Positions 1 through 64,000 of a DNA stretch of 64,000 nt are shown here, in pieces. Numbering within the stretch: the first letter of the stretch is position 1; the number at the start of each line of letters is the position of its first letter. The DNA is from a virus (taxonomy: Duplodnaviria; Caudoviricetes). A program made the translations under genes and the position numbers. The DNA lies in IMG/VR virus record IMGVR_UViG_3300045594_000145, positions 44,946 to 108,945 of that record, one strand, 5' to 3'. The notes under the pieces are model-generated. The model worked only from the letters and a program-made list of their open reading frames with translations, did not search any database and was not told the origin of the DNA.

Positions 1-34
1 GAGGGCAGATGTACTACCATTATACGAATAGAAC
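1..34 (-). tRNA. tRNA, 5' half only (truncated by window edge; anticodon not readable)
   Basis: Reverse complement GTTCTAT-TC-GTAT-AATGGTA-GTAC-A-TCTGC-CCTC gives an acceptor strand, a D-arm with TGG and the start of an anticodon arm; abuts the next tRNA. Confidence 0.7.
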
Positions 35-35
35 A

Positions 36-109
36 TGGCTGGCTCTAAGTGAATTGAACACTTATACTCTCCTTAACAGGGAGGAGTTCTACCATTGAAC
101 TAAGAGCCA
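36..109 (-). tRNA. tRNA-Asn(GTT)
   Basis: Cloverleaf TGGCTCT/AGAGCCA, D-arm GTTC/GAAC, loop CT-GTT-AA, TTCAATT T-loop, encoded CCA. Confidence 0.93.
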
Positions 110-227
110 ATATTAAGCACTATCGCAGTACCCGCGTCCCTTGCTATTATTGATAGCGCCGGAGACAGCTGATTTTTTAAACGTCGCGACCGAATCATCC
201 TAGATGTTAGACGGTCTATTCCAGACG
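110..227 (-). ncRNA. candidate small structured RNA inside the tRNA cluster
   Basis: ORF-free; minus-strand stems CGTC/GACG, GACCG/CGGTC, CATC/GATG and GCGCTATC/GATAGTGC. Confidence 0.4.
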
Positions 228-230
228 TAG

Positions 231-301
231 CACAGGAGCAAGGATTTGAACCTCGATAAGCAGTTTTGGAGACTGCCGTCCTGCCGTTGGACGACTCCTA
301 T
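231..301 (-). tRNA. tRNA-Trp(CCA)
   Basis: ATAGGAG/CTCCTGT acceptor, GCAGT-CT-CCA-AA-ACTGC anticodon arm, GGTTCAAATCC T-arm. Confidence 0.93.
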
Positions 302-306
302 ATAAG

Positions 307-381
307 CCTTCTCTGAGAGAGTTGAACTCTCAACCTCTTCGTTCGTAGCGAAGCCGTCTATCCAATTGACTATAAGAGAAG
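307..381 (-). tRNA. tRNA-Arg(ACG)
   Basis: CTTCTCT/AGAGAAG acceptor, CTTCG-CT-ACG-AA-CGAAG arm, GAGAG-TTCAACT-CTCTC T-arm. Confidence 0.9.
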
Positions 382-387
382 ATAATA

Positions 388-458
388 AGCCGGCTGGGAG
401 AGTTGAACTCACATTTACAGCTTACAAGGCAGTTGGTCTACCGTTAATCTAAGCCGGC
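388..458 (-). tRNA. tRNA-Thr(TGT)
   Basis: GCCGGCT/AGCCGGC acceptor, loop CT-TGT-AA, GAG-TTCAACT-CTC T-arm; some stem mismatches. Confidence 0.85.
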
Positions 459-462
459 ATAG

Positions 463-535
463 CACGCTCATAGAGATTTGAACTCTAATTATGCGCTTAG
501 AAGGCGCATGCCCTATCCAATTAGACTATAAGCGT
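463..535 (-). tRNA. tRNA-Arg(TCT)
   Basis: ACGCTTA/TGAGCGT acceptor, TGCGC-CT-TCT-AA-GCGCA arm, TAGAG-TTCAAAT-CTCTA T-arm. Confidence 0.92.
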
Positions 536-539
536 ATAG

Positions 540-612
540 TTGCGTGAGGCCGGAATTGCACCGGCGACCTCTTGGTTATGAGCCAAGCGAGCTACTACTG
601 CTCCACTCCGCG
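540..612 (-). tRNA. tRNA-Met(CAT), initiator-like
   Basis: C1:A72 mismatch, A11-U24 pair, CTTGG-CT-CAT-AA-CCAAG arm, GCCGG-TGCAATT-CCGGC T-arm. Confidence 0.88.
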
Positions 613-689
613 ATAAGAGATAATATTAAAGAAGAAAACTCTTTCCTTACTATATAATATTATCATAAATCTATGAAAGTGTCAAGAAA

Positions 690-882
690 CACTTTCTGTC
701 ATCTTTTGTTTCAATCTGAACTTCGGTTCTGCTGATGACTTACCGATACACGTAGTAAAACTACAATTTGTGAACGTCACTTCTATTCACTTGCGCCTGT
801 CGTTTAAAGATGGCGCTGACGCCGCAAAACTCTTTTACGGAGAACTAGTGCATGGGTTTATAAGGTTTTCCTTCCTTTACTA
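690..882 (-). ncRNA. candidate ~190-nt multi-hairpin ncRNA with its own promoter
   Basis: Directly downstream of a perfect promoter (888-916), no credible ORF, five consecutive hairpins. Confidence 0.45.
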
Positions 883-887
883 TATAT

Positions 888-916
888 ATTATACTACTTT
901 TTTAAAATTTTGTCAA
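888..916 (-). promoter_or_regulatory. sigmaA-type promoter
   Basis: TTGACA-17 nt-TATAAT exact. Confidence 0.85.
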
Positions 917-935
917 GTGGTTTTCTCTAAAACTT

Positions 936-1592
936 TTACCAAGCCGTTGCAATATCTAGTTGAGTTGGATTACCCTCAGCAAAACCACCCGTATCTGCTA
1001 CGATTGCTTCCCCTAAAGAACATAAAACAATCGAACCGCGAGGCCGCAGATTAAGATTAGCCGCAACCATAACATAGCTGCCAAGCATCTTCGCGCCATC
1101 CGATCTTACCCAATATGGATATTCTTCTGCTGAATAGCCCATATTTCTCATAATTCTAACAACCCCACTCATATCAAGATTATAGTAAGTTTCTTTGCCA
1201 GATGGCCCGATAATAGAACCATTAGACGGGTTAAGAACTGCGCCGCTATAATCTATCGTATAAGTAGACTGCGTTACAGAACTTTGAGCAGCCTGTATAG
1301 CTTCTTCTGCGGCCTTCTTGGCGGCTTCATCCTCAATCTGTTGGTTTAGTGTGTCAATCTGTGTATTCAAATCATCCTGTGCGGCTATAAGAGCAACATT
1401 TTTTTCACAAAGTAGTTTATTAGTTTCATTTTTATCATTATTTTCTACGATTAAAGCAGCGTTTTGTGCTGCAATATCTTCATTTTTATTTTGTAGTGTA
1501 TTATTTGCCTTGTAGGTGATTGATGTAGTAACTATTCCTATAAAGATAACTACTGCTAACAGGATAGTTAAGCATTTTTCTCGTTTTGTCAT
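936..1592 (-). CDS. membrane-anchored coiled-coil protein with C-terminal 3D-like (cell-wall hydrolase-like) domain
   Basis: N-terminal TM helix, coiled coil, then ETYYNL...VAAN...DTGG...LDIAT; RBS GGAGG before MTKREK. Confidence 0.7.
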   Translation of the reverse strand: MTKREKCLTILLAVVIFIGIVTTSITYKANNTLQNKNEDIAAQNAALIVENNDKNETNKLLCEKNVALIAAQDDLNTQIDTLNQQIEDEAAKKAAEEAIQAAQSSVTQSTYTIDYSGAVLNPSNGSIIGPSGKETYYNLDMSGVVRIMRNMGYSAEEYPYWVRSDGAKMLGSYVMVAANLNLRPRGSIVLCSLGEAIVADTGGFAEGNPTQLDIATAW

Positions 1593-1626
1593 TTTCCTCC
1601 TATGCCCCACGACAAAAAAGTCTGGA

Positions 1627-1779
1627 TCACTTTAAGTCATGACGTCTTTTTAAATATTCTTGGTAATCTCTTTCTCTGCGCTCGTCTTCTAAAGAAGCCG
1701 CCTTTGCTAAAGCAAAAACCATTACTAATAATCCGCCAATAACAATAATAGTCATAATAAAAGCTTGTAACTTTAACAT
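1627..1779 (-). CDS. small membrane protein (50 aa, not in ORF track)
   Basis: MLKLQAFIMTIIVIGGLLVMVFALAKAASLEDERRERDYQEYLKRRHDLK; AAGGAG RBS; start overlaps the upstream stop. Confidence 0.6.
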   Translation of the reverse strand: MLKLQAFIMTIIVIGGLLVMVFALAKAASLEDERRERDYQEYLKRRHDLK

Positions 1780-2123
1780 CAAACTATCTCCTTCTTGTAG
1801 ACCTGAGCAACCATTAAATCTGGAGCTGTCCGCGCATACCGAACTTTATCGGCATATTTCTTCATGTCTGTATCGTCATCTTCATACAGAATATTTCTAT
1901 ACCAGTCAAGGATAGTTTGAATATTCTCATTTGAAGATTTCCCTTCAGAAGTTCCGCCCTGCATCTTTGCACAAGTTAATAGGCACTCTGCGGCTTCTTC
2001 ATCAGTTTCTAACATACCTTCCATTGCAATAATTAAATCTGCTGGAAATTCAATAATGAACTTGCTCGGCCAATCTTTGTATAAAATATTGACTGTCTCC
2101 TTCTTCTTCTGTTTTATAATCAT
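1779..2123 (-). CDS. hypothetical protein
   Basis: ORF in a tightly packed minus-strand operon. Confidence 0.65.
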   Translation of the reverse strand: MIIKQKKKETVNILYKDWPSKFIIEFPADLIIAMEGMLETDEEAAECLLTCAKMQGGTSEGKSSNENIQTILDWYRNILYEDDDTDMKKYADKVRYARTAPDLMVAQVYKKEIV

Positions 2124-2724
2124 ATTTCCACTCTCTAAACTTTCTAGCGGCTACATCAAAATATTGAGGATTAACAAATACATACGTCAGCGGCCAGCGC
2201 GCAGAATATCTTGTGCAATATATTACTCCTAAATCTCTTAAAGCATCTAAATAGTAACTCACAGTAGTGTGTGAATAATTACTTAGTTTTGCTAAAGTTG
2301 AAACTTTGGGGTGAAGAGTAGATTTAACAGGATTTAATCTTGATAAGATATAAAGATTTCTTAGTCTATAATATATCACTAGCAATGAACTTGCATTATT
2401 TTTATACTCGCCAGAGACAATTTTATTATATGCCTCATCTGGGATCGGGGTATAATTAAATTCTCCATTGTCCGCGCAATGGCAAATAATAATTGGTTCA
2501 TTTATCGTGGTATGGTCTCTCTTTATAACCCCAAGAGAAGATAATTTATCAAGTTGCCTTAATATGCTAGATTTTGATACTCCTGCTAATTCTGCTAATT
2601 CTTTGGTCTTTAATGTGCAAACTCCATTTATTTCTTTCTTGTTAAGGATAGAATATAATAAAGTTACACTTTGATTGTGGGAAGTCATAATTGCATCCAT
2701 ATCAATCTGAGTCAAATTTATCAT
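2050..2724 (-). CDS. tandem winged-HTH DNA-binding protein (replication-initiator-like)
   Basis: Two HTH motifs: KELAELAGVSKSSILRQLDKLSSLGVI and PKVSTLAKLSNYSHTTVSYYLDALRDLGVI; own promoter upstream. Confidence 0.7.
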   Translation of the reverse strand: MINLTQIDMDAIMTSHNQSVTLLYSILNKKEINGVCTLKTKELAELAGVSKSSILRQLDKLSSLGVIKRDHTTINEPIIICHCADNGEFNYTPIPDEAYNKIVSGEYKNNASSLLVIYYRLRNLYILSRLNPVKSTLHPKVSTLAKLSNYSHTTVSYYLDALRDLGVIYCTRYSARWPLTYVFVNPQYFDVAARKFREWKYDYKTEEEGDSQYFIQRLAEQVHY

Positions 2725-2778
2725 TTATTTTTCCTCATAATTATATATTATCATATTTTTTAACATTTGTCAAGGAAT

Positions 2779-3063
2779 TTAATTTAAATGAGAAAAATCT
2801 TTTTTCTCATTCTCCTCTTGCGCCTTCTCAGACAGATCTTTAAGGCTGTCGTAGGTATTGTCTAAAATAGTATTTAAATCTTTAACCGATATGCTCCCTT
2901 CTTCTCCGTAGATGTGTGCGACACCATTTTTAATGGCTTTAATCTGAGATAACGAACCCAAATATACGCCTTTTTTGTAGGCTTCTTTTATACTATCCTC
3001 AATTTCATCATAAAGCTCATAATATCTTTTTAAAGATTCTTCGTCTTTATCATTACTTGACAT
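2779..3063 (-). CDS. hypothetical protein
   Basis: ORF overlapping the upstream gene stop. Confidence 0.65.
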   Translation of the reverse strand: MSSNDKDEESLKRYYELYDEIEDSIKEAYKKGVYLGSLSQIKAIKNGVAHIYGEEGSISVKDLNTILDNTYDSLKDLSEKAQEENEKKDFSHLN

Positions 3064-3412
3064 TTTTTTCGCTCGTTACTTTTAGTTGAGAGTGAAAGTC
3101 ATCTACGAAGTCTGTCGGAGTTCTTGTAGTAGAAGTTGTATTATCCTTCTTAATCAAAGTTGCATCGGCGCTACTATTATTACAAGTAGATGTGAATTTA
3201 GATGGACCCCAAACAGGCACTACCTTTGGTGTCTCTAGTGGCGCAGTGGGAAAAGGGAAATTATTATATACAACTGGTGAATTTAAAATATATCCGATCG
3301 TTTCATCTATCCCATTATTAAAATCATCATGACTAATTTCTGCAAGATTATACTTGATATGATATAGGAAATCTAAACAATCTCTTTTCTTCTGTAAATC
3401 TGTTTTTTCCAT
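3053..3412 (-). CDS. hypothetical protein
   Basis: ORF with AGGAG RBS. Confidence 0.65.
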   Translation of the reverse strand: MEKTDLQKKRDCLDFLYHIKYNLAEISHDDFNNGIDETIGYILNSPVVYNNFPFPTAPLETPKVVPVWGPSKFTSTCNNSSADATLIKKDNTTSTTRTPTDFVDDFHSQLKVTSEKNVK

Positions 3413-3646
3413 TTTATTTTTCTCCTATTTCTTTCATTATGTTTTTATATCTTTTGCGGATACAAATATAATATTATTATAATTATCTACAATCACTCTG
3501 GAATTATCTACCACAGGCCGCATTTAATGTTATTCTTCTTCTTCAATTATTCTTCACTCTTTATCTTAATGACAGGAGGAACTACGATAATGATTGCAGC
3601 AACAACTAAAACCGCAAAGGTCTTGATGATGAAGGATGTTTTAATT

Positions 3647-3967
3647 CTACCAGTTGTTTTCATTTTTTTCTCTCCAACGTGTTACAGTTACAAGTCTTGT
3701 TTCTTCTTTTTTTACTACTTCAACCGGATTAAAAGGGAAATAGTTCTCTTGGTGTTCCGTTAAACCCTGCTCCCAAGTGAAGCGAAAATACCTGTCTTCA
3801 GCTTTTAGTATAGTAGTTACTGAACGAGTCCAACGACCAAGGTCTGAACTGAAATTTTCATCCACAAGTTCAAGGGGTTCTTTTTTATAATGATGGCAAT
3901 AAATTAGTTCTTTTAATTCATCTTTTGTAAACTCATGGTCTGAGTCATAATCTTTAAGAAATTTCAT
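3647..3967 (-). CDS. hypothetical phage protein (paralog of 4253-4576)
   Basis: MKFLxDYDSDH...RWTRxVTT...DRYFR.xWxQGLTExQEN shared; AAGGAG RBS. Confidence 0.85.
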   Translation of the reverse strand: MKFLKDYDSDHEFTKDELKELIYCHHYKKEPLELVDENFSSDLGRWTRSVTTILKAEDRYFRFTWEQGLTEHQENYFPFNPVEVVKKEETRLVTVTRWREKNENNW

Positions 3968-4252
3968 AATGGTTTTCTCCTTTTAGTAGATGAAATTTGA
4001 TAGTTCTATTCAAAGTAAAAGAGCCTAGTCTACCATACTTACTCATGCGCGATCGCAAAGTCCATTGTTAACTGAGGGAAGTCTGAGTCACTGCGGTCTC
4101 ATTTCCTACTAAGCCGGAGAAGGTATTATCCATGATGGCAATTTCATGTTCACTTAGTCTTACAACGAGGGTTCCTTCTCCATTATCCATCTCTAAAATT
4201 TGCATATTTATCTTTCCTCTTTCTATATAGGGTGGCCGCATTAGCCTTTAGT

Positions 4253-4576
4253 TTATATCGCTTTTCTGACAACTTCCCATGTGGTTGTAGTAGTTTGTAC
4301 CATTTTTGTTTCAGTGTGCGGGATAACTTCATCAATCTTGTCCCAGTAAGAGTTCTCTTGGTATTCTGTTAAGCCTTGTGCCCAGTTGACTCTAAAATAT
4401 CTATCTTTGACCTTGAAGGTGGTAGTTACATTACGAGTCCAACGATCAAGCATTTCAGAATAGTCTGTATCAACAATTTCAATAGGCTCGTTGTGGTAGA
4501 TTTGATCACAAACCAGTTCTTCTATTTCGTCCTCAGAGAAGCAATGATCTGAGTCGTAGTCTTCAAGAAATTTCAT
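4253..4576 (-). CDS. hypothetical phage protein (paralog of 3647-3967)
   Basis: Same motifs; AAGGAG RBS. Confidence 0.85.
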   Translation of the reverse strand: MKFLEDYDSDHCFSEDEIEELVCDQIYHNEPIEIVDTDYSEMLDRWTRNVTTTFKVKDRYFRVNWAQGLTEYQENSYWDKIDEVIPHTETKMVQTTTTTWEVVRKAI

Positions 4577-4680
4577 ATATTTTTTCTCCTTTTAGTTAAG
4601 ATATATAGTGATGCGGTCATGGTTAGAAATATTTGTAGAAGGAATGATTTCTTAATTGTCCCGCTTGTCCTTATAATTAA

Positions 4681-5340
4681 TCACTTCTCGCAGAAGTCAC
4701 AAACTTTAACCTTAGTGACAATGCGGCGCCCTCTGCGGTCACGCAATTCAAGAATAGGCTTACAGACAAGGCCTTCCATCACTAAAGAAGGATCCTCAGC
4801 AACAAGAGAAGTAGGCTTTGTCTTGACAAAAGCAATAGCTTCAGCTAGTGTCGCAGAAGGAAGTACAACTGGGGCCGCAGATATACCAAATTTAGTGGCA
4901 ACATCTTCAACATCCTGCCGAGAAAGGTATAGGTCGCCCTCAGGGAAATATACATCAAAGAGCGCAAAGCCGCAAGAGTCGTGTAAATATCTTCCTCCAC
5001 CCTTTTGAATCTTCGCCCCATAACCTTCTCCAAAGAGAATAACCTGAGTCGAGCCAAAGACTTGCTCAAAGAGTTCCTCGGTGTTAGAGTCTCCAAAAGT
5101 AGAAGTCAAGTAGAAAACTAGATTAGAAGGAAGTTGCGCCCTGTCAGTGTGTCCCGCAAAAGATACTCGATGCCCATCCCAGATAACTCTGGTATTAGTT
5201 CCGTCAATTTTTTCAGTGCAACAGAATGGCAAGTCTTTAATAAACTCAAGTTCCTCAGAACGATATGCGCCCTCTATTAACCTCTTAGTCCCATCTTCCG
5301 CTCTGCGGAATGGAGTTTCTATCTTTTGATATTCAATCAT
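4681..5340 (-). CDS. ATP-dependent RNA ligase (Rnl2-like nucleotidyltransferase domain)
   Basis: Motif I TEKIDGTN, motif III LFGEGYG, IIIa FALFDV, IV EGLVCKP, V KVK. Confidence 0.85.
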   Translation of the reverse strand: MIEYQKIETPFRRAEDGTKRLIEGAYRSEELEFIKDLPFCCTEKIDGTNTRVIWDGHRVSFAGHTDRAQLPSNLVFYLTSTFGDSNTEELFEQVFGSTQVILFGEGYGAKIQKGGGRYLHDSCGFALFDVYFPEGDLYLSRQDVEDVATKFGISAAPVVLPSATLAEAIAFVKTKPTSLVAEDPSLVMEGLVCKPILELRDRRGRRIVTKVKVCDFCEK

Positions 5341-5582
5341 AATCTTTCCTCCTTATCTAAAATAATTATATCATATTTTTTAGAAATCGTCAAAAATTTG
5401 CACTGCGAAATTAGAGCATTTCGAGGGAAATTTATAGGGTTTTCCCTGAAAAAAGGCTCTTTTATTTATGCTTTAAATCAACCAAAAAGCGTTTTTAATG
5501 CAAAAACTTGACAGTATAAGTAAAGGAAATGATAACTCATTTTCCAGAAAAAATCTAACGATTTTTTCTTCCAAATTCGTTA

Positions 5583-5626
5583 TCATTTCCTTAGGAGAAA
5601 AGTGCCTTCGGCACTTTTCTCCTAGG
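5583..5626. repeat. long inverted repeat / hairpin
   Basis: TAGGAGAAAAGTGCC-TTC-GGCACTTTTCTCCTA (C-UUCG-G loop on the plus strand). Confidence 0.7.
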
Positions 5627-6120
5627 GCGGTTTCAAATATTCCAGAAAAACGGATTATCTAATCCATCCAAAGGTCATGACTATCCCTTATCCTCTTAGT
5701 TCATGCAGAGGGGATAGATAAAATCCTAACATAGTGGCGCATATCTTTCTTCTTCTTCTTTTTCTTCTATGGCTCTATTGTTTCTCTTCTAGTGTCTATG
5801 AGAGGAACTAGGAGTCAGTGTAATGGTAGATATGCGGTCTTTCTTCTGTATTGCTTCTTCCTCTATTGAAAAAACTTTCGCCGTTGGCTCAGTTTTTTCC
5901 CTTAGAGCAAGATCTGCTGCGCAGATCTTCCTCTGCTAACTACTGGGTAGTTTTGATATGCGCCTGCCGCATTTGTAAAGAGATGGCTTCGCCATCTATT
6001 TACCCTAGCTCGCTTCGCTCGCGCCAGACGTCAGCAGAGGAGGAGTGGAGGAAGGAAGATAGAAGAGAGATTGCGGCCCTTAGAAGACTGTTCCGCGTTT
6101 TATCTAAATTCGGCAATGTT

Positions 6121-6417
6121 CTATTTTGCCGAATTTTGATGAACTATAGGGAGTCTAGGGGTTCTAGGGGTTCTTGAGAATATGCGCGAACAATGAACAC
6201 TTCGGAAATGCTTTTCAAACCACTCTTCCGATTTCAACTCCAAGAAATCAAAGAAATAAGTCTTATTAGTTCTATAATCAATCATGTAAACAACGATATA
6301 GTCTTCAAAAGAACGGGCTGTAAAGTCGCAAAAGCTAGTTGTCCATTCCTTAACTAAAGGGAGATCTTCATAGGTAACTGAAGACTCGGTTGTTCCTTTT
6401 GTAAAATACATTAGCAT
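6121..6417 (-). CDS. hypothetical protein (paralog of 10074-10343)
   Basis: Shared YxIDxRxNxTxFFDF...EEWxExHFRSxHCSRxFSRxP. Confidence 0.8.
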   Translation of the reverse strand: MLMYFTKGTTESSVTYEDLPLVKEWTTSFCDFTARSFEDYIVVYMIDYRTNKTYFFDFLELKSEEWFEKHFRSVHCSRIFSRTPRTPRLPIVHQNSAK

Positions 6418-6595
6418 AGTATATTTCCTTTCAACTTTATAATATCACAGCAATAGTAAAAGGTCAAAGGAAGCGCGCGGAGCGCGATTCCTGTCGCAGA
6501 AAATTGACTCTTCCAAAAAAAGATGGTAAAATATATATAGATAGAAAAATAAATTGCGTTCGCGCAAGTGCGCGCAAGTGTTTATAGAGGTGTGT

Positions 6596-6790
6596 ATGCT
6601 TATAAGAAAGAGTTCATTAAGAGAGGTGAGTCGAAGGGGGGTGTGGCCTCAGCGTACGCTCCTTCCACGAGAGGTTGATGGTTTCTATATGTTGCTTTTA
6701 GATGTTGAAGATATAACGGAGCGCATATCTGGTGGAACCCTAACAAAAGCGGAACATCAAGAAGCGTATATATTATTGCCCTCTCTCTAA
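6596..6790 (+). CDS. small hypothetical protein (64 aa)
   Basis: Plus-strand promoter TTGACT-17-TAAAAT (6504-6532) and GAGGTG RBS before the ATG at 6596. Confidence 0.45.
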   Translation: MLIRKSSLREVSRRGVWPQRTLLPREVDGFYMLLLDVEDITERISGGTLTKAEHQEAYILLPSL

Positions 6791-6983
6791 AGTTAATTCT
6801 TCTTTTACTATTTAAAGTATATCATAAAAAAAAAGAGCCTGTCAACCAGACTCTTTAGTAAACTAAAACTTTAAGTTCCAATCTGAAAAAGCATCTTTAT
6901 CAATTTGCTAATGTTGATGATTTTTTAAGATCTGTTGCCATTTCTTATTTCCACAACCATATTCTGCTTTAAATCAGATTTTT

Positions 6984-7304
6984 TCATCTTCCTTTTTCCT
7001 CTTCATTTCTTACAACATCTTCAACATTCAAAGCGAAGGAGACAACACAAAAATAAGATTCTTTAAAGAACAAATAATTATAAACTTCGTCCTTTTTCAT
7101 ACCAGCTTGTTCTTCTGTTATCTCACCCCAAGTTAAGCGCTGAGCTATTTCATATTTTTCTTTTAATTCTTTATCCTCTTTGATCTTTTTGTCTCTTAAC
7201 TCTTCTGCGCCGCGCTTATTATCGAAAACACCTACAATCCATTCTTCGTGATCAGAATATTCTCCGCTTTCACCATTAACTATGTATATTCTTTTGTTTT
7301 CCAT
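6984..7304 (-). CDS. hypothetical phage protein
   Basis: IYIVxGExGEYSDxxEWIVGVF motif typical of small phage proteins; AAGGAG RBS. Confidence 0.8.
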   Translation of the reverse strand: MENKRIYIVNGESGEYSDHEEWIVGVFDNKRGAEELRDKKIKEDKELKEKYEIAQRLTWGEITEEQAGMKKDEVYNYLFFKESYFCVVSFALNVEDVVRNEEEKGR

Positions 7305-7335
7305 TGTCTTTCTCCTTTATCGCTGATACGATATC

Positions 7336-7614
7336 TCATTTATCCATAGAGTTTTCAACTTCCACTTTCGCAAGTTTGTCTCTATAAATTGCCTCCAGAT
7401 TGTTCCAAAAATTTGCTGGTAGTCCAAGAACCATCTCAAGTCGATTCGCAACATCAGGTGTCAACTGGACTTCACCGTTGACTAAATGACTCACATGCTT
7501 CTCTGACATACCCATTCGAGAAGCAAATTCTTTCTGACTCATACCACGGTTCTCTAATTGTTCTTTTATAGTGGCACCGGGTGGAGTAGCTATAAAGTTC
7601 CGACTCCTCGTCAT
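7336..7614 (-). CDS. higA: HigA-family XRE antitoxin-like HTH protein (orphan)
   Basis: ATPPGATIKEQLExRGMSQKEFAxRMxMSEKHxSxLxNGExxLTxxxAxRLExVLGxxAxFWxNLExxY. Confidence 0.8.
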   Translation of the reverse strand: MTRSRNFIATPPGATIKEQLENRGMSQKEFASRMGMSEKHVSHLVNGEVQLTPDVANRLEMVLGLPANFWNNLEAIYRDKLAKVEVENSMDK

Positions 7615-7648
7615 AATGTTTTCCTCCTTTAATTACGAAGCAGGTAAC

Positions 7649-8014
7649 TCAAGAAAGATCAGCAAGAGCTAACTCAATACAAGATTTAAGCAAGTACTGA
7701 CGAATGAAAGAATCATCAATCCGAACATCTTCGTCTGGAGAAATCTCTAGTGCTTCAACAGCTTCAAAAAGTAAAGGAATGTTAGAAGCAACAGCTTCTG
7801 CGGCATCCTCTTCCCTAGAGAAATAGTAAGAATAACCTCCAGTAATGTTATCGAGCGATTCTAATTCATCGTAGAGAGAGGCAATAACCTCATTGGCAGA
7901 TGGATCTTTTGGAAGTTCATGTCGAGCCGCGTAATCTTCAAGAGAATCATAATTAGAGTGAAAGTATGAAACAATATTAGAAATCATGGAGCTTTCATAA
8001 TCATAACAGGACAT
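7649..8014 (-). CDS. acidic helical hypothetical protein
   Basis: AAGGAG RBS before MSCYDY; own promoter; strongly Asp/Glu rich. Confidence 0.75.
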   Translation of the reverse strand: MSCYDYESSMISNIVSYFHSNYDSLEDYAARHELPKDPSANEVIASLYDELESLDNITGGYSYYFSREEDAAEAVASNIPLLFEAVEALEISPDEDVRIDDSFIRQYLLKSCIELALADLS

Positions 8015-8179
8015 TTTAGTTCTCCTTTCTTTAATATATATATTATAACACAAAAGAGAAGAAAAGTCAACAGGGGCCGCAAAATGGGTTCAAAGAATGG
8101 GGAAAAGATACCCCCCTGTTCCGCTCGCCCCCCCCCTTTTTTTTCAATATCTAAGAAATCTATAAAGCAGCGGCGCCAA

Positions 8180-8470
8180 TTAGTTGTCGGCCTTCAAATT
8201 ATAAATAGGATATAAGTGATCAAGAACCTCCGCAGTAGGCGCGATTAATTCTTCAATCTCTGCGGCGTCCTTATAGGCATCTGGGGCTTCGTCTAAAGTA
8301 TTGGCAGAAACAGAGGTAGTAACAATATCTTCCATCTGCTCCTTATAGGCATTGAGATCAATTGTTGCCTTAGCAACTGTTCTACTCATTGCGCGACCCG
8401 CGCCATGTGGGGCTGAGCAGTTCCATTCTTCATTCCCTAGACCCCTACAAATTAGAGTGCCGGCGCGCAT
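8180..8470 (-). pseudogene. rtcB: C-terminal remnant of RtcB RNA ligase
   Basis: SAPHGAGRxMSR and DEAPxAYK motifs; only 96 aa; in-frame TAA two codons upstream of the Met. Confidence 0.8.
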
Positions 8471-8757
8471 ATCTTACAAGAACTGCATTTCGTCCCTTGA
8501 TTGCCTTTTGTTTCTTGCTTAGTGGGCTCTAACACTCTTTCGTCAAAATACCAGTCCGTTACATCAAGAAAATAATCTGCATTACCATCAACGCCACCAC
8601 ACTTTTTAGTAACAGTGTGAACTGTATTACAGAAATCTGCCATTTGTCTACAGAAACCTGTATTTCCTTTAAGGTTTCCACACTCGTCTACTCCAAATTC
8701 TTTTTCCATACTCTCCCAACTTCTAACTCTAACCTTGTCACCTACTTTGAATTTCAT
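8452..8757 (-). CDS. MKFKVGDKVRV-type (SH3/KOW-like) phage protein, paralog of 20743-21255
   Basis: Shared MKFKVGDKVxVRSWExMxxEFGxD...MxDFCxT. Confidence 0.75.
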   Translation of the reverse strand: MKFKVGDKVRVRSWESMEKEFGVDECGNLKGNTGFCRQMADFCNTVHTVTKKCGGVDGNADYFLDVTDWYFDERVLEPTKQETKGNQGTKCSSCKICAPAL

Positions 8758-8835
8758 AATATTCTCCTCTTTAATTAAATCTGAAAATTCAATAATTTCA
8801 AAACCTTCCTAAAGTGAGTACACTGGCGACATCTA

Positions 8836-9294
8836 CTAATTCCGCTTTTTTTCGAAATACCAACTATTGGCTGCAAATATTTTCTGTGCGCGGACTTTTT
8901 TGATTCTATCTAAAGAGGTATTAATAATATCGTAATCAGAACTAAGACTACCATCTACTTTATCAGACGGACTCAACGTAATCATCTGACACTTATTTGG
9001 TAAGATTGATTGAATAAAATTTTCCGCATCATCAATAAAGAATAATACGTTTTCTTCCTTAAGTGCCTTATTTAAAGGTTCTTCTCCATAGAGTTGCCGC
9101 ATTAAAGTTTCTGCTAATAATGGTTTATTTTGAAATGGCATAGATAACTCTCTAGCCTTGGCTTCAATCGAATTTCTATTCATTGAATTTGTACAAATTA
9201 AATAGCAATTATAACCTTCCTTTTGTTTCTGGAATATTTCGTAAATCATTTCGGTTGTTTTGCCAGTTCCTCTTGGCGCATAAATTATCTTCAT
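8836..9294 (-). CDS. small P-loop NTPase
   Basis: Walker A APRGTGKTT, Walker B FFIDDAE. Confidence 0.7.
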   Translation of the reverse strand: MKIIYAPRGTGKTTEMIYEIFQKQKEGYNCYLICTNSMNRNSIEAKARELSMPFQNKPLLAETLMRQLYGEEPLNKALKEENVLFFIDDAENFIQSILPNKCQMITLSPSDKVDGSLSSDYDIINTSLDRIKKVRAQKIFAANSWYFEKKRN

Positions 9295-9556
9295 ATTATA
9301 TTACTTCCTTTTCTGATTTTTTACTAATAGACTTTAAGTAAGAAGAAATTTGTTCTTCCTCTTCTGCGGTTGGATTCTTAAATTGTACTGCTCTTTATAA
9401 AGTTCTGGAAGTGGCATCTCCTTTCAACAAAGTATGACTTTAAATAGTGCTATGACTAAAAGTGTTATAGCAATGATAAGTAAACCTAAACTATAAGCTG
9501 CTAATGCGGTTAGACAATGCTCGATTGAGAAAATTTTCTTTAGCCTGCTGATGAAA

Positions 9557-9994
9557 TTATTCATATTTGTTCTCTTCGTTCAAATCTTCAGTAGAGTTCC
9601 AAAAAGTTCTTGCAACTCCACTATTAACTACGTCTGCAATAATTCCGTCCATAATCCCATCATAGGCATATTGCGCAACCATCCTTGACATGTATCCTTC
9701 ACCTTCGCGGATATCGCGCCAGTTGAGATCAAGGTTATAGCAAGCTTCGGCAAGAAGTTCAAAGTTCCCAAAAAGACGCGCCGCACCAGTCATGTTGTCA
9801 TCTACTTCTCCGACAATGGCATCTTCCTCTTGCATATCTTCACAGACGTAATTCACAAACTCTACAAAAGTATCAAAATAAGTAAAATCAGTTCCCTCAT
9901 AAAGCCACTTATATGCGGCGGCCTTTACTTCCTTATGATAGTCAAAAACATTGTTGGTTGATAACAGAAGCGTTGAACACTTATTCTTTTTCAT
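9557..9994 (-). CDS. acidic helical hypothetical protein (distantly similar to 7649-8014)
   Basis: Own promoter and RBS; FDY...DxIxG...NxxLLxEA...QY pattern. Confidence 0.75.
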   Translation of the reverse strand: MKKNKCSTLLLSTNNVFDYHKEVKAAAYKWLYEGTDFTYFDTFVEFVNYVCEDMQEEDAIVGEVDDNMTGAARLFGNFELLAEACYNLDLNWRDIREGEGYMSRMVAQYAYDGIMDGIIADVVNSGVARTFWNSTEDLNEENKYE

Positions 9995-10073
9995 AAGATG
10001 TAATTCCTTCCTTTTATATATTAATTATAACATAAAAAGCCGCAGAGGTCAACAAAAATCTGCGGCAACCACA

Positions 10074-10343
10074 TTAGAGGGTTCTAATCGGTAACCTTGA
10101 GAAATACCTAGAGCAGTGCATCGATCTGAAGTGTAACTCTAACCATTCCTCTGATGGCTCCTGTTGAAAATCAAAGAAGAAGGTGCGGTTATCCCTGTGG
10201 TCTATCAAATATAAGATATATGGGTAAATACCTGAAGGATATTTCCGCAAAATAAAATGACACCATTCTCCCTCGAAGTCATCTATCATAGGGAACGACT
10301 CAAAATCTTCGCCCTCTGGCTTATCAACTGTGTATACTTTCAT
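10074..10343 (-). CDS. hypothetical protein (paralog of 6121-6417)
   Basis: Shared HFRSxHCSR motif. Confidence 0.8.
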   Translation of the reverse strand: MKVYTVDKPEGEDFESFPMIDDFEGEWCHFILRKYPSGIYPYILYLIDHRDNRTFFFDFQQEPSEEWLELHFRSMHCSRYFSRLPIRTL

Positions 10344-10629
10344 CTGGCAGTATCCTTCCCCAAACTACCCAGTTCCAATCTAGTCCTAAGCAGTTCGCAT
10401 CAGCAGTGGTTTGAATGCGGTCATAGTCAATCAAGGCGTCCTTTTCGATGAACCCCTTGGCTTCCTCGACTCTATCAAAATAGAACATTGACCGTACATA
10501 CTTCCCATTCATCAACTTGAAGCAGTAATAGCACTTCTCTGGCTCGCCACTGATGGCACAAAGGTCATAGCGATATATACCATCTTCAGAGAGCCACTGG
10601 TCTTTGCTTCGTATTTTCTTAAATCTCAT
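10324..10629 (-). CDS. hypothetical protein
   Basis: ATGA overlap with the upstream gene. Confidence 0.65.
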   Translation of the reverse strand: MRFKKIRSKDQWLSEDGIYRYDLCAISGEPEKCYYCFKLMNGKYVRSMFYFDRVEEAKGFIEKDALIDYDRIQTTADANCLGLDWNWVVWGRILPDESIHS

Positions 10630-11066
10630 AGAGTCTCAATCTCCCAAACGTTCCTATCCGCAGGTTTACTGATATAGATGTTCCCATTATCCTTACAGTT
10701 TTCCGCACTAAAGGTAAGCATAGTGAATTGTGAATTATGTCTTCCTTCCCTATACCCGACAGCAAGACTCAGATCGCGGCCTTTTCTTTCTACCATAACT
10801 CTAATAGAAGTTACCAGAATGAAGTCTCCAGTGAGTAAATCGTCTGCTAACCATTGGTCACTTGTTTCAAATTCTGCCTGTTCATCTGCCGTCGAGATAG
10901 TTGCCTCAAAGAAATCTTCTGAAGACAGCTCTGCGTTCCCTAAACTTGAGAGTGTTACCGTTATGCCCTGTTGCGGCATTCCATCTTCCTGCTCAGTTTT
11001 CTGGATTTTGAGAGTGCAAAACCCATAGAAATTCTTTTCAATATTTACATCAACACTGTTTTTCAT
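10626..11066 (-). CDS. hypothetical protein
   Basis: Promoter and AAGGAG RBS upstream. Confidence 0.7.
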   Translation of the reverse strand: MKNSVDVNIEKNFYGFCTLKIQKTEQEDGMPQQGITVTLSSLGNAELSSEDFFEATISTADEQAEFETSDQWLADDLLTGDFILVTSIRVMVERKGRDLSLAVGYREGRHNSQFTMLTFSAENCKDNGNIYISKPADRNVWEIETL

Positions 11067-11128
11067 AGTTTTATCTCCTTCTATTATATTATATCATAGT
11101 GCGCGCAAAGTGTCAATAAGCACATTTT

Positions 11129-11157
11129 TTGACAATTTTTAAAAAATATGCTATAAT
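11129..11157 (+). promoter_or_regulatory. sigmaA-type promoter (divergent from a minus-strand promoter at ~11088-11116)
   Basis: TTGACA-17-TATAAT exact, with TG extension. Confidence 0.85.
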
Positions 11158-11194
11158 TAGTATGTAAGAGAGGAAAAGGAGCTTAAAAACTAAC

Positions 11195-11746
11195 ATGGGA
11201 CTAAATTTATCGCAAACTGAACGTTTGCTTTCATATAAAGTGATACTGGGATACTTCAGACACCAAAGAGTAGCAGATTATATAGGTGTCGACAGAGGAG
11301 TCATCCACAATGTGCGGCGTCACGCAGATTTAACAGAAGAAGAATTGAAGGACTTGGAATCAACTATGTACTTCAATCTCTATCCGAATGAGGTTAATGC
11401 CCTCCTCGACCTCATGGAAATGCTCCAAGTGCATGCAGAGGAGTTAACTAATAAAGATTTAACAGATGCGGAACGTGAGGCGCATATGAAAGTCCTCATG
11501 TACTACCTAAGACCTACACTAGTTGGTCGTATGGCAGGTGTCTCCGAATCTGATATTCACAATCGGCTTACCCTTTTTAGAAGGAAGCCTCGGATCAGCG
11601 TTTACAAACAGGTTCAAGAGATATTACTTGCTGATTTCTTCCCGCTAAAAGAGTGCCTTAAAGAAGAGAATCTTTCAGAAGAAGCTCTTGAGCAATTTAG
11701 GAAGCTTGACGGCAAGGAACGTTTCAAACAAGTAAGACTCCGCTAA
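11195..11746 (+). CDS. putative transcription regulator with duplicated HTH-like repeat
   Basis: Internal repeat KVILGYFRHQRVADYIGVDRGVIHN / KVLMYYLRPTLVGRMAGVSESDIHN. Confidence 0.65.
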   Translation: MGLNLSQTERLLSYKVILGYFRHQRVADYIGVDRGVIHNVRRHADLTEEELKDLESTMYFNLYPNEVNALLDLMEMLQVHAEELTNKDLTDAEREAHMKVLMYYLRPTLVGRMAGVSESDIHNRLTLFRRKPRISVYKQVQEILLADFFPLKECLKEENLSEEALEQFRKLDGKERFKQVRLR

Positions 11747-11752
11747 ATCTCC

Positions 11753-12406
11753 TTAGCAGTTTGCTTCATCTGCTTCATCACAGAGCTGCTCCTCTCCCTC
11801 AGCATTAAACAAACCTACATAGTCTTTATCAAATAGACCATCCACTCCGCCGTAATCAATAAATACAATTCGACCGTCATAAATACCAATATTTCCGTCA
11901 TGGGCATCTTTAAGTAAAAAGATATAAAGGTCCCCATTTTCAGCCCACATTTTAGACATTCCGTCTAAAAAGTTACTCACCATAGCATTTACATCTTCAG
12001 CAGACATTCCGAGTTCAGCGGCATTGTAGAGAGAAGTTTTAACAACTTCCTTCAATTCATATTTCCAGCCATCAGCAAAAGCATTTTCGTGAGACTCAGA
12101 GATCTGATTAGTTCTGCTCACATAGGAATTATCTTCTTCCTTGCTATTAGGATAATATCCTTTGCAAGTTGCGCGAGCCATCTTAATGCACTCATAATCG
12201 CTATGCTGTAGGTCAATAGGACATAACACATTATACTTAGATCCGAATTCGTTGAAAATACCAAGCTCATTGAGATTGGTGTAGAGAATATCGAGGTTAG
12301 AAGATTCTCCACTTTCAACATTCTCAGTGTTGTAGTGCTTCTCAACATAGTCTGGGTAAATCTCAGTTCTTCTAAATAAACCATAACGTACATCTTCTGG
12401 AGTCAT
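11753..12406 (-). CDS. protein kinase-like (PKL fold) protein
   Basis: Catalytic loop DAHDGNIG followed by IVFIDYG (DFG-equivalent); AAGGAG RBS before MTPEDV. Confidence 0.6.
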   Translation of the reverse strand: MTPEDVRYGLFRRTEIYPDYVEKHYNTENVESGESSNLDILYTNLNELGIFNEFGSKYNVLCPIDLQHSDYECIKMARATCKGYYPNSKEEDNSYVSRTNQISESHENAFADGWKYELKEVVKTSLYNAAELGMSAEDVNAMVSNFLDGMSKMWAENGDLYIFLLKDAHDGNIGIYDGRIVFIDYGGVDGLFDKDYVGLFNAEGEEQLCDEADEANC

Positions 12407-12469
12407 AATTGTATTCTCCTTTTCTTTATACATATAGTATACCATAAAAGGTAAAAAACGTCAACAGAG

Positions 12470-13870
12470 AAGTTTTAGAGATCTTGATAGTATTGTTACC
12501 AAAGCACGGAGCGCAATTTCTACTAAGATGTCAACTAAGATCCCACATGACGAGTCGATCTCCTGTTCACACACTTTTCTGTCCTTCCCCCACTTTTTAT
12601 CTACTTTTCTCCCACATTTTGCAGGAAATCTTCACTTTTGGTAGCACTGTTTCTTCCGGTTTTTAGATATGATTTTAGCTTAATCGTTCATTTAGGCTCA
12701 GAAAAACGGGTAAATATCCGAAAAAGGGCAAAAGCTAAATTTAAAGCTGCTCAGAATCAGCCAAAAGCTTAATTTTCATAGTAAAAAATCGGACAAAAGA
12801 CTCCTCCGGAGAGAAAAAATTTGCTCTGTGTTTCGTCGGCAAGGCTCTATGCTTTTAGCTTATCTTAAAGTGCGCGCACGCCCATCATTGGGTTCAATTC
12901 TTCAGTCATTATTCCACTATTTGCGGCTAGACATTCCCTAATTTTTGTCTAAAAAGTCAGGTTTCCCCCATATTTGGTCGAGTTTCTTACATTTTCCCCA
13001 CAATTTCATCGAGTTTCCTACAATTTTCTCATCCTTCCATCCTATTTCTTCTAAAAACTGCCTATCCCGCAACGTCTTTTTTCTATTACTGCCAATTATG
13101 TGATTTTTATAGCTTTTTCCCTTGTTTTTTCACATATTTATGCTAATAGAGCAAATTAAATTTTTCCCTCTACTCTCCCAAAGGAAGGGGCAAAAAGCGC
13201 TTTCTTATTCAGCTAGAATTCAGCGAAAAGCTTGATTTTTGAGTCAAAAAATATGACAAAACAACTTTCGGAGAGAAAATTTTGTCCTGTGTAATGTCAG
13301 AAGAACATTATGCTTTTAGCTGGTTGAAAATCCTGCGCAAAGAGTGCGGCCAGGTATGTCAGGATGCGCCGCATTTCAATAAAAACACCTGTGATATAGC
13401 TTTAAATTTTTTTTACGGGTATTTACTCGAAAAATGGAAAAACGCTTTTTTAAAGCGCTAAATAGGAAGCAAAAAGCTTGTTTTTTGAGTCAAAAATCAT
13501 GACAAAAGACTGCCCGGAGAGGAAAATTTTAGTTAAAAATCTGACACAGGAGTACACCCAATTTTTGATTTTAGAAGATATTGCGCGATGGACACTTTCT
13601 AAAATTTGTCTACCATTTGAAGTCTCACTAGTCCGCCATTTCGGGTTGGACTTTTTTGCCGTTTCAGTGGTCAAGATTTCCTTGACAAGTGGCCGACATG
13701 CGCGTAAAATTGTCGCGTTTGACGGGACACTGTATCTCTTAGTTGCGCCGCAGTTTATAATTTACTCCAAAAATTTTGTGTACCATTTTCAGAATACAGA
13801 ATTTTTTTAAGCTTTTTGCACAAAAAAAAATTGTGTACTCATTTCAGAATACAGAAATTTTTCCAGCTAT
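12470..13870. repeat. 1.4 kb non-coding block with three degenerate ~150-bp repeats and a 55-bp-period tandem repeat
   Basis: AAAAGCTT..GACAAAA..CGGAGAG(G)AAAA at 12807, 13269 and 13515; TATGCTTTTAGCT at 12848 and 13309; TTTCAGAATACAGAA at 13787 and 13842. Confidence 0.75.
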
Positions 13871-13879
13871 GGGCGCAAT

Positions 13880-13906
13880 AAAAAAGAGAAGCCGCAAGGC
13901 TTCTCT
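13880..13906 (-). terminator. intrinsic terminator
   Basis: AGAGAAGCC-TTGC-GGCTTCTCT followed by a U-tract on the minus strand. Confidence 0.8.
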
Positions 13907-13918
13907 CTAGGTCAACTA

Positions 13919-14212
13919 TTAGAACCAGAATGGAAAATTGAAAATTGAATCAAAGATATCGGTTGGCTTGTCATCAATGCGCGTCTCAACAGAGAACCAG
14001 GTGCCGTAATCCTTGATGAACTGATTCTTCAATTCATTGTAGTGATCGATTGCGTCTTCAGCAGACTTCTGCGCCTTCTCAACCTCAGCCGCACGCGCCT
14101 TCTTTTCTGCGTTCTTCTTCTTTGTGAGTTCTGCGCTCTTGGCTGCTTCTACTTCAGCCTTCTTTGCATCCTCGATGTTGTCAAATGTCTTTGTTCCTAC
14201 TAAATACTTCAT
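13919..14212 (-). CDS. Ala/Lys/Glu-rich coiled-coil hypothetical protein
   Basis: AAGGAG RBS before MKYLVG; high-expression codon bias. Confidence 0.8.
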   Translation of the reverse strand: MKYLVGTKTFDNIEDAKKAEVEAAKSAELTKKKNAEKKARAAEVEKAQKSAEDAIDHYNELKNQFIKDYGTWFSVETRIDDKPTDIFDSIFNFPFWF

Positions 14213-14229
14213 GTGTTTTCTCCTTTGCG

Positions 14230-15660
14230 GCCCTTGCTGCCGTCTTACTACTGCGTCTATCACGCAGGAAAAACCTGCCGAAGCAGGTTGTATGCGTAAA
14301 TGATATATACGTAGAATTATCCCAGTGGATTATCATTTACGACTAGAGAATTGGTTCTTCTACTTCGGCGGCGAACCGCTTCCTTGAATTAGTAGACTGC
14401 GCCGCATAGAGGCTTCTCTTATGCAGTCCTAATCAAATCATAATACACATACTTCTCAGGTATGCCGAGGCTTATTTGCACTGGTCATGACTCCACGCTT
14501 ATTCGCCATTTCTGCCGCAACCTACTTTCATCGCGATGTCCAGTAAGTTCTTTTGGTGTAACCATCCTAACAGTAAGGACTGGTAAGATTTGATTGTGAT
14601 AGATTTAGTTCTCTCGCCCAAGAGCAAGTCCAGCCGCACCCCGTGGAGGTATCTAACTTGCGGCCACCCGCTTATCTTATTGAAAGCGGTAGAAAGTCAG
14701 TTTTGCTCTTTGAAAAGCTAAGTCAACCTGCCGCCGCAGGATTTAAAGCGTACGCAACTCTTCTTTTTGGTTAAGAGAGGTATTGACGAGAGAACCGCCC
14801 CACGTCTGGGGACTTAGTGGCTTAAGCTTTGACTTCGTACAGTGCTACACTAACTGAAGTCTAGGCGTTAGTATGTCATTACATTGCAGTAATGGATACT
14901 TAATCCTTGTATTTTGGGTACGTCTGGAATCGAACCAAAACCTTCTCCCCATACAAGAGGAGATGCACAGCCACGCACTGTATACCGTCAGGGTCTTTCA
15001 CCAAAGGATTATTTGTAGAACTTTGTTTAGTCTGGAGCTACCAAATTGTCCACTCTCGCCACGGGGAGGCGTCTACTATGAGAGCATATAGATTGCGCGG
15101 TTACTTACTTGGGCGCGCCAATGAACCGTCTGCCGCAATCTTGATGTATTAGTTGGATATCCAGACACGCCACGAGGAGGCTACATCATGTGTCCATCCC
15201 CTTGCCTAGGAGCTACCTAGACAGGAGTTATATGCTTTCCCTAAGCAGGGGCCGAAGCCCAAGGGGTTAGTTCGCGTGGGAAACTACCAAGGTGCTAAAT
15301 CCGATCGGTTGCGCGCAATTTTCCTGACACTCTTTAGACTCGCGAGGAAAATTTCTAATTCTACGAGCAAGCTTTTCTCTTCTTTATACTTGGTGAGCGT
15401 TCATCCAAGCGGCGTTTACTTCTTTATCCTCGCATAAACACCAAAACGCGAGTCGGCCGCAGGCCGTTTATCCTTTAATTTTACCACTAGAGAAGTAGGA
15501 ATATGGGTATGTTCACTCGCGGAACATACAAGTAGCGCTTTGCTCTAATCACGGGATAGAGGTACGAGATCGGCAGTTCCTGTTTACCGCAAAGGTGGAG
15601 GTTTAGGGGTGCGTGAACCTGTTTCTTTCAATTATAACGCCCGAAGTTCTAAGAGGCAGC
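14230..15660 (-). ncRNA. candidate giant structured ncRNA with embedded tRNA-like domain
   Basis: ORF-free, GC-enriched, many nested long-range helices, minus-strand UUCG/GNRA loops (see findings). Confidence 0.65.
14915..14987 (-). tRNA. degenerate tRNA-like domain (pseudo-tRNA)
   Basis: GGTAT/GTACC acceptor, GTGC/GCAT D-stem with GG loop, TTTGG-TTCGATT-CCAGA T-arm; abnormal anticodon loop (CTTGTAT). Confidence 0.55.
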
Positions 15661-15663
15661 TTA

Positions 15664-15993
15664 TTACTTATTAGCTTTATAATTCTTCCAGAAATCGGAG
15701 TTGACTATAAAGTTATTCATATGGAGATAGAAGTTATCACTATAACCGGTTGCCGCATTAGTCATGTGATACTGATCAAACCATGCTTCTTCACTGTAAC
15801 CATTTGCTCTATCGTGGAAAGTAACACGATACACTGAATTGACGCCACTGTGGTCTTCATACCTATTATCGTATCTTTCATGGATAACCGCGTAGAAGCG
15901 ACCTTTGTAAACGTCCTTTTCTATTTGTTTATTCATGTGACGAACAGCAGTTCTAGCGCGTCTTTTATTCGCTCTTACTTTTTTGTCTATCAT
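15664..15993 (-). CDS. hypothetical protein with Arg/Lys-rich N-terminus
   Basis: MIDKKVRANKRRARTAVRHMNK; GAGGGAG RBS; promoter at 16019-16047. Confidence 0.8.
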   Translation of the reverse strand: MIDKKVRANKRRARTAVRHMNKQIEKDVYKGRFYAVIHERYDNRYEDHSGVNSVYRVTFHDRANGYSEEAWFDQYHMTNAATGYSDNFYLHMNNFIVNSDFWKNYKANK

Positions 15994-16018
15994 GTTAACT
16001 CCCTCACTTTCTATATAT

Positions 16019-16047
16019 ATTATATCATAGATTTTGAAGATTGTCAA
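16019..16047 (-). promoter_or_regulatory. sigmaA-type promoter for the protein + ncRNA unit
   Basis: TTGACA-17-TATAAT exact, with TG extension. Confidence 0.85.
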
Positions 16048-16049
16048 GC

Positions 16050-16256
16050 AGATGTTTGATGATTCTCAGTAGAAGAGCAGTTGCGCCGCGAGCAGGCGAT
16101 CATCATGCAACCATATGGGGAGCCGTCTGGCAAACGACTCCCAGCAAAAGAGAGAGTATACAAACGAACTTTTAGAACCCGAAGGGGTAGCCGCATTGCC
16201 ACGTCAAGGCAAGTTCGATAATGCGGGAGTCAATGCCCCGAAGGGCATCGACCGAT
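16050..16256 (-). ncRNA. candidate structured RNA (3' of the wHTH gene)
   Basis: Two C-UUCG-G hairpins plus CGAACTT/AAGTTCG, GGGAGTCGT/ACGGCTCCC and TGATGAT/ATCATCA stems. Confidence 0.45.
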
Positions 16257-16258
16257 AA

Positions 16259-16627
16259 TTACTTAGCGAGACTGTAAACCTTAGTCTTCTTCTCGCCGTC
16301 TGCTGAAACAGCCTTACCAGCCTTAACAAGAGCTGTTAATGCGCCGATAGCCTGAGCAGTTGTGATGTTAGCCTTAGCTGCGATATCCTTAGAACCTGCT
16401 GGTTCATCAGTCAGAACCGCAAGGACTGCGGCCCTACGAGCTTCAACTTCAGGATCAGCCTTACGGACTACTGGGTGAGCCTTACGATACTCCTTAACAT
16501 GAGCATCCTGTTCGATCTTTGCATCAACCCAAGCTGCCAGTTCAGCATCTGTATTTCCATTAGCGGTGAGGAAGTCCTTAATCATCTGTAAACCCTTAGT
16601 GTTAGTGATTTTTTCTGTCTTTTCCAT
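16259..16627 (-). CDS. C-terminal winged-HTH protein (paralog of 16853-17215)
   Basis: KADPEVEARRAAVLAVLT...KDIAAKANITTAQAIGALTALVKAG. Confidence 0.8.
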   Translation of the reverse strand: MEKTEKITNTKGLQMIKDFLTANGNTDAELAAWVDAKIEQDAHVKEYRKAHPVVRKADPEVEARRAAVLAVLTDEPAGSKDIAAKANITTAQAIGALTALVKAGKAVSADGEKKTKVYSLAK

Positions 16628-16852
16628 GATTTTCTTTTCGAGATTTTATAATCTCTTTCCCTTTCTTATAAGTACATTATACCATATAATTTTGAAATCG
16701 TCAATAATTTTTTTGTAAGATTTTTTCTTTGGGAATTTTCCCTTTCCTTACCTTACATAATAATTATAACATATTTTTTTGAGTCTGTCAACAACAATTT
16801 ATTTAAGCGATGAGAGGAAGTGCGCGCTGGGCGCACTTCCGATCAGTGAAGG

Positions 16853-17215
16853 TTAGGCATTAACCTTGTAAGTATTCGGCTTTTTGCCATTGTCGACCTT
16901 AGTGATAGAACCTGCCTTAGCAAGAGCAACCAGAGCCGCAGATGCCTGACCAGCAGTTAAGCCAGTCTTTTCAGCAACTTCCTTAGAGGTCATCTCATCA
17001 GCAGTTAGAACTGCAAGCACAGTAGCCTTTCTTGCTTCGACTTCTGGATTAGCCTTTTTAACAGCTGGGCGCGCGGCGCGTCTAGCCTTTACCTTTTCCT
17101 CAGCTTCGATTCTAGAGTCGATGAAATCAAGTAACTCCTTCTGATTCTCAACGTTTGACGCCTCAACCAAAGCCTTTACCTCTGCAAATCTCTGTTCATT
17201 AGTAACCTTTTTCAT
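16853..17215 (-). CDS. C-terminal winged-HTH protein (paralog of 16259-16627)
   Basis: KANPEVEARKATVLAVLT...KEVAEKTGLTAGQASAALVALAKAG. Confidence 0.8.
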   Translation of the reverse strand: MKKVTNEQRFAEVKALVEASNVENQKELLDFIDSRIEAEEKVKARRAARPAVKKANPEVEARKATVLAVLTADEMTSKEVAEKTGLTAGQASAALVALAKAGSITKVDNGKKPNTYKVNA

Positions 17216-17391
17216 GATGTTATTCTCCTTATTTTTTACATTTATATTATAACATAGAATTTTTAGTTTGTCTACAATGACTTTTGGGGAATTTTCATTG
17301 TTGAGTGTAATTCATAAGGTTTTTATTACCCTTCCCCTACCTTATATAAATATTATACCATAGAATGTGAAGATTGTCAACAACAACTTAA

Positions 17392-18051
17392 TCAATCCTT
17401 GTGGTGAGTCATCTTCACAGATCCGAATGGGTACTTCCCATTTACCATTGCGTAGCCGCACTGAGAACCAGCAACAGAGAGCGCAACGAATAACTCAGGA
17501 TTTTCTCTCAGTACATTCTCAAGTGCCATGCATCTGAGTTCAACATCGGTAGGTGAAGTAGGAACTGGCTTGCCCTCTGCATCTTTAGCAAGTCCGCGTC
17601 TCTTAATTTCCTTGGTAACCACCTTCGGAGTCTTATGCTTTGCTAACTTAATGGTCAGCTGCTTGCCATCTGGCAAGTTGTACTCAAGAGTTGATTCATC
17701 TTCTGCAACAAGCTCGCCGAATAAGAACTTGTATTCAGCTTCAATACGTTCCGCAATGAACTTAGTGCGGGACGCTTGATCTGCCTTAGTCTTTGCGGTT
17801 ACTTCCTTAGACACCTTGGTTGGCATTGCTAAACCAAGCAGACGAGTTGACTTATAGAATAATTCATCAACCTTCTCCTTCTTCATGCCGCAGTGGTCGA
17901 TGAGGTAAGCTTTGGTGTCTTCATCCTTGTCGCAATACTTAGTATCAAAGACATATAACTCCTGCGCCTCATCATCAGTGCATCTATAAGCCTTCTTGTA
18001 GCGCGTAATCATCTTTTCTTTCTCACTCTGGACAGTAGTGTTCTTTAACAT
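17392..18051 (-). CDS. hypothetical protein
   Basis: Own promoter and RBS; strong codon bias. Confidence 0.8.
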   Translation of the reverse strand: MLKNTTVQSEKEKMITRYKKAYRCTDDEAQELYVFDTKYCDKDEDTKAYLIDHCGMKKEKVDELFYKSTRLLGLAMPTKVSKEVTAKTKADQASRTKFIAERIEAEYKFLFGELVAEDESTLEYNLPDGKQLTIKLAKHKTPKVVTKEIKRRGLAKDAEGKPVPTSPTDVELRCMALENVLRENPELFVALSVAGSQCGYAMVNGKYPFGSVKMTHHKD

Positions 18052-18116
18052 AACTTACCCCTTTCTTATCTTACACATATATTATACCACGGAACCCTGA
18101 AGATGTCAACAATGAC

Positions 18117-18314
18117 TTACTCAGAAATTCTCTTCCAAGAGACAATCTCGCAACCGTGGAACCCATCAGTGGAGTATGAACTTGAACCCCAGATCTTAAA
18201 GCATTCTCCTTCGACCTCTGTCATGGAATTGACTTTTACAGTCACAATTTCTGCAGCATTGCGGTTCACGTAAGGAGTGTGCCGAACTGTTACTTCGTAT
18301 TTTTTATTTTCCAT
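18117..18314 (-). CDS. hypothetical protein
   Basis: Own promoter and RBS. Confidence 0.7.
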   Translation of the reverse strand: MENKKYEVTVRHTPYVNRNAAEIVTVKVNSMTEVEGECFKIWGSSSYSTDGFHGCEIVSWKRISE

Positions 18315-18685
18315 TTTTACATCTCTCTTTCTTTATATATATATTATATCATATTCTGGGGTAAAGTTCAATAGACAATTGTGAGGGAGTGTATAGTGGG
18401 ATCCTGAAAGTGAAAATTTTGACTTGTCAATAGACAGATATAGTAAAGTGTCTATTGACAGTTTACGGGATCCGTGCTTTGGGGAAATGTTGATATACAA
18501 ATTGTGTAAAATGCCTATTGACAACTCGCGAAAAGTGCCGCCGGCTAGCGGTGGCTGATTGAAAAGTCAAATAGAAAATTTTTTACATTATTTTATTTTT
18601 GTTTCTGAAAATTTTTCATTCGCCGCAACTTTCTTTACATTTCTTTCTGAAACAATTTTCATGAAAATGTAAATAAAAAGAAAGC

Positions 18686-18895
18686 TTACGCTTTCTTTTC
18701 ATATCTTTCAACGCCACGCTTCGGAGCAATTGGTTTTAACTGTACATCAAACTTTTCAAGATGAATTACCATGGTGCCTTCAGTAAAACCGTATTCCATG
18801 CCATCATCAAATTTAATGCCATTTGCTTCCAACATCTTTGAAACCATTGCCATAACTTCATTTTTTGCTACAACCTTTTCATCAACCTTTTTCAT
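18686..18895 (-). CDS. hypothetical protein (paralog of 23307-23534)
   Basis: Shared KKxDxKxVAK...DGxEYGxTxGT...DxQxKxIxPKRGVxxY. Confidence 0.85.
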   Translation of the reverse strand: MKKVDEKVVAKNEVMAMVSKMLEANGIKFDDGMEYGFTEGTMVIHLEKFDVQLKPIAPKRGVERYEKKA

Positions 18896-18955
18896 ATTCT
18901 CTCTTATCTCTCTTTCTACATATAGTATATATCAGATTGGGCGGAATGTCAAGAC

Positions 18956-19330
18956 TTATTTTTGAAATTCTTTATAAATCTTTTCAGTGCTGTTGTAAAT
19001 CTGGTCGAGTGCATTTTCCATAAATTCGCAAATCTGTTCATCAATCACTTCAGCTTCTCTTACACAATAGTTGTAAGTAAAGAGTGCCGCATGGGTTAAT
19101 TCATGCGTAATAGTCCTACGGAGTAACTGTGGTGAAAGTCCTCTTGCAATGTAAATCTCACTTGTTTCAAAATATGTAATGCCATAAGCCCCATCATCAA
19201 CAGTTGTTTCATCTGTTACCTCAGCCCTCCCAAACATGTGAGGATTTTCACGAGCCACCAATCTTACATTCCAAACAATATTACCAATAGTTACAGTGGT
19301 GGTGTCATAAATTTCATCGTTCGTTCTCAT
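18956..19330 (-). CDS. HExxH zinc metallopeptidase-like protein
   Basis: YGIT...EIYI...RRTITHELTHA...EQIC. Confidence 0.75.
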   Translation of the reverse strand: MRTNDEIYDTTTVTIGNIVWNVRLVARENPHMFGRAEVTDETTVDDGAYGITYFETSEIYIARGLSPQLLRRTITHELTHAALFTYNYCVREAEVIDEQICEFMENALDQIYNSTEKIYKEFQK

Positions 19331-19679
19331 TACCTTTTCCTCACTTTCTATAATAATTATAGCACTGAATTACAGGATTGTCAAGCACAATTTCTTTGAA
19401 ACTTTGTTTCATTCACGTCATTCCCTTCCCTCACTTTCTATAATTATTATACAGCTGAAACCTGTTACAGTCAAGTTGAAAGTTATGAAAAATTTTTTCT
19501 GAAAGACCGCCGAGAAGTTTGCAACAAGTTCCAAACCGATATGTAAATGTTACAAACATAATGTAAGATCTTACATTAGTTTTGGGAGTTTTTCATTTCA
19601 CAATGTAAAAACTTTCATTTGTGAATGTAAGCGATTTTCTCACAAGCAAAAATGCCGGTCGCCATCGGCCGGGCAATTT

Positions 19680-19913
19680 TTACCCAACCGACTGGCTATC
19701 TTTTTCGATATATAATTTTGAATCCTTATTGCACAGTGTTTGCAGATGTTCATTGATAACGAAGATACTGTTTACATCTAATGTGATCCCAGTATTTTCT
19801 TCAAACACGTCGGACTTATTCTCTGCCATTATCTGACAAAGGCGAGCTAAGGAAGCCGCAGCCTTGCTGACAGCTTCCTTTTCTTCTTCCGTAAATCTAT
19901 AAACTTCCTTCAT
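19680..19913 (-). CDS. hypothetical protein
   Basis: GAGAGGG RBS, operon position. Confidence 0.6.
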   Translation of the reverse strand: MKEVYRFTEEEKEAVSKAAASLARLCQIMAENKSDVFEENTGITLDVNSIFVINEHLQTLCNKDSKLYIEKDSQSVG

Positions 19914-19914
19914 A

Positions 19915-20673
19915 TTATACCCTCTCAAGAATCATTTCTCTATGCGTCTGTAAGTAATAATAGTCATCCTCAGTGATATTGAAATCTCTTTTCAGAGTTC
20001 TCTCAATATACTCATTGAAGTATGAGTGGTTATAAGTGATTTGGAATTCTTCATCCTCTTCAATTTCTTTCCAAGGAACGCTCGCATAATCTTCGAGGTT
20101 TTCTAATGCCCAATTTTCAGTATATCTGTACTTCATCAGGAACTGAAGAAGATATGCACTATTAACTTCTCCGGGGTTGGTTTCAATGTAATCTCTAAAC
20201 TCATAACCATATGGGCTAGTCTGGATTGCATTGACAATTCTGAAGAAGGCTTTTGGCTTGAAGTCGTTAAAGAGAAACATATCTCTAATGATGACTGCAT
20301 CGGCATTTCGGGAGACCCAACTCCAAACTGGATAGAAGCTCAAGCTAAGTTCATGAAGGACAGAGGAGAAGATAATTGCAATCTTTCCTCTGTCAAAGAA
20401 TGGGTCATCATTTACAGCTTCAACTGATGTATAGAACTCAACATTTGGGCAATTAGTTTTAAATCTCCTTGCCATTTCGGGAGAGTTGTCAATTCCTACT
20501 AACTTTTTAGAATTAATACCAACTGCAATCAGATGTTTAATTAATGTACCATCTGCACACCCAAAGTCAATGATTGTATCATATTTGGATAAGTCAATCT
20601 TGTCCAAGAAGAATAACTTCTCAGCCATGGCCGCATCCATGCGGTTTAAGTATACTTCATAATCTCTTTTCAT
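19915..20673 (-). CDS. class I SAM-dependent methyltransferase
   Basis: Motif I IIDFGCADG, acidic GID, IIFSSVLHE, VIIRD. Confidence 0.85.
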   Translation of the reverse strand: MKRDYEVYLNRMDAAMAEKLFFLDKIDLSKYDTIIDFGCADGTLIKHLIAVGINSKKLVGIDNSPEMARRFKTNCPNVEFYTSVEAVNDDPFFDRGKIAIIFSSVLHELSLSFYPVWSWVSRNADAVIIRDMFLFNDFKPKAFFRIVNAIQTSPYGYEFRDYIETNPGEVNSAYLLQFLMKYRYTENWALENLEDYASVPWKEIEEDEEFQITYNHSYFNEYIERTLKRDFNITEDDYYYLQTHREMILERV

Positions 20674-20742
20674 ATTAGTTATCCTCTTTCTTTTTGGAAG
20701 TTCTTCAAGGGAGTTGAGACTCCCTTGAGAGTTCTTTTATTC

Positions 20743-21255
20743 CTAATTTCTTTTAATTCCGAGTTGCCTTAAGGTATATGGTATACCCTCTTTCATTCCT
20801 TTGTACACCTGGGATGTCCTAGGGAACCGCGGGAACTCCATGTATTCCTCTTGATTTTTGAATAAGATGTAGATATAACACTGGTCCTTATAGATATTAT
20901 GTCTGTCTTTTACGACACAATCTACCTCATTATAGATTGATTTTGGGCCAACTATATTTGACAGATAAGCCCGTTCGACTTCATCAAGGACAAAGTTCTT
21001 TTTCTTTGGACTTTTTTTGATGACTGGCTCGAACATTTCCTCAGTAAAGTGCCACCCGTTGTCATTTTTAAAAAAATAACTTTTATCCTGAACTGCTGAA
21101 ATAATTTGGGTAGTACCACAAAAATCTAACATCTTTTTTAGGAAATAGACTTTTTCTTCTTTAATTATAATATCTCCATCATCATCTGTCCCAAATTCAT
21201 CTCTCATATCTTCCCAACTTCTTACCTTAACTTTATCTCCAACTTTAAATTTCAT
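20743..21255 (-). CDS. MKFKVGDKV-type phage protein
   Basis: Paralog of 8452-8757 at the N-terminus; C-terminal YKGMxxxxxYTLxQLG motif. Confidence 0.8.
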   Translation of the reverse strand: MKFKVGDKVKVRSWEDMRDEFGTDDDGDIIIKEEKVYFLKKMLDFCGTTQIISAVQDKSYFFKNDNGWHFTEEMFEPVIKKSPKKKNFVLDEVERAYLSNIVGPKSIYNEVDCVVKDRHNIYKDQCYIYILFKNQEEYMEFPRFPRTSQVYKGMKEGIPYTLRQLGIKRN

Positions 21256-21322
21256 ATTTTTCTTCTTTCTAATATGATTATATCATATTTTTTAAGATTT
21301 GCCAAATGACAATCTTAGAAGG

Positions 21323-21778
21323 TTACGCTTTTGCCAAACCTTTAAGGACTTCTAACATCCCGCTCGATGAATTGATTGCCTTACCAATCTGCCATTCTTG
21401 TAAATTCTTTTCTTCGTCATCAAACAGGATAGCGCCCGCTTGATTGTCTTTGAAAAATGAATTCTTTGCCGTTCCGTAAGGGACAATGTGAACTTCATCA
21501 TATGGGAAATGATGCTTCTTTAACCAATTTAACTTTACCTTTGTGACTTTGCGGTCATACTCTGGGGTACTTGTTTTCGATAACCAACTAACAATTACAA
21601 TCTTGTACCCTTGCGCTTTGAGTGTACGCACTGCCTTATTGAGGCGGCGCATATCATACTTTGGCTTTGCCTGCGTATATGGGTTAGTCTTTCCAGCTTT
21701 CAAAGATGAAAGCCAGCCTTCGACATGGTAGAACTCATTCAGAGTCCCATCCATGTCGAACACCAGTGTCTTATTCAT
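21323..21778 (-). CDS. HAD-family phosphatase (nucleotidase/PNKP-phosphatase-like)
   Basis: VFDMDGTL motif I, ILFDD motif IV. Confidence 0.85.
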   Translation of the reverse strand: MNKTLVFDMDGTLNEFYHVEGWLSSLKAGKTNPYTQAKPKYDMRRLNKAVRTLKAQGYKIVIVSWLSKTSTPEYDRKVTKVKLNWLKKHHFPYDEVHIVPYGTAKNSFFKDNQAGAILFDDEEKNLQEWQIGKAINSSSGMLEVLKGLAKA

Positions 21779-22340
21779 AGTCTTTAGTTCCTCTCTTAAT
21801 TACCCCATAGATTTTGCGATTGAATTTGACATTATCTGTGCGATATATCAACATGTATTCGTCTGTATCTCTTCTGGTTACGTACTTTTTTAGTACGCTC
21901 ATTTTGTGCGTCTGCGCATCGACTGAAGTAAGACGATTGTTTCTTAATTCAAGATTGAAGACATGCGCGCCACCTTCATCCCAAGCAATATGAATGATAT
22001 AGCGACCGCATCCATTATTGCTATGCCGCCTTGTCCATTCTGAGATTTCTCTCATATTCACAACAGGGCATCTTTCAACCTTGCCAAAGGTATTTGACCA
22101 GAGGTACAGATATTTATCCCTATCGCCTTTATATGTTTTGGCTTGAACATTGTAACCCCGTCTTAACAATTCATAGGCAAGGACGCAACGCTGACAGTTC
22201 ATAGAGTAACTGTCTGAAGAAGGCGAATAGTTGGGGTTCGCCTTTTTGATTGCCAGCTTGATTGGATAGGGTTTATGCTTTTCGCCGATTGCCTTTAAGG
22301 TAGTTTCGGGAAGTCTTGTGAAATCTTTCATAGATATCAT
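21771..22340 (-). CDS. papain-fold toxin / glutamine deamidase-like domain protein
   Basis: ANPNY..NCQRCVxAYELxRRGYxV, HVFN and DAQT: Cys-His-Asp triad. Confidence 0.75.
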   Translation of the reverse strand: MISMKDFTRLPETTLKAIGEKHKPYPIKLAIKKANPNYSPSSDSYSMNCQRCVLAYELLRRGYNVQAKTYKGDRDKYLYLWSNTFGKVERCPVVNMREISEWTRRHSNNGCGRYIIHIAWDEGGAHVFNLELRNNRLTSVDAQTHKMSVLKKYVTRRDTDEYMLIYRTDNVKFNRKIYGVIKRGTKDYE

Positions 22341-23002
22341 TCCTTTACTTTTCTATCCTTTGGGATATAGTATTGCGCGACACCCCTGTAGTGCTTTAAG
22401 ATGTAGTTGAGAATATATGCTTCGATTCTGCAATCTGCTAAGGCAGTATGCGCTTCATGGAAATTGCCATCGCCAACTAAGTAGCGGTATACATGCTCGG
22501 CATTCGTCTTCATGTTACCGATGGCAGTATAACCATCGTCACAGGAGTCGATATACTGAGCATATCCAGCTTCCTTGCATACAGTATCTTTTGCTAATTT
22601 CCAGATATCCAACATATTCTTTGCAAGAATATACTTTACATCCCTATCGTTCTCTAGCCCAAAGAACTTTGCCGTTGCTTTAATAGCACGATAATCAAAT
22701 GCCAAGTTATAAGCCGCCATTGTTTTAATCTTATTAGCCCGCTCGTCTTCGGCTAACTGGTGAACTACATTCTTGAAACGTCTACAGGCGGTATCTTGTG
22801 AGATTCTGTGCGCGACATAGAAGTCGCTTGCTTCCAATAATTCTGGGTGCTGATAATGGAACTCTGAGACTCTAAAGTCTCTTTCGCAGGTGGTATCACC
22901 ACTCTTGTCGACCATGTGCCAGCCAGCATTATGAACTAATGGAGAAGTCATAACCCCGATAGTTTCGGTGTCTAAGACTACAATATTACTTTTTACTCTC
23001 AT
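22337..23002 (-). CDS. DEDDh 3'-5' exonuclease
   Basis: ExoI LDTET, ExoII AYNLAFD, ExoIII HTALAD; start MRVKS. Confidence 0.88.
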   Translation of the reverse strand: MRVKSNIVVLDTETIGVMTSPLVHNAGWHMVDKSGDTTCERDFRVSEFHYQHPELLEASDFYVAHRISQDTACRRFKNVVHQLAEDERANKIKTMAAYNLAFDYRAIKATAKFFGLENDRDVKYILAKNMLDIWKLAKDTVCKEAGYAQYIDSCDDGYTAIGNMKTNAEHVYRYLVGDGNFHEAHTALADCRIEAYILNYILKHYRGVAQYYIPKDRKVKE

Positions 23003-23240
23003 TTTCTTCTTCCTCTTCATCCTCTGGGAAAAGTAAATAGGCTTCATTATAATCAAGATAGCTCATCCCAAAAGGAACCTCAAAATACTTAAGCGGTGGT
23101 TCACCGGAAGCCCTAAATAATGCTTCTGATGGTCTAAAATCTTCTCTAGCTTCTTCAACGGTTTTATAAATACCCTCAACCATGGTATCATTTCCGAAAC
23201 CATCAACCCAGTTAAGAACAACAATAACACTATCATCCAT
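22986..23240 (-). CDS. hypothetical protein with acidic tail
   Basis: GAGG RBS; overlaps the next gene. Confidence 0.65.
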   Translation of the reverse strand: MDDSVIVVLNWVDGFGNDTMVEGIYKTVEEAREDFRPSEALFRASGEPPLKYFEVPFGMSYLDYNEAYLLFPEDEEEEENESKK

Positions 23241-23306
23241 TTTCGTTTTCCTCTTCTACTTCATTACTTTCTTTTTTCTCTACTCGCCGAGGCGAGAGGA
23301 AGAAGC

Positions 23307-23534
23307 TTATTCAGCTTCTTCCTTAGAGTATTCATCTACTCCACGCTTAGGCGTGATAAGCTTCACCTGCATATCGCATGGTAAGTCTCCGCCCTTCTTG
23401 ATGATGAGCGTACCAGCAGTCTTGCCGTACTCTTCCCCATCTTCAACCTTTAAACCCCTTGACTCGAAGAACTCCGCAAGAACCTTGCTCATGTTCTCTT
23501 TTGCCACTGCCTTAACATCAATCTTCTTTGCCAT
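23307..23534 (-). CDS. hypothetical protein (paralog of 18686-18895)
   Basis: Start MAKKIDVK chosen by alignment to the paralog. Confidence 0.85.
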   Translation of the reverse strand: MAKKIDVKAVAKENMSKVLAEFFESRGLKVEDGEEYGKTAGTLIIKKGGDLPCDMQVKLITPKRGVDEYSKEEAE

Positions 23535-23539
23535 ATTAC

Positions 23540-23985
23540 TTGTATCTCTCTTTCTAGCGTTTTGCGCTTTTATTGGCGCCCTCTTGGGCATATGGAAGTG
23601 GCTACTTGCATAGCCACTTGTTTTCTTTACTCTTCGATAGATTGTTGCTCTTTAACGTTAGGGACTATCACCGCTAGTTCGATACTTTGATACCAATAGC
23701 TATTGCTTTCGCTTTGGGTTGGAAGGGAGAAAAATTCCTTCTTCACTGTACGGTATATCGACTTAAATGCTTGTGTTTTATAGCACCTACAATCTCGCAT
23801 TCTATCTAATTTTCAAAGGTCGCATGTCCTGCCGTTCGGTGTCAATGATGGGAACATCCCCAGCGCATTGATATTACTCCGCCACCCAGAGTTAGATATA
23901 TTTTAAATATATCATCATGTCGTTTTATAATGCCGTAGTCACGTTCTACTCGTTTTGACTGACAAGGTATTGCTACCTTGTACTT
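23540..23985 (-). ncRNA. ~450-nt structured leader / ncRNA with boxA-like motif
   Basis: 5' ACAAGGTA-GCAA-TACCTTGT hairpin, AAGTGGCTA/TAGCCACTT stem, CCTTTGAAAATTAGATA at 23803-23819. Confidence 0.5.
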
Positions 23986-23987
23986 AT

Positions 23988-24209
23988 ATATTAGCATAGC
24001 GTTTTCGCTATGTCAATACCTTTTTGAAGAAACTTTTTTCAAGGTTTCAAGCGTTGCCGCTTGTTACTTTGTACCCTTATTTTAATTCATTGCGTTTCCT
24101 TTGTCAAGGGGTTTTTGAAACTTTTTTTACAAAGTTTTGAGGGCTTGCGTTTCCGGTTGCCCTTGTTACTTTGTACCCTCATTCTATCCCCGCCCGCCTA
24201 CAATGTCAA
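23988..24209 (-). promoter_or_regulatory. three tandem sigmaA promoters firing leftward
   Basis: TTGACA-17-TAATAT (23988-24016), TTGACA-17-TAAAAT (24079-24107), TTGACA-17-TAGAAT (24181-24209); the latter two are followed by an identical AGGGTACAAAGTAACAAG. Confidence 0.85.
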
Positions 24210-24332
24210 GGGGTTTTGTGAATGTAAATTTTTTCATTTCGGGATGAAAAAATTTTCAGGGGTACCATTTTTTTGGCTGGCCAACAAAGTACGCAACCCC
24301 ACTTTTAATTTTACGAAACGATAAAAAATCCC

Positions 24333-24361
24333 TTGACAAATTTTAAAAAATAATCTATAAT
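24333..24361 (+). promoter_or_regulatory. sigmaA promoter of the terminase operon
   Basis: TTGACA-17-TATAAT exact; AGGAGG RBS follows. Confidence 0.85.
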
Positions 24362-24388
24362 GTATTTAGGAGGAATTAAAATATCTTT

Positions 24389-25771
24389 ATGCCAAATAAT
24401 TATCCAACTAAAAACAACGCCCGTGTCCAATGTGTCAAGTGCGGTAAAACTAAGAGTTTAAATTATTTTTATGCCTCAGCCGCTCCTACTGAGAAAGCGC
24501 CTGCAGGGGTTGTTCCTATTTGTAAGGAGTGCGTCCTTCAGACTTATAATCCAGATGATCCTAACACTTTTATCCCTCTGTTGAGGGAAGCTGATATCGC
24601 TTGGGTTCCAGGTATCTATCGTGATTGTTACCAGAAGGTAATTGATGCTAAGAAGTCACCAATTGGTATTCTTGGCCGCTATATGTCTAGGATGAAGCTC
24701 GGTCAATATTCTAACTTCCGCTATTCTCAATCAGTGGAGGCGCAGGTCTATTACTTCTCCGAGGAAACCCCAGATGATCCTACCCACTATGGCGCCGCTA
24801 ATCTCCCTCTTGGGGAGTCTTACTTAGGCGCTGTTGAGAATGTGGCCGCGCGCCTTAGATTCCCTACTGGTTTCTCTGAGGGGGCTAGTGGTGGATTTGT
24901 CCCATCCTCTGTTGCAACCGCGGCGCCCGCTGGGCTTCAAGTATCTCCCGCAAATGGAGATTTTGAACATGCGGCCGGCGGGGCAGATGATTCTTCTGCC
25001 GTTGTGCAATTGACGCAGGAGGAAGACCAGTATTTGCAACTTAAATGGGGTACTTTGTACAATAGGTCTCAACTTCTTCGTTTGGAGAAGGAGTACCTTC
25101 AGATGCTTCAGGACTATGATATTCACACTACTAACCAGAAGGACTACTTACGCAAAATTTGTATTGCTTCCCTTCGTTATGATGAGGCTCTTGCTACCAA
25201 TGCTTCTGATGAAGCTAAGCGTTGGGGAGGTCTTTATTCTTCTTTGACTAAGGAAAGTGGATTACAGCCGGCGCAGGGGAATGAGACTCAGGCAGACTAC
25301 ATGGACTCTGTTGGTGTCCTTGTTAAGATGGCTGAGAATAATGATGACTTTATTCCACGTTGGGATACTACTGAGAGTCGTGATAAGCTTGATATGATTC
25401 TTAATGATTATAAGCTATTTGTTAAGCGTCTTGTGTCTCAGAATGATGACATTGCAGATCGTATTAATATTGCTACTCAAGACCTGAAGGCGCAGGATGA
25501 AGTAATTAAGAACAAAGAAGTCGATTCAGAGACAACCCCTAATTTAGAAGCAGATGATTCTAACACTTCCCGCACGGTGCCTGCGGCACCGGAAGAGGTT
25601 GATCCTACTGCTGATATATTTGGTGCTTATGCTGGACTAGATGGGAATGATGATTGTGATTTAACATCCGTAGATCCCGAGGATGATGATTTCCCAGAGA
25701 AAAAGGAGAGTGAATTAAATGCAACAGAACGAATGCATGCAATCCTTAAGGGAAAAATTAAATCTAACTGA
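24389..25771 (+). CDS. putative terminase small subunit (N-terminal Zn-finger)
   Basis: CxxC...FY...CKEC, LKWG..Y motif; directly upstream of the large terminase. Confidence 0.7.
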   Translation: MPNNYPTKNNARVQCVKCGKTKSLNYFYASAAPTEKAPAGVVPICKECVLQTYNPDDPNTFIPLLREADIAWVPGIYRDCYQKVIDAKKSPIGILGRYMSRMKLGQYSNFRYSQSVEAQVYYFSEETPDDPTHYGAANLPLGESYLGAVENVAARLRFPTGFSEGASGGFVPSSVATAAPAGLQVSPANGDFEHAAGGADDSSAVVQLTQEEDQYLQLKWGTLYNRSQLLRLEKEYLQMLQDYDIHTTNQKDYLRKICIASLRYDEALATNASDEAKRWGGLYSSLTKESGLQPAQGNETQADYMDSVGVLVKMAENNDDFIPRWDTTESRDKLDMILNDYKLFVKRLVSQNDDIADRINIATQDLKAQDEVIKNKEVDSETTPNLEADDSNTSRTVPAAPEEVDPTADIFGAYAGLDGNDDCDLTSVDPEDDDFPEKKESELNATERMHAILKGKIKSN

Positions 25772-27647
25772 TCACAAAGACTATAGCCCAAACGCGGCGC
25801 TACTTGAAACTCCCGTTTCTTTAATTCAGAAATTGCTTGGAGACGAAGTAGTTCAAGATACTAAGAAAATTGGTATGTCAAAAGAAAGAATCACAGCAGC
25901 TCTGCCGAACTTAAGAACTTTATTTTCTTTCTATAGGGCATATCCAGATTTACTACTTGATATAATGCGCGACCCAGAGTCTAACTTTGAACTTAGACCT
26001 TATCAGCGTATCTTCTTACGTGTGATACTGCGGCACCGATATGTATATGGAACTTTCCCTCGTGGATATTCTAAATCTTTTATTGCTATTCTTGCCAACT
26101 ATTTGAAATGCATTTTGTATCCAAATAGTAAGGTGTTCTTAGTATCACCTGGCAAACAGCAATCTATGTCTATTATTCAAGAAAAGGTAAAAGAAATCTG
26201 GGACATATGGCCTGGACTTCGTAATGAGATAATTGAGGGTAGAGATGCTGGCGCATCCAAGATGCAAGCTAACATGTTTTCCTTACAGTTTAAGAACGGT
26301 TCATTCTTCGATGTTATTGCTTGTTCTGAAAGATCAAGAGGTCTCCGTAGAACTTCTGGTATTATTGAAGAAAGCGCTAAGGTCGATGGAACTATTCTTT
26401 CTAGTGTTATTATTCCTACCATGAACATTTCAAGACGCTCTGCCAATGGTAGAGAAGACCCTAATGATATGATGAATAAATCACAATGCTATATTACTTC
26501 TGCGGGCGAAACTCAAACCTTTGCATATGAGAAGTTAGCTAATATTTTAATCTGGTCAGTGTTGCGCCCAGATGAAAGTTTCTGTTTTGGTGGCACTTGG
26601 AGACCTCCAGTTGTATTTGGTCTGTTAAATAAGAATTTCGTCTCAGACTTGCGAGACGATGGAACATACTCTGAGGCTACATTTGCCCGTGAATATGAAT
26701 CTCAGTGGACTGGTAGTTCTACAGAGTCTTTCTTCAGTGAAGAAGAATTTGATAGGTGTCGCACGGTTCAACAGTCAATGACAGAAGCTCCTGAAAAGAT
26801 GCCAAAGGGTGCGCGCATTATCCTTGGATACGACGTTGGTAGAAATAATGACTTAAGCACCTGCATAGTTATCTACATGGAATCTCAGGCTAATGGAACT
26901 TATATTAAGAAAGTAGTCAATATTTACGCTTGGGAAGGTTTACATTTTGCAGACCAGGCTTCAATTATTAAAAAACTTGTTATGAGATATAATGCCTACA
27001 AGTTAGTAATTGATGCTAACGGCCCAGGTTTAGGACTAGTAGATTTCTTAACTATTAAAACAAAGGATCTAAAGACCGGCGTTGAATTACCTGCGCTTGG
27101 TATTGATAGAGAATCTGATACAACTGATATGTATAGGAATTTCTATAGAGTAGAAGAACATCTATATGATGAAAAAATTTGGCTGATTAGAGCTTCTGAT
27201 AAATTAAATAGCCAGATGCACAATCTTGTCAGTACACAAATTGCTAGTGGCAAAGTTCGTTTCTTAATTGATGATACTACTGCAAGAGAAGCTATGTCAA
27301 GAACTCGCGCGTGGGCCACATACACAGAAGAACAAAAGGTTGCGGTTATGCAGCCATTCGTCATGACCAGAATCCTAAGAGAAGAAATGATGAATTTACG
27401 CCGCAAGACTGAAGATACAACAAACATCACACTGAAGAAAATTTCTAGTTCAATTAAAAAGGATAAATTTTCTGCTTTTGAATATGCGCTTTGGTATTGC
27501 AGAAAGTTAGAAACTGAACGCCATAAGAGAATAAATGCTGAAGATCTTGATTTAATTTCTACTGGCTCAAGACCTGGCGCGACTAGAAGAGATTTCAGTG
27601 GTGAAAGAAAGAGTTTTACTAGAACACACTCTTTTGGAAGGAGATAA
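25719..27647 (+). CDS. terL: terminase large subunit
   Basis: Q motif LRPYQ, Walker A PRGYSKSF, RGLRR/IIEES Walker B, FAREY, nuclease GYDVGR..D, IDANG, KDKFSA. Confidence 0.92.
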   Translation: MQQNECMQSLREKLNLTDHKDYSPNAALLETPVSLIQKLLGDEVVQDTKKIGMSKERITAALPNLRTLFSFYRAYPDLLLDIMRDPESNFELRPYQRIFLRVILRHRYVYGTFPRGYSKSFIAILANYLKCILYPNSKVFLVSPGKQQSMSIIQEKVKEIWDIWPGLRNEIIEGRDAGASKMQANMFSLQFKNGSFFDVIACSERSRGLRRTSGIIEESAKVDGTILSSVIIPTMNISRRSANGREDPNDMMNKSQCYITSAGETQTFAYEKLANILIWSVLRPDESFCFGGTWRPPVVFGLLNKNFVSDLRDDGTYSEATFAREYESQWTGSSTESFFSEEEFDRCRTVQQSMTEAPEKMPKGARIILGYDVGRNNDLSTCIVIYMESQANGTYIKKVVNIYAWEGLHFADQASIIKKLVMRYNAYKLVIDANGPGLGLVDFLTIKTKDLKTGVELPALGIDRESDTTDMYRNFYRVEEHLYDEKIWLIRASDKLNSQMHNLVSTQIASGKVRFLIDDTTAREAMSRTRAWATYTEEQKVAVMQPFVMTRILREEMMNLRRKTEDTTNITLKKISSSIKKDKFSAFEYALWYCRKLETERHKRINAEDLDLISTGSRPGATRRDFSGERKSFTRTHSFGRR

Positions 27648-28007
27648 ATGTCAGGGTCATCCGGAGAATTAAAAATTGAATCTATATTAACTGCGGCCAA
27701 TCTTCCTTTTGAAAGGGAATACGAGTTCCCAGATTTAGTTGCAAGTAGCGGTCGCCCACTCCGCATGGACTTTGTTGTCTTTGAGGATGATGGTACGATT
27801 GCTTTTGCAATTGAATATGATGGAGAGCAGCATTACAATGCGGTAAAGCATTTTGGTGGTCAACGTGGTTTAAACCATCAACACTATAATGATTTAAAAA
27901 AGAATCAATATTGCCTGGACCATAGTATTCCATTGGTAAGAATACCCTATTGGGATTATGATAAAATTAACCTAGAGTATATCTTAAATCGAGCAAATTT
28001 TTTCTAA
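27648..28007 (+). CDS. PD-(D/E)xK / Vsr-DUF559-like endonuclease
   Basis: FEREY.F..L.....LRMDF...IEYDGEQHY...D..KN.YC....IPLVRIPY. Confidence 0.8.
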   Translation: MSGSSGELKIESILTAANLPFEREYEFPDLVASSGRPLRMDFVVFEDDGTIAFAIEYDGEQHYNAVKHFGGQRGLNHQHYNDLKKNQYCLDHSIPLVRIPYWDYDKINLEYILNRANFF

Positions 28008-28025
28008 TAATTTTTAGAAAATCTC

Positions 28026-28054
28026 TTGACTTTTGGAAAAAAATAGGATATAAT
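28026..28054 (+). promoter_or_regulatory. sigmaA promoter of the head operon
   Basis: TTGACT-17-TATAAT. Confidence 0.75.
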
Positions 28055-28067
28055 TTATATGTAAGAG

Positions 28068-29612
28068 ATGGAGGACTTAAAACGCATGCTAAAAAATTAT
28101 AGCAGCTCTGGTTTCCAATCATCTAACTTAAGTCTTACCTACTCTTCCGGTAAAAAAGTTAGAGAATTAGTTAAAGATTACAATACTTCAAATTCTTCCT
28201 ATCGGAAGAAATATGAAAGAGAAGAAATACTAAGAGCTTTTAATGGAGTAAAAAGTTCTCAAATAATTGAGACGTCAAAATATTACTATAAGACAAGCCC
28301 TTTATATACACAATATATTAATTACTATAGTACAATTTATCCATATCGTTGGGCAGTTTTCCCACGTTTAGAATCACCAAAGATAAAGAAAAGTTCTTAT
28401 AGTAGATGGTATGATACTCTCCGCTATGTGGAGATGATTAATCCAGAATTATTGTTTATAGAAATTGCGCGCAAGACTCTAATTGAAGGATCTTGCTATA
28501 TCGCAGTTAAGGATGATAGTTCTTCTTTCGGAATACAGTTCTTACCACTGAGCTACTGCCGTTCTAATAAAACATATAAAGGACGTCCAGTTGTAGATTT
28601 TAACGTGACGTATTTTAACTCATTAAAACCTACTGATAAAATAGAAGCATTAAAAACATTTCCAGCTACTGTAGTTTCTGCCTATAAAGATTGGCAGAAG
28701 ATAAAAGATAAAACTTCTGAAGACGAATGGCAGTCTTTGGATGTTGATTATAGTTATAAATTTACTCTCCGCCCAGATGATTTACCACTTATCTATGGCG
28801 TGGTGCTAGATTTATTAGATGTACAAGATGCAAAAGATATTACAATGTTCAAGATTGAGCAAGAAGTATCTAAAATCTTAGTACAGAAATTTGGAGTTGA
28901 TAATCAAGGTCAGCCAGTTATTGCCTTGCCAGAATTAAAACAATTCCAAAGAGATACAAGTACCGCATTAGCTTCAATTCCTGGACTTGACGTTATGACT
29001 ACTTATGCTGACGTCAGTGTTGAGAATTTACAGAAAGCTACTTCGTCTTCATCTACAGAAACTCCAATTTCTCAAATTGGTCAAGATGCATATGAGGCCG
29101 CAGGCGTATCCTCGAAGTTAATTAACTCAGATAATGCGGGTACATTAGGAAAATCTATTCAATTGAATGAAGCAACAATGACTTATTTATTGCTCCAGTT
29201 CAGACAGTTCTTACAAGTCAGAATAGATGTTCATACAGCTAATAATAAAGAATCATATATTCTTGAAATGCCTGAAGTTTCACGCTTCAACTGGAAAGAA
29301 AGATATGATTCTTATATAAAGGATAACTTACTTAATTCTAAAATGCTTGCCCAAGTTATATCAGGTCGCAGACAATCTGACATAATGGCAGCATATTTCT
29401 TTGAAGAGGCTTGCTTTGGTGGAAGTGAGGAAGATGGACAATCTTCTGCTTCCAGTTCGAGTTCTTCCGACAGCTCTTCTGATGGTAGTAACGATAACTC
29501 CGGTTCAGATACTTCTGCAACGAGTGGAAGTGACACTGGAGAAGTCGGCCGGCCAGAATTGCCAGATGATCAGAAATCGGAAAAAACTCTTCAAAATAGA
29601 GAAAGTTTGTAG
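28068..29612 (+). CDS. portal protein
   Basis: Position after terminase, ~500 aa, LPxxYCR, Ser-rich linker, C-terminal GRP..D..KSEKT tail. Confidence 0.8.
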   Translation: MEDLKRMLKNYSSSGFQSSNLSLTYSSGKKVRELVKDYNTSNSSYRKKYEREEILRAFNGVKSSQIIETSKYYYKTSPLYTQYINYYSTIYPYRWAVFPRLESPKIKKSSYSRWYDTLRYVEMINPELLFIEIARKTLIEGSCYIAVKDDSSSFGIQFLPLSYCRSNKTYKGRPVVDFNVTYFNSLKPTDKIEALKTFPATVVSAYKDWQKIKDKTSEDEWQSLDVDYSYKFTLRPDDLPLIYGVVLDLLDVQDAKDITMFKIEQEVSKILVQKFGVDNQGQPVIALPELKQFQRDTSTALASIPGLDVMTTYADVSVENLQKATSSSSTETPISQIGQDAYEAAGVSSKLINSDNAGTLGKSIQLNEATMTYLLLQFRQFLQVRIDVHTANNKESYILEMPEVSRFNWKERYDSYIKDNLLNSKMLAQVISGRRQSDIMAAYFFEEACFGGSEEDGQSSASSSSSSDSSSDGSNDNSGSDTSATSGSDTGEVGRPELPDDQKSEKTLQNRESL

Positions 29613-29623
29613 GAGGAAGATGG

Positions 29624-31078
29624 ATGGATAAAAAAATACCTTCCCATGTCTTCTCAATAGCTAAATTCTCGAATGGAGAAAAAATTTCTGATATCATCAC
29701 AAAGTATAAGGTGAGAATCTTATATCTTGGTGGAAATCGAAACGGAAGTTACTTCAAGAAAGATACTGTTGATCAGATGTGCGAAAAGATGGGCGGCGTT
29801 CCGATCATTGGATATTACTCCAAAGATCATGGAGATTTTACGTCTCACTTTGGAGAGTATATTCAGAAAGTCATCAATCCGGAGACCGGCGCAACCTGTG
29901 AAGATTATCTCGACACAGTTCCGTACGGTTTTATTCCTACTGATCCAGAAGTTGGTTGGGAAAAAGTTACAGATGATGATGGAGTTGAAAGAGAATATCT
30001 AACAACTACAGTTTATCTCTGGGACGGCCGTTATCCAGAACTTAATGTTCTGCATGAGGGTAGACCAAACAACCTATCAATGGAACTCGATCCAGAGACC
30101 GTTGAGGGTGATTGGATTTCAGTTATGAATGAAGGCATTGAATCTGAGTATTTCTGTTTCTCACACGCAGATTTCTTGGGTTTATGCATTCTAGGAAAGG
30201 ATGTCGAGCCATGCTTTGAAGGCGCAGACTTTGAGCCACTCTTTGCATTAGAGCAAGGGAACAAGTTAAAGGATGTGTTAAAAAACATGAGTGTTGAACT
30301 GAAAAATGCTCTTTCTTATTCTGCAACTGAAAATGACGAACATGAAGAAAATGAACCTGCGACCGCAGTAGAAGATACTGCTGAGCAGGAAGTTGAACCA
30401 GTGGTTAACAATGAATTGGGCGATGATGCCGAAGATTCAAACGTTGCGGCTGATGCAACTTACATTGAATTCACTCCTGAGGATGTGTCTGAATCTAAAG
30501 AAGCGTTTGTCTTTGCACAAGAAGCAGATGAAGAAGAAAAAGAACCAACAGATGAAGAGTTGAGAGCAATTGAAAATTCTGAGTCTGAGGGGAATCTAGA
30601 TGAAAATCTCGATGACCTAGACAAATTTGAGGAACCTGAAGCTGAGCATATCTCTATTGATGATTTACTCGCTGAAAATCAGAACTTAAAGAGTTCTTTA
30701 CAGGATCTTCAAGATAAATTCAATTTAATGAAGGAAGATTTTGATAAAGCTAATAGTGAATTAACATTAATTCATGCTCGCCCAGATAAATATTCTTATC
30801 TTGATGGTGAAAAGAATAATATTGATTCAGCATCTTATGAAAAATTCTACAATGATGTAGATAAATATTCATTAGATAGTCTAAAAACCGCAGTTAAACT
30901 TTGCGGTTATGAATACTTAAAGACTTTGGTAAATCGTAATTTTAGTTTGTTAGAGCAAGAACCTAAAAAGGAAGACAGCTCTAAGGCTATAATTCACAAT
31001 TTTGATACTCATGAAGATGCAGTAGATTCTGCGCCAGAATGGGTAAAAGAAGTCATAAAAGCCCAAAACAAAAACTAA
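29624..31078 (+). CDS. prohead protease / scaffold protein
   Basis: NRNGS, PIIG, H, LW..RY, SMEL, GLCILG..VEPCFEGA; acidic coiled-coil C-terminus. Confidence 0.8.
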   Translation: MDKKIPSHVFSIAKFSNGEKISDIITKYKVRILYLGGNRNGSYFKKDTVDQMCEKMGGVPIIGYYSKDHGDFTSHFGEYIQKVINPETGATCEDYLDTVPYGFIPTDPEVGWEKVTDDDGVEREYLTTTVYLWDGRYPELNVLHEGRPNNLSMELDPETVEGDWISVMNEGIESEYFCFSHADFLGLCILGKDVEPCFEGADFEPLFALEQGNKLKDVLKNMSVELKNALSYSATENDEHEENEPATAVEDTAEQEVEPVVNNELGDDAEDSNVAADATYIEFTPEDVSESKEAFVFAQEADEEEKEPTDEELRAIENSESEGNLDENLDDLDKFEEPEAEHISIDDLLAENQNLKSSLQDLQDKFNLMKEDFDKANSELTLIHARPDKYSYLDGEKNNIDSASYEKFYNDVDKYSLDSLKTAVKLCGYEYLKTLVNRNFSLLEQEPKKEDSSKAIIHNFDTHEDAVDSAPEWVKEVIKAQNKN

Positions 31079-31091
31079 GGAGGTTTAGTAA

Positions 31092-31640
31092 ATGGCTAAT
31101 ACAGCATTAACAAAAGTTGGCTATGCTCAGGTTGAACCGAACAGATTAACTGCTCAGAAGACTAGAGAAGTATATGCCCAACTTCCAGCAGACTCTGCAA
31201 TCACTAAGATTGAGAACGGTATGTTCTTAGTCTATGATCAGGCAGCTGGAAAAGTTACACTTCCTGCAAAGGAAGGTGCTCGTGCTCAGCTCGTTATGAA
31301 CGAAATCATCTTAACTGATGAACGTTACCAGGCTGACAGCGATTATGTTATGACTGCACATCCAGCTACTGATTATCAGGCAGCTATGGATGCTTATCCA
31401 CGTGTATATGCTATGCATGTTGGTGATTCTTTCACAACAAATGCAGTAAATTTAGCAGTTAAGGATACTCTGCCAATCGCTGGCGATAAGTTTATCGTTG
31501 GTCTGGATGGATATCTTGAACCAATTGCAGCCGTCGCAGACGCTGAAATGATTTTCGAGGTTGCAGCAGCAGTTAATGGAAAGACAAATATTCTTCCAGA
31601 CGGTCAGACCGCAGTGAAGTTTGTTTGCATTAAGGCATAA
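31092..31640 (+). CDS. capsid decoration / minor head protein
   Basis: GYAQVEPN..AQ, IENGMF, GDSFTTN; lies between protease and major capsid. Confidence 0.7.
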   Translation: MANTALTKVGYAQVEPNRLTAQKTREVYAQLPADSAITKIENGMFLVYDQAAGKVTLPAKEGARAQLVMNEIILTDERYQADSDYVMTAHPATDYQAAMDAYPRVYAMHVGDSFTTNAVNLAVKDTLPIAGDKFIVGLDGYLEPIAAVADAEMIFEVAAAVNGKTNILPDGQTAVKFVCIKA

Positions 31641-31657
31641 GGGGAGGATAGATAGAT

Positions 31658-32692
31658 ATGGAAATGAATGAAATTAAGAATATCGTTAAAGCTCTCTCTG
31701 AGTGCAAAAAGAACGGTAAAACTTCTTATACCTTTGCTCTCGCAGAGGATAAAACAGAAGAATTGTCAGTTGGCGCAATGAACGAAACACTCCGTAAGGA
31801 ATTATTCGAACTTTGCGGAACAAGAACAGGCTATGAACGTCATAAGCTTGACCTCTTTGATTTAATTCAGGAAAGCATTGATGCTAAGGTTCCAGCAGAA
31901 TTAGCTCATTTCTTCGATGGATTTACAACTGTCCAACAGTTCGGTCCGAAGGATGAACCAGAGTTTACACTCCGTAAGGATAAGAAGAACTTACGCGCAA
32001 GAAAGTTTGCAGTATTAGGTGCTTCTGCTGGTTCTTATGAAGTTTTCAGACTTGCTAAGGAAAACAAGATCAGAATCAACGTTACAGCTGTCACCGATGC
32101 TTGCCAGATCTCTTTTGAAGATTTCTTAAGTGGTCGTGTTGATTGGAATGAAATGCTTGATGCTATCCAGATGGGTATGGAAGACAGAGTCTATGATGAA
32201 GTCTTAAAGTGCTTAGCTGTAGTTGAAGCAAAACTTCCACAGGCAAACAAAGCTAGTTCTACTGACTTTGATCCAGTTGCTCTTGAGAAGGTAATGGGAA
32301 CAATCGCTGTTTACGGCGCACCTACAATCTTCTGCACAGAGACATTCGCTCGTCAGATTACTGAAGGTTATTCTTGGGCCTCTGATGCTGAGAAGCTTGC
32401 TCGTAGAAATGTCGGTTATTTAGCTAACTACAAGGGAGCTAAAATCGTTATTCTCCCACAGAGCTTCACAGATGAAACAAATACAACAAAGGTTACTGAT
32501 GACTCTAAGGCTTATGTGATGCCAGCAGGCGTAGGATCAATTTTCTACATTGCTCTGCAGGGTGACACACAGGTTCGTGATATTGACAGTAACGAAGACT
32601 GGAGTATTGAACTTCAGACTTATAAGAGATTCGGTGTTGCCGCACTGGTTTACAACGATCTTGGTACTGTTGAAATTACTTCTTTAAAATAA
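31658..32692 (+). CDS. major capsid protein
   Basis: Synteny, 344 aa, extreme high-expression codon bias, hairpin downstream (32711-32733). Confidence 0.85.
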   Translation: MEMNEIKNIVKALSECKKNGKTSYTFALAEDKTEELSVGAMNETLRKELFELCGTRTGYERHKLDLFDLIQESIDAKVPAELAHFFDGFTTVQQFGPKDEPEFTLRKDKKNLRARKFAVLGASAGSYEVFRLAKENKIRINVTAVTDACQISFEDFLSGRVDWNEMLDAIQMGMEDRVYDEVLKCLAVVEAKLPQANKASSTDFDPVALEKVMGTIAVYGAPTIFCTETFARQITEGYSWASDAEKLARRNVGYLANYKGAKIVILPQSFTDETNTTKVTDDSKAYVMPAGVGSIFYIALQGDTQVRDIDSNEDWSIELQTYKRFGVAALVYNDLGTVEITSLK

Positions 32693-32760
32693 TCTAATAA
32701 AAGATAGCGCGAGGGGAGATATCCTCTCCCCTCAACTATTTATATCTTGAAAGGAAAAAT

Positions 32761-33315
32761 ATGGAAAACAAGAAATACAATGTAACAAGTAAATTTAATG
32801 GTTATGTTTCCGTTTCCTTACTTAACTCTGGCATTAAGTATGTTTGGAATAACATTAACAGTTCCCTTGATTTGACAAAGGAAGAAATTAAACAGATTCT
32901 TAACACTCCTGGTGGAAGAGACATTCTTGAGAATAAGGTTATTATTAGTGATGCCGATATTCTTAAGGAATTAAATTTAAATGTAGAACCTGAATATTTT
33001 TATACAGAAAAAGATATTGAGGATTTATTAAAAAATGGTTCAATTGATCAACTACAAGATGCTCTGGATTTTGCGCCAGAAGGAACGGTAGATTTGATTG
33101 TTGAAACAGCAACTAAAATGAAACTTGAGGATAGAAATAAACTCAAAATAATTAAAGAATCAACTGGATTTGATGTCGAATCAATGATCGACACGTCAGC
33201 TGATAACCAAAATGAGCAAGAGACCACTGAGCGTACCCGTAGAGCAGCTCCTTATAAACCAGAAGTTACCCCTACGTCAGATACGATTTCAGTTAAAAAA
33301 TACAAACGAATTTAA
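32761..33315 (+). CDS. hypothetical virion morphogenesis protein
   Basis: Synteny after capsid; EPEYFY...LQDALDFAPEG. Confidence 0.7.
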   Translation: MENKKYNVTSKFNGYVSVSLLNSGIKYVWNNINSSLDLTKEEIKQILNTPGGRDILENKVIISDADILKELNLNVEPEYFYTEKDIEDLLKNGSIDQLQDALDFAPEGTVDLIVETATKMKLEDRNKLKIIKESTGFDVESMIDTSADNQNEQETTERTRRAAPYKPEVTPTSDTISVKKYKRI

Positions 33316-33335
33316 TAGAGAACGGAGGGTAAACT

Positions 33336-33869
33336 ATGGCAAATGAAACGTCATATAAAGATATTTATGATAACTTTCTATCATTGGTCACAGATGACCT
33401 CTATTCGACCGGTGAAGATGATTCCGCTTGGACTCAAGAGGCTACATATGCAGACCTTGAGATTTTACTTGAAAATGCTAAGGTAAAATTCTTTTTGCCA
33501 AAAGAAGATATATTATCTTATACTACTGTGGGCAATGATAAGTATTTCACAAGTACCCTTTCAGTAGGTACAATTAATATTTTGACTCTTTTAATGATAA
33601 GAGAATGGCTTGCCCGCCAAATGAACACTGTCCGCATTACTGAGACTCAGTATACTGGATCAGATGCTAAGGCTATTAATACTAAGGCACAAGCAGAAGC
33701 AATTAAAGTTGCTCAAGATGCAAATCAATTGGAACTTAAGTCTGCTTATCATCAGTATCAGTATCAATCAATAAATCAAGATACTAAAATAGCTGAGGTT
33801 AGTGAACTAAATTTAACTTCTGGAACCAAATATGCTGCGAGTACCAGAGGTAAATATCGTGGCTATTGA
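33336..33869 (+). CDS. putative head-tail adaptor
   Basis: TSYKDIYDNFL..TDD, ILxxLMIxEWL; synteny. Confidence 0.6.
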   Translation: MANETSYKDIYDNFLSLVTDDLYSTGEDDSAWTQEATYADLEILLENAKVKFFLPKEDILSYTTVGNDKYFTSTLSVGTINILTLLMIREWLARQMNTVRITETQYTGSDAKAINTKAQAEAIKVAQDANQLELKSAYHQYQYQSINQDTKIAEVSELNLTSGTKYAASTRGKYRGY

Positions 33870-35052
33870 TAAATTTACACTTTCCATGCTGCGGGCAAAG
33901 CACAACTCTGTATCTAATTTAAAAGATAGAAACTTCAATGCTAGATTGCAGAATGATTACAATACTGAACTTCTAGCTAAGTACAACAATGTCACAAATA
34001 CTTTTAAAGCAATTGTGCAAATGTCTACCTATAATTATAGCATTGAATCTCGTATCCTTGATTATCAAAAAGTGAGCGTTCCATATTCAGCAGAGGTGCA
34101 GATTGGCGATGTGCTATACTGGCCTCGCATGAAGAAGAATTACTTAATTTTTGCAGACAGAGACACAGAAAAAAATTATTTTCTCTGTTATATGTCTCCG
34201 GCTGATTATGAAATTACTTGGTATGATCAGTTCGGTAATAAACAAAAGCAAGTTGCTAGTTTTATTCAAACCGCAAAGGAAACAATTAAAACTAGCGGAA
34301 ACTTATACGATTATCTTGATGCAGGCATGCAACTATTATTAAAGGCAAATGCGGCAACCGATGCTTTATCTTACTATAATAGAATTTATATTAACGATAA
34401 AAACTGGGAAGTTATTGGTAAAAGCACAAACACATTCCCCGGAATGATTGCTTTATATTTAAGAGAAGTACCTTTTAATAAGTGGAAAGACGTTAAAGAT
34501 GGCTTGCCATCTGGTTCTCAGGTTATTACTACTTCTGTAATTACCTCTTATGACGATGTTTCAGAATTGACTATTGGTTCTACTGGAACATTAACTTTAG
34601 GAACTGTAATCAATGGCAACCCTATCTCAGACAGTTATGAAGTTACTACGACTAATTGTACCTTTGATAAATCTACTTATACATTAATGTTTTCTACTTT
34701 AGGAACTTCCACTATTACGATAACAAGTAAGAGAAGTTCATTGTCTAAAGTATTAACAATTAATATAGTGGAAACCGCAGAAAAAACAATCTCTTATTCT
34801 ATTGAGGGCAATGAGAAAGTTAGTGAGTTCTTAAATTATACCTATTCTGCCTATAAGATAATTAATGGAGTCAAAAATAAATTTAATGTAACTTGGTCTG
34901 TTGGTAATTCTAAGTTAGTTAACATTACCGCTACAACTGATAATAGTTGTTCTATTCACATGGGAAATGACACTGGAGTATTTACTTTAAATGCTATTTC
35001 AGATGGGAATGTTATCGCTTCTAAAGAAATAACAATAGAAAGTGCATATTAA
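33859..35052 (+). CDS. putative head closure protein with Ig-like C-terminal domains
   Basis: GTG start after GAGG; Thr/Ser-rich beta repeats, VTWSV. Confidence 0.55.
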   Translation: MAIDKFTLSMLRAKHNSVSNLKDRNFNARLQNDYNTELLAKYNNVTNTFKAIVQMSTYNYSIESRILDYQKVSVPYSAEVQIGDVLYWPRMKKNYLIFADRDTEKNYFLCYMSPADYEITWYDQFGNKQKQVASFIQTAKETIKTSGNLYDYLDAGMQLLLKANAATDALSYYNRIYINDKNWEVIGKSTNTFPGMIALYLREVPFNKWKDVKDGLPSGSQVITTSVITSYDDVSELTIGSTGTLTLGTVINGNPISDSYEVTTTNCTFDKSTYTLMFSTLGTSTITITSKRSSLSKVLTINIVETAEKTISYSIEGNEKVSEFLNYTYSAYKIINGVKNKFNVTWSVGNSKLVNITATTDNSCSIHMGNDTGVFTLNAISDGNVIASKEITIESAY

Positions 35053-35069
35053 GGAAGGGGATGTAGATT

Positions 35070-35618
35070 ATGTATGATGATTCAAAAATAACTGATTTTC
35101 AAGTCCCCGCAGCAGATCTTCAGATAATTTCAGAAAAACTACTAAATAACAATGACTTGTGTAAATTATTATATTTTGCTAATGATACACCTTTCCAAAT
35201 GACTCTTACGGATGAGCAAAAAGCAGAAATATTTAAGGATGAATATATTCAGATTGTTCCGAAAATTTATGCGGCAACCTTTGAAAAAAGCAACATTATT
35301 ATTACTTTTGATAACTTTGTCGCAGGGTTTGACAATCCTTTATATATGAGTTCTAATATCATATTTGATATAATTGTTCCTCTTTCTGCTTGGAAAATAA
35401 AAGATAAACAAAATAGATTTACCACTTTAAGACCATATGAAATTGCGCACTTAGTTCAGAAAGGAATGAACGGGACTAAATTAACTGGAATCGGCAGATG
35501 TAATTTTTTGGGAGCAGGTCAGATTTTACTTCCTGCGAACGAAGAAGTCGCTGGTTTAACTGTAAGATATTCAGTCGAAAATTCAGATAATGATGGATAC
35601 AAACTTACAAATAGATGA
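35070..35618 (+). CDS. putative tail terminator/completion protein
   Basis: LCKLLY...P, FDIIVP..W, RPYEI; synteny. Confidence 0.55.
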   Translation: MYDDSKITDFQVPAADLQIISEKLLNNNDLCKLLYFANDTPFQMTLTDEQKAEIFKDEYIQIVPKIYAATFEKSNIIITFDNFVAGFDNPLYMSSNIIFDIIVPLSAWKIKDKQNRFTTLRPYEIAHLVQKGMNGTKLTGIGRCNFLGAGQILLPANEEVAGLTVRYSVENSDNDGYKLTNR

Positions 35619-36360
35619 CTTTAGTCTGTTGGCGGGGGTAGATATTTATAGCAAGGAATTAAATTTATCTTTCCATCAGCCAAAACTTTACGATATCGCA
35701 GCTTTCGGGCTAAGTAAGTGGCAAGCAGTAATCAATTTACTACTCTGGGATAAAGAAAACTTAAAAGAGGAAAATAAAAAAAATTTAGAACAACTTTCTA
35801 ATTTTGATTGTATTTATCTTTTGCTACAAAATAGAGATCAAAATACTGGAGTTTGCCGGTATGAAACTAATTTCTTAAATTTTTGTACCTTAGTGTTCCC
35901 CGAGTTTACAGTTTTAATTCATCAAAAACAAAAATTTCAACTTGTCTTTCAGAATAAAGCGACAGAAGAAATAATTATTATAAATAAAGATAATTATGAT
36001 ATTTTCTTATTTTACATTGAAACATTGTTTTTAAAATTTGACTGTCAGTCTAAAGATCAATACAATATTGATAAAAATGACCAACTCGCAAAGAGAATAA
36101 AAGAAAAGTTAGACAGAAGACATAAAATTTTAGCAAAGAATGATTCAACAAAGGGTAAACATTCAATATTATACAATATGGTTTCTAGTCTTGCTCTTGA
36201 TTCACCGAGTGGACTAAACGAACTATATAATCTTACTTTATACCAATTTTATGAACAAGTAGGCCGCTATCATAAGAAAGTTGCCTATAATGCAGGTTTA
36301 TCTGCGATGCTGGCCGGCGCGCAAGATATTGAACTTGAAGATTGGTATGGAGATATATAA
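35590..36360 (+). CDS. hypothetical tail morphogenesis protein
   Basis: HQPKLxDI, LTLYQF, LAGA...W; synteny. Confidence 0.6.
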   Translation: MMDTNLQIDDFSLLAGVDIYSKELNLSFHQPKLYDIAAFGLSKWQAVINLLLWDKENLKEENKKNLEQLSNFDCIYLLLQNRDQNTGVCRYETNFLNFCTLVFPEFTVLIHQKQKFQLVFQNKATEEIIIINKDNYDIFLFYIETLFLKFDCQSKDQYNIDKNDQLAKRIKEKLDRRHKILAKNDSTKGKHSILYNMVSSLALDSPSGLNELYNLTLYQFYEQVGRYHKKVAYNAGLSAMLAGAQDIELEDWYGDI

Positions 36361-36383
36361 AATACTAAGGAGGTATTTACTTA

Positions 36384-37220
36384 ATGGCGAAGTATGGTAT
36401 TCGTGAAGTAACCGACATGGTCTTTAAAGCCAAGAGTGCTATGAGTATTGGTGCTAAGACTTTTGCAACTGGTCAGCCGGTTCTTGTCATTGATAGTGCT
36501 AAATCTTCTACTCTTGAAGGTGCTTCAACTACAGTTTATGCTCAGGGTGGTAGAGGTAACCCAAGACGAATTGCTTGGGATGGTGAAAAAACACTGACCT
36601 TCAAATTCCAGGATGCATTAATTAGTCCTATTACAGCTTCTATTCTGATGGGCGCAGGCTTATCTGAAGATACTCCATATGCTCAGCATGTCTTCGGATA
36701 TGTTACATGCACAACTGCGGGCACATTGGATTGCACAGGATTAGTTGAAGATTCTCTGTTCCTTGGCGCAGGAGATACAGCTCCAACTGCATTTACTGCT
36801 CCAGTTTGGGCAACTAAAGTTACTGATGGAGAAATGGTTGGTACAGCTGAAAAGGTAGCAGACGTCACAAAAATCAATGCTATTGCAGTAGCAGCAGCGG
36901 TGCAGGGTGATCAGTATATGATCGATGGTTATGTTACAACAACTAAGGGAACAAGTTTGAAGATTACTCCAGACAAGTTTGCTGGTAGTTTTGAGATTGT
37001 TGCATCTACATTATGGAGACGTGAATCTGATGGCGTTGATGTTCCTGCTCAGATTACAATTCCTAATGGAAAGGTAAAGACAGCATTTACATTAACGCAG
37101 TCACCTACTGGTGATCCAAGTACTTTCGACTTTGAAGTCGATGCATTAGCAGACTATATGTCTAATGATACATCAGCAGTTAAGAAGAAGGTTCTCTGCC
37201 AGATTGATGTTCTGGGTTAA
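36384..37220 (+). CDS. major tail tube protein
   Basis: YGIREV, YAQGGRGNP..IAWD, GDPSTFDF; high codon bias; terminator follows. Confidence 0.75.
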   Translation: MAKYGIREVTDMVFKAKSAMSIGAKTFATGQPVLVIDSAKSSTLEGASTTVYAQGGRGNPRRIAWDGEKTLTFKFQDALISPITASILMGAGLSEDTPYAQHVFGYVTCTTAGTLDCTGLVEDSLFLGAGDTAPTAFTAPVWATKVTDGEMVGTAEKVADVTKINAIAVAAAVQGDQYMIDGYVTTTKGTSLKITPDKFAGSFEIVASTLWRRESDGVDVPAQITIPNGKVKTAFTLTQSPTGDPSTFDFEVDALADYMSNDTSAVKKKVLCQIDVLG

Positions 37221-37229
37221 GCAATAATT

Positions 37230-37258
37230 GAAAGGCTCTTCGCAGAGCCTTTCTTTTT
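37230..37258 (+). terminator. intrinsic terminator
   Basis: GAAAGGCTCT-TCGC-AGAGCCTTTC-TTTTT. Confidence 0.85.
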
Positions 37259-37330
37259 CTAATAAGAATTCCTTGACAAAATTAGAAAAAGAGTGTATAA
37301 TTAAAATGTAAATGTATAAGGAGAAGACCG

Positions 37331-37819
37331 ATGGGAAAAATAAATGACTTTATTAAAAATCATTTAATAGATAAAGGGCAAAAACCTTTATCTTTCTGTC
37401 CTATAGCTAAAGATCTTCCTTTTGCGGTTTATCATTTATTGAATGAAATATCGGGGGAACATTTCTTCACATCAAATCGAACCGAAGGAAATTATTTTTG
37501 TGCGTTAGGATGGAAATATTTGGGCATTGCTTTCTATCATTTAAATGATGCAGGTACACCCGTATATAGATTATACAACAAGAGACTAGATAATTATCTT
37601 TATACTGTAGAGGTATCAGAAGTGCAGGATTTGTCCCAAAATGGTTGGGTTTATGAGGGAGTATGCTTTACCGCAGCTTCCTATGGTTTACCAATTTATC
37701 GAGTTCAAAATAAACTTAATAATAAATTTATTTTTACTCCAAGTTTATATGAAAGAGACAAACTTATCTTAAAAGATTGGTTAAATGAAGGCGTTGGCTT
37801 TTATGAAGGGATAAATTGA
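37331..37819 (+). CDS. DUF5648-like repeat protein
   Basis: Three PxYRLxN...(Y/F)T...E...L...GWxxEGxxF repeats; own promoter 37273-37301. Confidence 0.7.
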   Translation: MGKINDFIKNHLIDKGQKPLSFCPIAKDLPFAVYHLLNEISGEHFFTSNRTEGNYFCALGWKYLGIAFYHLNDAGTPVYRLYNKRLDNYLYTVEVSEVQDLSQNGWVYEGVCFTAASYGLPIYRVQNKLNNKFIFTPSLYERDKLILKDWLNEGVGFYEGIN

Positions 37820-37820
37820 T

Positions 37821-38198
37821 ATGGACTCACAAGTAGTTATTGCAATTATTGCTGGACTTATGGGTTCTGGTGTTACTGGACTGATTCAATTTTTAGTTGC
37901 TCGGCACGATCGAAAAGAATTAGCAAAAGAAAACGCAGAATCCGCGCAAGCCTTAATGTTACTTGGCTTAGGGCATGATAAACTTTTATCATTAACCGAC
38001 AGATTCGTCAATCGAGGCGGAATTACCCTTAAAGAGAAAAGAAATCTTGATTATCTATATAAACCTTACGTTCGTATGGGTGGTAATGGCGACTGTAAGA
38101 TTGGCTATGACGCTTGCCAAGAGCTAGAAGTAATTTCAGAAGACCGAGCAAAAGAATTAGACACGCAAATCAAAAGGAAATTTTGTGGATTTGAATAA
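37821..38198 (+). CDS. holin-like membrane protein
   Basis: N-terminal TM, LYKPYxxMGGNG motif. Confidence 0.6.
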   Translation: MDSQVVIAIIAGLMGSGVTGLIQFLVARHDRKELAKENAESAQALMLLGLGHDKLLSLTDRFVNRGGITLKEKRNLDYLYKPYVRMGGNGDCKIGYDACQELEVISEDRAKELDTQIKRKFCGFE

Positions 38199-38236
38199 TC
38201 TTTCTAAGGAAAGAAGATAAAAGAAAGGAGATAAGT

Positions 38237-38530
38237 ATGGATATAACGCAGTATTTAAATTTAGTTGCATTTTTAGGAACATTTTTAATTCTTTATATTG
38301 TTAAGCCATTGTTACCAGAGAAGGCGGTTAAATTTATTCCAGTTATGGCTGCAATTTGCGGTGTAATCTTCGTATCATTAATTAAAGGAAACTTTGATGT
38401 AATGATTTTTATTGAAGGTTTAATTTCTGGTTTAGCAGCAACTGGATTGAAGGAAATTATCAAAGGTATCAAAGAAGTCCTTTCTACTACAGATACCACT
38501 GATACAACAACTCCAACAAAGACAGCTTAA
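38237..38530 (+). CDS. holin
   Basis: Three TM segments, KFIP, GLISGLAATGL. Confidence 0.8.
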   Translation: MDITQYLNLVAFLGTFLILYIVKPLLPEKAVKFIPVMAAICGVIFVSLIKGNFDVMIFIEGLISGLAATGLKEIIKGIKEVLSTTDTTDTTTPTKTA

Positions 38531-38532
38531 AG

Positions 38533-38558
38533 AAAACGCTTGAGAAATCAAGCGTTTT
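38533..38558 (+). terminator. intrinsic terminator
   Basis: AAAACGCTTGA-GAAA-TCAAGCGTTTT. Confidence 0.8.
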
Positions 38559-38651
38559 ATTTTATTTAAAATATTACTTGACAAATGTTAAAAAATATGA
38601 TAAAATAAATATGTAAAGGGGAACTAAATTACAGAAAGGGAGGCCCCAGCT

Positions 38652-39203
38652 ATGGAATTGGAAATTAAAATAGAAACAAAAGAAGTCGAAATCAACGGCG
38701 AGAGTATTACTGTTAAAAGTCGTATTTCAACTAGGGAAAAAGAAACAATCATTGGCATTTGCCTTAAGAACGCTTCGCTCGGTGGAACATATAATAAATT
38801 ACGCTATGAAACAACCATCTACGCAATGCTAGTTTTATATTATTCTAATATTGCAGAAAAGATTGATAATTTCAAAGAAGAAAGCAATGCTGATTTAACA
38901 TCTTTATATGATAAATTTGATTCTAATGGAATTACTGATACTATTATTAATGAGATTGAATCTATGAATAAAGGTGAAACAATTCTCTTCTTAAATTATG
39001 CAACCGAAATGTATAATGAAGCAAAGGAGTCCGCAGACAGTGTTGGCTATGCATTATCAAATTTAACAACTACCTTCAGTACAACTATTGATAATATTAC
39101 AACCTCTCTTGGGGAGTATATAAATGATCCAGATTTTAAAGAAAAGTTATTAGAAGAAGCAACAAAAGCTCTTTCTAATTCTTCTACTAAGCCGATAGCT
39201 TAA
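38652..39203 (+). CDS. putative tail assembly chaperone
   Basis: Upstream of the tape measure; promoter 38578-38606. Confidence 0.5.
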   Translation: MELEIKIETKEVEINGESITVKSRISTREKETIIGICLKNASLGGTYNKLRYETTIYAMLVLYYSNIAEKIDNFKEESNADLTSLYDKFDSNGITDTIINEIESMNKGETILFLNYATEMYNEAKESADSVGYALSNLTTTFSTTIDNITTSLGEYINDPDFKEKLLEEATKALSNSSTKPIA

Positions 39204-39219
39204 TAAAAGGAGTTAATAA

Positions 39220-40977
39220 ATGGTAGCTAAATATTTGCATGCCGCTGCGGTAGTGCCACTAAATAAATTTAGAATAGGCAGTTATATTTATTTTAATTAC
39301 TACAACTGGCAAGCAGCTACCGCGGTTCAGACATTTGATGATAATTTGAATATTGGCAATATCAAATCTTATTGCGAACAGATAATTCTCGAAGAAACCG
39401 CTAGATTCAAAGCGGTAACTGGTATAGATTATAAAGATTTTATATCTGGCTTAAAGGAAAATGCTGAGCTAATAAATAATTTTAATATTTTATTTACTGG
39501 CGGAGTTGTTTCAAAAGAAGATGTCGGGGAAAACCCTTCTGGTAATTACGATAAAATTAGAAGGGCTTCTGCTGACATTGCGAATCTTTTACATAATGGC
39601 CAAGCGCTTTCTCCGGAAGAATTACAATTAATTGAAGCCTTCCTTGAAAATATGGGAGAGGTTAGTGCGAACCAGTATTTTTTAATTCAGCAAATGAAAA
39701 GTCCTAAGAGTGTTAAAGCATTAAATAATCTTTCTAATGGTTCTTATCAAATAAAAATTAATTCTGATGAATATTTCATTCAGATGGCTTTATCTGAATT
39801 ATATAAACAATTAAATTCTCCTACGAGTTTTGCTCAAATGGGCGGAGAAAAATTTGATAATATCGCAATAGACAAAATAATTAAGCAAACTAATTTTATT
39901 GCGACGAAAAAAATGCAGGACAACATCCAGAAGAATGTTGATAGTTTAGGAATTGTTTTGCAGAAAATAAAAAATCACGAGAAAATTTCTCCGGCTGAGA
40001 TTTCTAAGCCACTTTCTGAGTTACAGTTAGCTTATGGCGCTCAAACTGAATTGGTTGGCGCCTTAGAGCAAAAAATAGTTGAGAAAATCGGAGAAAAAAC
40101 TTCTAATTTCGCTGGTGCAACGATTTCAAGAGAAAGTCTTGATACCATTTTTTTAAAAATTAAAAACACTGGGACAAAAAGTATTCGTCTTACCGAGGCT
40201 TATGACCCGAAAACAGGCTCAATTAATAAAGCAAAACTCTCCGATCTTGCCGTTAATAAAACTGCTGATATTACGGTTACAATGCGGGAAGGACAAAAAA
40301 TTTCTGTTTCTCAGAAAAGATATAATCCTATGTCTTCTTATGGTTTACATATTACTTCAAGAACTCTTTCTAATCTCTTAGGTTATGCGTCTTCAGTTGA
40401 CCCAAGCTTAATTAACCAATTAAATAATCCCATGTTATTAAATGCTCTATATTTTGCTTATGGCAAAAAATCTTATGACTATTCAAGAAATTCAGACGGT
40501 AAATTAATTTTCCCTTTAAAAATTGTTAGTACGAATCCAGGCGGTCTCGGCAGGCCAAGAATAGATAAAGATAATAATTTAATCTTATCCAAATTTGCTC
40601 TTCGCTTATTAACAGGTTCTCTTTCATCAATAAATGCGGCCTTAATAGAGGTGAATGGAGAATTAATTCCTACACCTGCTTATATGGAGTTAGTTTTAAA
40701 AAATGTTCAAAAAACCTTTGGCGCCGGTGATGATTCTACAATATTTAAGGATGTTCAATTTAATGTTAATAATTTCACAACTGAATTGAGTCCAGTTATA
40801 AAAAATGCTAAGAAAAAGCCAGATAAAAATGAACCTTTCTCCGAAAGCAATAAGCGGTATGCTATTGAACGTAATACCGCGGCAAAAGAAATAATTGGCG
40901 ACCACAGAGTCACAATTCAAACACCTTTTGTTACAATGGAACAATATAAAAGTTTATTAACGAGTGGTCACTTTTAA
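39220..40977 (+). CDS. hypothetical protein (585 aa)
   Basis: Long ORF with AAGGAG RBS. Confidence 0.75.
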   Translation: MVAKYLHAAAVVPLNKFRIGSYIYFNYYNWQAATAVQTFDDNLNIGNIKSYCEQIILEETARFKAVTGIDYKDFISGLKENAELINNFNILFTGGVVSKEDVGENPSGNYDKIRRASADIANLLHNGQALSPEELQLIEAFLENMGEVSANQYFLIQQMKSPKSVKALNNLSNGSYQIKINSDEYFIQMALSELYKQLNSPTSFAQMGGEKFDNIAIDKIIKQTNFIATKKMQDNIQKNVDSLGIVLQKIKNHEKISPAEISKPLSELQLAYGAQTELVGALEQKIVEKIGEKTSNFAGATISRESLDTIFLKIKNTGTKSIRLTEAYDPKTGSINKAKLSDLAVNKTADITVTMREGQKISVSQKRYNPMSSYGLHITSRTLSNLLGYASSVDPSLINQLNNPMLLNALYFAYGKKSYDYSRNSDGKLIFPLKIVSTNPGGLGRPRIDKDNNLILSKFALRLLTGSLSSINAALIEVNGELIPTPAYMELVLKNVQKTFGAGDDSTIFKDVQFNVNNFTTELSPVIKNAKKKPDKNEPFSESNKRYAIERNTAAKEIIGDHRVTIQTPFVTMEQYKSLLTSGHF

Positions 40978-40995
40978 GCACTACGGGAGGTATAC

Positions 40996-43900
40996 ATGGC
41001 AGTAACTTATGAGAATAAAATTAAGAATACTATTGAGACAGTCGAAACAGGTGGCGCAAAAGCTTCGCAGACTTATCAGAATGTTGCAGACTCTTTACAA
41101 CAGATATCTAACAAGGCAAAGCCAGCGCAGACTTGGTTAGACAATCTTGGAAATACTGTTCTTAATACTTTTAGATACCAAGTTGTTAATAAATTTACAG
41201 ACGCTCTTTTAAGTGGCGGGGAAGAAATTGTTAGCTACTTAAAAGATGTAGATAAAGAATTAAATAATATTAGAATAGTGTCTGGACAAACTCAAGCGCA
41301 AGTTGAGAGTTTTTTAAGTACCGCTCAGACTGGCGCAACCCTTTTGGGCAAGACAACTGCCGACTATCTTGAAGCCGCTCAGCAATATTATCAGCAAGGT
41401 CTTTCTACTAATGAAGTTATTGCGCGCACAGATGCAACTTTAAAAGCTGCGAATATTTCTGGACAAAGTGTTTCTGATACCGTCCAGCAGACAACCGCTG
41501 TTTTAAATGGGTTTAATGTATCTTCTAAAGATATTAATAAAACTTTAAGTGTCATGGCATCTTTGGGTGCGGCAACTGCCTCAGACTTTGAAGAATTATC
41601 AACTGCTTCACAGAAAGTTGCATCTGCTGCTAGTACCGCAGGTATTCCATTAAATAATACAATGGCAATGATTACCACTATTGCTTCTGTAACTCGTGAG
41701 TCAGCAGAATCAGTGGGTACTTCATTAAATGCAATGATTGGCAGATTCAACAAATTGACAGTTGATGAGCATCAAAAAGTTTTTTCTACTATTGAGACGA
41801 CTCTTAGAAATACAAACAGTGATGTTTCTGTATTTGATAAAACAACGGGGCAAGTTAGAGATTTAAACTCAGTCTTAACAGACTTAGCCGGCGCCTGGAA
41901 AACATTAGATAAAAATAGTCAAGAAGCAATTTTAACTCAACTTGCCGGAACGAGACAAGCAAATAGACTTGCGGCTTTAATGAACAACTGGGATGACTAT
42001 CAGAAGAACTTAAAGATTGCCGCAGTTGCTGAAGGTTCTTTAGATGCACAGAATCAAGTCTACATGCAGTCCCTTGAAGCTTTAGACAACCAAATGAAGA
42101 CTGCTTCAATGACAATGTGGGGCAATCTATTTAACACAGATATGCTTAAGGGTTGGGATAAAGGTTGGACTAATTTTTATACTACAACTGGGAACATAAT
42201 TAAGAATATCGGTGGTTTGCCATCAATCCTTTCTCAACTTGGCATTGCCTTATTACCAATCTTAAATAAATTAGCTACTCCAATTATAACAAATCTTGCT
42301 GTAAAGTCCATTAATACTAAAACGACTGCTGAAGGGATGCCGATTGATAAGACTCAGAAAGGTATTAATTCACTCGGTGGAATCTATTCAGATGTTAAAT
42401 TATTAAACGATAATCAACTTTCTAAATTATCTGAAGGCCAAGTTACTGCATATAATAAAGCAGTTAATGCATTAAGTGAGCAGGTTACTTTAAAAGCAAA
42501 ATTACAAGAACTTGAAGAAACTCAAAAGTCCTATAATCTTAATGATATAAATGCAGCAGTAAAAAAGAATGAATTAATTGAAAAGGAACTTGAAGCTGAA
42601 AAGCAAAAAGCTGCTTTAAAGGCTCAAATCGAAAAGAGTCAAAAAAATGATATTGCTGTCGCAAAAGCGACTATTAAAGCAAATAATGATGCTTATAATG
42701 CTACGGTTAAAACCGAGGCAATTAAAAATTTCCCAGAACTTTTTAAAGGTAAAACAAAGGCATCAAAACTTTCAAAAGAAAGTAGAGAAATTATTGATTT
42801 TGCAGATGATACCTCTTCTAAAAGAAGTATTTCCTCTTTTGTTGACCAATATGACTTAAGCTCTAAAGAAAAAGAACAGCTCGTTAAGGAAATAAAAAAT
42901 TATCGAGCAGCTTTAAAAGCCGCTGTAAAAGTACAAGAAGATGCAAATTCAAAGGTTAAAGAGACATCCGCTGAGACAGAGACACTTAAAGCAACTTTAA
43001 AAACTCTGGAAAAGAATTTTAACAATAAACAGAATGTAAATTCTAAAGATTTTACTTCTTTATTGGCCGCAGGCGGGGACAGTAAGAATATTATTACCCA
43101 AAAATTTAATGCTTCAAATGCAGTTTCTCTTGGAACTTTGGGTGCGAATGAGACTTCTTTCTCAAGACTTGAGACAATTATAAATAAAATTGCTGACGGA
43201 CGAGATTTAGCATCTGTTTTAGATGAGTTTGGTATAAAACAGAAAGATCTTAATGGTGCATACTCTGTCTTGCTGGATAAAACAAAAGAAGTAATTCTTG
43301 AAAATGGTGAGAATGTTAAGGGTGCAACAGAAGACTTTAAAGAAGGAAACCTAAAAAATCAACCTGAAGTAGAACGACTCCTTGCGATGGAGAAGGCTAA
43401 GAAAAAAACTAAGACTCTTACGGCTATTGCCGCAACAGTTGCAGGCGTTACTACTTTGACAAGTGCTTTAAGTTCAATGTCAGAAGTCGGCGCAACCGGG
43501 TCTCAAAGAGTTCAAGCTGGTATCCAGGGAATTGGTTCTTCTTTGGCCGCAGCTGCAGCCATGATCCCAGACTATGGCTTTATAATTTCTGGCGTAATTG
43601 GTTTAATTACTACTGGTTTGCAGTATTTTGCAGAAGTCTCCCAACTTGGCGCAGACGATGCTGAAAAAATGCTCAATAGAATCACTGCGGCAAAAAAATC
43701 TATTGAAAAAATGACACAACCACTAGCCGAAGAAAGAGATGCCTTGTCTTCTGTCAGCGTTGCCGCAGATGATTTAGCAAAGAAATATAAAGCCCAGAAA
43801 TTTACTTATGATCAACTTTCTGAAAGCGAAAAAACTAACTATGACCAAGTTGCAGAGTATGTTGAAAAATATGCTCCTCAATTAATTTCATATTATGATA

Positions 43901-46900
43901 AAGAGGGTAAGGCTGTTTTGAATTTAAACCAGCTTTACTCAAATTCAGCTAAAACTAACCGTAATGCTCTTGATGAAAAATACCTGTCTGATGCTTATGA
44001 TGTTTATTCTTCAAACGATATCCAAAAACAAGTCGCTGGCAATAGTGCTGCTTTATTAGGGACTTACCAAAATGCGACTTCTGCGGTTATCAAATATAAG
44101 GAAGAAATATCTAAGGCGATTTCTCTTGGTGATACAAAGAATTTAGATACTCTTAATGATAAATTAGCAGAGCAACAACAAATTTTAGCTACTTTAAATA
44201 GTGATTGGGATGAAATTGTTAGCAAGCCAATTACTTATGGAGATAAGTCTTTCCAGTCTTTGGATGATTCTGGCCAGACTTTGATGAAAAACTTAAGTTC
44301 TTTCAATAATTTCTCTTCTCTTGGCATTGGGCAAGACGAAGGTTCAATCAGTGCTTATACTGGAGAAATTGAAACTTTAAGTTCTAGTTTAGCAACTCTT
44401 GGAGATCAAGCCAATAATTTCCTTGGTATGGATCAACAGCTTCAAATTGACGCCGCAAATATTGGAATTAGTTATGGCTTCACAAGTGACCAACTTCAGA
44501 AATATATTAGTGGATTAACCGAAGCTTCTTTCTTACAAGGAACTTGGATAGACCAAGTTAAAGAATTTGCTGATTCAAATTATGACAAGAAAATTTCTTC
44601 TCTAAATGATCAAATCGCAGCTTTAGAAGACAAAATGGCCTCAAATTCGGAACAACAAAAATCCGAAGAATCAATGGCTGGTTTTGTTACCACTTCTGGA
44701 GATTTTGAAAGACAGCAAGAACTTGAGAAAGAAGCCAATAATGAAACTATTCGAGAACATCAAAGGTTAACAGATGCGAAAGCTAGGGCAGTTCGAGATC
44801 AAGCTAACCTAGACAAAGAACTTTTAAGAGTTTATGAATCAGATGCTCGCCAGTATGCAAACTCTTCCAATGAAGCGTATAATAAAGTTTTAGACGATTT
44901 CAATGAAATGCAGTCTAAAATGGCTGACAGTGACGATGATACTAAAGCTGATTTACAGAAAAAATCTGGACGTCTCTATGCCATCTTAAAGGGTGACGAT
45001 GCCGATTATTATGATCACTGGGTTTCAATTAATATGGCTGAGATTGGAGACGAAGCCGAAAAAACTGGAATTTTAGCATCAAATTATAGCACTTATAATG
45101 AATATATGAGTGCCGTTGATGCAGAATATGCTAAAGCAAAAATAATTATTGCGAATACCACTGGAAAGGGTATCTTAGAAACAGAACAAGCGATTACTAA
45201 TGAGAAATATAAAAATTTAGCTGTCCAGTTAAGAAATGAAGGCAATAACGCTTCTGCGGAAACTTTAATTGCTGGTTCCGTTTCTGATAATAAAATATTA
45301 AAAGATAATGCAGCAACTACTGCTCAATTAGAAGGTCTTAGACAGACATTGCTTGCTAGAAAAGCACACGGTGAGCGAGTTTTAATATCAACCGACGGAG
45401 TTTATGAACAATTAGGAAATTTATATAATAACTCAATGAGTGCGATTGGCGCAGACGTAGTTGGTTTTGCCAATACGGGGACTGAACAAGTTTCCATTGA
45501 TGAAGCTCTTAAAAGTATTGATAAGGCTGAAGCAGCAATTAATAAAAAAACTAAAGAGACCGAAGGCAACGGTTCTTTGACTCAAGAACAGCAAGACGAG
45601 ATCAATGCTGCTATTGCCGGTTTCCAAAATTATGCTGACCTTGTGAAAGGTTCAACTGGTACTGAGTCAGATTTTAATTATGATACTACTGATTTTGGTG
45701 CATTAGCATATAAAGATACTGGCGGAGATGTTGTCAGTAATACCACCCCAGATGATGGAAGTGGCGATAGGGATAAAACAAAGAAGACTAAGCTTACTTC
45801 TTTAAAGGACATTAAAGAAGGTAAGGTCTACGATGAAACCATTGATAAATTAAAGAGATATGATGAAGAAATTGCTCAGGTTGAACATGATTTAGATATT
45901 CTTTCTGCAAAAAAAGACCATCTATATGGTACAGCTTATCTCGATAATCTTAAGAAAGAAATTGACCTTCAACAGAAAGATTTAGACCTTTCTAAGCAAC
46001 GTTTAACTGCCGCTGAAGCTATCGGCGCGCAAGAGAAGATAGACTTAGAAACACAAGCTAAAGCGCATAATCTTGCACTTGCTTATTCTTCTACCGGTTC
46101 TATTTCTAACTATAATGATATTATTCAAGCAATGGAAGCCGCTTCAAAAGATTATCAGACTACTATTGATGCTAAGACCGCGCAAGTAACTGCTTTAACA
46201 ACTCAATATAACGCAATGAAAGCAGCATATGATGATGCCTCAGATAATGACGCTAAAAATGCTGAATTAAATGCTTCTGCTGACCAAATGAATGCGCTTG
46301 CTGACCAGATTAATGCCATTACAGAAGAAGTCAATGCTTCGGTTGCAAGTCAATCTACATACAATGATTGGACAAAGAGTTTCAAAGACTCAATGGATAA
46401 TTATGAAAAGTATGCTGTTGAGGAAGTCCAAAAGACAGAAAAAGACATTCAAGATAAAATCTCTAAAGTTCTTACAGATAAGATTGAAGCTATTGAATAT
46501 CCAGTCACAATTGTAACAGATGCTTCTGAACAAAATGAAAAATACCTTGACTTACTTGCTGATATTGCAAAGAATAAAGGCAAAGTAACTTTCTCGGTTG
46601 ATGAAACAAATAATTTTGATAAGTTACAGAATACAATTAGTGAAATTAATTCACTGCTATCTCCAAGTGTTACCGGAGGTCTAAAAGATCTTCTAACTCA
46701 GAGTGACAATTTACTTGGTAAGATTCAGGACACTGATCTTGCGGCGGCACCTAAAGATTTGCTTGATGCTATTCGCAAGCAAGAAGAAACAATGATTAGT
46801 ACAGCATCTAATTTACAATCAATTATTTCTTCAATGAAGGATGCCTTTCAGACTGGCGTTGACTCTGCTGTTAGTACATTAAATGATGCCCTTGATAAAT

Positions 46901-48696
46901 TCAGTGTAACTACAACTGCTTATGATAATTTAGTTAATGCGGCTCAGAAAGCTAATGCAGATACATTTGATTTCTTAACATCTGCTTCTAAGGTTTCTTT
47001 AGATATTTCTAATAAACAGATTGCTCAACTGCAAGAGCAGGCCGATGTCATAAAAGCAACTAGGGACGGTTTTGCTAAGGGGACAGATGAATATTTAAAA
47101 GCTGATCAAACTTATATTCAGCAGATGAATAAGATTGCTTCATTGCAACAGACAGCTGCTGAAAATATTAATAAAACAATTACCAATTTGATTAGGCGCA
47201 ACAATAAAGACCTTGAATCTACTTTCCTCGGTGGGCAAACCGCTGCTAATATCAAACAGACTTTGTCTGACTTAAATGAAGCTCGTAAGAAGTATCTTGC
47301 TCAAGAGAGAAGAATTTATGAGACCATTAAGTTAGAAGAAGATATTACTGCTGATATTGAAAAACATCAAGATAATACGGCTATTCAGAAGAGATTAAAA
47401 GATTTCCAGCAAGCTGAATTAAAATATTTAAATAGTAAGGATAAATTAACTCAATCAGATCTTGATTTAAGTCAAAAGCAATATGAAGTATTAAAAGCTC
47501 AGATTGCTCTTGAAGAAGCACAGGAAGGTAAAGAGTACACTAGAATGTTACAACGTAATAGTTCTGGAAACTATGGTTATATTTCTGTTGCAGATACTTC
47601 AAAGATTGATGCGGCTAAAGAAGCTTACCAGAAATCTATTGATGCTTTATATCAATATGCCTCTGGTCAGTATGATACTTACTTAAAGGATTTAAGTACA
47701 GCTGTTAGCGATTATGAAACTAAGACAAATAAGATAATTACAGAGTATCAAGCTGGCAATATTACGAAAGGAAAGGCTGAAGAGTTATATCAGCAAGCAC
47801 AAGAAGCATTAAAAGCTCAGTACAAAGAAGCTCAAGATGGAATGAAGACAATGGCAACTCAGATGTCTGGGACTACTGAATTGCAGAAGCTTGCTTCTGA
47901 TAAGTTAAGTACCTTGACGACTCAGGCTAGTACCCTTGATAAATTAATCCAAGGCAACGCGGAAGGGTTCGATGATTTATACAAGGAAATGACTGGAAAG
48001 AGTGTCGATGATACTATCTTCTCTGATTTGAATAATACCGCAATTGATTTGACTAAAAATTGGAAAGAATTATTCTCCGTTCTTGGCACAGATCTTAGTA
48101 CGGTAGACTTCAGTAAACTTGATACAAATATCAATACTATTCTTAACTCTATTGATGATTATAATAAGTTATTGAAAGATTGGTCTAATACTGCTGCAAA
48201 TACTGTAAATAGTATTATCAGCACAGACTTAATCAATCAAATCAACACAAACGCTAGTGAAATAAATGCGGCTGCTTCTAAAGAACTTGAATCTGTTGCA
48301 AATACAACAAAAGCTTATGAAGCGCAAAGAGCGGCTATTGAAGAAAGCAATGCATCAATAATGGACATGATAAATGCTCTTGATGCCGCAAGTGCTAAGA
48401 TAGAATCAACCTTCGGAGTAACTAATGGAACGGTTGATACGTCTAACTTAACCTCTGGTATAGCAAATACAGATATTTCTTCTGCTCTCATTCCTACGAC
48501 TGCTAGTGGTTCAGATTCTGCGGCATTGTTCGCAAAAGCTGCTCAGTCAGCTGGCGCAACCGTTACCACAAGTCAAGATCAGTACCACGTTGAGATGGAA
48601 TTCCCAAATGTTACAGATAAGGATGAAATTATTAAAGCATTTGAAGGTATTAATAATTATGTTGATCAATACCTTGCTAATAATAAAAATTCATAA
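40996..48696 (+). CDS. tail tape measure protein
   Basis: 2566 aa, TP901-type core (RESAESVGTSL, LAGTRQANRL), TM segments, extensive coiled coil. Confidence 0.92.
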   Translation: MAVTYENKIKNTIETVETGGAKASQTYQNVADSLQQISNKAKPAQTWLDNLGNTVLNTFRYQVVNKFTDALLSGGEEIVSYLKDVDKELNNIRIVSGQTQAQVESFLSTAQTGATLLGKTTADYLEAAQQYYQQGLSTNEVIARTDATLKAANISGQSVSDTVQQTTAVLNGFNVSSKDINKTLSVMASLGAATASDFEELSTASQKVASAASTAGIPLNNTMAMITTIASVTRESAESVGTSLNAMIGRFNKLTVDEHQKVFSTIETTLRNTNSDVSVFDKTTGQVRDLNSVLTDLAGAWKTLDKNSQEAILTQLAGTRQANRLAALMNNWDDYQKNLKIAAVAEGSLDAQNQVYMQSLEALDNQMKTASMTMWGNLFNTDMLKGWDKGWTNFYTTTGNIIKNIGGLPSILSQLGIALLPILNKLATPIITNLAVKSINTKTTAEGMPIDKTQKGINSLGGIYSDVKLLNDNQLSKLSEGQVTAYNKAVNALSEQVTLKAKLQELEETQKSYNLNDINAAVKKNELIEKELEAEKQKAALKAQIEKSQKNDIAVAKATIKANNDAYNATVKTEAIKNFPELFKGKTKASKLSKESREIIDFADDTSSKRSISSFVDQYDLSSKEKEQLVKEIKNYRAALKAAVKVQEDANSKVKETSAETETLKATLKTLEKNFNNKQNVNSKDFTSLLAAGGDSKNIITQKFNASNAVSLGTLGANETSFSRLETIINKIADGRDLASVLDEFGIKQKDLNGAYSVLLDKTKEVILENGENVKGATEDFKEGNLKNQPEVERLLAMEKAKKKTKTLTAIAATVAGVTTLTSALSSMSEVGATGSQRVQAGIQGIGSSLAAAAAMIPDYGFIISGVIGLITTGLQYFAEVSQLGADDAEKMLNRITAAKKSIEKMTQPLAEERDALSSVSVAADDLAKKYKAQKFTYDQLSESEKTNYDQVAEYVEKYAPQLISYYDKEGKAVLNLNQLYSNSAKTNRNALDEKYLSDAYDVYSSNDIQKQVAGNSAALLGTYQNATSAVIKYKEEISKAISLGDTKNLDTLNDKLAEQQQILATLNSDWDEIVSKPITYGDKSFQSLDDSGQTLMKNLSSFNNFSSLGIGQDEGSISAYTGEIETLSSSLATLGDQANNFLGMDQQLQIDAANIGISYGFTSDQLQKYISGLTEASFLQGTWIDQVKEFADSNYDKKISSLNDQIAALEDKMASNSEQQKSEESMAGFVTTSGDFERQQELEKEANNETIREHQRLTDAKARAVRDQANLDKELLRVYESDARQYANSSNEAYNKVLDDFNEMQSKMADSDDDTKADLQKKSGRLYAILKGDDADYYDHWVSINMAEIGDEAEKTGILASNYSTYNEYMSAVDAEYAKAKIIIANTTGKGILETEQAITNEKYKNLAVQLRNEGNNASAETLIAGSVSDNKILKDNAATTAQLEGLRQTLLARKAHGERVLISTDGVYEQLGNLYNNSMSAIGADVVGFANTGTEQVSIDEALKSIDKAEAAINKKTKETEGNGSLTQEQQDEINAAIAGFQNYADLVKGSTGTESDFNYDTTDFGALAYKDTGGDVVSNTTPDDGSGDRDKTKKTKLTSLKDIKEGKVYDETIDKLKRYDEEIAQVEHDLDILSAKKDHLYGTAYLDNLKKEIDLQQKDLDLSKQRLTAAEAIGAQEKIDLETQAKAHNLALAYSSTGSISNYNDIIQAMEAASKDYQTTIDAKTAQVTALTTQYNAMKAAYDDASDNDAKNAELNASADQMNALADQINAITEEVNASVASQSTYNDWTKSFKDSMDNYEKYAVEEVQKTEKDIQDKISKVLTDKIEAIEYPVTIVTDASEQNEKYLDLLADIAKNKGKVTFSVDETNNFDKLQNTISEINSLLSPSVTGGLKDLLTQSDNLLGKIQDTDLAAAPKDLLDAIRKQEETMISTASNLQSIISSMKDAFQTGVDSAVSTLNDALDKFSVTTTAYDNLVNAAQKANADTFDFLTSASKVSLDISNKQIAQLQEQADVIKATRDGFAKGTDEYLKADQTYIQQMNKIASLQQTAAENINKTITNLIRRNNKDLESTFLGGQTAANIKQTLSDLNEARKKYLAQERRIYETIKLEEDITADIEKHQDNTAIQKRLKDFQQAELKYLNSKDKLTQSDLDLSQKQYEVLKAQIALEEAQEGKEYTRMLQRNSSGNYGYISVADTSKIDAAKEAYQKSIDALYQYASGQYDTYLKDLSTAVSDYETKTNKIITEYQAGNITKGKAEELYQQAQEALKAQYKEAQDGMKTMATQMSGTTELQKLASDKLSTLTTQASTLDKLIQGNAEGFDDLYKEMTGKSVDDTIFSDLNNTAIDLTKNWKELFSVLGTDLSTVDFSKLDTNINTILNSIDDYNKLLKDWSNTAANTVNSIISTDLINQINTNASEINAAASKELESVANTTKAYEAQRAAIEESNASIMDMINALDAASAKIESTFGVTNGTVDTSNLTSGIANTDISSALIPTTASGSDSAALFAKAAQSAGATVTTSQDQYHVEMEFPNVTDKDEIIKAFEGINNYVDQYLANNKNS

Positions 48697-48697
48697 T

Positions 48698-48730
48698 AAA
48701 AACCTCAGACCTAAAAGTCTGAGGTTTTTT
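48698..48730. terminator. bidirectional terminator between the convergent arms
   Basis: AAAAACCTCAGAC...GTCTGAGGTTTTT. Confidence 0.85.
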
Positions 48731-51029
48731 ATTGTTCAAGTTGAGGGGCTTCTGTCAAAGATACTGTCATAATTGATGTTTCATCTATATTGTATGAAAT
48801 CTTGTTGATTAAATAGAAACCTTGTATAGATGCGGGCTGATAGAATATTTTTGCTCGATTGTTTACGTCTAGCCAATAATATGGTAAGGTTGTAATTGAA
48901 ACCTGTGTGTTATATCCAGTCTTATCATATAGAAGTTCTCTAACCGCAGAGAAGGCATCATTATAGATTGAGCCATAATTAGTATATTTAACTTCTTTAG
49001 TATATCCATCTATACCGTCTCCATTACTCGAACTTATATCGAAAGTGTGAGCAGCATTAAACCAATATTTCTGGTAAGAAGTATCTTCAGTAGCATTCTT
49101 GATAGTATCTGTAACTAAGAAATAATCACTTATTGTTGTCGGCATTAAGGCTTTAATTGATTGATCCGTTTTAGAAAAAGTTCTTCTTCCAATTGAACTG
49201 ACGCTAAATTGTTTCAAAGAAGAATCTGCATCTAATATCTCAAAGTTATAGTTAAATATCTTCTTATCTGTTATTGGATTCCAGTTAGCATCATAATATT
49301 CATTTTTCCAGAGCGTTGATAGTTCATCATAATAGTCTGGTAGTTGTTTAGAATGGACAATATCCACCTTTGTCATTGTTCCCGCATTGTAGGTGTAATA
49401 TCCAGCACTTGTCCCACTAATAAACATACAGAGCGTAAAGGAGCCTTCTCCAAAAAGATTAAGATTATTTTGTATGAAAGCACTTGCCTTGGACACTTCA
49501 TATGCTCTTCCGACAAATTTATATGTGCCACTATTATAGTTATGAACAATAAATTCTCGATAGTCCATTTCAGTAAAACTACCATCCTGCGCGACTACAT
49601 ATGCTTTTGAAGTTGGCTTAGAGTCTATTACCACATGATAGCCAATGAAAGTTCCATTTACTGTATTTGATACAAGAATATCATTCTTAATGTTGGTGTA
49701 GTCTATGGTATTATTATAAGATATATTATTCGCGTCAGAAGAAAAATCAATGGCAACCGCAGATTGATTATATTTTTTTAAATAGTCAGATTCTTTTAGC
49801 TCTTTAATGTCTGGTGTCCTATTGTATTTGTAATTTTTAATCTCTTCAAAGTGGAAGTAACCATTAACGTCATAATAATATTGGTAGTTTCCGCCAAGAG
49901 CAGAATTACAATTATCATAAACCTTTGAGACGGCTTCGCCAGCATTTAAGGTCATTTTATCTGGATAGGTATATTTTATCATCTTATATCCTATTGTATC
50001 TTCTCCGAAAGTTTTAGAAGAACCGTTCATCATAGTTAAAGTTGTTCCCTTAGGGATAAGAACTGGACATTTAATGAAATCTGGAACATCGCTAATAATA
50101 ACTTTGCCCGGCGCCTCTCCTCCAAACGCGGTTGCCGCATAATATATTATATCTCTTATTTTTAATTTATTTTCATAAAGACTAGAAATAAGAGAACTTA
50201 ATATAGTCCCGCAAGTTGTTTTTGCAGACTCATAGTCGGCAGAAAGAGTAGCTGTGCTTATTGTATTTAAACTTTGGAGTAAACTATATACAGCAGAATT
50301 ATCTAAATTCCATATTTCAGAATAAGTGGTATTATTAAGGTATTGACTCTTAATATTATTTACTGTTTCTACTCTGTTTAAGAAAGTCATTGAATTATAT
50401 AAACTGCTAATTCCATCAATTAAATTATGAGTCGTTGAATTAAGAGAACTTGAATCAATCATTTCTGCATCAAATCTAGTTGGTCTATCAATCATTCCAC
50501 CGACTGTCCCATTATGTAAACAACCTTTATCCTGAAGGGCAATTGAAATTTGTTGAGCAGATGTTGAAAGAGTAACTGTTGGTTTTGTTATTATATATAT
50601 ACCAAGATTGTACCAGATAAAATCTTCATCATGCTCTCTTGACCATGAACCAGAAGATTCTTGTACAATAGGATATTCTTTCATTAAGTCTTTAACCTCA
50701 ATAAAAATTTTAACTTTCTTATTAAGAGATAATTTATTTGCGGGATCTGTCAAATGATAATTATCTTTGATAAAATTCTTTTGTAGAGAACCAGTTATCC
50801 GATTATATTTACCGACATAATTATCCTCAGTTTTAGTGATATTAATAATTAAATTTAAAGTTCTTCTAATCGCACTATTCCCATCAAGGGAGATATTGCC
50901 ACTGACAACATCTCCCTCTAAGGAATCAATCTTTCTTTCTTGATTCCAATCTAATATATCAATCTTAACTCTAGTTTCTCTTATTTTAGACTGAAGGACT
51001 TCATTTATTTTTGCATCATAATCTGACAT
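48729..51029 (-). CDS. tail tip/baseplate hub protein (DUF5048-like)
   Basis: GNISLDGNSAIRRT, YYYDVNGYFHF, PYYWLDVN. Confidence 0.7.
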   Translation of the reverse strand: MSDYDAKINEVLQSKIRETRVKIDILDWNQERKIDSLEGDVVSGNISLDGNSAIRRTLNLIINITKTEDNYVGKYNRITGSLQKNFIKDNYHLTDPANKLSLNKKVKIFIEVKDLMKEYPIVQESSGSWSREHDEDFIWYNLGIYIITKPTVTLSTSAQQISIALQDKGCLHNGTVGGMIDRPTRFDAEMIDSSSLNSTTHNLIDGISSLYNSMTFLNRVETVNNIKSQYLNNTTYSEIWNLDNSAVYSLLQSLNTISTATLSADYESAKTTCGTILSSLISSLYENKLKIRDIIYYAATAFGGEAPGKVIISDVPDFIKCPVLIPKGTTLTMMNGSSKTFGEDTIGYKMIKYTYPDKMTLNAGEAVSKVYDNCNSALGGNYQYYYDVNGYFHFEEIKNYKYNRTPDIKELKESDYLKKYNQSAVAIDFSSDANNISYNNTIDYTNIKNDILVSNTVNGTFIGYHVVIDSKPTSKAYVVAQDGSFTEMDYREFIVHNYNSGTYKFVGRAYEVSKASAFIQNNLNLFGEGSFTLCMFISGTSAGYYTYNAGTMTKVDIVHSKQLPDYYDELSTLWKNEYYDANWNPITDKKIFNYNFEILDADSSLKQFSVSSIGRRTFSKTDQSIKALMPTTISDYFLVTDTIKNATEDTSYQKYWFNAAHTFDISSSNGDGIDGYTKEVKYTNYGSIYNDAFSAVRELLYDKTGYNTQVSITTLPYYWLDVNNRAKIFYQPASIQGFYLINKISYNIDETSIMTVSLTEAPQLEQ

Positions 51030-51040
51030 AAAATCCTCCC

Positions 51041-52177
51041 TTACATGTCTTCGTAATAGTTTTTATCAACAATTTTAAAATAATCTAGCACATCTTCAGT
51101 TACTTTTCCAATTTCGGTAACCTGCGCAGAGAAATCTGCAACATATCTATCTAAATTATCTTTTGGCGTTACTTGGATTTTACTTAATTTTACAAACATC
51201 AATCCTTCTGTTGGAGATTTAAACAGTTTTGGTCTACCATCATTCAGAATATCCATAGCGTGTTCTCGTATAAGTCTTTCTTGATGCAAATCTACTAACA
51301 TACTATTACTAATATTTTCTGGCGACTGACCAAGTTTGCTATTATAGATAGATTCAATTCTGTCTTTTATTTCCGCGGGAATTGTTTGACTTGCTCTTGT
51401 TGCAATACCTAAAGAACCATCTATGTCCGTTTGACTAGAAATTGTTCCGGTTAAGGTAAAAGAGCGGTAGTTTAAATCTGAAAATCTATTCACGGTGGCA
51501 TATGTCGCGCCAATTGGTTCAATAACGCCATCTTTACTATTATAGGTAATTGAAGAAATTTTTGAATTTAAAATTGCAAAATGAGTGTGTGGATCAGAAA
51601 TTATCCAATCATAATCATAAGTATTTAATGCTTCTTTTGTCTTATAAATTCGCCCGTAGTTTTGTGCTTTAGTTACGGCCCGAATTGAATAGAAGTAAAC
51701 CGCATGACTATCAATTAAATAGTCTCTTGTTGAATATTTTGTTTGACCATCAATCCAATTTACGATAGCAATTTCATGATAATTTTTATAATTGTCTTCT
51801 GGGCCGAGTCTCAAAACAGAGATATACTGTAAGTCAGTCATTGCCGGAATATTACCAGCGCTTAGGGTACCAGCTAACTGTGCATTAATGATCGTTGAAC
51901 CATGTTCCAAAGAATCAAAACCAGAAATCATATCATAATTACTAATGGCAGCATCTTTAAGTGAAATAACTGTTTCTGTCGGAGTCGTTAATTTTGTTCC
52001 TGCGGTATCATATTCCGCAAGATAAGTATCTCCATCATTAATCTTTAAATCATTAATTATATTATTTGTTTTTGTCCCATTAATTTCAAAATAATTTAAT
52101 GGAACAATTTTAGGGAGTGGGACTAATGTAAAAGTATCTAAAATAACATCTTCTGTTGTTTTCTCTTCAAATAACAT
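51041..52177 (-). CDS. putative distal tail / baseplate protein
   Basis: YRSFTLTGTIS, DGRPKLFKSPTEG motif. Confidence 0.6.
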   Translation of the reverse strand: MLFEEKTTEDVILDTFTLVPLPKIVPLNYFEINGTKTNNIINDLKINDGDTYLAEYDTAGTKLTTPTETVISLKDAAISNYDMISGFDSLEHGSTIINAQLAGTLSAGNIPAMTDLQYISVLRLGPEDNYKNYHEIAIVNWIDGQTKYSTRDYLIDSHAVYFYSIRAVTKAQNYGRIYKTKEALNTYDYDWIISDPHTHFAILNSKISSITYNSKDGVIEPIGATYATVNRFSDLNYRSFTLTGTISSQTDIDGSLGIATRASQTIPAEIKDRIESIYNSKLGQSPENISNSMLVDLHQERLIREHAMDILNDGRPKLFKSPTEGLMFVKLSKIQVTPKDNLDRYVADFSAQVTEIGKVTEDVLDYFKIVDKNYYEDM

Positions 52178-52896
52178 TAGTCACTCACCTCTCTTATCTT
52201 ATGCACTTTCTTATTTGATGGGACTAATTTTGTGTTAGTTTTTGGTGCAGAAAGATACCTTACTGCAACTTGACTAGTTTGTCTATCCCTTGCCGCAGAG
52301 TAAAAATTAGAGAAATTTTCTGGCATATTGAAAGAAATGTCTATACTTTTTGCATCAAGAAGAGCTGGACTTGTTGGCGTGAGAACGTTTAATTGATTAT
52401 TTTTTATAATTAATAGACGTTTATTTGATTGATTTGGACAATTATTATCAACATAAACACTTTTTAATGTATTTAATAAGATAATTATATCCAGATTAAA
52501 CTCTGAAACTAACATGTTATAAGCAAGAAAGAAATCATTGAAATCAATATTAATTGAACCATTGGATGCTAAATAGTTTTTATAACTTTTTTGAATATTG
52601 TCGCAAAGAGAATTATATAATTTTGCACCAAAAATTAGATCAGAGTTGCTTAAATAAGTTCCACTTGATTCTACTCCGCTATATTTCTCACTTAAGTATG
52701 TCGCCCAGTTTGTTACAGTATTTTTGTCCTCTTGGGCAACTGGTATAGTTGTTAAATATGAATATACTTTTTCGATAGCTAAATTTTGTTCTACCTCAGA
52801 AGCCACGGATGTTATCTTCATTGCTTCCTTGCAGTTTGCCGCCGCAGTTGCAATATCTGGTAGATTTGAAATTGGATCAATTAAATTTATACTCAT
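52177..52896 (-). CDS. hypothetical tail-module protein
   Basis: Coupled ORF in the operon. Confidence 0.65.
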   Translation of the reverse strand: MSINLIDPISNLPDIATAAANCKEAMKITSVASEVEQNLAIEKVYSYLTTIPVAQEDKNTVTNWATYLSEKYSGVESSGTYLSNSDLIFGAKLYNSLCDNIQKSYKNYLASNGSINIDFNDFFLAYNMLVSEFNLDIIILLNTLKSVYVDNNCPNQSNKRLLIIKNNQLNVLTPTSPALLDAKSIDISFNMPENFSNFYSAARDRQTSQVAVRYLSAPKTNTKLVPSNKKVHKIREVSD

Positions 52897-53543
52897 TTAG
52901 AAAGAACTATAACTGAAGGTTTTTTTGTGTAAGACGCGGCAGCATCTTTAGCAGTTGTCCCAAGATCAGTTGTTTCAGTAATTGAATCTGTGAAAGTTGT
53001 TATAATAACGGCATTACCCGCAGCAAAGTTGTCTATTGCGGCTCTTACATCTGGGGCAAAATAACTTTCATCAATCGTCCCCGTCGGAAAGAAAGTACCA
53101 CTCGCGAAATTCGCGTTTAAAGGAGTAATTAAATCCGTATTAATAGAATCAATTATTGCCTGTAATGATTCTCCAAGTTTAACATAATACCCCTTAGAAT
53201 TTGCATCTGTAGAATATAGTTCATCTTGAAGAGTTTCTTTTAAGAAGTCTTTTACGCTAATTTCTCCGTCTCGCAACTTAGTATAATCATCTGCGGTTAA
53301 AACATAATCTTTAATTTTTGCAAGAGCCGTGGCATAATCTTCTGCGGTAGTAGTACCTGCAAGATAACCTTTTAACTTATTGTAATAATCTAATAGATTA
53401 TCTTTATCAGCAGATTGTGCAGAGTTAATATCAACAGTCTTTAGAGAAATATTCTCCATATCATATTCAGTTTTTGTAATAGCTGTGCTGAAAGATGGCT
53501 GAGAATCTATCTCTCCGACTTTAATTGTTCCTATTGTTGTCAT
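52893..53543 (-). CDS. hypothetical tail-module protein
   Basis: Coupled ORF, AAGGAG RBS. Confidence 0.65.
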   Translation of the reverse strand: MTTIGTIKVGEIDSQPSFSTAITKTEYDMENISLKTVDINSAQSADKDNLLDYYNKLKGYLAGTTTAEDYATALAKIKDYVLTADDYTKLRDGEISVKDFLKETLQDELYSTDANSKGYYVKLGESLQAIIDSINTDLITPLNANFASGTFFPTGTIDESYFAPDVRAAIDNFAAGNAVIITTFTDSITETTDLGTTAKDAAASYTKKPSVIVLSK

Positions 53544-53555
53544 TTACTTTCTCCT

Positions 53556-55088
53556 TTATGAAAAATTATTTACAATCCACTTGGTCGCACCAGTTGCTGC
53601 TTCGAAAGTTAAGTCTCCCTTTAAGGCGTTTTTCTTTAAAACAAAGAATAATTCACCAGCAGAAAAATTTACCTTTAGGGTATAATTATTTATTAAACCG
53701 TAGAGCGTCTCTTGAATTAGAAGATATTGATTATTAATATCTTTTTGATAGGCGCCGACCTTAATGTCTAAAGCGTTATCTGAAATTTTTGTCTCGGTAA
53801 CCGCATTAATTTGATTAGAAGTTTGATCTGTATTTTTTGTTCCAGCAGTATTATTAATTCTAAACAGTAAATTATTATCTGCTAAAGCATCTTCTTTCGT
53901 TGTAGAAATTTTTATATTTGTTATCGCCAAAAGAATGGATACAGTATCGTTATTTGAAGTCTGAAATTTACTAGTCTTTTTATCCATATCATAATCTGGA
54001 ATAAGTTTTGCAGAAGTTATAGTTGAGTTTAATGGAACTAACCTTAGGTGAGTTTGCGCGGCTTCGGGCGCAAATGTAGCCATAGACGCATCCTTTAAGA
54101 AGTATTGGCTTACCTCTGTATCTGAGATATAATTATTAGAGTTAACTACGGTGTCATTAGTATGTCTAACAAATCTTTCTTTTGCTTCAATCGTAATAGC
54201 ATTGTAGGCTTCTTCATCATTGGACTGAACATTGAATATATCATATGTTCTCTGATAAGGAACGGCAACTTCAATCTTCTTTACGAGAGTATCTTCATAA
54301 CCATAGTTAGTTGAAATATGAAATGCAAGATTGTAAGGATTAGAAATTCCATTCTCAGTCGTATTTTCTAGAGGAGTTCTAAATCTATATTGATAATTTG
54401 GAAGTTCATATGCACCGACTGTTATATCATAACTATCTTCAATAATCTCATTATTTCTTGAAAGAGTAAATCTATACTGATTGACTACTTCATCGTTGTT
54501 TGTTGGGCCAGTGGCAGAATATGTTCCATTCCATAGAATTGAAGTTTGCGTGACTGGCGAAGTTACATCGGGTGTTATTCCCAAAACGATACCATTATTT
54601 ACTCTTATTATTGCAGCATTAGACCACTCAGAGACTTCATCTGGAGAAGTTTTTCCAAGTCTACATTGTAACTTAAAGTTTGTTGGGCTTGGCTCATTGC
54701 TAGTATAGATATTAAAAATTGAAGCAGTGCCATCTTCTGTCGCACTTGAATCAAAGGGGTTTAGATGAATGGTCAATCGCGAATCGTTTGATGATGTCGC
54801 GGAGGTTTTTTCAAAAGAACCAAATTTTGAAGAAGGCGTAACGGTGTTTTTAAATATTTTTGCAAAATAGTTTGATTGATCGAGAGTTTTTACCCACGCA
54901 TTACTTGGGTTAAAACCTTCATCATTACTACTTGCCATGACCGCCCGCAATTCAATATAATCAAAAGAATCGTAGTCGTTAATGACGGACATTTTTATTA
55001 TAAAATCATATTTTAATTTAAAATAAGGAAAACTTGGATAAGAGTATTCAAGAATAGGTGGCATTATTGTTGTACTTGTTGTTGTCAT
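53556..55088 (-). CDS. putative baseplate/tail structural protein (Fn3/Ig-like)
   Basis: N-terminal PP..P.F motif, SEWS, beta-rich. Confidence 0.6.
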   Translation of the reverse strand: MTTTSTTIMPPILEYSYPSFPYFKLKYDFIIKMSVINDYDSFDYIELRAVMASSNDEGFNPSNAWVKTLDQSNYFAKIFKNTVTPSSKFGSFEKTSATSSNDSRLTIHLNPFDSSATEDGTASIFNIYTSNEPSPTNFKLQCRLGKTSPDEVSEWSNAAIIRVNNGIVLGITPDVTSPVTQTSILWNGTYSATGPTNNDEVVNQYRFTLSRNNEIIEDSYDITVGAYELPNYQYRFRTPLENTTENGISNPYNLAFHISTNYGYEDTLVKKIEVAVPYQRTYDIFNVQSNDEEAYNAITIEAKERFVRHTNDTVVNSNNYISDTEVSQYFLKDASMATFAPEAAQTHLRLVPLNSTITSAKLIPDYDMDKKTSKFQTSNNDTVSILLAITNIKISTTKEDALADNNLLFRINNTAGTKNTDQTSNQINAVTETKISDNALDIKVGAYQKDINNQYLLIQETLYGLINNYTLKVNFSAGELFFVLKKNALKGDLTFEAATGATKWIVNNFS

Positions 55089-55099
55089 ATTTCCTCCTA

Positions 55100-57061
55100 T
55101 TACTTAATTACTTTTACGCCTGGTTTCTTTAATTCTAATCCTAAAGGATAAGTTGAATTGATTAAGTATATTTTATATCTATTGAAAGTACCTGCAGCTT
55201 CACCATCTTTATGTAGTTTTAACCATACATCTGCTTCAGTCTTAACAGCGATAGTATACGTATTAATATCTTCTGGCTTGTAAGTAAAACCATTCTTTGG
55301 GGTTACTTCAAGGGTATAAACTGTCTCAGGTGTTAAAGAATAGTCTTTCTGAAAATCTATTGAAAGGGCTTGAGTTTGTGTTGTGACCCAAGTTTTAGAA
55401 GCGTCTTTCAAAGTATATCCATAAGTAAGTCCAACTGAATAGCCTGTTTCAGAAATAGGATTCCATTTTACTTTAAAGCCATGCGCCGTTGGTTTACCAA
55501 TTACTTGTATTTCATTTGCATCTAATTTAGGTGACAAAGGATAAGTTTTCTCTTCGTACTGTCGATATGATTTATTTCCATTTGCATCTATGATAGTTAT
55601 AATAATAGTGTACCAATGATTTGGAAGTAAATTAACGTAATCATTTGAAATATTTCCTTGACCGATTGGCGCAGAAGTTTCTTTGCTAAAAATCTTAGTT
55701 GTTCCGCTTAAAACTTCTTCAATAATTTTGCCTGTGCTAAATAATTCATAGCTTATGCCAGATATTTTTATATCATAGATGTAAGGTACAATTTCTACAG
55801 CGCTAGTCATTGATGGAACAGTTTGTGAACCACAAACGATTGACGCACAGTCTTGAACAGTAATTTGCCTATCACTATCAACCGCAGTAACTTTCAGAGT
55901 ATAATAAACTCCTGCGGCTCCCGTATAAGTTGTCTGATATGAAGCCAGATATTTAGTTGAGCTAAAGACTTGCTTATCTCCATTTGAACCAGTTAGTGTT
56001 AGAGTATATTTATAAGCATTTTGACAGCCAACCGTATTTCTGATCCCTGCAGTTAAAGTCATGGCTGTACCGACGGTTGTATTTGCTAGATTAGCCTGAA
56101 TAATTGGTAATCTATATTTAGTTGTTATTGTGAACGTAGGTGAAGTTATTGTGTAAGGAGTTTCTTGATTTCCTAACCAATAAGTTCCTTTACGGAGAAT
56201 ACTTATTACATAAGTGGTATGATAATTTAGTCCAGTAATTTCTCCAGAAGAATTTAATGATACTGGATTCCCACCACCGATTGAAAAGAATCGTCTTTCA
56301 TTATTTACATCTTTAAGATATGCGGGTAGGTTATTAATCTTAGCAAAGGTTTGTCCGACAGTTACATCAAAAGTTCTCCAACTAGTGTCTAATCTGCCAT
56401 CGGTATGAAATTTAATTGTTGGATTTTTTGGGTCAGGAGTTGGAAGATTATTATTTAAATTCCAAATGCCATGCGTTCCAAATTCATAGGCGGTGTTAGG
56501 AGTTAGTCCAGTGATTGGCACATCTACATGACTATTATAATCTCTAATATAATAAAGATTATTATTAAAGACAACTCGGCAAGGATAATTATTGGTTATT
56601 CTTATTGTTGCGTCATATGGAGTATTCTTAATAAGTTGTAAGCTAACAGTTGCATAACTTCTGTCTATCTGGGGTAAGTTCCATGCGACATATTCACTAT
56701 CAACGTCATTATGATACAGAAGAGTTGAGTTAAAATTAATAGGAATTGCGCTATTACCATTCCCATCATGACCAATATTAAAACTACCAGAGTCTAAAAC
56801 TACACTCTGCCAACCGCCAAGAATTCCTCCAATAGAGTGCCAGCCAATACTTGAACTAGCCCACCCCCCCATTGACATATCCCAACTACCCATAATCCAG
56901 TTGCGGTATCCGGGGGGACGTTCGGGGAAATTTCCTGCAATTCTTACTGCCCAATTTACCGTACTATAGTTCCCGGCAATATTTTCGCTAGAAGAGTAGT
57001 CTAAGACTAAATTACAGTCAAAACCTCCACCAGTATAATGATATCCCCAAATAGTTCCCAT
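55100..57061 (-). CDS. minor tail protein with DUF859-like N-terminus and fibronectin-III repeats
   Basis: NIAGNYSTVNW...HDGNG...LPQIDR; GLTPNTAY and LTPETVY Fn3 motifs. Confidence 0.65.
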   Translation of the reverse strand: MGTIWGYHYTGGGFDCNLVLDYSSSENIAGNYSTVNWAVRIAGNFPERPPGYRNWIMGSWDMSMGGWASSSIGWHSIGGILGGWQSVVLDSGSFNIGHDGNGNSAIPINFNSTLLYHNDVDSEYVAWNLPQIDRSYATVSLQLIKNTPYDATIRITNNYPCRVVFNNNLYYIRDYNSHVDVPITGLTPNTAYEFGTHGIWNLNNNLPTPDPKNPTIKFHTDGRLDTSWRTFDVTVGQTFAKINNLPAYLKDVNNERRFFSIGGGNPVSLNSSGEITGLNYHTTYVISILRKGTYWLGNQETPYTITSPTFTITTKYRLPIIQANLANTTVGTAMTLTAGIRNTVGCQNAYKYTLTLTGSNGDKQVFSSTKYLASYQTTYTGAAGVYYTLKVTAVDSDRQITVQDCASIVCGSQTVPSMTSAVEIVPYIYDIKISGISYELFSTGKIIEEVLSGTTKIFSKETSAPIGQGNISNDYVNLLPNHWYTIIITIIDANGNKSYRQYEEKTYPLSPKLDANEIQVIGKPTAHGFKVKWNPISETGYSVGLTYGYTLKDASKTWVTTQTQALSIDFQKDYSLTPETVYTLEVTPKNGFTYKPEDINTYTIAVKTEADVWLKLHKDGEAAGTFNRYKIYLINSTYPLGLELKKPGVKVIK

Positions 57062-57074
57062 ATTTTAACTCTCC

Positions 57075-57368
57075 TTAAGCTGTTAATGTTGTTGTATCAA
57101 TCCATAGAATATTATAACCATCTTCTGCGGTTGGTTTAGTATCTGAAATAATAATTTTGCAGTTACTTAAAAGACTGCCAAGAATTTGTGCATTAATAAC
57201 TGCATTGGCTTCTTTTGGAGTCTTATTTAGGTCAGTAGCAAAAGTTACAAATTTTTTACTTGCTGTCTCAACGACCATGTCTGCATCTGTACGGAAATGA
57301 ACCTCGTTGTAATCAGTACCATCCGTATTCGGTACTTCATATACTGCTTTTACTGTAGCCATAGACAA
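57075..57368 (-). CDS. small tail fibre-associated protein
   Basis: VHFRTDADMV..KFVT, IIISDTKP..LWIDT; promoter 57387-57415. Confidence 0.6.
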   Translation of the reverse strand: MSMATVKAVYEVPNTDGTDYNEVHFRTDADMVVETASKKFVTFATDLNKTPKEANAVINAQILGSLLSNCKIIISDTKPTAEDGYNILWIDTTTLTA

Positions 57369-57425
57369 TCCTCCTTCTACATATTTATTTTATCATATTT
57401 TCTAGTATTTGTCAAGTTATATAAT

Positions 57426-57454
57426 AAAAAACCTCATATTTTTTATGAGGTTTT
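57426..57454 (-). terminator. intrinsic terminator after the endolysin
   Basis: AAAACCTCATA...TATGAGGTTTTTT. Confidence 0.75.
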
Positions 57455-57458
57455 CATT

Positions 57459-58598
57459 TTAAGCTAATTGTAAATAGTTTACATTAATAGCAGCTGTAAC
57501 AACTCCATCGCGACCGATAACTGCGCGATCTCCAATAAGTTCCATGACCTGATAAGTTCCAGAAACTGCTAAACTTGTACCATTATAGTCGACAGGATTT
57601 GTTACAACCACTGTGCTGCCAACCCCAATAGATACAGGTGCTGCCGCAGGTGCAGAGGAGACTTCTCCATCCTTAGATAGATAAGCAATATTAATTGCCG
57701 CAGTAACTACGCCATTGCGTCCGATTACAACTCTATCGCCTCTAACTTCCATAACATCATATGAACCACTTACCGCTAAACTTGTGCCATTATAATCGAC
57801 TGGGTTTGTTACCGTCACAGAATCTCCGACATTAATAGAACCATTGGATACTGGCGTAGTGGAATCTGCATTAATAATATCATCATCGCCAACCCAGCAC
57901 AAACCACTGTCAAGTAAATATGGATGAGCAGAACCCGCCATAATTTTAGTGATTGTTCCATGTTTCTTCAACATTCTTGAAGCAGGAATCGAAGCTGCCC
58001 CATTGGATGATGAATAGCATTGTGCAAAGGCAACATCTTCACCAATAGAGTGATTTGTTGTTCCTGCTGGCTGAGGTTCTGGGGATGGCTGATCACCATT
58101 TAATCTCTTATTTACTTCATCTGCGATATATCCAAATTTAGAAGCAAGATAATCTCCTGGGCAGGAGGTTGATGCCCACCATCTATGCATCTGTAATACA
58201 CCATCCTTATCACCAGTATAAGTGCAAGGATTAATGCCATTTCTCTGACAGATATCAGTAACTAAATCAATTAATCTCGCTAATACATTATCAGATACTG
58301 GCCAGTCTCCGCCAACTTCAGAATTAGAAGTCTCAATTGTTACTGCCCTCTTATCGATTTCATATGAACTTGTTGTCCAAGGACGATATGCTTCATCGAC
58401 ATATTGAGCAATTCTTCCGTCTGAGCCGATGCCATAGGTGGCGCTAGCTTCTTTATTCGCCATGATATTATATAAAGATTCAATATCTAAGACGCCAGCG
58501 CAGTGATGAATTACAATTTTGTCGATTGCATTTCCTCCACGACTGTTCCAATGACCATCAATGATCATTGCTGAATTTACTAATGAACTATTACTCAT
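57459..58598 (-). CDS. endolysin, N-acetylmuramoyl-L-alanine amidase (Amidase_2) with repeated C-terminal cell-wall binding domains
   Basis: IVIHHCAG, ASATYGIG.DG.I.QYV.E, HRWW..TSCPG; two VTNPVDYNGTSLAVSG..V....GDR.VIGR repeats. Confidence 0.9.
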   Translation of the reverse strand: MSNSSLVNSAMIIDGHWNSRGGNAIDKIVIHHCAGVLDIESLYNIMANKEASATYGIGSDGRIAQYVDEAYRPWTTSSYEIDKRAVTIETSNSEVGGDWPVSDNVLARLIDLVTDICQRNGINPCTYTGDKDGVLQMHRWWASTSCPGDYLASKFGYIADEVNKRLNGDQPSPEPQPAGTTNHSIGEDVAFAQCYSSSNGAASIPASRMLKKHGTITKIMAGSAHPYLLDSGLCWVGDDDIINADSTTPVSNGSINVGDSVTVTNPVDYNGTSLAVSGSYDVMEVRGDRVVIGRNGVVTAAINIAYLSKDGEVSSAPAAAPVSIGVGSTVVVTNPVDYNGTSLAVSGTYQVMELIGDRAVIGRDGVVTAAINVNYLQLA

Positions 58599-58693
58599 TA
58601 CTTAGATTCCTCCTCAGGAGTATCATTACCTTTACCATTACCGAACTCTTCTTCCTGTTCGGATGTTAATTCAATTTTATCATTATTATCCAT
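58598..58693 (-). CDS. 31-aa acidic peptide coupled to the endolysin
   Basis: MDNNDKIELTSEQEEEFGNGKGNDTPEEESK; AAGGAGA RBS; TAATG overlap. Confidence 0.65.
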   Translation of the reverse strand: MDNNDKIELTSEQEEEFGNGKGNDTPEEESK

Positions 58694-58711
58694 TTAAATT
58701 AATCTCCTTCC

Positions 58712-58801
58712 TTATTTGTTCTTTTTCTTAGAGCCTTTATTTTTGGAAGAACCCTTACTCTTTGCGGAGCCTGAAGAACTTCCGCCACCACATTTTGCTA
58801 T
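58712..58801 (-). CDS. 29-aa Lys/Ser/Gly-rich peptide, probable ATA start
   Basis: GAGGAGGT-8 nt-ATA GCA AAA TGT GGT...TAA; promoter 58846-58874. Confidence 0.5.
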   Translation of the reverse strand: MAKCGGGSSSGSAKSKGSSKNKGSKKKNK

Positions 58802-58874
58802 ATTAGGTGACCTCCTCGATAGAATTTAATCTATCCTTATAATTAATTATAACATATTTTTTCAAAAATGTCAA

Positions 58875-59006
58875 TTAATTTGTATAAGTTTCTCCAGTTA
58901 TCTTTTCATATTCTTCCGCAGTGATAAACCCTTTTACAACTACTTCTTTTAGTTTATCTTTTGTAACTCTTTCCATCTTAAACATGTTATTCCAAAAATC
59001 AAACAT
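58875..59006 (-). CDS. XkdX-family small phage protein
   Basis: MFDFWNNMFK...VVKGFITAEEYEKITGETY. Confidence 0.8.
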   Translation of the reverse strand: MFDFWNNMFKMERVTKDKLKEVVVKGFITAEEYEKITGETYTN

Positions 59007-59389
59007 CAAGAATTACCTCCAATCATTATATTCATAAGAGCATCTTCTGTAGCTTTTAATCTTTCTTCAGTCGATGGCAGTGATGCAAGCCGTTCCGATT
59101 CTGCTTTTGCATCTGCAATGGCTTTCAATTCATCCACTGTATATAGAATATACTTTTGGATTTCTTCAGTTTCGTCCCATGCTTCTTTTGCTTCTGTAGG
59201 TTTCTCATCCCACACTGTTATTACATCTTTTCCGCCATTGCCGTACTCTTTGACAACCTCAATATGGGATTTTCCCTGCTTTGCTTCAACCGCTTCATGA
59301 TGTTTAATTACAATCGTTTCAGCCTTCAGGTATCCTTTTTCAAGGTCTGGGCTTGTTATCTCGTTATTGTCTTTGTCTAAGATTCTCAT
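59006..59389 (-). CDS. tail fibre-associated hypothetical protein
   Basis: PDLEKGYL..HHEAVEA..AKEAWDE.E....Y..YT..EL; precedes XkdX. Confidence 0.75.
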   Translation of the reverse strand: MRILDKDNNEITSPDLEKGYLKAETIVIKHHEAVEAKQGKSHIEVVKEYGNGGKDVITVWDEKPTEAKEAWDETEEIQKYILYTVDELKAIADAKAESERLASLPSTEERLKATEDALMNIMIGGNS

Positions 59390-59401
59390 GTTTTCACCCC
59401 T

Positions 59402-60142
59402 TTATGCAATTCGTTTCCACATATATATTGCCAGATATGGCGGCATATTGTTGTGCGGTTGGTCATTTCCTGCAGGTATTGTAGCTAACCTATTTTTAGA
59501 CCCACCGTAATCTTTCGCTATAGATCCAAGGTCAAAAGATTTAGTATTGTCAGAAGCATCTCCCCATGCTACTACATTATGATCCCCTAATGCATTTAAA
59601 TCATGCGAATGAATCGGCATCTCGGTCCATGACAACTTATGACTTGCTTCACCACCTGTACTTCCTGCCGCATAGGTATCGCCTGCCGCTAGCAGAAAAC
59701 GATCTTTAATTCGTTCCCATGTGCCACCAAAAATAGAAGCCGGGCTTGTGCTGTTTACAGACAGGTAAATTGCTCCAACTGGATATGCGATTTCATCCAT
59801 TACCTTTGCTGCTGTCCAGTGAGCACTATTCCAAGATTCTGGTGTTGTAATCGTGGTCTTACATTTATATAACACGTTTTGATATGTGCAATAGGCACCA
59901 ACTGCATATTTAGCTGATGGGCTATAACCGGATGCAAAATTATTAGTTAACAACAAATCTGCATTGTATCTTGTTGCCGATTCCGTTCTTAATTCATCGG
60001 ATGTTACTAGTCCAGTTAATAAATTTGCTTTTGTTATCTTTTTAGTACCGTCGGACTGTTCAATCGGTAATATATCCGTACTGATTGCACTGATGGTCTC
60101 CGGCAAATCATATAGATGCTCATAGGAGTCTGTATCAGCCAT
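59402..60142 (-). CDS. tail fibre/baseplate protein (Gp53-like C-terminus)
   Basis: YPVGAIYLSV..TSPA..FGGTWE, TGGEA.H.L, HNNMPPYLA.YMWKR. Confidence 0.8.
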   Translation of the reverse strand: MADTDSYEHLYDLPETISAISTDILPIEQSDGTKKITKANLLTGLVTSDELRTESATRYNADLLLTNNFASGYSPSAKYAVGAYCTYQNVLYKCKTTITTPESWNSAHWTAAKVMDEIAYPVGAIYLSVNSTSPASIFGGTWERIKDRFLLAAGDTYAAGSTGGEASHKLSWTEMPIHSHDLNALGDHNVVAWGDASDNTKSFDLGSIAKDYGGSKNRLATIPAGNDQPHNNMPPYLAIYMWKRIA

Positions 60143-60503
60143 TCGCCTCACCTCCCGAATCAATCATTGGATAGATTGCTTCAATAACGGTCATAGGCAA
60201 TGAGATCTTTTCCAATTCTGATTCATTGATCTTTTCAAAGTCAAAATCAATCTCTTCATTTGACAGGTCACTGATTCCTTTAAAGGCTTCATCGTAATTT
60301 TTGTCTCCCGGGTTGATTTCAGTTTTCCCATCTGCATATTTGTTAAACAGATTTTTCTTTAATTCATAAAAAGGGGCTAATGTGTTTTTTATATGGTCCC
60401 TATTTCTGAGGATCTTTAATCCTGTTGAGAATGGGATACCTATACTGACGGTATCCAATCCATTCAATGCAATAGCTATTTTTTCTAATTCCGAATATTT
60501 CAT
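60135..60503 (-). CDS. hypothetical protein
   Basis: GGAGAG RBS, coupled ORF. Confidence 0.7.
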   Translation of the reverse strand: MKYSELEKIAIALNGLDTVSIGIPFSTGLKILRNRDHIKNTLAPFYELKKNLFNKYADGKTEINPGDKNYDEAFKGISDLSNEEIDFDFEKINESELEKISLPMTVIEAIYPMIDSGGEANG

Positions 60504-60511
60504 ATTCTCTC

Positions 60512-63500
60512 CTATAAAGTTCTGACATTTATGTTATCTACAAAAAACGCTAGATTTGAACCTGTCCATCCAATAGCGATAGCATGTTCTCCATCACCAC
60601 TTGTTACTGCCGTTGAGACAACTGGAAGACCAATGTTGGGTCCATTACATGTATGGACTGTGGTTGAAAAGCGAATGCCAACAGAACCATTAGAAGCAAA
60701 TATCATTCCACTCTGACCAAGCGAAAGCGAATTAATAATAGTGTCAGAGCTATCTCTGTTTGCAAGATTAATGGTTCCCATATTATGATATTTTTTAAAC
60801 GCCTCAACCCTAAATGAAGATGCTGTGATGTCATATCCGCCCTTACCAGAAAAATCTATACCACCAACTTCAGCACCTGCGTAATTAGACCATTCAGCTG
60901 TGATTTGTGTATCTGCATTTGTCCCGAATTTAATAGTTGACCCTGTAACAGTTCCGCCTGTAATGGTAGCGCCCTTAATGGTTCCGCCATTAATAGTTGT
61001 GCCGCTAATCACAGACCCCGTAATCGAGCCACCTGTAATTGTTCCACTCCCAGATAAACTATTACTATTAATTGTCCATCCGCCAATCGTTCCGGACGTT
61101 GCGGTGATTTCACCAGCTATGCTTACGTTACCATATGCGTCTAGTTTAAAATTAGTAGTGTTGATTGATAGTGTATTGCTTGTGTCTAACTTGAATGATG
61201 GCGTGTCAATAGATAAAGTCCCAGCAACAAACTTCATCAGGCCGCCCGTTGCAAAGTCAATCACACCGGACGAAATCGTAATTGATGACTCTGTCGATTC
61301 TGCAAAGTCCTTGCGAATCTCATTCTTAGTAACTTGCAAGCTAATTTTATCTGCTGTCTGATCAATCTCTGATTTAAGCGATTGATAATGACCGGATGCA
61401 GAATCCTTTGTCTCATAATTTGCGTATACTTCCAACCGAATACTTTGCGCGGTCTGCTCAATTGACGAATTTTCCTCGCTCTTGAGCTGTCGCAAATAGT
61501 GAAATATCTCTCCATTTGAGACCCTTAGCTTTTTACCATCTTTTGTAATGATGGGATTGTTTCTGCTGGTCACCATCGAAAATGGCCCAGTGTAGCTACG
61601 CACACGGGATACTTCCTTTGTAATTCTGTCGTTTAATCGCGATATATTTGAAGTATTTGTTTCTGTGATTGTATAGAAATTATTTGCTGAATCATCTAAT
61701 ACTGGGTCAGATATTGCAGTTGAGTTATCTGTATAAGTAATGAGGTTTCTATACCAGATATATGTGGCTGGTGTTTTAGTTGGAAGTACACTTGTCCATG
61801 AACCATCTGTCTGTTCTACTGAACTTGAAGAAAGATAATATTCTGTGGAGAATGTTTTAATTGATTTACCAGCTTCACCACGCAGTTTTGCCCATGTATA
61901 TTTGCTAGGGTCGTCTGAATCTGCTTCCGTATAGTCTGTGTATTCTCCTCGATAACTTGGATAAGCGTTTATTGGGTCATCAGTCGGAGATGGCGTGTAT
62001 ATTGGGAATTGACTAGTTAAACTACCTATTTCAGAGAACTTAATGTCATAAAACCTTCCATTCTCCAGACAATTAAAAGTGCCATCACTGTTCAGTGAAC
62101 GCATCGTGTAATAGATTATACAATAATTGGAAGCTTCATCATATAAGCTTGTAGGCGTAACAAAATTCTCATCTCTAACCCGCTTTGTTCCTATAACCCA
62201 AGTATTAGCATCGCCAAAATTATTAAGAGTGCCTCCAAGTTTAACCGTAGGATAGCCACTGATACCACTATAAAGTAGTAATGTACCATGAGATGGTTCC
62301 CGCTGTGGTGTTGTACCCGTTGCACGACTTAATAACTCGAACCCATAATGAACTGAGTATGTTTTCCCCGGTTTCAACATTTTTATTAATTGTTCATGTT
62401 CAATAAGGTGATAACCCCATGCACCAGGAGTAGTTAATGTCCCAGGCTGCATTTTGCTATTCCCACTGATTAAATTCATTGAAAATAAGTTTTCTGTCGG
62501 ATAGGCATTCGTGAACCTGTCCGTACCGTCTGCGCTCCAGCTGTACGCCGTGTGGAGATACGGTGTTTTACCATCTGCACCTGCTTTACCTGGGATACCG
62601 GTTGCACCATCTGCACCTTTTATCAAAGTCCATTGATAGCTTGAAGGGTCAGTACTGTCTGTGGCTGTTTGGTCAACATACATACCGATATGTGTGGTTG
62701 TTGCTGTTGGCGTTTGAGTAAACCCATTACCGCTTGCGCTTGTGGCATAAGCAATGTGGGTATAACTAGACTTGCCATCTAGTCCTTTTGGTCCTTGATT
62801 ACCTTGAGGGCCTTGCAACCCTTGTAACCCTTGCAAGCCTTGTGGACCCGTCTCACCAGCCTTAGCAACTGAATATCCGGACTCACTGGTTCCATCGGTA
62901 TAACTCCATGTCGTTTTTGTCCAGAGAAAACTACCAGCAGCAACACTAGGAACAGTGGTTAACCAACCACTTGTTGGCTTGGTAGTTCCACTAGTCGACC
63001 CAACGTATTCAACCTTTGTAGCAGAAATTCCCACACCATCCTTACCAGCAAGGCCGTTGTTACCATCATTACCATCTTTACCAATGTAAGTCGTAGAATA
63101 ACCGGACTCTGATGTGTTGTCTGTGTATAACCATACTGTTTTCGTCCAAAGATATTTGCCTTTGACGAGTGAGGGAACACTGGTAGTCCAACCTGTCGTA
63201 GGTTCAGATGTGCCGGAGTCACCTAGTGCATAAGTGATTGCGGTCGATTTAATGCCAATACCATCTTTTCCTGCAACGCCGTCTGCACCAGAATCACCTT
63301 TATCGCCTTTTGGTCCAGTCTCGCCAGCTTTTGCAACAGAGTAACCAACTTCACTCGTATTATCCGTGTATGACCATGTTGTTCGCGTCCATAGATATTG
63401 GCCTGAATTCACAGTGGGAATGGTAGATTGCCAGCCACTCACTGGTTTAACTGTTCCACTTGTTGAAACAACGTAATCAATTTGAGTTGACTTGATACCA

Positions 63501-64000
63501 GTGCCATCCTTACCGGCAATACCGTCAGAACCATTGTTCCCATCTTTGCCAATATAGGTCACCTGATAGCCGTCTTCACTGGTACTATCCGAGTAATTCC
63601 ATGTGGTTTTCGTCCACAAATATTGTCCTTTAACCAATGTCGGAACCGTTGAACTCCAAGTGCTCGTTGGCTTAGTTGTACCAGAAGTTCCTAACTGATA
63701 AGTAACTACGGTTGATTTTATTCCAACACCGTCCTTACCAACTAATCCGTCAGCTCCAGTGTCACCCTTATCACCTTTTTCACCAGCTTTTGCCACTGAA
63801 TATCCAGTCTCACTAGTCCCATCTGTATAACTCCAGACAGTTCTCGTCCACAGATAGTTGCCACCAGCGACATTAGGAGGACTGGCGACCCAAGCTCCTG
63901 TTGGCTGTACAGTTCCACTTGTTCCACTTTGGTAAGTGATAATAGTCGACTTGATTCCAACGCCATCCTTGCCCGCTACACCATCTGTACCATTATTGCC
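60512..64000 (-). CDS. collagen-repeat tail fibre / host-specificity protein (5' end beyond the window)
   Basis: Frame open to 64000; repeated GKDGxGIKST..GTSGT..P..W..YLWTxTxWxYxD..SExGY units, Gly-X-Y runs, GKTPYLHTAYS motifs. Confidence 0.88.
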   Translation of the reverse strand, partial: GNNGTDGVAGKDGVGIKSTIITYQSGTSGTVQPTGAWVASPPNVAGGNYLWTRTVWSYTDGTSETGYSVAKAGEKGDKGDTGADGLVGKDGVGIKSTVVTYQLGTSGTTKPTSTWSSTVPTLVKGQYLWTKTTWNYSDSTSEDGYQVTYIGKDGNNGSDGIAGKDGTGIKSTQIDYVVSTSGTVKPVSGWQSTIPTVNSGQYLWTRTTWSYTDNTSEVGYSVAKAGETGPKGDKGDSGADGVAGKDGIGIKSTAITYALGDSGTSEPTTGWTTSVPSLVKGKYLWTKTVWLYTDNTSESGYSTTYIGKDGNDGNNGLAGKDGVGISATKVEYVGSTSGTTKPTSGWLTTVPSVAAGSFLWTKTTWSYTDGTSESGYSVAKAGETGPQGLQGLQGLQGPQGNQGPKGLDGKSSYTHIAYATSASGNGFTQTPTATTTHIGMYVDQTATDSTDPSSYQWTLIKGADGATGIPGKAGADGKTPYLHTAYSWSADGTDRFTNAYPTENLFSMNLISGNSKMQPGTLTTPGAWGYHLIEHEQLIKMLKPGKTYSVHYGFELLSRATGTTPQREPSHGTLLLYSGISGYPTVKLGGTLNNFGDANTWVIGTKRVRDENFVTPTSLYDEASNYCIIYYTMRSLNSDGTFNCLENGRFYDIKFSEIGSLTSQFPIYTPSPTDDPINAYPSYRGEYTDYTEADSDDPSKYTWAKLRGEAGKSIKTFSTEYYLSSSSVEQTDGSWTSVLPTKTPATYIWYRNLITYTDNSTAISDPVLDDSANNFYTITETNTSNISRLNDRITKEVSRVRSYTGPFSMVTSRNNPIITKDGKKLRVSNGEIFHYLRQLKSEENSSIEQTAQSIRLEVYANYETKDSASGHYQSLKSEIDQTADKISLQVTKNEIRKDFAESTESSITISSGVIDFATGGLMKFVAGTLSIDTPSFKLDTSNTLSINTTNFKLDAYGNVSIAGEITATSGTIGGWTINSNSLSGSGTITGGSITGSVISGTTINGGTIKGATITGGTVTGSTIKFGTNADTQITAEWSNYAGAEVGGIDFSGKGGYDITASSFRVEAFKKYHNMGTINLANRDSSDTIINSLSLGQSGMIFASNGSVGIRFSTTVHTCNGPNIGLPVVSTAVTSGDGEHAIAIGWTGSNLAFFVDNINVRTL

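Follow-up and report, generated by a model that had tools for sequence, protein, structure and literature searches.

A noncoding stretch within a probable early transcription unit

The window analysed here comprises 64,000 nucleotides (positions 44,946 to 108,945) of the Caudoviricetes record IMGVR_UViG_3300045594_000145, and the coordinates in Table 1 refer to it. Between positions 14222 and 15663, no ORF exceeds 81 aa under translation table 11 and GC content is 44–49%, compared with 36% genome-wide, in line with an earlier sequence-only reading that had seen no credible ORF and a composition more GC-rich than the flanks. The minus strand, which that reading took as the transcribed direction, carries a perfect promoter directly downstream of the ribozyme RzB and a terminator, and these bracket the stretch. 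The unit served by this promoter consists of ORF109 plus the noncoding array. The best explanation of this arrangement is that the stretch forms the middle of one early minus-strand transcription unit, which runs from the promoter through ORF109, 1.44 kb of noncoding RNA and ORF100 to the terminator.

Table 1 Features of the locus (window coordinates).
Feature	Position	Strand	Description	Evidence or detail
RzA	16165..16226	-	HDV-like ribozyme fold	37.6 bits; parsed
RzB	16057..16112	-	Minimal HDV-like ribozyme fold, just upstream of promoter	38.1 bits
Promoter	16019..16047	-	Sigma-70-type	TTGACA, 17 nt, TG-TATAAT; 12/12 matches with extended -10
ORF109	15664..15993	-	109 aa, first gene of unit	N-terminus Arg/Lys-rich; without family match
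S0	15196..15663	-	468-nt noncoding RNA or long 3′ UTR	Ends at predicted Rz1 cut
Rz1	15142..15195	-	Minimal HDV-like ribozyme fold, without P4	Core model 39.3 bits, E 4.5e-7
S1	15086..15141	-	56-nt hairpin, then UAUAU and predicted Rz2 cut	Sequence reading
Rz2	15015..15085	-	HDV-like ribozyme fold with P4	Core model 41.6 bits
tRNA-shaped domain	14903..15008 (core 14915-14987)	-	tRNA-Thr-like, on its own closing helix	ARAGORN
S2b	14666..14902	-	Strain-variable hairpin modules	Ends in CCGCUU/AAGCGG hairpin and GU before predicted Rz3 cut
Rz3	14600..14665	-	HDV-like ribozyme fold with P4	43.4 bits
S3	14430..14599	-	170-nt structured domain	Closing helix AAUCAAAUC/GAUUUGAUU, read from sequence
Rz4	14345..14429	-	HDV-like ribozyme fold with large P4	29 bits, E 1.7e-4 (model not trained on it); descriptor match
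S4	14222..14344	-	11-bp hairpin, terminator-like hairpin, further hairpin, ribosome-binding site of next gene	
ORF100	13919..14221	-	97-100 aa, last gene of unit	Lys/Glu/Ala-rich
Terminator	13883..13908	-	Intrinsic	11-bp stem, GCAA loop, T run

The protein cluster of ORF109 has 95 members (≥90% identity). Neither ORF109 nor ORF100 had a usable match in PHROGs or Pfam, blastn against 50,697 phage records returned no match, and IMG/VR scans with peptide patterns from the capsid protein and the two flanking proteins found nothing. The 109-kb phage genome encodes 20 normal tRNAs outside the stretch and has two tRNA clusters.

We also considered whether the stretch encodes protein under a reassigned stop codon. 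Reading TAG as Gln opens a 176-aa plus-strand frame (14907-15437); a gene caller annotated a 178-aa gene at this position in relatives L017 and L018, and Phass-1, the closest relative that has a name, is classified in a code 15 clade. However, the long structural genes of the phage are open under table 11, the phage has no suppressor tRNA, the frame in L017 contains four stops under table 11, and the frame runs antisense through two of the ribozymes and the tRNA-like unit described below. Single-base indels also fall inside the frame between close relatives, and because of these we rejected it; a coding function is extremely improbable. Reading the stretch under table 4 gave nothing convincing.

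HDV-like ribozyme folds punctuate the transcript

The main feature of the stretch, which the earlier reading missed, is a set of four predicted HDV-like (delta/theta-type) self-cleaving ribozyme folds, Rz1 to Rz4. Three further copies elsewhere in the genome, RzA and RzB among them, bring the total to seven. A covariance model of the P1–P3 core gives seven matches at E ≤2e-4 in the 109-kb genome, with the next best at E >1, and all seven lie on the minus strand in ORF-free DNA. The training set contained neither Rz4 nor a further ribozyme type from relatives, and the model still found both. Across 13 distinct copies, pairing is 100% in both P1 and P3, and all six P1 pairs covary; when the partner strand was slid by 1–3 columns as a control, pairing fell to 32–50%.

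A nested double pseudoknot with P1, P2, P3 and P1.1 in the canonical order, with or without P4, can be parsed in all seven copies. The P2 pseudoknot is 5–8 bp long, with one bulge needed in Rz2 and RzB. P1.1 is a single pair in Rz4 and RzA, while most copies form two. J4/2, which immediately precedes the 3′ strand of P2, reads C-N-R-A in every copy (CUAA in four, then CAAA, CCAA and CUGA), like the CGAA of HDV, and the published drz-Mtgn-1 sequence parses in the same way, with J4/2 CUAA (PMC10879173). Relatives never depart from the candidate catalytic C, position 1 of J4/2, whereas the base after it can be U or C. The closing pair of P1 (column 1/34 of alignment A3) is G.U in seven, G-C in four and C-G in two of the 13 distinct copies; C-G is confined to RzA and its variant, and the others have G at +1. 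A G1.U wobble, present in five of the seven copies, pairs only in the minus-strand RNA.

Rz1 is composed of P1 GGACAC/GUGUCU, P2 UGAUGUA/UACAUCA (a helix already listed in the earlier reading), P3 GCC/GGC, L3 UCCUCGU, P1.1 CC/GG and J4/2 CUAA, with candidate catalytic C 15152 and predicted cut 15196|15195. Rz2 has P1 GCUCUC/GAGAGU, L3 UCCCCGU, P1.1 CC/GG, P4 UUUGG-UAGCU-CCAGA and J4/2 CAAA (predicted cut 15086|15085); its candidate catalytic C15025 is invariant in relatives, where C15030 is replaced by U. In Rz3 (P1 GGCCGC/GCGGCU, L3 UCCACGG, P1.1 CC/GG, P4 CUCUU-GGGC-GAGAG, J4/2 CUAA; candidate catalytic C 14608, predicted cut 14666|14665), orthologues from relatives carry P1 GGCUAU/GUAGCU, which amounts to two double compensatory changes and one G.U, together with a perfect 8-bp P2. 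Rz4 has P1 GGACUGC/GCAGUCU, P2 AGAGAA/UUCUCU, L3 UCUAUGC and J4/2 CCAA (candidate catalytic C 14354, predicted cut 14430|14429), and its P4 tetraloop changes from UUCG to CUUG in relatives L006 and L007. Outside the stretch, RzA lies 33 nt past the stop of a 122-aa winged-helix gene and has P1 CCGCAUU/AAUGCGG, with the C-G first pair, P4 ACCC-CUUC-GGGU and J4/2 CUAA; RzB has P1 GGUUGC/GCAACU, L3 UGCUCGC, P1.1 GC/GC and J4/2 CUGA.

All seven copies score below the Rfam gathering thresholds. Independent models nevertheless lend weak support: Rz2 is a weak match to RF02682 (17.7 bits, gathering 44), and a ribozyme of relative L017 matches RF00094 over the full model (30.7 bits, gathering 50); the remaining ribozymes had no Rfam HDV match at E up to 10. 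The distant capsid relatives Phass-1 and Enterococcus phage EF1 had no ribozyme match. A loose home-made HDV descriptor was swamped by chance matches, and a stricter one recovers four of the seven copies. Another yields 0–1 matches when run on a shuffled genome, and a few more of its matches carry A or G in the catalytic position; the case for the ribozymes therefore rests on model scores and covariation rather than on descriptor counts. A helix ends 1–5 nt before each of the four predicted cuts in the stretch, and 6 nt before that of RzA. Judging from these folds, the four ribozymes should cut the transcript into pieces.

Structured RNAs between the ribozymes

The RNAs between the ribozymes contain hairpins with compensatory changes and swaps between UUCG and CUUG loops; the UUCG loops noted earlier are real and exchanged for CUUG in relatives. 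In S0, hairpins at 15529-15507, 15506-15484, 15442-15411 and 15409-15389 have covariation support, with four pairs changed on both sides and a covariation score reached by none of 500 shuffles, although spacer covariation reflects few events because the relatives have diverged by only 3–9%. The terminal hairpin of S0 lies 2 nt before the predicted Rz1 cut, and one S0 loop is swapped from UUCG to CUUG in L017. Folding energy divides the stretch, which the earlier reading had described as packed with helices: the 5′ 468 nt (S0) fold no better than shuffles (z = 0.02), whereas the 3′ 974 nt are moderately better (z = -2.31; 0/20 shuffles).

S1 is closed by GAUUGCG/CGCAAUC, the GATTGCG/CGCAATC helix of the earlier reading, which forms the hairpin before Rz2; S1 as a whole shows 2.5% divergence in relatives. 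S3 spans the interval from the Rz3 end to the Rz4 cut, with its last helix 1 nt before the cut and 2–4 variable sites among five full-length relatives; the listed helix AATCAAATC/GATTTGATT closes this domain. S4 has its 11-bp hairpin at 14341-14295 and its terminator-like hairpin, with U5, at 14289-14268. One pair of the S4 hairpin is U-A, C-G or U.G depending on the strain, the single covarying pair of CGTAAATGATA/TATCATTTACG. All helices in the earlier list are present as complementarity, and their standing differs from one to the next. GACTCGCG/CGCGAGTC, which starts at 15337 and not 15338, lacks covariation and has a pairing level of only 82% in relatives, GTTCTCTCG/CGAGAGAAC competes with P4 of Rz3, and CCCCTTG/CAAGGGG is contradicted by the L015 variant, which favours a different hairpin.

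The tRNA-like domain proposed earlier is borne out by the tRNA-Thr-like element called by ARAGORN, and AATCCTT/AAGGATT is its closing helix. Its D stem spans 4 bp and bears a GG loop, its T arm has the loop UUCGAUU, and there is an acceptor-like stem. Position 1:72 is a C.C mismatch in all strains and the 'anticodon' loop varies by strain from 5 to 9 nt. Covariation among three sequence types is seen at acceptor pairs 3 and 5 and at T-stem pair 2; anticodon and T-stem pairs were read by eye, and column-wise pair counts were left unused for these stems because MAFFT shifts the strands by one column. ARAGORN calls a tRNA-like element in only two of seven sequence types, and there was no RF00005 match at E up to 10, which leaves the domain outside the definition of a tRNA (cloverleaf with a paired acceptor stem and a 7-nt anticodon loop; RF00005 score of at least 29 bits). 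The unit begins 28 nt past the Rz2 end and stops 250 nt before Rz3. Both tRNA-like types lie 10–28 nt downstream of a ribozyme, and none is abutted by a ribozyme at its 3′ end.

Conservation and module exchange among relatives

Fourteen related contigs, 91–97% identical and derived from sludge, manure, pig and wastewater samples, keep the ribozymes while whole modules are gained, lost or swapped. In close relatives these insertions, deletions and swaps involve 100–370 nt, with the rest retained. In relatives, the S2b region carries insertions of 98–122 nt and one of 257 nt, the latter with an extra ribozyme and a second tRNA-like unit. The ribozymes and S3 are more conserved than ORF109: divergence is 0.5% for Rz1, which has one variable site among about 11 relatives, and 0.0% for RzB, identical in 14 relatives, versus 6.1% for ORF109. 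In L017 a different HDV-like ribozyme, the one that matches RF00094, takes the place of RzB. Two unrelated IMG/VR phages show the same layout, with three ribozymes within 1 kb and no tRNA.

These data bear on the proposal that the stretch is one giant ornate RNA, GOLLD/ROOL-like or of a new class, acting as one folded particle. Some GOLLD RNAs are reported to contain a tRNA-like domain, as this stretch does, and the 1.44 kb of ORF-free, GC-rich sequence, the many helices with UUCG and GNRA loops and the folding energy of the 3′ 974 nt would all suit such a molecule. Four self-cleaving folds would fragment it, however, its long-range helices lack covariation or are contradicted, and close relatives exchange modules of 100–370 nt while retaining the rest. 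Rfam searches of the window at gathering score, and of 13700-16200 at E up to 10, returned no GOLLD, ROOL, OLE, intron, hammerhead, twister or tRNA match in the stretch, and the relatives and the two unrelated arrays gave none either. We regard a single giant RNA as very unlikely. What stands of the sequence-only reading is a noncoding, structured stretch that is transcribed from the minus strand and contains a tRNA-like domain; the closest of its three alternatives was a cluster of several ncRNAs. Compensatory changes among homologues occur in ribozyme P1, spacer hairpins and tRNA-like stems.

A second possibility is that the locus is the relic of a tRNA–theta-ribozyme array, whose tRNAs have decayed to tRNA-like stubs and hairpins that are now neutral baggage. 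The ribozymes belong to a type found at the 3′ ends of phage tRNAs (PMC10879173; classical examples are L057 and L070), the tRNA-like units have broken anticodon loops, modules come and go among strains, and the phage has its 20 normal tRNAs elsewhere. Decay is at odds with ribozymes and an S3 domain more conserved than ORF109, with stems kept paired through compensatory changes and stable-tetraloop swaps, and with an array that persists in 14 contigs from several habitats. The tRNA-like types, moreover, lie downstream of ribozymes instead of having one at their 3′ end. We consider this origin unlikely.

A probable self-processing array

Taken together, the stretch is probably a self-processing, multi-part noncoding transcript that is cut by ribozymes into small folded RNAs. 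Reasoning from the folds, covariation, conservation and modular variation to cleavage, products and purpose, we propose that the four HDV-like ribozymes fold during transcription and that each cuts at its own 5′ end, 1–5 nt behind a stable helix. The products would be an ORF109 mRNA with the 468-nt structured tail S0, three ribozyme-headed RNAs of ~110, 420 and 236 nt, and a 3′ piece, again headed by a ribozyme, that carries ORF100 or else terminates at the U-run hairpin 14289-14268. Upstream pieces would end in a hairpin with a 2′,3′-cyclic phosphate and downstream pieces would start with a 5′-OH on a compact fold. Within the 420-nt piece, the tRNA-shaped domain is a likely target of RNase P and RNase Z, which would split that piece further. 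Such processing could define transcript ends, decouple the small flanking genes in stability and set free several stable folded RNAs, a tRNA mimic among them.

RNA-library contigs from four metatranscriptome runs of three studies, compared with 13800-16700, cover the stretch in part. A 240-nt contig (15308-15549) has high contig depth, but contigs do not reveal strand, ends or level; some bridge predicted cut sites, with DNA carry-over possible. These contigs weigh neither in favour of cleavage or expression nor against them.

Alternatively, the pieces flanked by a ribozyme on either side might be joined into circular RNAs by a host RtcB-type ligase, or by a phage RNA ligase after end healing, giving circles of 110, 420 and 236 nt and one of 114 nt between RzA and RzB. 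HDV-like cleavage leaves ends (5′-OH and 2′,3′-cyclic phosphate) that are compatible with RtcB ligation. The phage carries an RNA ligase (PF09414, 4681-5340) and a C-terminal fragment of RtcB (8180-8470), and theta-ribozyme phages show a 140-fold enrichment of RNA ligase genes (PMC10879173). Yet the phage RtcB is only a 96-aa remnant, PF09414 ligases require 5′-P and 3′-OH ends, and the contigs of the four RNA runs, a poor test, contain no joints or back-joined forms. Circle formation seems quite unlikely.

Beyond this locus, the self-processing transcript may, tentatively, exemplify noncoding cassette arrays of large phages, in which small structured RNAs, tRNA mimics included, would be cut out of a single transcript by HDV-like ribozymes and RNase P. 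The exchange of cassettes between strains suggests that they are payloads under diversifying pressure, for example decoys or sponges against host RNA-targeting defences or against the machinery of tRNA and RNA repair. On this view, phages would use the ribozyme as a general means of forming 3′ ends on any stable RNA, and not as a tRNA accessory.

The locus offers a compact, naturally varied test case for the role of HDV-like ribozymes, especially of phage copies away from tRNAs. It combines four ribozymes per transcript behind stable helices, intervening RNAs that are structured and conserved, a tRNA mimic among these, and module swaps among strains. If the pieces are stable RNAs, ribozyme-made 3′ ends would reach beyond tRNAs to a broader class of small phage RNAs, and the pieces would be candidates for new phage–host RNA interactions.

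Comparison with known systems

The closest counterparts are the theta ribozymes and the minimal HDV-like (drz-Mtgn) ribozymes of Caudoviricetes (PMC10879173), which share the double-pseudoknot fold, the short or absent P4 seen in Rz1 and RzB, the J4/2 CUAA of drz-Mtgn-1, and carriers that are large phages of gut and manure habitats. All four theta ribozymes tested self-cleave in vitro, and 526 occurrences lie away from tRNAs, mostly in noncoding DNA and with function unknown (Kienbeck et al. 2024, PMC10879173). Unlike theta ribozymes, none of the seven copies here lies within 5 nt of a tRNA 3′ end (by ARAGORN and Rfam tRNA positions) or in either tRNA cluster of the phage. Instead, a single ORF-free transcript of 1.4 kb contains four of them in a row, each preceded by a helix that is not part of a tRNA; the tRNA-like units are downstream of ribozymes, and several copies keep a full P4.

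The literature on clustered ribozymes mainly concerns hammerhead, twister, pistol and hatchet motifs. For clusters in bacteria and prophages, the processing of polycistronic transcripts has been proposed as a role (Weinberg et al. 2019, PMC6765202); in contrast to those, every unit here is HDV-like, and the intervening pieces are themselves structured RNAs under conservation. GOLLD and ROOL, from Bacillota and the phages that infect them, are similarly large, ORF-free, GC-rich structured stretches with a tRNA link, whereas this locus matches neither Rfam model, whether at gathering score or with E up to 10, and has modular content and predicted internal ribozymes, with no conserved global architecture.

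The tRNA-like unit resembles mascRNA of MALAT1 and the bacterial Y RNA YrlA (PMC4201824). These likewise have a T arm, a D arm and an acceptor-like stem but no working anticodon loop within a longer ncRNA, and such mimics are RNase P substrates. The unit here had no Rfam match, and the phage has no Ro60/TROVE gene in a search that detected the control genomes. YrlA ends leave through the anticodon side, whereas those of the phage unit exit through the acceptor side. The ribozyme type itself is already published; what is new is its arrangement in an array without tRNAs, punctuated by a tRNA mimic.

Results

No open reading frame exceeds 81 aa between the stop of ORF109 (15664) and the start of ORF100 (14221), both minus-strand genes, and this stretch is GC-rich (0.44-0.49), as the sequence-only reading had described; recoded protein coding is an extremely improbable reading of it. 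A perfect promoter with an extended -10 and an intrinsic terminator were also recovered. Rfam gave a single hint within the stretch, at 15016-15085(-), which weakly resembles the F. prausnitzii HDV ribozyme (17.7 bits). The minus strand repeats one core, NCC-UCYNCG-GGN, between the two strands of a 6-7-bp helix, followed by GG, then C-N-R-A and then bases able to pair with sequence upstream of the core. The P1-P3 core of six copies was turned into a covariance model, and scoring every genome position with filters off yielded seven matches at E <= 2e-4 and then none below E = 1. All seven are on the minus strand between mapped ORFs, and none lies inside an ORF. The stretch is probably a self-processing noncoding array of HDV-like ribozymes, with cleavage predicted at each copy.

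Features of the array and its surroundings (window numbering unless stated; ribozymes are P1-P3 core model matches; S0, S1 and S3 are RNA segments ending at the predicted cuts of Rz1, Rz2 and Rz4; divergence is from the window, in related contigs)
Feature	Position	Strand	Setting	Before predicted cut	Divergence
RzA	16226-16165	(-)	between winged-helix gene and promoter	helix, 6-nt spacer
RzB	16112-16057	(-)	between winged-helix gene and promoter	helix	0.0%
Promoter	16047-16019	(-)
ORF109	15664-15993	(-)			6.1%
S0 central part					10.8%
Rz1	15195-15142	(-)	in stretch	S0 terminal hairpin, then AU	0.5%
S1					2.5%
Rz2	15085-15015	(-)	in stretch	56-nt S1 hairpin, then UAUAU
tRNA-Thr-like element	14915-14987	(-)	in stretch
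Rz3	14665-14600	(-)	in stretch	hairpin, then GU
Rz4	14429-14345	(-)	in stretch; absent from training set	9-bp closing helix of 170-nt S3 domain, then A
Lys/Glu/Ala-rich protein	13919-14221	(-)	3' of array
Terminator	13908-13883	(-)
Second ORF-poor stretch	12446-13918		directly downstream of terminator
RtcB fragment	8180-8470	(-)
RNA ligase	4681-5340	(-)
Seventh ribozyme	genome 39803-39732 (L003 4732-4803)	(-)	outside window

Each copy contains P1, a P2 pseudoknot, a GC-rich 3-bp P3, a 7-nt L3, P1.1 and an optional P4, and its J4/2 reads C-N-R-A directly 5' of the P2 3' strand, the placement of CGAA in HDV and CUAA in drz-Mtgn-1 (sequence quoted in PMC10879173). With the relatives' copies counted in, P1 pairing is 100% over 13 distinct copies and each of its six pairs covaries; P3 pairing is likewise 100%. 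Sliding the partner by 1-3 columns drops pairing to 32-50%. These values come from an alignment that was fitted to the covariance model and hence favours the model pairing. An orthologous, model-independent comparison comes from P1 of Rz3, which is GGCCGC/GCGGCU here and GGCUAU/GUAGCU in five relatives, whose Rz3 also forms a perfect 8-bp P2. The candidate catalytic C is invariant while its adjacent base flips between U and C, and the G1.U wobbles pair in minus-strand RNA only. In contig L017, RzB is replaced by a different ribozyme that aligns with the full length of the classical HDV model (30.7 bits). No copy reaches the Rfam gathering score, and the fold has weak points: the first pair of RzA is C-G, P1.1 of Rz4 is a single pair, and in two copies P2 forms only with a bulge. 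The seventh ribozyme has P1 GGGCAAU/AUUGCCU, P1.1 CU/AG and a UUCG-capped P4; it occupies an ORF-free gap of 363 nt, and the nearest tRNA is ~1.3 kb away.

We fetched 14 related contigs via the protein cluster of the 109-aa protein, all colinear with the window and 91-97% identical. The interval between the two flanking genes ranges from 1442 to 1826 nt by strain. Modules of ~100-370 nt are gained, lost or exchanged, and those on either side stay 97-99% identical. This exchange argues for a string of separable units and against one globally folded RNA, and the single giant RNA proposed from sequence is very unlikely. The minimum free energy of the remaining 974 nt is moderately better than shuffles (z = -2.31) and that of the first 468 nt is no better (z = 0.02), so the dense packing with nested helices described from sequence goes beyond chance only in part. 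Two long-range helices of the sequence-only reading fail: GACUCGCG/CGCGAGUC lacks covariation and has two pairs broken in most relatives, and CCCCUUG/CAAGGGG is contradicted by a variant (L015) whose changes strengthen a competing hairpin.

Local structure is retained between the ribozymes. Within the stretch, a helix precedes each predicted cut, its 3' strand ending 1-5 nt before the site, a layout repeated upstream of RzA and RzB. Hairpins persist in the variable part of S0, where four pairs change on both sides and the covariation score is reached by 0/500 shuffles; in L007, both strands of another S0 stem are replaced wholesale by strands that again pair. CUUG takes the place of UUCG in loops of S0 in L017 and of Rz4 P4 in L006 and L007, and one pair of the 11-bp hairpin after Rz4 is U-A, C-G or U.G by strain.

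The predicted tRNA-like domain was recovered by ARAGORN as a tRNA-Thr-like element, which the Rfam tRNA model does not match. It exists as three sequence types among strains, all with a 4-bp D stem and GG loop and a T arm with a UUCGAUU-type loop. All three also have an acceptor-like stem; its pairs 3 and 5 switch between G-C and A-U from type to type, and T-stem pair 2 is U.G, C-G or U-A. Since 1:72 is always C.C and the "anticodon" loop varies (5, 7 or 9 nt), the unit is a conserved tRNA mimic rather than a decoding tRNA. A decayed tRNA-ribozyme array is an unlikely reading of the stretch. Some relatives carry an extra 257-nt module comprising a further HDV-like ribozyme and, 10 nt downstream, another tRNA-like unit that is unrelated to the first and combines a perfect T arm with an "anticodon" loop of 5-6 nt. 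In tRNA islands of other phages, GGTTCRANTCC T-loop motifs lie near HDV-like ribozyme matches (L035 5034-5044 and 5974-5984; L056 5008-5018 and 5513-5523); ARAGORN calls no tRNA at these motifs, which hints at further mimics beside ribozymes.

The second ORF-poor stretch (~1.4 kb) contains internal direct repeats (13193-13283 with 13438-13530, 13769-13830 with 13824-13885; 76-79% identity). The hexamer GCCGCA, which adds to the GC-richness of the array, occurs 108 times genome-wide (both strands summed), against ~13 expected from base composition and a median of 12 for same-composition hexamers (window sites include 13747, 13891, 14401, 14514, 14633, 14733, 15132 and 15456). No extended context around its copies is conserved genome-wide, and it may be a DNA-level signal. 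In public annotation, a 178-aa gene runs antisense to the array (L017 1120-1656(-), L018 457-993(-)); it is probably a miscall, as table 11 reads four stops in it and it is the counterpart of a frame that opens here under TAG=Q.

Discussion

The window covers the right-hand 64 kb of the virus record (108,945 bp, direct terminal repeats, 36% GC), in which 20 ordinary tRNA genes form two clusters. The capsid protein shares no more than 24-38% identity with its counterparts in Phass-1, large Enterococcus phages and Lactococcus 949-type phages. Runs from bioreactor sludge, manure, pig and wastewater contain DNA that is near-identical or 91-97% identical. A search of 1.8 billion representatives gave the Lys/Glu/Ala-rich protein ~115 distant relatives of ~100 aa (E 1e-7 to 1e-3) and no family name. 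The window also encodes an RNA ligase (PF09414, 57 bits) and a 96-aa fragment whose match to RtcB is confined to the final 100 positions; both families act on RNA ends like those such ribozymes make, and RNA ligases are reportedly enriched in theta-ribozyme phages (PMC10879173).

The constant "helix, 1-5 nt, cut" geometry, the location of RzB (or its L017 replacement) immediately 5' of the promoter, the established end chemistry and the processing of polycistronic transcripts proposed for clustered bacterial ribozymes (PMC6765202) suggest that the array would serve to form RNA ends, to insulate and to release stable small RNAs. Circular RNA production is quite unlikely, and would be compatible with such self-processing.

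A degenerate core pattern retrieved 49 IMG/VR loci, and the covariance model confirmed P1 pairing, which the pattern does not demand, in 46. Some, L057 and L070 among them, are classical theta ribozymes abutting tRNAs. Two unrelated contigs (L060 2314-3358(+), L064 4441-5211(+)) each hold three HDV-like cores in an ORF-poor stretch of ~1 kb, and their complete records (64-76 kb) yield no further ribozyme match; no tRNA was called by ARAGORN in the fetched loci (~5 kb each). Phass-1 and Enterococcus phage EF1 have no ribozyme match.

The ribozyme class and its occurrence in phage noncoding DNA are published (PMC10879173); in that study, Kienbeck et al. found activity in each of the four theta ribozymes that they assayed. 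New relative to that study and to the literature searched are the ribozyme array in one ORF-free transcript, its cassette-like variation and its punctuation by tRNA mimics. Both mimics lie downstream of a ribozyme, whereas in theta-ribozyme/tRNA pairs the tRNA lies upstream.
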